The translations under genes were made by a program, and so were the position numbers. A stretch of DNA of 64,000 bases from Podarcis muralis (taxonomy: Eukaryota). The notes beneath the pieces were generated by a model, which searched no databases, was not told the origin of the DNA, and saw only the letters and a program-made list of their open reading frames with translations. This document shows, piece by piece, positions 1-64,000 of this stretch (the stretch's first letter is position 1; each line of letters opens with the position of its first letter). The stretch covers positions 101,122,001 to 101,186,000 of the forward strand of contig NC_135659.1 in assembly GCF_964188315.1 (NCBI RefSeq). The letters run 5' to 3'.

Positions 1-321
1 TCGTTCTGCCTGGACACTGAGGTCCAGCTGCCAGGGCCTTCTGGTAGTTCCCTCACTGCGAGCAGCCAAGTTACAGGGAACCAGGCAGAGGGCCTTCTCG
101 GTAGTGGCACCCGCCCTGTGGAACGCCCTCCCACCAGATGTTAAAGAGAAAAGCAACTACCAGACTTTTAGAAGACATCCGAAGGCAGCCCTATTTAGGA
201 AAGCTTTTAATGTTTAACAGACCACTGTATTTTAATATTTTGTTGGAAGCCGCCCAGAGTGGCTGGGGAAACCCAGCCAGATGGGCGGGGTATAAATAAA
301 AATTATTATTATTATTATTAT
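1..321 (+). mobile_element. L2-type LINE 3' end with (TAT)n tail
   Basis: Same 3' sequence as the inverted copies at about 47.0 kb and 58.8 kb; the 47 kb copy carries an L2-type RT ORF. Ends in a TTA microsatellite. Confidence 0.7.
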
Positions 322-446
322 TGACCCTGGGGGTCCCTTCCACCCCTACAGTTCCGAGATTCCAGGTCCACATCCCCCAAGACCCAAGGCCCGGCCTGCG
401 TGACTCCCTCCCCGCTTCCCGCCCGCCCTCCTCCGCCCCCGCTGAC

Positions 447-601
447 CGAAAGAGGTCCAAGTCCAGCGGCTCCAGGCTGAGGACGCTGGTGACCAGGACG
501 CTGCGCAGGTCGCCCTCCTGAGGGGCCTCCTCCCCGCCCCCCTCGCCCTTCGCCTTCCGCTCGGGAGCCTCAGGCCGGCCGGTGTCCGCAGGCGACGCCA
601 T
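447..601 (-). CDS. ACOT8: Acyl-CoA thioesterase 8, coding exon 1 (gene continues left of the window)
   Basis: ATG at 601 gives MASPAD...GDLRSVLVTSVLSLEPLDLDLF-R, matching the recalled ACOT8 N-terminus (DLRSVLVT.VL.LEPLD.DLFR). GT donor (gtcagc) follows position 447, phase 2. Head-to-head with ZSWIM3 as in mammals. Confidence 0.92.
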
Positions 602-1060
602 CTTGAACCGTCACCTGACAGGAGGCCGCCGGAAGTCCTCGCGGCCGAACCCGGAAGCGCTCTCTCCCTCGCTCTCTCCCATTGGCTGCGGGGGGGGCGT
701 GGCCCCTCCCACTCGCTTCCTGACGCGGCGTCCGGAAAGCGGAAGCTCCCGCTCCGGAGGCGGAGGCGGGTCCTGCCTCGCGATTGGCCAATCCGTTCGC
801 CGGTCCCTGGTCTCGTGGCCTTCCCGTTGGCCGAGCTGGCTGCCCATCCTGCGGCGCGGCCCCTGATTGGTGGGTCTCGGGAGAGGGGCGGGCTCCGTCC
901 CCTGTGGGATGCCGGCGGGCCGAGCGGGTCTCCTTCTGCCGGGCGGCCGGGGAGGGAAGGAGCCGGAGGGGGAGAGAGAGCGGGGCGGAGCGGGGGGCCG
1001 CCAGGGCGAGAGAGCGGAGGAAGGGAGAGCAGAGGGAGAGGGCTCTGGCGCGGGAAGGGT
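590..1060. promoter_or_regulatory. CpG-island bidirectional promoter for ACOT8/ZSWIM3
   Basis: CpG-rich. YY1-type CGCCATCTT at 596-604, ETS/GABP-type CCGGAAG at about 628 and 651, CCAAT/ATTGG at about 681, 783-792 and 866, and several GC boxes. Confidence 0.8.
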
Positions 1061-1385
1061 TAATGGGCCGCACGCTCAGGGCAGAGGGAGGCCAGGCAGG
1101 AAGGGGTTAAGCCCCCCTCCTCAAAAAACCCATTATTTCCCCTCTCCCCACACGAAAAAGAGAGAAATCCTTATTCCCTTTGGGTGGGACTGGGTGGGTT
1201 TGGGGAGTTTCCAGGCAGGAAGGGGTTAACCCCTCCTCATCCCTTTGGGTGGGTTGGGAAGGGGGCCTCTGGGGGGGCAGCATAGGGGCCTCGGGGGGGG
1301 CTCCCTTCTCCCCAACCCCGCACACCCCAGTTATCCTGAGGGGAGATGCTCCAGGGCAGGGATGCTCCTCTGTTCCTCTGGGTAG

Positions 1386-1568
<183 letters not shown>

Positions 1569-1850
1569 TAAGGAGGCCTGCGCTTCAGCCTCTGGGGAGG
1601 GGAGGGGAGGGGTGCCGTTTTTAGAATTCCCGCATCTAAGATACCTTCTGGTAGGACTTCTGATGCGGTTACGAGGGGTTGGTCTGATGGTCCAGCGGGT
1701 TTATTCTACCGCTAATCACTTACAATAATCCTAGATTGATAATCTCAGGGTACTGTGGCATTGTCTCACTGATTCTCCTGATTAATCCCATTAGTTGGGC
1801 TGCCGGGGCAATGACCCTCTTGACGTCCCCTTTCCTCTTCCATTCACCAG

Positions 1851-3909
1851 GTTTATGCAGGTGAAGTTTGGCTGCTCCCGGTCGAGAGACTCCGGCAAGA
1901 AGAGGAGGCAGCAGGCCAGCTTGTGCCCGGCCTATTTCGTCCTGCAATACAACGAGGAAATAGACCGACTGGTGATCAGCGAGCTGAATGGCAACCACGT
2001 CCACACAGAGCCCAAGGCTTCCTTGGTCAGCTCCAATGCCCCACCTGGGACCAGGATGGCAACAAAGCTGCCTGGGCCTCCCAAAGCTCATGGCAGCCCC
2101 CCAGCTAAGCTGCGCAGGGAGGAGCCAGCGGAGGTAGAAGCCTGTGAAAGGGACAGCGACGTGAGCGTGGAGGTCGAAGTGGACTCTGACGAGCCTCCGC
2201 TGCTCCCACCTTCCCCTCGCAAGGAAGCCGAGGTTCCTCCTCAGGCGGGGGAAGATGGCTCCTCCAGCTCTGCTTTCCTCCAAGTGGCCGAAGTGATGAA
2301 AAACTTCCTGCGGGTGGACATGGGCTCCTTGGCCTCCATCAGCGTTGGCAGCGACCAGGACCTGGAGAGGCTGAACTTCCAGACCAGCAAGATGAGGAGC
2401 CTCTTCGTCAAGTTCCCCGAGAGCCTTCTGCTACACCGGGTCCAGAGCAAGAAGGGCCACATCCTGTACGCTTTCCTCGTGGAGAGCAAGGAGAGGGTGG
2501 GGAAGTTGGTCCACCTTGCCATCTTGAAGGAGGACACGCAGGAGAACACGCGGAAGATGTTCTCCGTGTTCAAGGAGTTCAACCCCGAGTGGCAGAAGGT
2601 CAAGGTGGTCTTCATGGACATGTCCTTCCTCCACCGGGCCATTTTGCAGGAGCTCTTCCCTTCGGCACAGGTCCTCCTCTCCGTCTACCACACCGTGCGG
2701 CTCCTGGAGAAGAAGCTGAAGGAGTCCCATGCGTCTTTCTCCTTCAAGTACAACTTCAAGCTGGCCCTGAAGGACGCCGTCTTCTCCACCTCCACCTCGA
2801 ACCTGGACGCGTTGTCCCAGCAGGTGAGGCACGTGGTGGACCAGGACTTGTACAAGTACCTGCGGACTAACTGGTTCTCCTGCGAGATGCTCTGGTACAT
2901 GCACGCCAAAAAGGGCCTCCATTCCTGCAGCACCTACATCGACAGCTTGGACCTCGTCGCTCAAAAGCTGTCCCAGCTTTTCGGCAACCAGCCGTCGCTG
3001 GAGACCAGCATCCTTCGCTTCGTGGAGTACGCCGACAGCTTCAACACCAAAGGCCTGGAGAACCTGACCCAGGGCCTGGCGGAGGACAGCCGCAGCGGCC
3101 TCATGCAGGAGCTGAAAGTCCTGGCCCGGCCCGCCGTGAGGCGCAGCTCCAGTACCACCTCGCAGCAGCAGCCATTGCCCGGGAACACAGCAGAGGAGCT
3201 GCCAAAGCAGTTCACCAAATACAGCCCAGCCAAGCCTGTTGCCACCATGCTGTCGGCCCTGCGGGACAGCTGCACGGACGTTGCCTACCAGCTGTGTCTG
3301 AACGAGTGGGACGTGGTGCAGAAGTCGGTCCAGCTCCTGAGCTGCGCCAGGTTCAAGACCACGGTGCAGCTGCTGGAGGACACCCACCAGGTCAGCAGGG
3401 ACGGCAAGAGCTGCAGCTGCTACTTCCACTGCCGCTATCAGCTGCCCTGCCGGCACATCATGTCCATGCTGCTGGCCAACCGGGAGGTGGTGGGAGAAGC
3501 CATGGTGGGCAAGCGCTGGCAGAAGGAATACCAGCACCTTTCCGCCTTGGGGGAGAACCTTCTCGAGTTTACAGAGCCCTCCGCAGGCCCGCTGGGGGCA
3601 GTGGGGGCGGCCTCAGGGGAGCGGGGAGAGAAGATCCAGTCTCTCAGCAAGGAACTTGGGAACCTCTTGCTGCAGAGCGAGGGGGAGGAGCTGGAGGAGC
3701 GCACCTCCACCCTCAAGATGATTGTCAACATCTGGACTAAGTGTTGCGAGCTGCAAGGCGGGGAGGGGCCGGAGAAGAAGCCCCTCAACGTCCGGAACGT
3801 AGGAGACCTCCCCTTTCTCTGGGTGAAAAAGGAAGAGATGGAAGAAGTTGAGGTGGCTTCAGGAATGCCCAGTCCAGCCGTTGAAGACGTCCAGACTTCC
3901 CTGGCTTGA
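1851..3909 (+). CDS. ZSWIM3: ZSWIM3 coding exon 2 (SWIM zinc finger, MULE-transposase-derived); join(1413..1567,1851..3909) = 737 aa
   Basis: Pyrimidine tract plus cag acceptor ends at 1850, in phase with exon 1. Long ORF with SWIM motif CSCYFHCRYQLPCRH and TGA at 3907-3909. AATAAA at 4719-4724. Confidence 0.95.
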
Positions 3910-4859
3910 AATCCACGCCAGCGTGGAGTCATGAGCAACTGCAGGCGACCTTGACTGTGTTCCGAGCCCACCGTGGTTTTTCCCAGCTAAAGAAACTCAG
4001 GGTTGCTGTTCAGTTTTGCAGCAAGAAAGCAGACTTTCTTCTGGTCCTCCTTTGGTGGCTGCTCTTTATGAGGACTTGGCGTGCAGGTGGTGAGCACAAC
4101 CGTTCCTCCTGACCTGTATGCTACAAAGGTCCCCCTTGACTGACTCTGACACACACACACATTCTCCAGGTTTTGCAGCCCACGGCTGCAGGCTTGACAA
4201 TCAGGGAAGGTCTCCTTCCCACGGGGGCCTTCTCCAGGGCATCTTCCTTGCCAAACCTTCGTCCGTCGCTCTTGACTCACACGTCTTGTTTCCTCGTTGC
4301 CGCCTCCCTTGTTTTTTCTTCTTCTTTAACGCAGGTCATTTTATAGGATCGCAGAGCTGGAAGGAATCCCGAGGGCCATCACCTCCTACCTCCTGCTATG
4401 CAGGAATCTCAGCTCCAGGGCAGATGGCCGTCCAACCTCTGCTGAAGACCTCCGAGGAAGGAGAGCCCCCCTTCCAGGGGTAGTCGTGTTTGGCTGCTTC
4501 AACGTGACTCTCTGGGCCTGATGCATGCAGAGAATTGCTGTCTTGGTTCTAGCTGTATTTTTACTGTAATGCTTCTGGGGTGGAGGCTGGGCCCCCCCGC
4601 CTGGCTTCAGCGGCAGGGAAAGGCGATGCTGAGTTGTTGCTTTCTTTGTTTGTCCTGAAGCCTCTCCCAGCAGGGACTAGTTTTGCTGCTATGTACTTAG
4701 ACCAAATTTATTGTTGGAAATAAAAGTCTGACCGTCCTCCTTTGGTACCTGAACGTACTTTTCCGTTTGCCTTGTGTTTCAATTCTCTCCTCTCTGTTTG
4801 CCGTTAAAAAGCAAAGCAAAAGACCAGGGGCCAAGATATCCTTGAAGCCAATACTCCGA

Positions 4860-5008
4860 GCAGAACTCCAAAAGTGGGTTTGTGAAGCGCGCTGTTTCTC
4901 TCTCTGCCTTTAGGGGAAGGTAATTTGTTGCACCAGCTTTCTGAACTAATTACCTTCCCAAAAGGCAGAGAGAGAAGTGCGCTTCACAAACCCATTTTGG
5001 AGTTCGGC
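4860..5008. repeat. Imperfect inverted repeat/hairpin (arms about 60 bp, loop about 22 nt), MITE-like
   Basis: gcagaactccaaaagtgggtttgtgaagcgc...gggaaggtaatt pairs with aattaccttccc...gcgcttcacaaacccattttggagttcggc. Confidence 0.8.
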
Positions 5009-5067
5009 TTTTCAAAAGCAAAGGCTTTTCATTTAAGTCTCACAGTCCAGTTAAAGGCCTAAACTAC

Positions 5068-5410
5068 TCTGCTGTGGGTTAAACCGCAGAGCCTAGGACT
5101 TGCCGATCAAAAGGTCGGCAGTTCGAATCCCCACAATGATGGGGTGAGCTCCCGTTGCTCAGTCCCTGCTTCTGCCAACCTAGCAGTTCAAAAGCACGTC
5201 AAAGTGCAAGTAGATAGATAGGTACCGCTCCGGCGGGAAGGTAAACGGCGTTTCCATGCACTGCTCTGGTTCGCCAGAAGCGGCTTAGGCATGCTGGCCA
5301 CATGACCCGGAAGCTGTACGCCGGCTCCCTTGGCCAATAAAGCGAGATGAGTGCCGCAACCCCAGAGTTGGCCACGACTGGACCTAATGGCCAGGGGTCC
5401 CTTTACCTTT
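5068..5410 (+). mobile_element. Sauria-type SINE
   Basis: tRNA-derived head (ggttcgaatccc B-box-like), near-identical to copies at 15.0, 16.3 and 54.7 kb; ends in cctttaccttta. Confidence 0.8.
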
Positions 5411-5716
5411 ACTGCGTGCAAACCCAGCGGCGTTTGATTTGCCAGAATGATAGAAAAGGTTTTGGGAGAGGGTGATGAGAACGTGTGGCGGTACACAATA
5501 CTTTTCCCCACTCGCAGCTTCTCTGCTCTGAATTGCACCTTTAGGAGCTATATTTCTCCCACCCACCTTGGGTTTCCGCTTGTGTTTGCTAGGGGGAGAT
5601 GGGGGGGGGGAGGCACCCAATGTAGAGCAGAGGTGTGGGGAAATACATAAGCTCCCTCTTCTCAAGTGGCGTAAAGGAACGCCTGGAGAATAGGCAAGTG
5701 ATAGAGGAGACTGTCC

Positions 5717-5990
5717 TCACACCTTGTGCTGAGAGCCTTCCTCTCTGCTCAGCAGCAGTTCAGCCCTTCTTGGGAGTTCAGTTCTAAACATCACATTTCT
5801 AGCTGCCTGGACTTTTAGAGGTTGCCCCTTATGCCAGTCGATTGTGCTCCCTCTTCCATGTGACAGCCCTTGAGGCCTTAGAAGGTGGCTACCACATCTC
5901 CCCTCAGTCATCTCTAGCCTAAGCACACCCAACTGCCTCAACGGTTCCTCATCAGGCTTGGTTTCCAGACCCTTGGTCGCCCTCTGCACA
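5717..5990 (-). mobile_element. Degenerate CR1 LINE 3' fragment
   Basis: Translates to MQRATKGLETKPDEEPLRQLGVLRLE, the CR1 ORF2 C-terminal motif seen intact at 50.7-51.0 kb. Confidence 0.6.
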
Positions 5991-6290
5991 CCTTCCAGGA
6001 CATTTCCGCCTTAATGGCGAAGGGCTATGGGTGGTTGGCAGAGCACAGGTTATTTCTCTAATTTATACCCCTCCCAAAGGAACCCACAGTATCTAGACAG
6101 AGAGCTGGGAGACAAACACACACACCCCACACCCTTCTGAAATCCTGGGCAGTTAGTGCATGCCAGAGGTGCCCAAATTGTGCTCCGCAAATCGCAGCTT
6201 CGTGCTGGGGGGGGGGGTCCATGGTGTGACTCTGAAGATTGACACACACAGAAGCGGCTTTGTTGCTCTACAGCTGTGTGATTATATTCT

Positions 6291-7470
6291 ATGTCGTCGC
6301 GCCACTCCTTGGTGTGTGGAGTGCCGCAGGGCGCAATCCTCTCTCCGATGCTTTTTAACATCTTTACGCGCCCCCTTGCCCAGATTATCCGGAGCTTTGG
6401 GCTGGGCTGTCACCAATATGCTGATGACACTCAGCTCTATCTGCTGATGGATGGCCACACCGACTCTGCCCCGAACACACTGACCAGATGCTTGGAAGCT
6501 GTGGCTGGATGGTTTCGTGGGAGTCGATTGAAACTAAATCCTTTGAAGACAGAGGTCCTATGGCTAGGTCGGGATGGCATGGGGATGAGGGACCAACTCC
6601 CTTCTCTTGCGGGGGCACAATTAGTGCCATTGCCTTCCGTTAAAGAGTTTGGGTTTGACGCCTCCCTTTCCATGGAGGCGCAAGTTACAGCAACAGCCAA
6701 AGCGACATTTTTCCACCTTCGCTGCATCAAGCAGTTGGTCCCTTACCTTTCCCGCCCCGACCTGGCCACAGTGATCCATGCGACGGTCATCTCCAGGCTT
6801 GACTACTGTAATTCGCTCTACACGGGGCTGCCCTTGAAGCTGTCCCAGAAACTCCAGCAGGTGCAGAATGCTGCAGCGAGGCTCCTCACAGGGTCTCTGC
6901 CATGGGAGCATATTCACCCAGTGCTTTTCAAGCTGCACTGGCTCCCGGTGGAGTACAGGGTCAGATTTAAGGTGCTGCTTTTGACCTTTAAAGCCCTTCA
7001 CGGCCTAGGACCCTCGTACCTACGGGACCGCCTCTCCTGGTATGCCCCACGGAGAGCCTCAAGGTCCATAAATAACAACGCCCTAGTGGTCCCAGGCCCT
7101 AAGGAAGTCAGATTAGCCTCAACCAGAGCCAGGGCCTTTTCAACACTGGCCCCGGCCTGGTGGAACGCTCTGCCTCATGAGACCAGGGCCCTGCAGGATC
7201 TGATTTCTTTCCGCAGGGCCTGTAAGAGAGTTGTTCCACCTGGCCTTTGGCTTGGAGCCAATTTGATTCCCTCCCTCCCTCTCTTTCTTTTTTTTTTTCC
7301 TTCTCCTGTGATGAGGCTACATTTTAATGTTCCATTATTTTAATGTTGTATTTTATTTTTGTTTTTAAGTTGTAATCATTCTTCTTGTTTTTATTATTGC
7401 TTGTAAGCCGCTCTGAGCCCGGCCTTGGCTGGGGAGGGCGGTGTATAAATAAAAAATTATTATTATTATT
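6291..7470 (+). mobile_element. 5'-truncated L2 LINE with RT-domain ORF (6291-7343)
   Basis: GVPQGAILSPMLFNIF, YADDTQLY, RLDYCNSLY, QNAAARL and LHWLPV motifs; 3' UTR and (TAT)n tail. Confidence 0.9.
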
Positions 7471-7587
7471 ACCTCCAGCTCAGTGGTCTTGGAGAAGGCT
7501 GTGAGGAAGCTCCTTCTCTGAGCTGCTTGAAAGGAAGGGCTGTTTGGCTCCGAATCATGAGCACCAGAAGGCTCTTTGGAGTTTGCT

Positions 7588-7634
<47 letters not shown>

Positions 7635-7795
7635 GATACGATAATCTTTATTGTCATTGCCCCATACAGAACAACGAAATTGAAAAATCTACATGAGACA
7701 TTCAAAAACCAACAAGCCTGCTATCCCATCTATCCCAACCTGGTTAGCCCCCTAAAAACTCTGATACCCCATTTTTAAATAAATAATTTGTCCTA
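7635..7795 (-). mobile_element. Rex1/Babar-type LINE 3' tail
   Basis: Reverse complement of the tail (about 33850-33995) that follows the Rex-type ORF at 33498-33833. Confidence 0.65.
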
Positions 7796-7796
7796 A

Positions 7797-8372
7797 CAGA
7801 CCCTGACAGCAGCCATGAAATTAAAAGACGCCTGCTTCTTGGGAGAAGGGCAATGACAGGCCTAGACAGCATCTTGAGAAGTAGAGACGTCATCTTGCCA
7901 ACAAAGGTCCGTATAGTTAAAACCATGGTTTTCCCAGTAGTGATGTATGGAAGTGAGAGCTGGACCATAAAGAAGGCTGATCGCCGAAGAATTGAGGCTT
8001 TGAATTATGGTGCTGGAGGAGACTCTTGAGAGTCCCATGGACTGCAAGAAGATCAAACGCATCCATTCTTAAGGAAATCAGCCCTGAGTGCTCACTGGAA
8101 GGACAGATCCTGAAGCTGAGGCTCCAGTACTTTGGCCACCTCATGAGAAGAGAAGACTCCCTGGGGAAGACCCTGATGTTGGGAAAGATGGAGGGCACAA
8201 GGAGAAGGGGACGACAGAGGACGAGATGGTGGGACAGTGTTTTCGAGGTTACCAGCATGAGTTTGACCAAACTGCGGGAGGTAGTGGAGGACAGAGGTGC
8301 CTGGCGTGCTCTGGTCCAGGGGGTCACGAAGAGTCAGACACGACTAAACGACTAAACAACAACAACAACAAA
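7797..8372 (+). mobile_element. BovB/RTE LINE 3' fragment
   Basis: RVPWTARRSNASILKEISPECSLEGQILKLRLQYFGHLMRR motif and (CAA)n tail. Confidence 0.9.
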
Positions 8373-8839
8373 CAGACCCTGACTCCCCTCCAGGGAGCTC
8401 TCGGCTGCAGCGTCTGCACGCGCCGCCATCTTGGAGACCTGCATGCCAAGCCGATGGTCCAGTCCTGCGCCATGGAGACCCCTAGCCTGCCTGGAAGGAT
8501 GTGGGGATGGTCTCCCTAGGGGAAGAAGGAGGTGAAAGGAAGATGCAGCCCACCTGAGAGAGGAGCCTCCCCTCTGGGGAGGGGCCAGGTGGGCCCAGGT
8601 CCAGGTGGGGGGTTGCCATGGTGACCAGGACCCGCCCTCCTTTGTGACCTCACTTGCTTCTCTAAAAGCCAACCACTTGCAGGCAGCCACTATGGGTTAG
8701 CAGTGAGGCGAGGAGAGAGAGAGAGGAGTTAGTGGCAGTTGGTGGCAATTAGGAGAGGAGTTTGGTTTCTTGTTATTTTTCCGGTTTCTTATTTTGATTT
8801 TGATTTGATTTATTTGATTCATTTGATTTAATTTATTTT

Positions 8840-9450
8840 GATTTGATTTATTATTATTATTATTATTTTACAATAATATTTTTTATTAAGTACAAATTAG
8901 AAAACATACATATTCGCAACAATACTATACAAAAGAAAAAGAAAATACATCTAACCAAGGGGGAAAAAATTAGAGAATATTTTGTCTCTTTTCATATTTA
9001 CAGTTATTTAGACCTCTATAAAATGCTATTCACAATAAAGCAGTGAAATGAAAGATAAGATATCAGAAAAATGAAAAAAAAGAACAAAGAAAGAATAAAG
9101 AAGTAAAAAAGATCATAGGTGAAAATTTTTAAAAGTAGATAAGTACTCACAATACATAGCCGTTTACCATCTATATTTATATTCAATTGTATAATTTCAT
9201 CTTGTCCTTATCTACCTTAAATAAAGTGGTTTTTTAAAAAAAAGACTTCCACTGTTTACCTCACGTGTTTTTAATAATCCGTTGATTTATTATTTTACTC
9301 CTTTATTTTAACACTTTTTTATTTTACTTTTTCTTCTTTATTTTACTATTTTTATATTTGTTTTTTTTGTTTTTATTTAGTGCACATCTGTGCCTATTTT
9401 GTATATATTTCTTTTGTTTGTAGAGGAGTAGTTAGGGTTAGGTGTGTGCT
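8840..9450 (-). mobile_element. AT-rich probable L1 3' UTR relic
   Basis: T-rich start (reverse poly-A-like) and composition like the L1 tails elsewhere in the window; no ORF support. Confidence 0.4.
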
Positions 9451-10295
9451 TAGGGCTGGGGGTCGGGGTGAGAGTTAGGCTTGGGTGGGCATTTTAGAGA
9501 GGAGGGTGGGACTTTTTCGTGGAGGAAATTGGCAGGCTGTAAGTAGCATTCCTTCTTTCTCTTCGCCTCCGGGGGACGGGGGGGGGGGAGTCCTGGGGTC
9601 CCCTGCAGAGTCTTGGCTCTCTGGTCTTTATTCAATGAACTCTTGCAACCGGACTTCCAACTGCCACATGGAAGAAGCAGAAAGAAACCCATTTTACCCA
9701 CAACGTCCTACGTGCATCACATCTGTGTCACAAACTAGGAGGGTTTTTCTGGCGGAAACCTGAGTCCCAGGTGTGCCCCTGTCCCTGCCTTGACATCCAC
9801 CTTACACCCATTGACTAAATCAAAGGGAAATAGAGACATGTTCCTGTTTCCCAGCCCAGGTGAATCCCCGCTCTTGTCCCGGCCAAGTCCCCAGTCCATG
9901 GAGGTTGGGTCCACTCTTGTCCTTGAGATGGCGACCCGTCTGGTCCTCAGAGACCAGGATGACAGGGATTCTCACCCAGGCGGAAGGCTTGCTGTGGACG
10001 TGGTCTCCTTCGGGGATCAGGGCTGCCCCATGCCATATCCCAAGCATAGCTGTTCCCCTTTCTTGCGAGGAATCCTATTTGGAATAAGGGAATTTCCCTT
10101 TTAAAAAGGGAAGCGTTGACAGCTATGATCCCAAGTGCCTCCTCTGGGTGCCCTCTTCCTTCGGAGCAGAACAGCATTGGAACGGTGTCGATCCGAGGTT
10201 GGATTGCTTTTACAGGAATCTTTGAAGCTTTTCCCGCTGCAAGAGTAGACAAGTGCTATAACCAGATAGTAGGCTTGAACAAGACACAAAAGACT

Positions 10296-10326
10296 TTCTT
10301 CTTCTTCTTCTTCTTCTTCTTCTTCT

Positions 10327-10378
<52 letters not shown>

Positions 10379-10560
10379 TTGTGATCCGTCGTAGCTGAGG
10401 TGGATTGTCTTCCACACTAGGGACATAGGTTTCTGGGCAAGAGTTGATTCCGGTGAGGGTTTGCCAAGTCTTCCTCTTAGCACATTTCTCCCTTGCATCC
10501 TGAGTTCGGGTGTCTTCAAAGCCCATGACACCTTTGGGAAAGGCTCCAACCAGAGCTCTC
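10296..10560 (-). mobile_element. RTE-type LINE 3' fragment with (GAA)n tail
   Basis: TQDAREKCAKRK matches the RTE fragment at 34.0-34.3 kb; the (CTT)n run at 10296-10378 on + is its tail. Confidence 0.6.
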
Positions 10561-10763
10561 ACAGGCCAGTGTTTCCCAGTTGTTGGTGTTTACACTACAT
10601 GTTTTTAGATTGGCCTTGATAGAGTCTCTAAACCTCTTTTGTTGACCACGAGCATTATGCTTCCCATTTTCAAGTTTGGAATACGGTAGTTGCTTTGGAA
10701 GATTAAAATCAGGCAGTTGGGGCTTCTGGCTTCTGAGTCGCTCTCTCTGCTCGTCTCTTCTAG

Positions 10764-21135: not shown

Positions 21136-22076
21136 TTAGGCTCAGGGGCGCTACTGGGAGCAGACCCTTGGGCTCGGTGGTCGGGGGGAGCAGCCTCCTA
21201 GCAGGGCTCTCCTCAGAAGTGCCAGAGACTTGAGGTTAACATTTCATTCAGCTCCGAGTGTCTGTGGGGCTCCTCCTTTGTGGAGGGAGCTTTGATGAGC
21301 AGCCCAAGACTCTGTACACAACTGCAAACCTGTGTTCTTGTCTGAGACTTTGCCGGCAACTCAGTGGCGGCTCAGGGGTGCCTGACATGACCTACAGACC
21401 CGTGAAGCCCACCCCCTCGTCTCTCTGCATTACTATTCCCCTAAGTCAGTTGGTTTTAACCCCGCCAGCATGTCTGGTTCTCCATGTCAAAGGGGACCAG
21501 GTGTGTCCCCCCAAGTCCTTTTTTCCTATCCCTCCCCCCCCCCTGATTATTGAAATGGGGCCCCCTGCACCCAGCGAGAGCAGGACTTCTCTTTCGTAAA
21601 TGTCGTCAATAAACAAGTCTTTCCTGTTTGTCGTTTCTCAACATCAGCCTTTAAATACCAGTCAAAATCTCATTAGGAAACAGGGCAGGGCTTCTCTGCT
21701 GTCTCTGCCAGGCAGCTGGTACCGGGCTCAGTGGAAGCGCCCTGTGGGCGTTGTGTCAGACTGGAAACACTGGTGACACGAGGGGAGAGGGGCAAGAGCT
21801 CCAGGAAGCAGCTGCCATTTGGGCTGTTCTGTGGAGAGCTGGGTTATCCCTTCCACTTGGTCCCAAGGAGCCTGGCTGGGTAACCCCTGTGGTGGTGTGG
21901 GAATGGGAATGAAGGGCTGCCTGGGGTCCAATCCAGACAGCGGTTTGGATCAGAGGATCTGGCCAACTACCTGCTTACAGAAGCAGAAGCACGGACATAA
22001 GCAAAGAGCCTTGCTTTTCACAAACCCTTTATGTTGGCTTTTCAAAGCAGAATTCAGCGTTTCTTCCCCCCTGCTC

Positions 22077-22873
22077 TCACTTCTCCAGCTGCGCCAGGAA
22101 CAGGGGCAGGAGGCTCCTGTGGGCGGCCCTCTTCCTCTGCTTGTCCCCCCTCTTGCAGGAAGGCCCCAGGCGCTGCATGGCAGCCCACCTCCTCCTCCTC
22201 CTCTGTGCTGCCTCCCCTTGCGCATTACCAGGCTCCAGGTTCTCCGCCACAAAGCACTGGGCAGCGTGGACCATGTCTTCCTCCCGCACGCCCGGCACGG
22301 GGACCGTGGGAATGCCAGCGATCATCATGGCCAGGGTCAGGATGCAGATGTTGGGGGGCAGGTGCAGCGGGGGCTGGGCCTCTCTGTCCTTGCCAAACTT
22401 GGCTGACATCAGGAAGACCCCGCTGGGCAAGAATCCCCACCTGGCCAGCGCAAAGTCTCCGCCGGAGCTGGCAAAGTCCTTGGGGGGCTGGCTGAGAGGA
22501 AGGGGCGGCGGCACAGAGGAGAGGAAGAGCCACCGGTCGCCCGTCTGCTCGGCAGGATATTCCCGGTCCGGTCCCTGAGGGCACAGCTTCCTGCAGCAGA
22601 GGCCTCGGTGTGGCTCCCACCTTTCTGGCGTCCCTTGCCCAGCTGTGCCCGGTGACCAGCAGGCTCCTCCACAAGGCGGCTTGGTGTCCGGATCCTGGAG
22701 CAGCTGGGGGCCGCTGAGCTGGTGCGGAGCCCCCTCCTTGGCTTGCAGCTTCCTCCTCAGGAGCCCGATGGCAGAGGAGAGCCCCCCCGAAGCCGGGGCC
22801 TCCCTTGGCATCCCAGGGTAGAGGCTCGACGGGCCACTCGGTGCCATTTCGACCTCTCTGCTGCCCGATTCTC
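22077..22873 (-). CDS. SPATA25: SPATA25 coding exon 2
   Basis: Acceptor ttttggacag, in phase with exon 1. Conserved core HLPPNICILTLAMMIAGIPTVPVPGVREEDMVHAAQCF. Syntenic position. Confidence 0.88.
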
Positions 22874-23619
22874 CTGTCCAAAATAAAGGCGTGTGTTTGG
22901 GGGGGCACCAACTGGAGTGTCTGGGGCAGAGGTGGATTGGCGGGGAGGGTGTGTGAGGAGGACAACGTGGGGGCTCTTGTTCTCAGGCTAGATTGAAGGC
23001 GGGGTGAATTGAGGGCGCTAAATTCCTCCCATGCCCTCGATACCAGTTTCCATGGCCCACACATTCACTTGCCTCCTGGTGCTGAGTAATCTCTTTCCCA
23101 AGAGGAAGATAAACTGGAGCGAGAGTTGAGCCGCAGCTGTAATTTTCATTCCATGGGTTCCCGGCTTCCCACTCCGCCCCAGAAGCAACCAGAGAGCTTA
23201 GGAGATGGTTCCGTGTGGCCCATATCGGCTGTCCGCCCCCAGGCCTGCCTCTTCCTCGGGCCTCATCCCCGTAGCGCTGGGGCCTCTTCTCTGGCCTTGT
23301 CAAAGAGGGGTTTGGCAGCGGAATGGACCACCTCAGAAGGTGCTGGACTCTTGTCCATTGGAGGTTTTCATCCCTGGCCATCTGCCAGGGATTATTGGGC
23401 TGTGATTCCTGCATTGCCGGTGGGGGTGGACCAGATGACCGTTGGGGGTCCCACTTCTGTGTGTCTAAGAAGACAGCCACCCATCTCTGGGGTGGCATGA
23501 AGAGCTCCCTCCACACACCAATTCAGTGGGTTGGGGGGGGGGAGGAAAATGTGTGTGGCCGCACAGAGGAGGGCGTTGTCTGCACAAAACGCCTCGGGGG
23601 ACGAAAGGGGAGCCGTTAC

Positions 23620-23677
23620 CTGGACTTGGAGATGGAAAGAAGCCTGCGGAAGGTTTCCCCATCCCATAATAGGACAT
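23620..23677 (-). CDS. SPATA25: SPATA25 coding exon 1 (MSYYGMGKPSAGFFPSPSP-G); total 284 aa
   Basis: ATG in acaccATG context, MSY start like human, donor gtaacg in phase 1 matching exon 2. Confidence 0.75.
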
Positions 23678-24104
23678 GGTGTCCGCTGAGAGCTGGCCTG
23701 TGGCTGCCTCAGTGCTGTGCCTGTCCTGAACTCTCCCCATTCTAGAACCAGCGTCACAGGGCTCGGCCCTTACCTCACACAGAGCCCCTGGGCAGCCTTG
23801 CCCCTCAGCTGCTCCAAGGAGTTGTGGCCACTTGGCTCAATGGGGGGGAGGAGTCTGGTGATGTCGGCAGGTTGCGAAGGCTCTTCCGGCCCCCAGCATT
23901 TGCCCCCCCCCCATAAGTACATAAGGAGAGCCTCCTGGATCAGGCCCAGGGCCCATCGAGTCCAGCCTCCTGTTCTCACAGCAGCCAACCAGATGCCCAT
24001 TATGGGAATCCCAGAAGCAGGGTCCGAGCACAAGAGCGACTCTCCCCCCTTGCGATTTGCAGCAGCTGTGGGAGCGAGTTCCATAGGTTATGTGCTATCC
24101 CCAG

Positions 24105-24225
24105 ATGTGGGTCCCCAGATGTTGTTGAACTACAACTCCCATCACCCCTAGCTAGCAAGGCCAGAGCTCAGGGATGATGGGAGTTGTAGTCCAAGAACAT
24201 CTGGGGACCCACAGGTGGAGAACCA
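24105..24225. mobile_element. hAT-type palindromic MITE relic
   Basis: Same actacaactcccatc/gatgggagttgtagt palindrome as 17001-17136 and 63012-63147. Confidence 0.6.
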
Positions 24226-24531
24226 CTGCAAAAGTCCCAAACACTGCAGCCGTTCTCCACCCCCTTGATCGTTTCATTGCCATTTACGCTGCCATTTATG
24301 TACTGCAGTATCAGGGCAATAAAACTGAGCCTCCCTCGCTTGGGAGCCCTCTGCTGCATAACCAGGAGGGAAAGGGAGCTGAGGTTGCAGGAAAGGGACA
24401 CTCCCAGGACTTGTTGCTGTTCTAAGGTAGCTTTTATTGAACTGGCATGACTTCCATAAAGCCTAGTGTGCGATGCGCCCCCCCCTTTCCCCATAGCAGC
24501 AACACCTTCTGTGCCTCGGAGGTCTACATTT

Positions 24532-24780
24532 GAGAGCCAGTGTGGTGTCGTGGTTAAGAGCGGTAGTCTCGTAATCTGGGGAACCAGGTTCGCGTCTCCG
24601 CTCCTCCACATGCAGCTGCTGGGTGACCTTGGGCCAGTCACACTTCTCTGAAGTCTCTCAGCCCCACTCACCTCACAGAGTGTTTCTTGTGGGGGAGGAA
24701 GGGAAAGGAGATTGTTAGCCGCTTGGAGACTCCTTAAAGGGAGTGAAAGGCGGGATATCAAATCCAAACTCCTCTTCTTC
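24532..24780 (+). mobile_element. tRNA-derived CORE-type SINE (squamate)
   Basis: A/B-box-like head (tggtgtcgtggttaagagc...ggttcgcgtctcc), CORE-like gggtgaccttgggccagtcac, and CTT tail. Confidence 0.65.
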
Positions 24781-25493
24781 TACATAGTGCATTTCTTCCA
24801 TAAACATACTAATGTGATGTCGGGTCAGAACAACAGCGGGCTGCTGGGGAACCCACAAAAGTGGAGCCCGTGGCCCTACAAACTTCACACGCTTGCGTAG
24901 AGCTGCTCCCTCGCCTTAGCTTTACACGTGTGTAGAAGTTAAGTCACCTTCTCGGAGGGAAAGCATGCCTTTGTTCTGAGAGCTGGATCAGCGAGAAAAA
25001 TAGGGCACCTCCTCGCTTACCAAACTCGCTCAAGGCTGAATTTTTCCTGCAGAAACATTCTTGGCATGTTCCGAGTAAGCAGATTCCCCTAGTGGATCTT
25101 TTTTAAAAAATCTCTTCGCATGTAGGCTGTCTGTCAGAGCATATTCTGTAGTTCCCAGTACACCTAGAAACAGGGCAGTTGGCCGGTGCTTCCAGTTCAC
25201 TGCTACATCTTGCCGTCTGAAAATCAAATCCTCCCTTGGACTGTTCCTGCTATTTCAGGGTCCTGCTGTTGTTTGGAGGGCTGGTGGTGGTGGTCTTGCC
25301 CCTTCAGTGAGTCTCTCGCCATATACGTGGCTGCCCCAGTGGCTATGTGGGAAGTGAGTCCCCTAAGGCTGGCATTCTGGGGACAGAGCAAGGACGAAGC
25401 GCGGCTTCACTGCTCTCGGCTCGTTCTTGCGGACCCTCCGTCAAGTCTCTTGGGTGGGCGACTCGTGCAAGAGAAGAAAAAGCCTTGGTCACT

Positions 25494-25609
25494 TCACTCG
25501 TATTTGCAGAAGTTCTTCAGGGATGGAGGGAGGTCGAGCCCATCGATGTCTAGCCGGTGGGCAATGTGCTTCTGGATGGCCAGCCTGCAGAGGGTCTGCA
25601 GGGAGGGGA
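25494..25609 (-). CDS. NEURL2: NEURL2 coding exon 2 (SOCS box)
   Basis: Acceptor tttcctcccag. F-PSLQTLCRLAIQKHIAHRLDIDGLDLPPSLKNFCKYE* matches the recalled human SOCS box; in phase with exon 1. Confidence 0.92.
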
Positions 25610-26879
25610 CTGGGAGGAAAAGAAGAGAAAGAAGGGGACTTGGCTGTGAGACAACCTCAGCATGAGGATTGGGACCCGTTCCTCTTGTCTGGAGAGAGCC
25701 CCCACCCCAGCCCTAGCAAGACAAGAAACCTTCTGTAGGTAAGAGCTGTTCAACTGTGGAACGGATGACCTCAGAAGGTGATGGAGGTATTTAAAGCAGG
25801 TTGGGTAGCCATCTGTTGGGGATCCTTTAGCTGCGATTCTTGCCTTGCCAGGGGCCCAATCCAACTCTACAATTCATCATTCGATGACACTGACCAAAGA
25901 GCTCCCTCAATGCCTGAACAGCTCAAGGGACCACAGTGGCTGTTGCGAGAGCCCTTAGAAGTACTCCTAGGCTGGGGCATTAGGCAGGAGGCAGCACCCC
26001 TACAGCTCTGGAGAGACCTTCCAGCTGAGGCTCAGTGAGAGTGACATGTTTCCTCCTTGCACATGAGGAGGAAGGAGCATCATCAAGAGCCTGGCTGCCT
26101 TGCCAGCTCCCACTGAGGGCAGAGGAGCAGCTGCTGGGCCTGGGCTGCTGCAATGCCGTTGTTTGGAAAGGCAGGTAGTTCAGCCTGGCAACACATCTTA
26201 ATGAGTGTGCCCCAGTTTGCTCTCCTGGCAAGACCTCCTTCCCCTGCGAGTCTCCATCTGCAAATCCCCCAGAGCCAAGTGACCCAAGAGGGAACGGAAG
26301 CCCCCTTTTGACTGCGCCCTTGCTGGAGACCGTTCCTCTTCCTGTCTGCCTGTTTGTAATGAGCTTTCCTGCCTCGGTGGTTCGCCTGGCCTTTCGCCCA
26401 ACAGATTCACCCGGGCAGCATTTTCGGGCCTCGTTCTTGCAGCAGATTCCTGTCCTAAAGCTCTTGCTTGGGCTCCTTCAGTGCCCCGCACCCCTGGCAC
26501 TTATGGTTAAGACGGCCCTGGGCTTGTGAATGATTTTGTTAAGATGAAGGCTTAAGCCCATGGAGGGCCAGACCATGGGGTGGCACCACGCCACTTTGGC
26601 ATGGGGAACCAACTTCCCCCTTCATTCCTCACCCACTTTGCCAGCATGCACATGCCAAAGACAAGCTGCGCTCACACCTTGGGTGAAAACCTCCCTTTGG
26701 CTCCCTGTCAGAGGCAGCATCTCTCTTCACCTCCTGGTGCTTCCAGACATAACTTCCATGTTCCTAACACAACAACCGGGCTTGTTTTGCCAACGCTGCT
26801 GCCTCCCTTTCAACGCCCTAAAGGCTCCTGAAGACTGAAAAACACCAAGCGGCCTGTCACTCTGCTAATACACTAAGGT

Positions 26880-27125
26880 CTGCTGTATCAGTTGTGACAC
26901 GAAGGCTGGCAACATCAACCCCAGTGTGTGGGAATCCTTTGCAGGTGACTGCAGTGCCTGGAGGCAGACATTCACAGCAGGAAGCAGAGGAGGAACGACC
27001 GCTGCGAGAAGTGCAGAAAGGGAAAAAACACCCTGGTGCATCTGTAGCAGCACAACCGGACGCCTTCCTTTGCCCCAGCTGCAACAAAACATGTCTCTCC
27101 CATATTGGTCTCTGCAGCCACAGAA
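26880..27125 (+). mobile_element. RTE-type LINE 3' fragment
   Basis: Ends in the CCHC motif CPSCNKTCLSHIGLCSH typical of the RTE ORF C-terminus. Confidence 0.6.
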
Positions 27126-27324
27126 CCCTTCTGGTTTGGACAGGTCTCATCCAGAGGTGGGGGCCTGAACTGAGGTGGGGCATCAACCCTGCCTTGGGCT
27201 TAATGCTTCTTGCATGCCTTTCCCAGGTTACCAGGAAGCAGAGGGGGGAGGAATTTGCATGCAGGCCAAAGAGGAAATTGGCACACCTCTCCAAGGAGGT
27301 TCCTTCACAGCCTGACATCCCAGA

Positions 27325-27366
<42 letters not shown>

Positions 27367-27671
27367 CCTTTGCGGAACTAGACCCAGTTCTCAGCGTGTT
27401 TTGGTGAAACTCCTTGCCAAAGAATGCGGTGGAAGTCTTTTATAATATTTTAACTAAGATTTATATATTGTAATGTTTGAAGTATGAATTTGGAATAATT
27501 GATTATGAAAAGTATTTCCCCCCCTTCATTCTTTTTCTTGTTTCTTTCTTTTACCTTTTGTCTTTCTTCTTTTCTAGTCTGCATTTTGGAAAATTGTGTA
27601 GATGAATGTTTTACTGTATTGTTTCTATTTCTTTTTTTCTTTTCATTTTTTTGGGTAACATTTAATAACAT

Positions 27672-27716
<45 letters not shown>

Positions 27717-28844
27717 GAAGGAAGCTGCGCTGCAGCAGAACATTGTTGCTAAGAGGCATCCGATATTTAACTTGAGAAATTGATGCTCGGAAATGCATAC
27801 TCAGTTTTTTGACTGCAAAACGGATGCCCCTCCCCGTTTCAAGAAGAAATGTAACCTCCAGATATCTTCTAAAGACCACCCTAAAAGGCGGAAAGGAAAC
27901 GCTCCAAGTTACTCGGAAGTTGGTGTCCTTCACTGGAGACTTTTAAGCAGAGGTGGGGGTGGGGCTTGTTAGGTATGATTCCTGCATAGCTGGGGGTTGG
28001 TCTGGATGACCCTGAGGGATCCCTTCCAACTCTGCAGCTCTGATTCTGTGGTTCTATATTCCCTGGTTCCAGCAAATCTGTGGAGCCTCCCACTGTTCCC
28101 ACACACAACGCTGAAAGCGCCTTTTGCCTCGCATCCTCCCTGTGCGAATGTCAGGTAGAGAAGGAAAAGGTCCTTTCTGGCCAAGGAAGGTCTTGCATTG
28201 CAGGAGGATTCCCACGCATCCCAGCTCATCTTTCTTTGCAGCTTCATGGGGCACAGCTGGCAAAGCCAGGCAAGGACCTCCGCGATTTGGCATTGGGCAT
28301 GGAATGGCCAAAACCTGGAGGAAGTGGAGCTAGGCTTTCTCTGCAGCACAATGAGCCCTCGTGCCTGGCCCTCCGCAGCCTCTCTCTCTGCAGGGCTCTC
28401 TTTTTAACATGTTATTATAATCTGTTAACACCAGAAGAGCTTGCTGGATCAGGCCAGGGACCAATCTGGTCCAGCATCCCAGCCTCACAGAGGCCAGCAA
28501 AATCCAAGCCCACAAACAGGACCCGAGGGCCAAAGCGTTCTCCAATGGTTGTTCCCCATAATCTAGTGTTCAGAGATAGACTGTCCCTGGGCCTGGAGGT
28601 TCTGCTATCACAACAAGCCTCCATAGGAAGAGGGTGCTGGAACGGGCCCATGGCCCGCCTGGCCCAGCATCCAGTTCTCACAGTCACTGAGCAGAGAAAC
28701 GCTAAAACAGGATTCAGGCACAAGAACATTGTGGAGGCAGAGCCGCTGCGGCTGGTAGCCCTCAGTAGCTTTATTTTCTTCTATGAATTGGTCCAATCCT
28801 CCTTGAAAACCAATACATCTTGGAGGTCCCAGGCCACAGGGAGG

Positions 28845-29150
28845 CTAGGCTGGCCTAACCAGAGTCAGGGCTTTTTCAGCTGTGGCCCCGATCTGGTGGA
28901 ACGCTCTGCCATAAGGGACTTGACATCTTTCCGCATGGCCTTCAAGACAGAACTGTTCCACCAGAGCTTTGGCCAAGGCACAGTCTGACCCCCTCCTTCG
29001 GTAATCCTCACAGAACTCTAGCCCAATGGTGGCCATTAATTTGATTTTGAATTGATTTTAGAATGAATTGATTTTAGAATGCTGTGTTACTTCTATTGTT
29101 GTTAGCCGCCCTGAGCCCGGCTTTGGCTGGGAAGGGCGGGATATAAATAA

Positions 29151-29200
<50 letters not shown>
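28845..29200 (+). mobile_element. L2 3' tail
   Basis: Homologous to the 3' end of the L2 at 6291-7470; (TTA)n tail. Confidence 0.65.
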
Positions 29201-29843
29201 GTTGATGGCCATTGCTGCCTCCTGTGGAAGGGAGTTCCGTAGGTTAACTACTGAATGCCACCTGCAGCTAAGCCACAGCAAGCCCCGTGGAGTGGCTGCA
29301 TTCCATGGCCTCCCCGAACCTGACACCCGGCCCGCCACATTCCTCCTTGCCCGGGCGGGAGAACCACTGGCCACGAAGGCAGGCAGGCAAAGGGGCAAGG
29401 GCTTTGCCAGTGGGGCAGAGAAAACAAACCCTCCCTAAAAATAGATCCCTTGCGCACATGGGACTGAAGAGAGCGGCCAGCGCGGGATGCTTGCTAATTA
29501 TACCCCTGCTCTGTTTGCCAACAGATAATGCAGCCAGAAACACCTCCTGGGTCTCCCTTAGCCCCGGATTCAGATTACGAGAAAGGAGAGCCTGACTAAT
29601 CCTTAGGGAGGTCTTTCTGGCGGCAAGAGTTGTTGGCTTCCAGCCTTGCAGGGAGCTGGGCTAGATGACTCTTTGGAGTCCCTCTTCACCCTAGGATTCT
29701 GCGATCCTCTTTGTCAGGCTCCCTCCTGGATCCCTGCCTCTCTGGCTCCGCTCCCTCCTGGTCTCTCTGCTCCCAGGCGATTGGGCTTGACATTCAGACA
29801 GCCTGTTTCAGAGCGTTCAAGGCGCTCTGTCGTCTTCTCATAA

Positions 29844-30062
29844 TACAGTGGTACCTCGGGTTAAGAACTTAAATCGTTCTAGAGGTCTGTTCTTAACCTG
29901 ACACTGTTCTTAACCTGAGGCACCACTTTAGCTAATGGGGCCTCCCGCTGCCGCCATGCAATTTCTGTTCTCATCCTGAAGCAAAGTTCTTAACCTGAGG
30001 TACTATTTCTGGGTTAGCGGAGTCTGTAACCTGAAGCGTCTTTAACCCAAGGTACCACTCTA
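29844..30062. mobile_element. Tc1/mariner (pogo/Tigger-like) MITE
   Basis: TA-flanked CAGTGGTACCTC...GGTACCACT TIRs; an inverted sister copy lies at 39731-39944. Confidence 0.75.
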
Positions 30063-30793
30063 CTTAGACTAGCTTTGGCAATTGAATCAGTATCATTCCC
30101 CTAGTGCGGACTGAGGGAGCAGGGGCTTAGGTCTCCCAGTGACAAGAATCACACCTGGAACATCCAGAGTTATCGCTCCATCTCATTCCTGCCACTATGC
30201 TAGACCAAACTGCTGTGATTGCTGCATGGCAGGGGGTGGGAGCAGATGACCCCTTGGGACCCCTCGGGACCCCTCCCAGCTCACAATTCTAGGATTCTCC
30301 TGCCAGCCGCTCTTCAAAGTGCCTTATTTGTATGGACAGCGTTAACCCCCCCTCTCCTCCTGCCTTCTTATCCCTTTGGGGCAAGGCTCGCTTTCTCTGT
30401 CCATCGCCCCCCACCCTTCCTAAGACGACCCAGCAGCCGGCTGCCTGCTTCTGGGCTTGACCACCTCCTCTCTCCCTCTCCCCTTCACCTGAGTAGCCCA
30501 CCCAGCTGTTGCCTTGGGGCCATCAGGATCCAAACCTCCAGAAAGTCTCCCTTCTTGTGACAATGCCATCCACCAGCTCAGATCTGCCTAGGAAGCTGCG
30601 TCATGCAGTCTGCCCATTGATCTATCTAGCTTAGTACGGCCTACACTGACTGGCAGCAATGCCCCTCCAGGATTCCAGGCAGGAGTCGTCTCTCCCAGCC
30701 CCACAGCTGCCATGAGGCCGCTCCACCTTTGAGCTACGGCCCTTTGCCCCATGGTCCGGGGGCCATGCCAGTTTGAGAGCTGAGGATACCTAC

Positions 30794-31481
30794 ATCCGTA
30801 TTCCACCTGGATGAGGCGGACGCTCTTGGTGGAAGCAAAGATGTCGACCACGGCGTAAAGGGGCCGGGAGCCTGGGAGACCCCTGGCGCTGGGACCCATG
30901 TCCTCCCCGTTGATGACAATGTGCATGTCGGCTGTCCCGTCCGGCTGCGGGGCGAACAGCACCCCGATCCTGCTCCTCCGGGCCGTGGCAGGGAGCACAT
31001 TGGTCCTGTACAGGTCGTCCAGGAGGTGGCTGTAGCGGCCTGGCCTGCTGCGGCCCACCAGCTTGTCCCGAGGGATCCTGACCTTCTCAATGAGCAAGTA
31101 GGGGTCAGAGAGGAAGCCCCTCACCTGGGCGGAGGCCTCTTCCCCGGCAGCGTCCTGGGCAACCCAGTTGTGGTTGCGGGTGATGGCGAAGACCCAGCTG
31201 TCGCCCAGGTTGACCAGGTCTGGCAGGGAGTACTCGGGCACCGTCTCCAGGCTGCGAGGGTCATGGGCGGTCAGCCCCACCCGCAGGTGGCCGCACCAAC
31301 CCAGCTCCTTCTCCTCGATCTCCACCAGGAAGATCTGCCCAGGAGCCAGGGGCTCCCGGCTGAAGCAGACGCCGTTGGCGAAGCTCTCCACGCGGGTGGC
31401 CTGGGTGCCCGAAGGGTCGATGCAGACATTGGCCCCGTGGATTCGGTGGAAGCGGGTGGGCGGGTGGCCTGCAGCACTCAT
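30794..31481 (-). CDS. NEURL2: NEURL2 coding exon 1 (NHR/neuralized domain); total about 267 aa
   Basis: First ATG at 31481 (the track ORF starts at a TTG at 31571). TRFHRIHGANV, ESFANGVCFSREPL and YAVVDIFASTKSVRL match NEURL2/Ozz. Donor gtaggt, phase 1. Confidence 0.93.
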
Positions 31482-31794
31482 CCCTGGGCTTCTCGCGGGC
31501 AGGACTGAGGCTATTTTAAGGGGGCTCCGAGTCAGGGCAGCTGCTGTCGCCACGACACTTGAGGTCTCCAAATAGGGAAGGGTGTGGGCTGGCAGGAGCC
31601 GGCCAGGTCCTAATGCCCTGTGAGTTGGAAGGAAAGGGCAGCCTGGCCTGCTACAGAATGGAAGCCCTGGGCATCAGGGTGGCACAACGGAGGGCACCAT
31701 GTGCTGCTTTTGCGGGTGGGCGACGCCAGCTTGCTTCACCCAAGGTATAATTATTTGATGGACGGCAATGCCATGAGGTGTGGCAATAATAATA

Positions 31795-32770
31795 ATATTT
31801 TTTTATTTATACCCTGCCCTTCCCAGTTCAAAAACCGGGCTCAGGGCAGCTAACAACAAATTTTAAACACCTAATTGTAAAAGCAGCATAAAATACAGTA
31901 TAAAAACATGAATAACAATAAAATTCAAAGTTCAGAAATCAATTTAGTGGAAATCCATCTAATAAGTGTTAGATAATCCCCAGGGCTAGCTGGCTGAATT
32001 GGTCCTACTTGGGCCAGCGAGGAGACCAGGGGAGAATTAGCTGTGGGGTCTCAAAAAAGGGGAGGGGGAGGGAAGAGAAGGGAAATGAAAGATCAGGCTG
32101 AATTCAAATTAAAGGCCAGGCAGAATAGCTCTGTCTTACAGGCCCGAAGGAAGGTAAATCAAATTAATAAATTAAAGGAGGCAATGGGCACTAGCTTAGA
32201 TGGGGTGGAGGAGGACAGACAAATTAATGATGGTAGAGGAAGATCAACATGGAGCAGATTTTATTTATTTAATGAATTTGTTAGATTTGTATACCGCCCT
32301 TCATCCGAGGATCACAGGGGGGCTGACAGTATAAAAACACAGAAATGTGTAATATAATAACAAACAGAAACAACTGCCTACTCCCTCCTTTAAAAGCCAT
32401 AGGTGGTTTAACCAGCCTAAGGCCTGAGAAAAGAGGAATGTTTCTGCCTGGCACCTAAAGAGATGTAACGAAGGCGCCAGGCGGGACTCCCTGGGGAGAG
32501 CATTGCACAAGCAAGGAGCCACCACAGAAAAGGCCCTTTCTCATGTTTCCACCCCCTGGACCTCTCATGAAGGAGACACACAAAGAAAGGCCTTGGAGAA
32601 TTATCTCAGGGTCCAGGAAGGATCATATCCTGAGTTGTTTAAGGCTTTATAGGTCAAGAGCAGCACTTTGAATTGGGCCCGGAAACTAACTGGTAGCCAG
32701 TGCAGGATTGGTGCTTTATGCTCAGACTGGCTGCCAAATTCTACACCAGCTGAAGTTTCAGGAGCAGCTC
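31795..32770 (-). mobile_element. Two adjacent L2 3' fragments
   Basis: Reverse complements of L2 tail sequences seen at 48.6-49.1 kb and 47 kb. Confidence 0.55.
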
Positions 32771-33489
32771 CTCCTATAAATATGGAACTCCCTCTTGGAG
32801 GTGCCAGTGACGGCCACCAACCTTAAAAGAGGATTGGCTAAATTCCTGAGGAGAGGCTCTCCGTGGCTCCTGGCCAGAGGCAGCAAGGCTTTTGAATACC
32901 AACTGCAGGAAACAGCAGAAGGAGAGCAGGCTCTTGTGTTCGGACCCTGCTTGTGGGTCTCCCTTTAGGCATCTGCTTGGTCCCTGTGAGAACAGGATGT
33001 TGGGCTAGATGGGCCATTGGCCTGATCCAGAAGACTCTGCGGATGTAACAGCAGCTAGCCATGGGCAGCTATACAGAGCTTCCATGTTCAGGAGCAGTCT
33101 ATCAGCAGATCCACTTGCTTGGAAGCTACTACGGGGAGAGCTTGTTGCCTTTATGGCCGTTTGTGGGCTTCATGGAAGCACAGGCAGGACTTTGGGACTC
33201 CAAAGTCTTCTTCCTAATGCACCGTTTGGTTGTGAGGACACACAAGCAAGAGAGGCTCAGAAAAATTATTGTGCGTGAAGAGAGCTGTGATTCCTGCGCT
33301 GCCCGGGGTTGGAGTTGATGAGCCTTTGGCTCCCTTCCAGCTCTCCATGAAGTACTTTGCACTGCCCTGGAACTTGCCAGGAGCAATGAGGTTGCCTTGG
33401 GGCAGGCCGGGCAGCCAGCTGGTGACACAGCAATTGCCACATCGCCCAGAGGTGCATCCCAGGAAGTTGCTCATAAATGAACTAAACAA

Positions 33490-33997
33490 AGGATCTGTTG
33501 ATGGCATTCTACCATTGCACTGTGGAGAGTGTATTAACTTATGGTCTCTGTGTGTGGTTTGGGAGCTGCACGGTCAGGGGAAAAACAAGGCTGCCCAGGG
33601 TTGTAAAGACTGCGGAGAGAATAATTGGGTGCCCTCTTCCCACCTTGGATCAAATCTACGCTTCCAGGTGCCACAAGAAATCTGCAAAGATAGCGCAGGA
33701 TAGTGCACACCCTGGAAATGATCTCTTTCAGCTTCTGCCTTCTGGAAGAAGGTACAGGGTTATAAAGACCAGGACTAGCCGCCTGAGAAACAGTTGCTAC
33801 ACAAATGCGATTTTGGTTTTAAACGCAGTGTAAGGAGTCTCTATGGGAGTATATTGTATTTTAAAATGGGGTATCAGAGTTACCAGGTTGGGATATCTGG
33901 GATAGCAGGCTTGTTGGTTTTTGAATGTCTTATGTAGATTTTTTCAATTTTGTTGTTCTGTATGGGACAATGACAATAAAGATTATTGTATCGTATA
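33490..33997 (+). mobile_element. Rex1/Babar-type LINE 3' end
   Basis: FYHCTVESVLTYGLCVWFGSC...RVVKTAERIIG...HPGNDLFQLLPSGRRYR, the hallmark C-terminus of Rex1/Babar ORFs. Confidence 0.8.
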
Positions 33998-34029
33998 ACA
34001 GCAGCAGCCAGCAGCTGTTGCAGGACGGG

Positions 34030-34290
34030 AGAGGTATAGCAGTAACACACATTCTTCTTTGGCAATCCCTCGTAGCCGAGTAAGATTGTCTTCCTTGAAC
34101 ATGGTTTTAACAGTGAGTCCGCAGGTGACTGTGGAGGCCAATTCTGGATCCACATGTCCTTCCACAGTGAGGACATTGGTTTCCGGGCAGGAGCTGATCA
34201 CACTGTGGATTTGCCAAGCGTGCCTTCGTCCAAACACGTTTCTCCCTTGTGTCCTGAGTTCGAATGGTTTCACAAGAGTTTGGCTTGCAA
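34030..34290 (-). mobile_element. RTE-type LINE 3' end
   Basis: TQDTREKRV...CPHCGRTCGSRIGLHSHLRTHC (CCHC terminus). Confidence 0.75.
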
Positions 34291-36489
34291 GGGATCCTCC
34301 TCCCTCCTCCCTCGGAGTCCCTCGCCAAAGCCCAGCTTATCGTGCTGCCTGAAGAGCTCAGAGGAGGGAGGGAAGGAAGACGAAAATGAAGAAAGTGAAT
34401 TTCGATAGGGACAATTGAAGCTCAGGTTCTGCACTCAGGAATCCTCTGACGCATAAATACAGGCTGGGGGGGCACCTGTTTCAAGTAGTAGGAAAGAATT
34501 TTTTTTTGGGGGGGCGGTTCTTTGGAGACCACAAGTTTAACAAGAGGTGGGGGTCCCTGATTTTTAAGCAGGGGTTGGGTGGCCATCTGCCAGGGATGCT
34601 TTCCCTGTGGTTCTGGCATTGCAGGGGGTTGGGCTAGATGACCCTTGAGGAAGGGTTGCCCCACGAAAGGACTTCCCCCCACATTTCTGTGATTCAGCCA
34701 TCAGAAACAGCGTCTGGCCAGATTCTGGTGTATTTTCTTAAAAATTGCTGAAAAAACTTCTTTTCCTTTTGCTCTGGTGATCGGATCCTGCTGGCGGGCT
34801 TCCGATAATAGACATCTGGCCGGCCCCTGCGAGAACAGGGTGCTGGAGTGGATGGGCCCCTGGCCTGATCCAGCAGTCTCTTCTGATGCCCTCCAGTTCT
34901 TACGTCAATTCTCTGGTGCATCATGCGCCTGGTGAGCAGTCCATGAGCCACTCTCCCCAGAACCAGCCATGGATGATTCAGAGTTGGGGGGCAAAGAGCT
35001 GTGGAACCCGATAAACTGACAGGCTTTGTCATGATGGGGATGAGCTTCTGCAAGGAGGAGTATCCTTTCAGCAGATGGCCTGAGGCAATGGGCCATTTGC
35101 CCAGCAAGCCTTTGGCCACCACAACTGGCCTGGCCAGTCTCCCCACCACGATCCCGTGTCCCCTCCCTGGGGGACCTCGTGACTTGAGTTCTGTGCCCAG
35201 AGAAGGAAGTGACTCTTCAAAGAGAAAGAACAGCAGGTGCTTCTTGTGTGGGTGGAGAAGGTGCTCTCTGAAATGGCGACATTTGCATCTGGAGAGCGAA
35301 GCTTGCACAACAGGGATCAGCTGCTTGTGACCCAACGGGGAAACTGACGTCACACTTGGGGTTTAAGCCTGCAAACGTCCTTCCCTAAAAACCTACCTTC
35401 CACCTGCTCTCAGACAGCTGAAGTCAATTGAGATGGCTGACCTGCTCCCCAAGGAAGGTCTCCAACTGGCCATTTTCTTGAATCCTCAGCCATTCTGTTC
35501 AGGCATGTCCAACCAGTACATTGCTGAAGAAATGACCGCCGGGTGTGGAGCACACTTCTGAACATCATGGCCTCTATCTAACCTTTGGCTTAGGGGTCTG
35601 CCATCTTAGGGGTCTACCATGCTCTGTCTGTGACCTTTGCCTCCTTCGTTATACATTGTTCAAGGGGAAAATGACGCGGTGGAAACAGGTGCCAAAATAA
35701 CTTGGTACCACCCTCAAAATGTATCTGACTGGTTTTGCATATTGTGCTAATAATAAGAGCCTCTTCTGAGCTAGCTGGCAGCTTGCTTGTGCACAGCTCA
35801 CCTGCATTACCAACTCCTGACTCATGTCCTTCACTTCAGAATGCGATCTACCGGTAGATCCCCGGCTGATCCTGGTAGATCGCAGGACCCTTATCGATCG
35901 TGGGATTAAATCAAGTTTACCAAAAGTTAACCAATAAAAGCTGAAGAACTCTGGGCAATTCTATCCCAAAAAAGCTCAACAACTCTGGGCAATCCACACA
36001 CACTCCTCCTCCCTCCAGTGACAATGGATAGATGACTGCCAGTTTTTTCATACTGGGAGCAGATCGCAGTCTCTTGGGAGTTGGATGTGCCTGGATTAAA
36101 TGACGCTCTCCCCAAGGAAGTTTGCCTGGTGCCTGCATTGTACACCTTTAGGCGCCAGGCAAAAATGTTCCTCTTGAACCAGGCCTTTGATTGATTTGAT
36201 CGACATCCAATGCCTTTTTAAAATGTAGGGTTTTTTTGGGGGGGGGGTTGGGTTGTTTTTATTTTGTTTATATATTTTGATTTCGTTCTCTGAACCACCC
36301 TGAGACCTCAAGGTATGGGGCAGTATATAAATTCAATAAATAATAATAAAAATAAAGTACCCCTAGCATTATTTGGAGGCTTCTGAGAAGAGGACAATCC
36401 CCACTAAACATCAGAATGTGTTGTTTTTTTAAGCAAATCAATTCTTTATTGGAATATTAAAATCTTCTGGCAAAGGAAAAATTGCCTTA

Positions 36490-37340
36490 CATTTCAAAAC
36501 TCATGCTGGTAGCTTCAAGAACACTGTCCAACCATCTTGTCCTCTGTCGTCCCCTTCTCCTTGTGCCCTCCATCTTTCCCAACATCAGGGTCTTTTCCAG
36601 GGAGTCTTCTCTTCTCATGAGGTGGCCAAAGTCTTGGAGCCTCAGCTTCAGGATCTGTCCTTCCAGGGAGCACTCAGGGCTGATTTCCTTAAGAATGGAT
36701 GCGTTTGATCTTCTTGCAGTCCATGGGACTCTCAAGAGTCTCCTCCAGCACCAGAATTCAAAAGCATCAATTCTTTGGCGATCAGCCTTCTTGATGGTCC
36801 AGCTCTCACTTCCATACATCACTACTGGGAAAACCATAGCTTTAACTACACGGACCTTTGTTGGCAAGGTGATGGCTCTGCTTTTTAAGATGCTGTCTAG
36901 GTTTGTCATTGCTTTTCTCCCATGAAGCAGGCGTCTTTTAATTTCGTGACTGCTGTCACCATCTGCAGTGATCATGGAGCCCAAGAAAGTAAAATCTCTC
37001 ACTGCCTCCATTTCTTCCCCTTCTATTTGCCAGGAGGTGATGGGACCAGTGGCCATGATCTTCGTTTTTTTGATGTTGAGCTTCAGACCGTATTTTGCGC
37101 TCTCCTCTTTCACCCTCATTAAAAGGTTCTTTAATTCCTCCTCACTTTCTGCCATCAAGGTTGTGTCATCTGCATATCTGAGGTTGATATTTTTTCCAGC
37201 AATCTTAATTCCGGTTTGGGATTCATCCAGCTCAGCCTTTCGCATGATGAATTCTGCATATAAGTTAAATAAGCAGGGAGACAATATACAGCCTTGCCGT
37301 ACTCCTTTCCCAAGTTTGAACCAACCAGTTGTTCCATATA
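36490..37340 (-). mobile_element. BovB/RTE LINE fragment (RT domain)
   Basis: KGVRQGCILSPCLFNLYAE, LRYADDTTLMA, FTFLGSMI and ITLPTKVRVVKAMVFPVV. Confidence 0.92.
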
Positions 37341-38394
37341 TATTACTAAAAAGGAAACAAGCTACCCATAAGGGCTCTGCTGCATCAGCCAAGTGGCCCT
37401 ATAGCAGGTCCCATAGCCTGCATCTCATAGGAGCCACCCAGATGCCCCCCCCCCAGGAGGAAGGAGGGCAACAGACCCCTGTGTTGCTCACCCTGCCATC
37501 CCAGAATATTAGGAACACGCAGGAAGCTGCCTTCAGCCGAGTCGGACTGCATCGACCATAGGAGCCGACTCTGAGGGGCTGAGGTCCCTTCAGGGCCCCT
37601 AATAAAATATTTGAGCCCCCCCCCCCAGGTGATGGGCATTGCCATTCAGATGATGGGCATGCGCACCCAAGTTTGGCCAACTGATTTCGGTTTGATTTTA
37701 AATGTTGTGATCGCCCTGAGACCTCTGGGTATAGGGTGGTGTATAAATTGAAGAAATAATAATAATAGTGCTTTTTTTCTATTAAAAAAACTGTTTAGAG
37801 ATGCTCTCATTTTGAGTCAAGAAAATCATCATTTTATAGTTCAAATTGGAGGGGGGGGAATACAGGAGACTGCGATTTTTAAAGTCATAATTAGGAAAAA
37901 TTCTAATAATCCCAAATAAAAGGAACAGTATACAAGAAGTAAACAAGGAGGCCATTGACAGGATAAAGGAAGTCTTTTATTTTTAGGTTATGTTTTCTTT
38001 GTGTAAGGGGATAGGAGTTTAATTTTGAGAATGAAATTGTCCGTGGTGGTGGGCTTGTTTGTATGTATGAGTTGTTGTTGTTGTGGACTATGTTGCAAAG
38101 AAAGTAAAAATAAATAAATAAATACAGTAAATGGACAAAAGTACAAAGATTTACAAAATGTCTAGGGGTATGCATCCCCCTGCGTCCCCCCAGAAAAAGG
38201 CACTGATAATAATAATAATAATAATTAATAAGTAATTTAAAAATATAATATAATTATCTGTGGGATTGAGTGTAGGTATGTTTGAACATTTTTAAGGATT
38301 GTATGAAATGTATGTTTGTATGCTTGTATATTCGCAATATGTGTGTATTAATGCTGAATTATTTTAATAATAAATACTTTATTAAAAGAATTAT

Positions 38395-38411
38395 AATAAT
38401 AATAATAATAA

Positions 38412-38466
<55 letters not shown>

Positions 38467-38535
38467 GACCGTGAAGGGCCCTTGCTCTGTCAGGAGGTCG
38501 GCGATGGAGCTAATAATAAAAATAAAAATAATAAT
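38395..38535. repeat. (AAT)n microsatellite interrupted by a 50-bp inverted copy of the CTSA exon/donor junction (38462-38511)
   Basis: 47/50 identity to the reverse complement of 40135-40184. Confidence 0.9.
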
Positions 38536-38569
38536 TTTGGAAATACTAATCCTTCTTCTTCTTCTTCCT

Positions 38570-38896
38570 GTTTCTGGCGCGCGCTGCTCCGCGCAGGAGA
38601 TTACGGTAGCGAGGGCGCGCCGCTTACGGTGAATACGGCCCCGCGACGGTGGGGGGGGGAGAGAGAGGGAGCGCTGCGCGTCTCCGATTGGCCGCCCGTC
38701 CCCGGGGCCCCGCCCCTCTCTTCCGTGTCGTCAGCTGACCCGCCCGGGCCATATGAGCGCGGGTCACGCGCGCGCGGCCCCAGTCGAGCCGCCGGAGCCA
38801 AGGCAAGCGAGGGAGGGCGGGCGGGTCAGGCTGGATGCCCTCGAGGGGTCCCGCTTGCAGGCTCCCGGGCGCGCTCTGATCTCTTTCTCCTTGCAG
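38570..38896 (+). promoter_or_regulatory. CTSA CpG-island promoter / 5' region
   Basis: CpG-rich. ATTGG at 38687-38691, GC box, palindrome GTCAGCTGAC at 38730-38739, and acceptor ctccttgcag immediately before the ATG at 38897. Confidence 0.75.
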
Positions 38897-49836
<10,940 letters not shown>

Positions 49837-50539
49837 CCCTCGCCTCGTGGCGCCCTCTTCCGCCTCCGAGGGGAACTGCGTCCTCCGTGCGCCCGCACCC
49901 CCTGTGCCAAGGTGGCAGCTGGGACCTCCCACAGGGCCGCTTGCCCCCCGTTGCCAGGCGCTGGGGAGGCACAAGGACTCTCCCGACCCTCCGCCCTGCC
50001 GGCCGCTCTCCTGGGCTTCCAGGCTGCCCTGGGGGTTGGGGTGGGGTCCGCTGGGCCCCCTCTTCCTCCTCTCCTCCTGGGGCAGCCCTCCCCTCCCTCC
50101 CCAGCACTGCCTGTGGGGTTTTTGCACTGCCTTTGGGGAGCAGGGTGAGACCTGCCGCCCTCTCCCCCCTTGCACCCCTAACGGGACCACCTCTCTCAGC
50201 CTTAGTTCTCGGTCAGTCTTGACGAAGGGATCTGAATCACTGGTGAAAGAAAAGCCACTCCTGGGCTGCAGCCACGTCTCTGGGCCGGGGCCCACGATTA
50301 AAACTTATTTTTCTAAGGGGACTGGAGTTTTGCGTCTGTCTCTGGAGGCACCTGAGGGGGGGGCTCACCTGGCTCTGCATCTTTTCTCCCTCTTTCCTCC
50401 CCCTCTTGCTATCCTTTGCGTTTTGGGAGGAGGGAGGGGGGCTAGATGACCCTGCCCGCCCTTCTCTTCCCTGCCCCAAATGGCAGATCCTGGGAGGGGG
50501 GGGGAGTGATTGACGGCTGCCAGCAATGATAGCCAAGCC

Positions 50540-50975
50540 CCTTCATAGAATCATAGAATCATAGAGTTGGAATAGACCACAAGGGCCATCGAGTCCAACC
50601 CCCTGCCAAGCAGGAAACACCATCAGAGCACTCCTGACATATGGTTGTCAAGCCTCTGCTTAAAGACCTCCAAAGAAGGAGACTCCACCACACTCCTTGG
50701 CAGCAAATTCCACTGTCAAACAGCTCTTGCTGTCAGGAAGTTCTTCCTAATGTTTAGGTGGAATCTTCTTTCTTGTAATTTGGATCCATTGCTCCGTGTC
50801 CGCTTCTCTGGAGCAGCAGAAAACAACCTTTCTCCCTCCTCTATATGACATCCATTTATATATTTGAACATGGCTATCATATCACCCCTTAACCTCCTCT
50901 TCCCCAGGCTAAACATGCCCAGCTCCCTTAGCTGTTCCTCATAAGGCATCGTTTCCAGGCCTTTGACCATTGAAA
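50540..50975 (-). mobile_element. CR1 LINE 3' end
   Basis: MVKGLETMPYEEQLRELGMFSL...RRLRGDMI...RKNFLT; (ATTCTATG)n tail. Confidence 0.9.
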
Positions 50976-52914
50976 CGATAGCTTCAGCCAGCAATGCTTC
51001 TGTCTACCGCTTGCTCGAAACCAAAGGAAGGGAGATTTCTCTTGCGGTCGGATCCTGCTTTGTGGGTTTCCGACAGGCCTCTGTGGCAATGCTGTTTTTA
51101 AATGGCCTTAGTCGAAAACGCAACATGGGGAAGCGCATTTGCCTCCTTTCTCTCCCTTCCCCTCTTGCTCCTTGGCCATTTCTAGATGCTGGAGGAGGTG
51201 ATGACTCAGCCGAGGCTCATTATGGGATGGCTTTTGTAGGGGGGGCAGGTTGGGCCCATTTTCCCTGAGCTCTGGCTCCCAGGCAGCCACCCGGCTCCCG
51301 AACTTTGCCTTCCAAGAGCTGCCTTGGGTGGGGCTGACATGCTCAAGCCTGCATCTCGGCAGAGGTGGCTGCAGGTGTGTCTTTTACCTGGTGGGGGGGC
51401 GGAGCATTCGCACCAGTTACCTGTGTCTCCCAATCTCACCTGTCCACAAGCCCTGGAAGATGCCTGGCATCCTGAATCCAATGCGCTGATTCTGCCTGCC
51501 TTCTGGCTTTGTCCTCTCAACACATTTTGGGGTCGTTCACCAAATGTTGAAGCTCAGAAACGAAACAGCTTCATTTTTTAGTCACACATCAAAAGTCTTC
51601 CACTAGATGTCTAAGACCATAGTAACAGCATAAAGAAGGAAGTGAATCTCTAAATTGTTGGGGCCGCCACTGCTATATTTAACCTACTAGTTGTGCCATA
51701 GAATCAGAACTGTAGAGTTAGGAGGGGACTCCTAAGGGTCATCTAATCCAGCCCCCCTGCAACATGGGGAACTCTGCTAAAGAAGCCCTGACAGATAGCC
51801 CCCCAGTGAAGGAGAGACCACCTCCTTCCCAAAGAGTCTGGTCCATTGTTGAACAGCTCATGCCGTCAGAAGGTTCATCCTGATGTTTAGCCAGAATCTC
51901 CTTTCTTGTAACTTGAATCCATTGGTAAGTGAGTGACATTACATTTGCAGAAATCACCCGTTTCTGCAAGCAAGCCATAACGATGCAGAATTCCCAAGCG
52001 TCTAAACTCAGAAATGCTTGTTTATTCCCCATTAAATCACAGCTCAGTGCAGGCCCACTTCCTCCTGTGGAGCGAGGAGAGTCTGCCCTGGGTGGGGCCA
52101 GGAGAGGCCCTGCGGCAGAAGAGATCCGGCGTTCGTAAGGTCTAAAGTGCCCCTGCTGCCGGCCTGGGTCAGCGGCTGAGCTCAATGGCCCATTGACTGA
52201 CTTGGCACAAAGCAGGTTCCTGTGGCTCCCTTGACAGCAATAAAGCCCATGGAGACTGGACTGTCACAGCCCCAAGTAACCAAGCCAGGATTAATGAGGA
52301 AGGGGATTTAAAAATAAGCAGCCGGCGTTCTGCCCTTGGAAGCAGCAGCCTTCCCCTTGCCAATCTTCTGGGCTACAACCCCTGGTGTCCCTGACCCCCC
52401 TTGATGGGGATGGCAGCCCAGCATATTGGGGGGGGGGGTGCCAGGCTGGTATATAAGGTCTGGGCACACAGCGGGACTACTCTGCAGCTCTGAAAAAGGA
52501 ATCCCATCTGCCAAAGTAGACAAGGATTTGGATTCGAAGACCTCTTCGTGTAAGGAAGTTTATGGAAGAAAATCTGTCTTCCCATCCCAGGAGAAGTCCC
52601 TCTCCCACTTCCATAGAGGCTTTTTATTGGGGGGGGGGTGTCACGTGACTGAAGAAGGGGCTGGCACATGATCCTCCTGCAAACATGCAAGATTACCTTG
52701 CCTTAGATCTACAATTGGTAGGCACCTCGAACACCCCTTGAGGGCCAAAGTGGCTTTTCAGATTGGAAAGGTGGGAGCGTTTGGAGAAAATGCCATGTCT
52801 GTTACTAAACATTTTAATCTAAGTGCAGCTGCAAAGTGAGAGGGCTGCATCTTCTGCTGCTCTGAAACTCATGTCAAACTCCTCAGGTGGCCTTGGGGGA
52901 GCCACATTCGCTCA

Positions 52915-52990
52915 GGCTCACTGCCCCCATCTGTAGTATGGAGATCATGTTACTGGCCTACCTTCTAGGGTCGTCGTAACTTGCACCATG
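52915..52990 (+). mobile_element. MIR/CORE SINE relic
   Basis: cccatctgtagtatggagat...cctaccttctaggg resembles the MIR core. Confidence 0.45.
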
Positions 52991-53604
52991 ATGGTGCGGA
53001 TGCAGGTGATGCGCTGGGCTGCGCAGGTGCCAAGTGGGTAGCAGTTGTTACAGGCCTGTGGGCATGGAGTGGGGCACTGCTTGCCCTTCCACTGTGGACT
53101 GATTTTCTCCCCTGCATATCGGCCCACATAGGGAAATAATAAGGGCTATCCATCTCAGTGGCTTTGCCTTTCCAAAGAGGGGAATTCAACCCCCCAGGAT
53201 GTTGCCACGCTGTTTGGGCCAGAGTGCCTGCTGTGTGGCAAAGCCCCCCTCGAGGCCTGGCGCCTTCCTGGCAGAAGCTGCCCCTTGGCGCAAGGCCCTC
53301 AGCAATCCTGGGCTGAGCCACAGAGCGGGCAAAGCACCTCCGCAGACTGGCACACTGGGAATGGAGCAGCCCCGTCCCCACAGAAGACAGCAGGCAGGTG
53401 TCCAAAGATGAGTGGTTTTGACCTGTTTTATTGGTTCAGGTTCCCAAAGCGGCAGCAGCTGCTGCCGCCGCCTTGTCCTGCCCTGCTGGTGATGATGCTG
53501 CCTGCTTGGTCCTGCCGTGAGCTGGCGAAGGGCAAACCGGGGCAGGCAGGCGCTCTGCCCTTCAGAGGGGGGGAGGCCAGAGGAGGGGCTGCTGGTGGAG
53601 CCCC

Positions 53605-53712
53605 TCAGGCAGCCACGGAGGTCGGCGGTGGGCCCTGCGGGGTCCTGTACTTCTCTACCACCTCTCTCAGGCCTTTGGAGAAATGGAGGTCTGCGCCAAT
53701 GGTCAGGTAGCC
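53605..53712 (-). CDS. PLTP: PLTP last coding exon
   Basis: GYLTIGADLHFSKGLREVVEKYR...*. Confidence 0.94.
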   Translation of the reverse strand, partial: GYLTIGADLHFSKGLREVVEKYRTPQGPPPTSVAA

Positions 53713-56700
53713 CTGCGAAGGAAGCAGAGAGAGAGGTGGGCAAAGTTGGGGCAGGATTGGCGCTTCGGCTGCTGCCACTTCCCAGGGGAGGGAAGACTGG
53801 AGCTCCTGGAAAGGGGAGGTGGAGGTGGTGGCAGCAGCAGCACGGCCGCATCCTGCCAGAGAAGCTGGACACTTGCTCTTTTTGCAAAAGGAGGCTCTAA
53901 AGTGCATGGCGGATAAAGGCTGTTGAGGACTGTGAGGCAGCTGGCTCTGCCTCTGTGGTTGGAAACAGTGAATGCTTCCGGAAGCCCCAAGAGGGGAGGG
54001 CTCAGATCCGGCTTATATCCTTATGCCTACCTTGTGGTAGGTGACCACTTCCTTCGTGAAATCCATGCCTTCGGGGAGTGGGATCTGCACCCCCTTCTTG
54101 GTTCTCTCTGCAAGAAAAGGAAAAGGAAGAGTTGAGGCAAGAGTTATGGAGGAGAGGGCTCTTGGGGGCCACTAGCCGCTGCTGCAGGAATTTATGTATA
54201 GGTTGAGGGGGCATTGCCCCTCCAGCAGATATCATGCACATGCAGCCCACTACCAAAACCAGCACAATCACTTTTGTGACTTTTGTGATTTGTCCCCACA
54301 AAACACTTCATCACCGTTTCTTCCTATCTATTCAATGGGCCTCTGCTGCAGAATACCAAATGTTGGAATTCACTGATAAATGCATCTGTGTACTGGCTCA
54401 CTGGGAAAACTTCAGAAATTCATATAGACATGTGAGCTCAGCTACTCAGTAACCCCTCTGCCTGAGCGATAATCCCTGGCCTCCTGATACCTGAGGGCCA
54501 GACAGGTAGCCATTCCTGAACTAACAAACCCAGATGAAGACCAAAGGGTGGGATTAACTTGGCTGGGAAACAGGGAAATGTAAATGTCACTTTTGTTCCA
54601 CTTGATGGGTGTTTGGTGGAGGGCAAGGAGAACCATGGGGCAGGTCCAGGATGCTCAGATTCCTGCCACCAGACCTCCCCTTTCATGATGTAACCATGAT
54701 GTGTGAGTGATGTAGTTTGGGGGGGTGTAACATGGGGATTAAAAAGGTAAAGGGACCCCTGACCATTAGGTCCAGTTGTGGCCGACTGGGGTTGCGGCGC
54801 TCATCTCGCTTTATTGGCCAAGGGAGCCGGCGTGCAGCTTCCGGGTCATGTGGCCAGCATGACTAAGCCACTTCTGGCGAACCAGAGCAGCGCACGGAAA
54901 CGCCGTTTACCTTCCCGCCAGAGTGGTACCTATTTATCTACTTGCACTTTGACGTGCTTTCGAACTGCTAGGTTGGCAGGAGCAGGGACTGAGCAACGAG
55001 AGCTCACTCCGTTGCGGGGATTCCAACCACAGACCTTCTGATCAGCAAGTCCTAGGCTCTGTGGTTTAACCCACAGCACCACCTGCGTCCCACAACATGG
55101 AGATTAGCAGCTAATAAAAGTTTGGGGGCTCTTTTGTTTGGGGCTTCCATCTTGTTCCACCTGGTGGCAGGTGGGAGTCCTGTTGCGACAGTCTTCAATC
55201 AAGACCAAGCCTACTGGCTGCTGTTTTGCTCTGGTCTTCCTGGCTGGTGTCCTTGTTTTTTGTCCAAGGGAGCCCTCAGATTTCTCCAGTGTGCAATGGC
55301 TCTTCTCTGTCTCCACAGTTGGAGGCAGCAATGCTTCTGAAATACCAGTTGAACCCAGGGAGCCAAGGAACTGTTACTGGCTTTGCACTGAAGGACTGGC
55401 CGTTGAGATGTCTCTGGGCTCCCAGAGGCCCCTGTGGCCAAAAGTGATGGGGGGACTTGCCACCCAGCTGCAATTGTTGGGGGGGGCACAGAGCGACCAC
55501 ACTGATGCTGAGCATTGTGTGCCCCCCCCCCCGCTGCCCCAGTTCAACAGAGAAGAGAGGGAAGCTCTCGTTCTTGTCTGCGGTGGCCAGGCTGAGTCAG
55601 AAGTAGGTCCAGGGCCTCTGCACAAGGACGTTTCTCCTTTTCCCAGGCGCAGAGGCGTGCGACGCCTCCAGGCCTCTTACCGTTGATGATGGGCATGATG
55701 GTCAGCTGCAGCAGAGTCTTCAGAGGCCCTTGCAGAGGGATCAGCTGGGGAGGGAGGGAAAGAGTGAGCCATAGAAGAATCGCGGGGTCAGAAGGGACCC
55801 CAAAGGTCCTCTAGCCCAACCCCTACAACGCAGAAATCGCCAGGTTCCTGACAGGTGGTCACCCGGCCTCTGCTTAAACAGCCCCAGTGGAGGAGAGCCA
55901 GCAGCCTCAGTTTCTCCTCTGGCTCTTCAGGATGGCAGGAGCAGGGAGCTCTTTCCAGCTGCTTCTGGGGGGAGACACAGGAAACGGAGCCCCAGCACTC
56001 CTGGGCACTCAGCAAGGCATGGGAGGCAACCCCCATTCTGAGCTGCAGCCCTGCCTTGCCTCCCCCAGGCCATCTCCCCCAGGTCCCTCCCCAGCACTTA
56101 CGGCCAGGGATTCCAGCGCCGACTGGTTGGAGTAGATCCGGAACCTGAACAAGGCAAAGAGAGAGGAAGAAGTGAGTGAGTGACCGCCGTCCGTACTAGG
56201 CAATGGCTGCCCCTTCTCCCCATCCTGCGACTCTTCCAGTACCTTCTCAGGTCCATCAGCACCTGCAAAGCTTTCTTGCGCAGAAGCACCTTTGCGCTCA
56301 GCCGAGCTTCCTGGAAAGGAGACGAGGGGCAGGTCAGTTTCAAAGGAGCCCGACATCCTGCCTGAGATGGGGGCGACAGCCACCCTTTGGCTTTCCAACA
56401 GAGACAGAAGCAGCAGTTGGAGGCCAAGAACTCCAAGTCCTCAAAGAGTGAGGCAAGGAGGAAGGGCATAATAATTATAATTTATTTATTTATACCCTGC
56501 CCATCTGACTGGGTTTCCCCAGAAGAATTGCACCCCCTTGTTCTGTGGTGCGAGAAGGAGAGGAAACGTCTCCTGGGTTTTATCTTGCTGCGACAGTGGT
56601 GGCCCGTTGCCCCAAACATCTCTGCCCTACCCCCCCCCCCCAGTCTGGTTTTTGTGCCCCCCCCCAGGAGCTGTGTCCCTGGCGGGGGCCGGTTTCCCCA

Positions 56701-58710
56701 ACCTCTGGCCTCACCTGCACCACTCACCATGGTCATGCTGGAAAGCTGGACCAGGGGCTGATCCACGGGCGCCAAGAAGATGTTGAGGGTGGCTGTGACG
56801 GAAATGGACATCCCCGAGGCCTTGATGGCGCAGCTGGGCGGTGAGGAGACCCGCAGCCTCAGCATCAGAGGAGCATCCACCACGGAGGGGTTCTGGAGGA
56901 GAGAAGGAGGGACTCCAATGAGGAGAGCCTGCAGGATCAGGCCAAATCTAGCGCAGCATCTTTCTCTCACAAGAGCTGGACTGTTGCCTATGGGAAATCT
57001 GAAAGCAGGATTCGAACGCAAGAGCTCTCTGCCCCTCCTGGGATTCGGGAGCCATCTAGGTCCGTGGCCATCACTGCTTCCAGTGGGAGGGAGTTCCACA
57101 GTTTAGCTGTGCACTGCATGAAGAAGTGTCTGTATAGTTAAAGCTATGAAAGAGAAGAGTGCAAAATATGGTCTGAAGCTCAACATCAAAAAAATTAAGA
57201 TCATGGCCACTGGTCCCATCACCTCCTGGCAAATAGAAGGGGAAGAAATGGAGGCAGTGAGAGATTTTACTTTCTTGGGCTCCATGATCACTGCAGATGG
57301 TGACAGCAGCCACAAAATTAAAAGACGCCTGCTTCTTGGGAGAAAAGCAATGACAAACCTAGACAGCATCTTGAAAAGCAGAGACATCACCTTGCCAACA
57401 AAGGTCCGTATAGTTAAAGCTATGGTCTTCCCAGTAGTGATGTATGGAAGTGAGAGCTGGACCATAAAGAAGGCTGATCGCCGAAGAATGGATGCTTTTG
57501 AATTATGGTGCTGGAGGAGACTCTGGAGAGTCCCACGGACTGCAAGAAGATCCAACCTCTCCATTCTGAAGGAAATCAGCCCTGAGTGCTCACTGGAAGG
57601 ACAGATCCTGAAGCTGAGGCTCCAAGACTTTGGCCACCTCATGAGAAGAGAAGACTCCCTGGAAAAAACCCTGATGTTGGGAAAGATGGAGGGCACAAGG
57701 AGAAGGGGATGACAGAGGACGAGATGGTGGGACAGTGTTCTTGAAGCTACCAGCATGAGTCTGACCAAACTGCAGGCAGTGGAAGACAGGAGTGTCTGGC
57801 ATGCTCTGGTCCAGGGGGTCACAAAGAGTCGGACACGACTAAACGACTCAACAACAACAACAATTTCCTGGGGCGGAGCTGAGGGAGACTATCAGATCAC
57901 ACACAGAAAGAGGTGGAAACCTCTGCTGTGCCCCTTTGCCCACAACTCAGCTTCTCTCCCAGAGCTCTGCTGCCACTCTGGTGGGCGAGAAGCATGGAGT
58001 CTGGACGAAGGAAGGAAGGAGCTGGCCCAGGGCAAGCTCCTTCCCTGCTGCCGCCACTCACCATCATGACGATGCTCCCGAAAAACGTGGCTCTCAGCAG
58101 AACCTCCAAATCCTTTGGCACCTGGAATGAGAGCGAAGCGTCCCGGCGGGTCAGAGCAGCGGCTGTGGGCTCCCTGGCCTCTGCCCACTAGGCACGGCTT
58201 TTGACCATCTCTCCCCCTCCCCCCACACCAGCCCCGTGGCTTCTCTGCCCAACCAACCTTTTCGTCGGCAATCTCCATGCTCAGAACGCCAGCCTGGAAG
58301 TAGGAGAAGAGGGCGGAATCGAAGAAGTACTCGGAGACGGCCAGGTAGACCATGCGCTCCGTCTCCAGCACGACAGGCTCCACGGCCAGATTGGGGAGGG
58401 TCTTGTTCTCGTCCCCCAAGTAGAAGAATTTGCCCTGTGGGGGGGGGGGAGTGACGACCCTGGTCAGACCCAACTGCCAGGAGCCATCTGTTCGCAGCTC
58501 GCCCGTGCCCCAAGCACGCCTGCCTGGGACCACAGGGTGGGTTTTGACTCCCCAGATATCCACCCCCTTGCCCGCATCTTGCTGCTCCTTCTGACACAAA
58601 CTGGAGACCTCCCCGTACCAAACCTCTAGGATTTAAATATTGGCAAAGGCTTCTTCCGGGAGTGCAGCCAGAGCGCACGTCAGTCCCCAGTTCCTTGGGC
58701 TCTGCCTACC

Positions 58711-58759
<49 letters not shown>

Positions 58760-61700
58760 TTTATGCCAGCCAATCGAGTGTTAAAAACAATACAGCATTA
58801 AATATTAAAAACTTCCCTAAACAGGGCTGCCTTCAGATGTCTTTTAAAGATAAGATAGCTGCTTATTTCCTTGACATCTGGTGGAAGGGTGTTCCACAGG
58901 GCGGGTGCCACTACCGAGAAGGCCCCCTGCCTGGTTCCCTGTAACCTCGCTTCTTGCTGGGAGGGAACCGCCAGAAGGCCCTCAGCACTGGAACAATGGG
59001 GGTGGAGAACAAAGGCTCCTCCTGCCCCCCTCAAGCAGAGGTTGGGCACAACCTGTTCAGCTGCTCCACCCCACGTTTTCAGTCCTCTTCCCTGCCCGGG
59101 ACCCCCACCCAAGTCCCGGTGTTCCCCAGCCCTGGGCTCTGCTGCAGGAGGCACCTCGAAATCCATGTCCATGGTGTCAGACGTGACGACGGGATTCCTC
59201 AGCAGGGAGTAGTCTATCCCAATGTGGTCGTCCACCGGGTTCCGCACTGCAGGGCAGGGGGAGAGAGAGTGAGAGAGCGCAGCTGATGGCCACAGCGTCC
59301 CTTGCCTGCCTGCCTGAGCCACATGGCCATGTTCCACCTCCACGGTCAGAGTGAAGATGCCTCTGAACCCCAGTTGCTGGGAATTGTGTTCGAATCCTGC
59401 TTGCAGGTTTCCCACAGGCCTCTGGTCGGCCCCTGTTAGAACAGGCTGCTGGACTCGAAAATGTTCCAATTAACATTTGTAAAAAAAACCTGAAGCCTTT
59501 CTGTTAGGGATTGTAGGAAAAGACCTGCCAAGGAAACTGAAAAACATTTTCATGTATGCGACAATGGCTTAATAGCACAGGGATGGAAGAATGAAGAAAT
59601 CCCGACTAAAGAACTGTGGCAAGAGAAACTGGTGGACTATGTGGAATTCGCGAAACTGACATATACCGTATTTTTCGCTCTATAGGACGCACTTTTTCCC
59701 CTCCAAAAATGAAGGGGAAATGTGTGTGCGTCCTATGGAGTGAATGCAGGCTTCAGGCAGCTATCCGCAAGCCTTCAGAGCGCTCTGAAGGCTTGCGGAT
59801 AGCAGCCTGCAGCCTGAACCCCACTGCGCTCCCCGGGTTTCAAGCAGCTATCCGCAAGCCTTCTGAGCCCGGCGGGAGTTCCCACCGGGCTCCGAAGGCT
59901 TGCAGATAGCAGCCTGTTCTGGTGGCTGGTGTCGGGGCAAGCTCGGGCTTCCCTTGTCCCAGCCCTGCGGCTGTAAACAAAGGCGCGCGCAGCTTCTCCC
60001 GGCTGGAGAGGTTGCGCGTGGCTAAAGAGGAAGCCAAGCCTGTCTTGGCTTCTTTGCTCTTTGGGACTGGGGGGGGGGGGAATAATTTTTTTTCTTTATT
60101 TCCCCCCCTAAAAACTAGGTGCGCCCTATGGAGCGAAAAATACGGTAAGCTACATGATAAGGACAACTGTGATTTTAAGGAAGAATGGGAACCCTTTACA
60201 AAGTACAGTGGTGCCCTGCAAGACGAATGCCTCGCAAGACGAAAAACCCGCTAGACGAAAGGGTTTTCCGTTTTTGAGTTGCTTCGCAAGACGATTTTCC
60301 CTATGGGCTTGCTTCGCAAGACGGAAACGTCTTGTGAGTCTTGCGATTTTTTTCGCTCCCCCCCCCTTTTTCTAAGCCGCTAATAGCCTTTTAGCCGCTA
60401 AGCCTTTAATAGCCGCTAAGACGCTAAACCGCTAATAGCACTAAGCCGCTAAGCTGCTAATAGGGTTGCTTCGCAAGACGAAAAAACCGCTAGACGAAGA
60501 GACTCGCGGAACGGATTCTTTTCGTCTTGCGAGGCACCACTGTACATAAAGAAACGACAAAATGAACTGGACTCCTTGGCAGGTTTTGAATAAACACAAA
60601 CTTTTCATTGATAATAGCCAATCAAATAAATTAAGGATCTATATAATTTTGTAACATGCAGAGAAGAACATTAAGGGGAATTAAGGGTGATATGTTTTTT
60701 GATAAAATGTTTTGTTGAAATTCCTAATAAAAAATATGATATGGGAAAAAGATGAGGCTGCTGGACTTGATGGGCCATTGGCCTTCTCCTACGCCCCCCC
60801 ACTATTGACCCTCAAGCTCAGGCAGGCAGCAGGGGCAGAGTGTGGGTGGTCTTGCCCTGCCCTTCCTCACCTGGCACCGTGTCCAGCAGAGAGTTGATCA
60901 GCACCAGCCCCGCGTGGTTCAGCACCGGGCAGATCTGAAAGTGAGAAAGGGAATGGGGGAGTCTGCGGGGAGCAGGAAGCAGCAGCCCCCAGTGCAAGGC
61001 AGAGGGAAGGGAGGGTCTCTCCCCCTCTCCTCTTTGGCACCTCTTCCTGCCCCCTGTTGGCAAGGGGGGCTGCCAAAGGTCCCCTGCCCCACCGACCTCT
61101 GGCTTGGTGGTTCTTACCTGCTGGTTGAGAAGGTAGCGCATCCCTGTGGTGAGGAAAGTGCCAAGGAATTCATACACCTTTCTGGAGAGAACGCAAAAGC
61201 GTGAGAGTGGAGCCCAGAAGGGATACAAATCAATGGTTTTCTTAAAAAAAAAAATCTATTTAAATCGGAAATATTTATAATAAAATGCTTTTGGAGGAAA
61301 AATCTTTCTAAAGATAGTTTTCTATTGAAATAACATTATAGTCCAAAGGCTGTTCATCAGGAAATAAGGATTTAAGTTTTTCATGTGTGCTAAAACTCAG
61401 AGTTGTTTGTTTGTTTTTAATTGTTTAACCACATCAGTTAACAAACATGGATATGTACGCTATAATGTTTTTGTGTTAAATAGTTTAAATTGTTATTAAG
61501 GAAATGATTGTTTTTCTCCTTCCGATAAAGTACAGCAGAAAAGTTGTCCAAATATAAACAATAATTTCATAATTACCTGTCTTTGTATTTCTAATAGTAG
61601 AACCAAATAAGTAATTTTTGATATAACTGTAAAAACTACTCTGAAAATGTATTATTCCAAAAATGAAACCTTCATCTGGTTGTAAATATTAAGATTATAC

Positions 61701-62691
61701 AAACAAGAATGAGTCTTTCTGCAAAAAAATAATAAGATTAATTATAATTATTATTATTATAATTATAATAATTTGAGTCTTACTGACTAGTGATTTAAAT
61801 TGATTTGATTTAAATCAAATCCACCTTGGTGGAGCCCCTTGATCCTTTCTAAGGGGAAGTCCCAGAACGCCCCTCCCTGTCACAGGATCTCCTAACACAA
61901 GGCTTTGTGGACCTTCAAGGATGCTGAATGTCATCGGAAGACTCGGGACAGATGAGAGAAAGTCCTTCTTCACGCAGCACATAGTTTAACTGTGGAACTC
62001 CCTCCCACAGTAGGTGGCCACCACCCTAGAAGCCTTAAAAGAAGATAATGAAGAGCTATCGAAGGCTGCTAGCCAGGACGGCTGTGCTCTGCCTCCCCCT
62101 GGAAACCACAGGAAGGGGGAGAGTTGCTCTTGTGGTCAGATCCTGCATACTGGTTTCCCCTTGAGGCATCTGCTTGGCCACTGTGAGAACAGGATGCTGG
62201 ATTAGACGGGCCATTGTCCTGATCCAGCCAGCTCTTCTTATCTATTCTGCCCAGTGGGAATGAGCCACCCTAACTCCTTGCTGGACCTTCCAGCCCTGCT
62301 CCCAAAGCATCCTCAGCCACCATGGGCTCCTCTATTGCTGCCATGGGCTCCCTCCCACCCCTTCCAACCATGCCACCATGATGCCAACTTAGTTGCCAGC
62401 ACCCTTCAGCAGTCCAGCCTTGTCCCTGAAGCAGCTTGCCACCTCTCTCAGCCCTGCTCAGAGGCGCCCCTGGGGACTTGCTCCCCCAAAGCAGCAACCA
62501 AGGAGGAGTCGGGGGCCAATTGGAGGCAGGCGTACCTGAGCGTGCCACTGAATCCGGCATGCATGCGGGCGATGGAGGCATTGCAGCTGAAGTTGGAGAT
62601 CTTGAGGCGGCCGCTGTTGTCCTTGGAGAGCTCCAGCTGAGTGTGGATGTGGACCCCTTCCGCCGAAGTGTTAATGGAGCCAATGTCATAG
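53605..62691 (-). CDS. PLTP: Phospholipid transfer protein, 3' 12 coding exons: complement(join(53605..53712,54031..54107,55681..55744,56102..56144,56243..56310,56728..56892,58062..58121,58258..58434,59155..59246,60871..60934,61118..61181,62536..62691)); 5' exons lie beyond the window
   Basis: All junctions are GT-AG and phase-consistent. Peptides ICPVLNHAGLVLINSLLDTVP, ERMVYLAVSEYFFDSA, FRIYSNQSALESLA and GVQIPLPEG match recalled PLTP. AATAAA (minus) at 53427-53432. Confidence 0.95.
54031..54107 (-). CDS. PLTP: PLTP exon
   Basis: RTKKGVQIPLPEGMDFTKEVVTYHK; 77 nt. Confidence 0.93.
54180..55295 (+). mobile_element. Second copy of the solo-LTR family, split by a Sauria SINE
   Basis: Reverse complement of 11984-12727 over its full length, apart from the SINE insertion. 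Confidence 0.75.
54742..55093 (-). mobile_element. Sauria-type SINE with 13-bp TSD
   Basis: AACATGG(G/A)GATTA at 54729-54741 and 55094-55106. Confidence 0.85.
55681..55744 (-). CDS. PLTP: PLTP exon
   Basis: LIPLQGPLKTLLQLTIMPIIN; 64 nt. Confidence 0.93.
56102..56144 (-). CDS. PLTP: PLTP exon
   Basis: FRIYSNQSALESLA; 43 nt. Confidence 0.93.
56243..56310 (-). CDS. PLTP: PLTP exon
   Basis: EARLSAKVLLRKKALQVLMDLR; 68 nt. Confidence 0.92.
56728..56892 (-). CDS. PLTP: PLTP exon
   Basis: NPSVVDAPL...PPSCAIKASG...VQLSSMTM; 165 nt. Confidence 0.93.
57132..57862 (+). mobile_element. BovB/RTE LINE 3' fragment
   Basis: GLKLNIKKIKIM, FTFLGSMI and ITLPTKVRIVKAMVFPVV; (CAA)n tail. Confidence 0.92.
58062..58121 (-). 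CDS. PLTP: PLTP exon
   Basis: VPKDLEVLLRATFFGSIVMM; 60 nt. Confidence 0.93.
58258..58434 (-). CDS. PLTP: PLTP exon
   Basis: GKFFYLG...ERMVYLAVSEYFFDSALFSYFQAG; 177 nt. Confidence 0.95.
58712..58985 (-). mobile_element. L2 3' tail with (TAT)n
   Basis: Same family as 1-321 and 46975-47830. Confidence 0.7.
59155..59246 (-). CDS. PLTP: PLTP exon
   Basis: VRNPVDDHIGIDYSLLRNP...MDMDFE; 92 nt. Confidence 0.94.
59664..60147. mobile_element. Tc1/mariner MITE (TIR CCGTATTTTTCGCTC), TA TSD
   Basis: taccgtatttttcgctctatagg ... cctatggagcgaaaaatacggta, with internal inverted sub-repeats. Confidence 0.85.
60204..60544. mobile_element. Tc1/mariner MITE (TIR CAGTGGTGCC.GCAAGACGAA), TA TSD
   Basis: tacagtggtgccctgcaagacgaa ... 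ttcgtcttgcgaggcaccactgta. Confidence 0.85.
60871..60934 (-). CDS. PLTP: PLTP exon
   Basis: ICPVLNHAGLVLINSLLDTVP; 64 nt. Confidence 0.95.
61118..61181 (-). CDS. PLTP: PLTP exon
   Basis: KVYEFLGTFLTTGMRYLLNQQ; 64 nt. Confidence 0.95.
62536..62691 (-). CDS. PLTP: PLTP exon (most 5' exon in the window)
   Basis: YDIGSINTSAEGVHIHTQLELSKD...RMHAGFSGTL; 156 nt. Confidence 0.95.
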
Positions 62692-62824
62692 CTGGGGCGG
62701 AAAGGGTTAAAAGTAGGCATGGGAGTGGGAAGGCTGACTCTCCAGGCGTCCCACAGGAGGCCAACCCCCAAGTCATCATATTTTGCTGGAAGCCACCCAG
62801 AGTGGCTGGGGCATAAAGAATTAA

Positions 62825-62861
<37 letters not shown>
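62825..62861. repeat. (GAT)n microsatellite
   Basis: About 12 perfect ATG/GAT units. Confidence 0.9.
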
Positions 62862-63011
62862 GGCCAGCAGCCACACAATTCAGCCACAAAGGGAGCCCAC
62901 CACAGGGCACTTGGAAGCCCAGGCCCAGCTTTCAATGCCAGGATCAGGCCAGGGTCTCAGCAGAGAGAGCGCTGAGGACCAGGCTGGGAGGGCACCATTG
63001 GCCCATTAGAC

Positions 63012-63147
63012 CAGGCACCCCCAACCTGCGGCCCTTCTGATATTTTGGCCTACAACTCCCATGATCCCTAGCTAAGAGGACCAGTCATCAGGGATGATGG
63101 GAACTGTAGTCCAAAACATCTGGAGGGCCGAAGGTTGAGGATGCCTG
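63012..63147. mobile_element. hAT-type palindromic MITE with perfect 8-bp TSD
   Basis: CAGGCA...TGCCTG termini; CATTAGAC at 63004-63011 and 63148-63155. Confidence 0.85.
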
Positions 63148-64000
63148 CATTAGACAAAGGTTTCTGTGGGAGATTGCAGTCAAATATAATAATGCATAAA
63201 TACTAGTTAGTGCATGAAGGGGTTAAGACTACAGAGTCCTTTTCCTAGACTCAGCTAGGTCACGCCTCCTCTTCTCTGAAGAGGGAGGAAGTTAAGCCTT
63301 CTCTTTCTGTTCCCTCTCTTTCTGTGCCATATAACTGACCAAGGAAGACGTGCCTAAGCAAACTCCAAGCTTAGAGCCCGTGCGATTGAAGCAAACTTTC
63401 TGCATTTTCTACCCAACAGTATTCTGCCTGTGCTCTCTTTGCCGCTGCTTGGATAAATGCATTAATCCAACTTTTGGAACATTTTGTAAGTAAAGCATTT
63501 TAAACTTACTTAACAGTGGTCTGTTCATTGCAAAGGGGTAGAAAGAGGGGGGTGCTTTGCAAACAGACTAAACGAGATATGCAAGCAGCTTATATTCCTC
63601 TCTCTTGACTTTGCGAGTTTAAACTCTGCAACTGGGGGCTCTCCCTTGCTGGAAGGCGAGCTTAGCCCCACACTTTGATTCCAGGCACCCACTCAATTCT
63701 TTTGTGATTTACCCCACACACGTGGGTCACAGGGATTCATATTTGCCCCATTCCCCTGCATGATACATGCTATCCAGGCAGACTCATCAAACTGTAGAAC
63801 TGCAAGGCCAGCTAGTCCAACGCTTTGCAATGCATGAATCCCAGTTAAGAAGAGGTGTTGCCACTTCAGGGCTCACAGCTCCCTTGCAAGGACCCTCTGC
63901 CTCTGGTGGGAAGGAGCTGGCTCCCTGGGGGCTTAAGTAATAATTTATTATTTATACCCTGGGCGGCTTCCAACAAAGTATTAAAATACAGTACAGTGGT

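What the first reader, a model, noticed from the sequence alone, without database searches (positions are those of the whole stretch)
38462..38511. 50-bp inverted copy of a CTSA exon-intron junction captured in an (AAT)n tract upstream of the CTSA promoter
Seen: 38462-38511 is 47/50 identical to the reverse complement of 40135-40184, which is the last 42 nt of CTSA coding exon 2 plus the first 8 intronic nt, including the donor ACG|GTCAGTAT. It is flanked on both sides by AAT repeats, about 390 bp upstream of the CTSA ATG. Because it includes intron sequence, it was copied from DNA or pre-mRNA, not mature mRNA. The three mismatches suggest it is a real aged insertion rather than an assembly duplicate. 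Inference: a templated insertion at a break in the microsatellite. Its orientation places an intact 5' splice site (exon end 38470) on the minus strand just downstream of the CpG island. A divergent transcript heading to NEURL2 could use it as a first-exon donor, i.e. one gene's splice site recycled for its head-to-head partner. It could also give a short antisense RNA complementary to the CTSA junction.
Basis: partly seen in the sequence, partly recalled or inferred. Interest (0 to 1): 0.7.

Follow-up and report, generated by a model that had tools for sequence, protein, structure and literature searches.

The report
Inverted CTSA exon scrap in microsatellite
A 46-50 base inverted copy of a CTSA exon-intron junction sits in an AAT repeat just upstream of the wall lizard CTSA promoter; it looks like a harmless scar of DNA repair or replication, and no RNA evidence shows that its copied splice site is used.

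Summary
Window 38462-38511 is 47/50 identical to the reverse complement of 40135-40184. That source is the last 42 nt of the second coding exon of a serine carboxypeptidase gene (CTSA by neighbourhood) plus 8 intron nt. It is the only such pair in the window, and none is expected by chance.

The copy lies between a pure (AAT)25 tract and a degenerate TAA tract, about 50 bp outside the CpG island and 386 bp before the ATG. Its edges overlap the repeat by 3 nt (ATA) and 1 nt (T), so 46 nt are unambiguously templated. There is no poly(A) and no second templated piece.

Best reading: a neutral, microhomology-primed templated insertion at a break or stalled fork in the microsatellite. The template was the CTSA sense strand 1.6 kb away, or less likely nascent pre-mRNA.

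The functional idea is unsupported. In two stranded RNA-seq runs, minus-strand depth next to the copy is about 0.3, against 72-106 on the CTSA exon. The NEURL2 coding start lies 7 kb away.

Limits:
- The reads tool masked 38379-38580, so the copy itself was never laid.
- The tissues of the RNA runs are unknown.

The genome is Podarcis muralis.

The parts
38462..38511 (-). Inverted copy of the CTSA exon-intron junction. The CTSA-sense strand is the minus strand. The copied exon end is at 38470 and the copied GT at 38469-38468.
   Evidence: 47/50 to the reverse complement of 40135-40184
38465..38510 (-). Unambiguously templated core (46 nt). ATA at 38462-38464 and T at 38511 fit both the source and the repeat phase, so they count as junction microhomology.
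   Evidence: Reading
38389..38464 (.). (AAT)25 microsatellite, left flank and recipient site
   Evidence: TRF period 3, 25.3 copies, 91% matches
38511..38535 (.). Degenerate TAA/AAT tract, right flank of the recipient site
   Evidence: TRF period 3, 8.3 copies, 81% matches
40135..40184 (+). Source: last 42 nt of the second coding exon of CTSA plus the first 8 intron nt (donor ACG|GTCAGT)
40062..40176 (+). CTSA second coding exon
   Evidence: Peptidase_S10 positions 30-66, E 3e-15. Its acceptor is confirmed by spliced RNA reads from 39087/9. The donor is inferred from GT and the reading frame.
38897..39087 (+). CTSA ATG exon
   Evidence: Stranded RNA depth 72-106. Weak Peptidase_S10 match to positions 1-28.
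38560..39000 (.). CpG island / CTSA promoter. GC is 0.68-0.79 and CpG o/e 0.7-1.35 over 38600-38999. It starts about 50 bp from the copy.
30795..31481 (-). NEURL2 exon 1 coding part, the head-to-head neighbour
   Evidence: Neuralized domain, E 9e-31. 100% identical to Podarcis muralis neuralized-like protein 2.

Best explanation
A neutral scar of templated DNA synthesis. A break or a stalled fork arose in the (AAT)n tract upstream of the CTSA CpG island. A free 3' end paired by 1-3 nt of microhomology with single-stranded DNA 1.6 kb away in the same locus. It copied 46-50 nt across the junction between the second coding exon and its intron, came off, and was rejoined to the other side of the repeat by a second tiny overlap.

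The polarity fits two routes. In one, the left end (+ strand ...AATAATA-3') primes on the CTSA sense strand, either on the sister chromatid or displaced in an R-loop. In the other, the right end snaps back on its own resected strand.

The copy has since gained, or was made with, three substitutions. It has no demonstrated function. Shown: the copy, its flanks, the junction overlaps and the lack of RNA beside it. Inferred: the break, the enzyme and the template strand.
For: - Inverted 47/50 copy, unique in the window, 0 expected by chance.
- The edges share ATA and T with the repeat phase, and similarity stops abruptly on both sides.
- The right flank carries no second templated piece of 12 nt or more.
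- No poly(A) follows the sense 3' end, only the repeat.
- The source lies in cis, 1623 nt away.
- Literature: Pol theta repair gives templated inserts primed by as little as one base pair, and snap-back synthesis gives a reverse-complement configuration (PMC5068794). Replication template switching creates short inverted local copies (PMC5453318 and 10.1101/2021.11.26.470150).
- Independent DNA, by inference only: the 784-nt X4 contig, from a different study than the best holder, lies on 38581-39170. It has 135 more letters beyond 38581, where the tool cut it. That is enough to run through the whole copy to about 38446. Without the copy, 31-mer assembly could add only about 99 letters (69 unique plus up to 30 of pure AAT).
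- No transcription beside the copy on either strand.
Against: - Size and distance are atypical for classic Pol theta inserts, which are mostly under 25 bp with the template within 20 bp of the break; only about 3% come from distant sites (PMC5068794).
- They are also atypical for catalogued short-range template switches, which were filtered to 250 bp or less.
- DNA and nascent pre-mRNA templates cannot be told apart from the sequence.
- The copy itself was never seen in laid reads because that stretch was masked.
- All 3 CpGs of the source survive in the copy while 3 non-CpG sites differ. This fits either an unmethylated island shore or errors made at synthesis, so the 'age' reading is soft.
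Confidence: 0.55

Rival explanations
1. Same kind of repair scar, but templated by RNA. Nascent, unspliced CTSA pre-mRNA tethered at the locus was reverse-transcribed (by Pol theta or a retroelement reverse transcriptase) into a patch, or used directly, at a break in the AAT tract. This would be a local version of a class 2 templated sequence insertion.
For: - The fragment spans an exon-intron junction, so it matches pre-mRNA as well as DNA.
- The left end ...ATA-3' can prime on ...CAGUAU of the sense RNA (reading).
- CTSA is highly transcribed (depth 72-106).
- Class 2 TSIPs show microhomology, lack poly(A) and a target-site duplication, and are proposed to derive from RNA, intronic sequence included (PMC5110952).
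- Reverse-transcriptase-bearing elements are active in this genome: a LINE fragment with huge read depth lies at 36436-37219.
Against: - Reported TSI donors map to distant regions on many chromosomes with no preference, whereas this source is 1.6 kb away in cis. That favours a physically local DNA template, although nascent RNA is also local.
- Nothing in the sequence requires RNA.
Confidence: 0.25
2. The copied 5' splice site has been exapted. Divergent (minus-strand) transcripts from the CTSA CpG island use 38470 as a first-exon donor, towards NEURL2 or a lncRNA. Alternatively, it recruits U1 and protects upstream-antisense RNA from early termination.
For: - The 9-mer ACG|GTCAGT is identical to the CTSA donor.
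- It lies 100-300 nt from the island, with AATAAA 87 nt further on the minus strand.
- 5' splice sites block Restrictor-mediated termination (PMC12211998, abstract).
Against: - Minus-strand RNA depth is 0.28-0.29 in 38592-38787 and 0-0.3 in 38788-38983 in two stranded runs, against 72-106 for CTSA.
- No joint or loose end at 38470 is listed.
- The donor is weak: C at +3, and 6.2 of a possible 12.7 bits.
- The NEURL2 ATG is 7 kb away, behind LINE and SINE debris.
Confidence: 0.05
3. Assembly or polishing artefact: the 50 nt are not in the animal's genome.
For: - The copy lies in a microsatellite, where assemblies are weakest.
Against: - Three mismatches to the source and clean, in-phase junctions are not what a mis-join or chimeric read gives.
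- The length of the X4 contig beyond 38581 (135 letters) fits presence of the copy in an independent sample (inference).
Confidence: 0.05

Closest known systems
Polymerase-theta-type templated insertions at double-strand breaks (TMEJ / SD-MMEJ, including snap-back synthesis)
   Same: - Near-exact copy of nearby sequence inserted at a junction.
- 1-3 nt of microhomology at both edges.
- Reverse-complement orientation, as in snap-back synthesis (PMC5068794).
   Different: - The insert is 46-50 nt, against mostly under 25 bp.
- The template is 1.6 kb away, against mostly within 20 bp of the break.
- The enzyme is unknown.
Replication template-switch mutations (Loytynoja and Goldman four-point model; FoSTeS/MMBIR at larger scale)
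   Same: A local inverted copy made by a transient switch to a nearby template, followed by a return (PMC5453318; 10.1101/2021.11.26.470150).
   Different: - Catalogued short-range events span 250 bp or less and usually replace sequence.
- Here the switch spans 1.6 kb and adds sequence inside a microsatellite. Such tracts were filtered out of those catalogues as low-complexity sequence.
Class 2 templated sequence insertion polymorphisms (TSIPs) in humans
   Same: - A short patch templated from elsewhere, at a presumed break.
- Microhomology at the junctions and no poly(A).
- The donor can include intron sequence (PMC5110952).
   Different: - TSIP donors are distant and thought to be RNA-derived, whereas this donor is the neighbouring gene in cis.
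- Polymorphism was not tested here.

Membership tests
Pol theta-type templated insertion | The insert matches flanking or nearby sequence | tested here: met
   47/50 to 40135-40184, inverted
Pol theta-type templated insertion | At least 1 nt of identity at the priming and resolution junctions | tested here: met
   ATA at 38462-38464 and T at 38511 are shared by the source and the repeat phase
Pol theta-type templated insertion | Small insert (mostly under 25 bp) with the template within about 20 bp of the break | tested here: not met
   46-50 nt, with the template 1623 nt away; typical values are from PMC5068794
Pol theta-type templated insertion | Dependence on POLQ | not testable with these tools
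   Needs genetics
Short-range template-switch mutation | Reverse-complement copy of nearby sequence with a return to the original template | tested here: met
Short-range template-switch mutation | Switch points within a few hundred bp (250 bp or less in the catalogue filter) | tested here: not met
   1.6 kb; the filter is quoted
Class 2 TSIP | No poly(A) and no LINE-type target-site duplication | tested here: inconclusive
   There is no poly(A). A target-site duplication cannot be judged, because both flanks are the same microsatellite.
Class 2 TSIP | Presence/absence polymorphism or lineage-specific presence | not tested
Functional 5' splice site | GT with a consensus-like context | tested here: met
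   The 9-mer is identical to the CTSA donor; 6.2 of 12.7 bits by a rough matrix
Functional 5' splice site | Transcribed on its strand and seen in junction reads | tested here: inconclusive
   Minus-strand depth is about 0.3 or less beside it, and no junction is listed. However, the site itself was masked, the tissues are unknown, and only about 12% of the reads were sampled.
CTSA (cathepsin A / protective protein) | Serine carboxypeptidase S10 domain | tested here: met
   exon by exon. The joined coding model was not built or searched.
CTSA (cathepsin A / protective protein) | Head-to-head with NEURL2, as in human 20q13 (my knowledge) | tested here: met
   The Neuralized-domain gene on the minus strand at 30795-31481 is 100% identical to P. 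muralis NEURL2

The most novel reading that the evidence does not exclude
By accident, the templated insertion delivered a working U1-binding 5' splice site into the upstream-antisense direction of a strong housekeeping CpG-island promoter, 87 nt ahead of an AATAAA. In some tissue (muscle or germline) it would shield divergent transcripts from early termination, or serve as the first-exon donor of a NEURL2 isoform or a new lncRNA. That would be a natural example of a new spliced transcript born from a repair scar.
Probability: 0.04. Interest if true: 0.6.

Novelty: new member of a known kind. Interest (0 to 1): 0.2.

Why it matters
As it stands, this is a clean, datable example of a longer-range (1.6 kb) inverted templated insertion into a microsatellite in a reptile germline. 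It is useful as a specimen for catalogues of template-switch and TMEJ scars, which usually filter out low-complexity sites. It may also serve as a presence/absence marker among Podarcis lineages. It would matter more only if the copied splice site were shown to be used, because that would show a repair scar seeding a new exon boundary at a bidirectional promoter.

Tried and rejected
- **Chance match:** rejected.
- **Larger duplication or second templated piece:** there is no similarity beyond the 50 nt, and no other match of 12 nt or more for 38500-38600 anywhere in the window.
- **Retroposon tail as the origin of the AAT tract:** SINE-like tails ending in AAT/TAA occur nearby (36298-36349, 37714-37765). 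No such element abuts 38389, judging by my own reading; no repeat-family search was run.
- **Direct read confirmation:** Read laying (one call allowed) skipped 38095-38237 and 38379-38580 as repeats. Only the flanks and one contig length are informative.
- **Reaching independent contigs through a spurious ORF that starts inside the copy (38482-39249):** no relatives in the protein collection.
- **X15 leader:** a 29-nt leader is joined to the acceptor at 38896/7, and 34 letters sit at a 38671-to-36230 joint. Neither string is in the window. The second is probably a low-complexity or repeat match. This is left unexplained.
- **Rfam:** no family in the window.
- **Earlier findings:** no other templated insertion of this kind is noted in this genome, and no notes mention CTSA or NEURL2.
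- **Other:** The joined CTSA coding model was not built.

Full report
**What is there**

Window 38462-38511 (+) reads as the reverse complement of 40135-40184 at 47 of 50 positions. The mismatches are at 38476, 38482 and 38498. Similarity ends abruptly on both sides. A 46-nt core pattern with up to 3 mismatches finds only these two places, with none in 100 dinucleotide shuffles. A self-BLAST of the window finds no further copy.

**What the source is**

- 40063-40176 translates to positions 30-66 of the serine carboxypeptidase S10 profile (E 3e-15), and 38897-39085 to positions 1-28 (weakly).
- RNA reads join the ATG exon (end 39087) to 40062 onward. The loose end at 39089 is seen in 140 and 193 reads.
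- The exon ends ACG, followed by GTCAGT at 40177. The source is therefore 42 exon nt plus 8 intron nt, and the copied exon end is 38470 on the minus strand.
- The neighbour on the minus strand (30795-31481) carries a Neuralized domain. It is 100% identical to Podarcis muralis neuralized-like protein 2.
The S10 gene is CTSA by its head-to-head position; the human arrangement is from my own knowledge.
- I searched the exons one by one. The joined coding model was not built.

**Anatomy of the site**

- The copy lies between (AAT)25 at 38389-38464 and a degenerate TAA tract at 38511-38535.
- It is about 50 bp outside the CpG island (GC 0.68-0.79 and CpG o/e 0.7-1.35 over 38600-38999) and 386 bp before the ATG.
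- ATA at 38462-38464 continues the AAT phase and also matches the source. T at 38511 fits the TAA phase and the source. So 46 nt (38465-38510) are unambiguously templated, with 3-nt and 1-nt junction overlaps.
- No poly(A) follows the sense 3' end.
- A target-site duplication cannot be judged inside a repeat.
- The right flank holds no other templated piece.

**Mechanism**

These are the marks of microhomology-primed templated synthesis at a break or stalled fork. Two routes give the observed polarity:
- The left end (+ strand ...AATAATA-3') pairs with TAT at 40182-40184 of the CTSA sense strand and copies it. That strand could be on the sister chromatid, displaced in an R-loop, or the nascent pre-mRNA.
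- The right end snaps back on its own resected minus strand.

Pol theta inserts are primed by as little as one base pair, and snap-back synthesis gives reverse-complement inserts. But they are mostly under 25 bp with templates within 20 bp of the break; about 3% come from distant sites (PMC5068794). Replication template switches make inverted local copies but are catalogued at 250 bp or less (PMC5453318; 10.1101/2021.11.26.470150). Class 2 TSIPs are patches with microhomology, thought to be RNA-derived, from distant donors (PMC5110952).

This case works like all three and fits none exactly. It is a longer-range (1.6 kb), 46-50-nt inverted patch. I favour a DNA template in cis (0.55) over nascent pre-mRNA (0.25). 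The sequence cannot separate them.

**Age**

Two of the three differences change residues (Gly to Asp, His to Gln in the sense frame). I recall both as conserved in CTSA, which was not checked with a tool. If so, they arose on the copy. All three CpGs of the source are retained while three non-CpG sites differ. That suits an unmethylated island shore or errors at synthesis. Three events in 50 nt give only a very wide age range.

**Is it real DNA?**

There is one indirect pointer. A 784-nt contig of DNA run X4, from a different study than the best holder, lies on 38581-39170. It has 135 further letters where the tool cut it. In the window that reaches about 38446, through the whole copy. Without the copy, 31-mer assembly could add only about 99 letters. 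This is inference, not proof. The mismatches and the clean junctions also argue against an assembly duplicate.

**Function**

The two raw RNA runs are stranded: the CTSA exon gives first_mate_on- depth of 72 and 106, and 0 on the other direction.

| Bin | first_mate_on+ (minus-strand RNA) | first_mate_on- (plus-strand RNA) |
|---|---|---|
| 38984-39170 (CTSA exon) | 0 | 72; 106 |
| 38788-38983 | 0-0.3 | 8.3; 14.7 |
| 38592-38787 (island, next to the copy) | 0.28; 0.29 | 0.17-0.43 |

- Reads further upstream fall in bins whose DNA depth marks them as repeats.
- No joint or loose end at 38470 is among those listed.
- A first exon running from the island to 38470 would lie mostly in unmasked sequence, so it would have been seen if expressed at more than about 0.4% of CTSA.
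AATAAA follows 87 nt later on the minus strand.
- The NEURL2 ATG is 7 kb away, behind LINE and SINE debris.

The functional proposal is therefore unsupported but not excluded.

**What could not be done**

A search with an ORF that starts inside the copy found nothing.

**Verdict**

This is a real, tidy and probably neutral templated insertion: a new member of a known kind. Interest is low to modest.

Noticed in passing
window 39176-39704: A 23-bp minisatellite, 23 copies at 89% matches, fills much of the CTSA intron between the ATG exon and the source exon. It lies between the two arms of the inverted pair.
   Followed up: no
window 38896-38897: An RNA contig of run X15 joins the strong acceptor just before the ATG to a 29-nt leader that is absent from the 64-kb window. 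It is either a distant 5' non-coding exon or a chimeric contig. The raw-read runs list no matching loose end among those shown.
   Followed up: partly
window 38671 and 36230: Run X15 shows a back-joint from 38671 to 36230 with 34 foreign letters between, at depth 55. Those letters are not in the window. It is probably a match to the G/A-rich run at 38650-38672 plus a repeat edge, but this is unexplained.
   Followed up: partly
window 36436-37415: A LINE reverse-transcriptase fragment (RVT_1, minus strand) has summed DNA word depth of about 0.16-1.9 million across these bins. RNA depth runs from about 6-24 in the last bin to about 370, on both strands. This points to a very abundant, transcribed family in this genome.
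   Followed up: no
window 36298-36349, 37714-37765; minus strand about 31800-31860: Retroposon-like 3' ends (CCCTGAG...TATAAAT...) run into AAT/TAA repeats. Many AAT-type microsatellites at this locus may be seeded by such tails.
   Followed up: no
window 38685-38771: The CTSA promoter holds an inverted CCAAT box (ATTGG at about 38687-38691), a palindrome GTCAGCTGAC (38730-38739) and GTCACGCG (about 38763-38770). The last two resemble the CLEAR/E-box motif of lysosomal genes (my knowledge; read).
   Followed up: no
window 59747-59816: A 70-nt near-perfect palindrome (94%), with a related direct copy at 59836-59868, probably part of a repeat element. There is no Rfam match.
   Followed up: partly
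window 38940, 38984, 39028: Both RNA runs differ from the window at these CTSA exon positions in essentially all reads: 11/12 and 15/15, 51/51 and 102/102, 125/125 and 173/173. The DNA contig of X4 differs by about 1% (5 other letters plus 4 gaps in 590 nt). The sampled animals belong to a lineage distinct from the reference.
   Followed up: no
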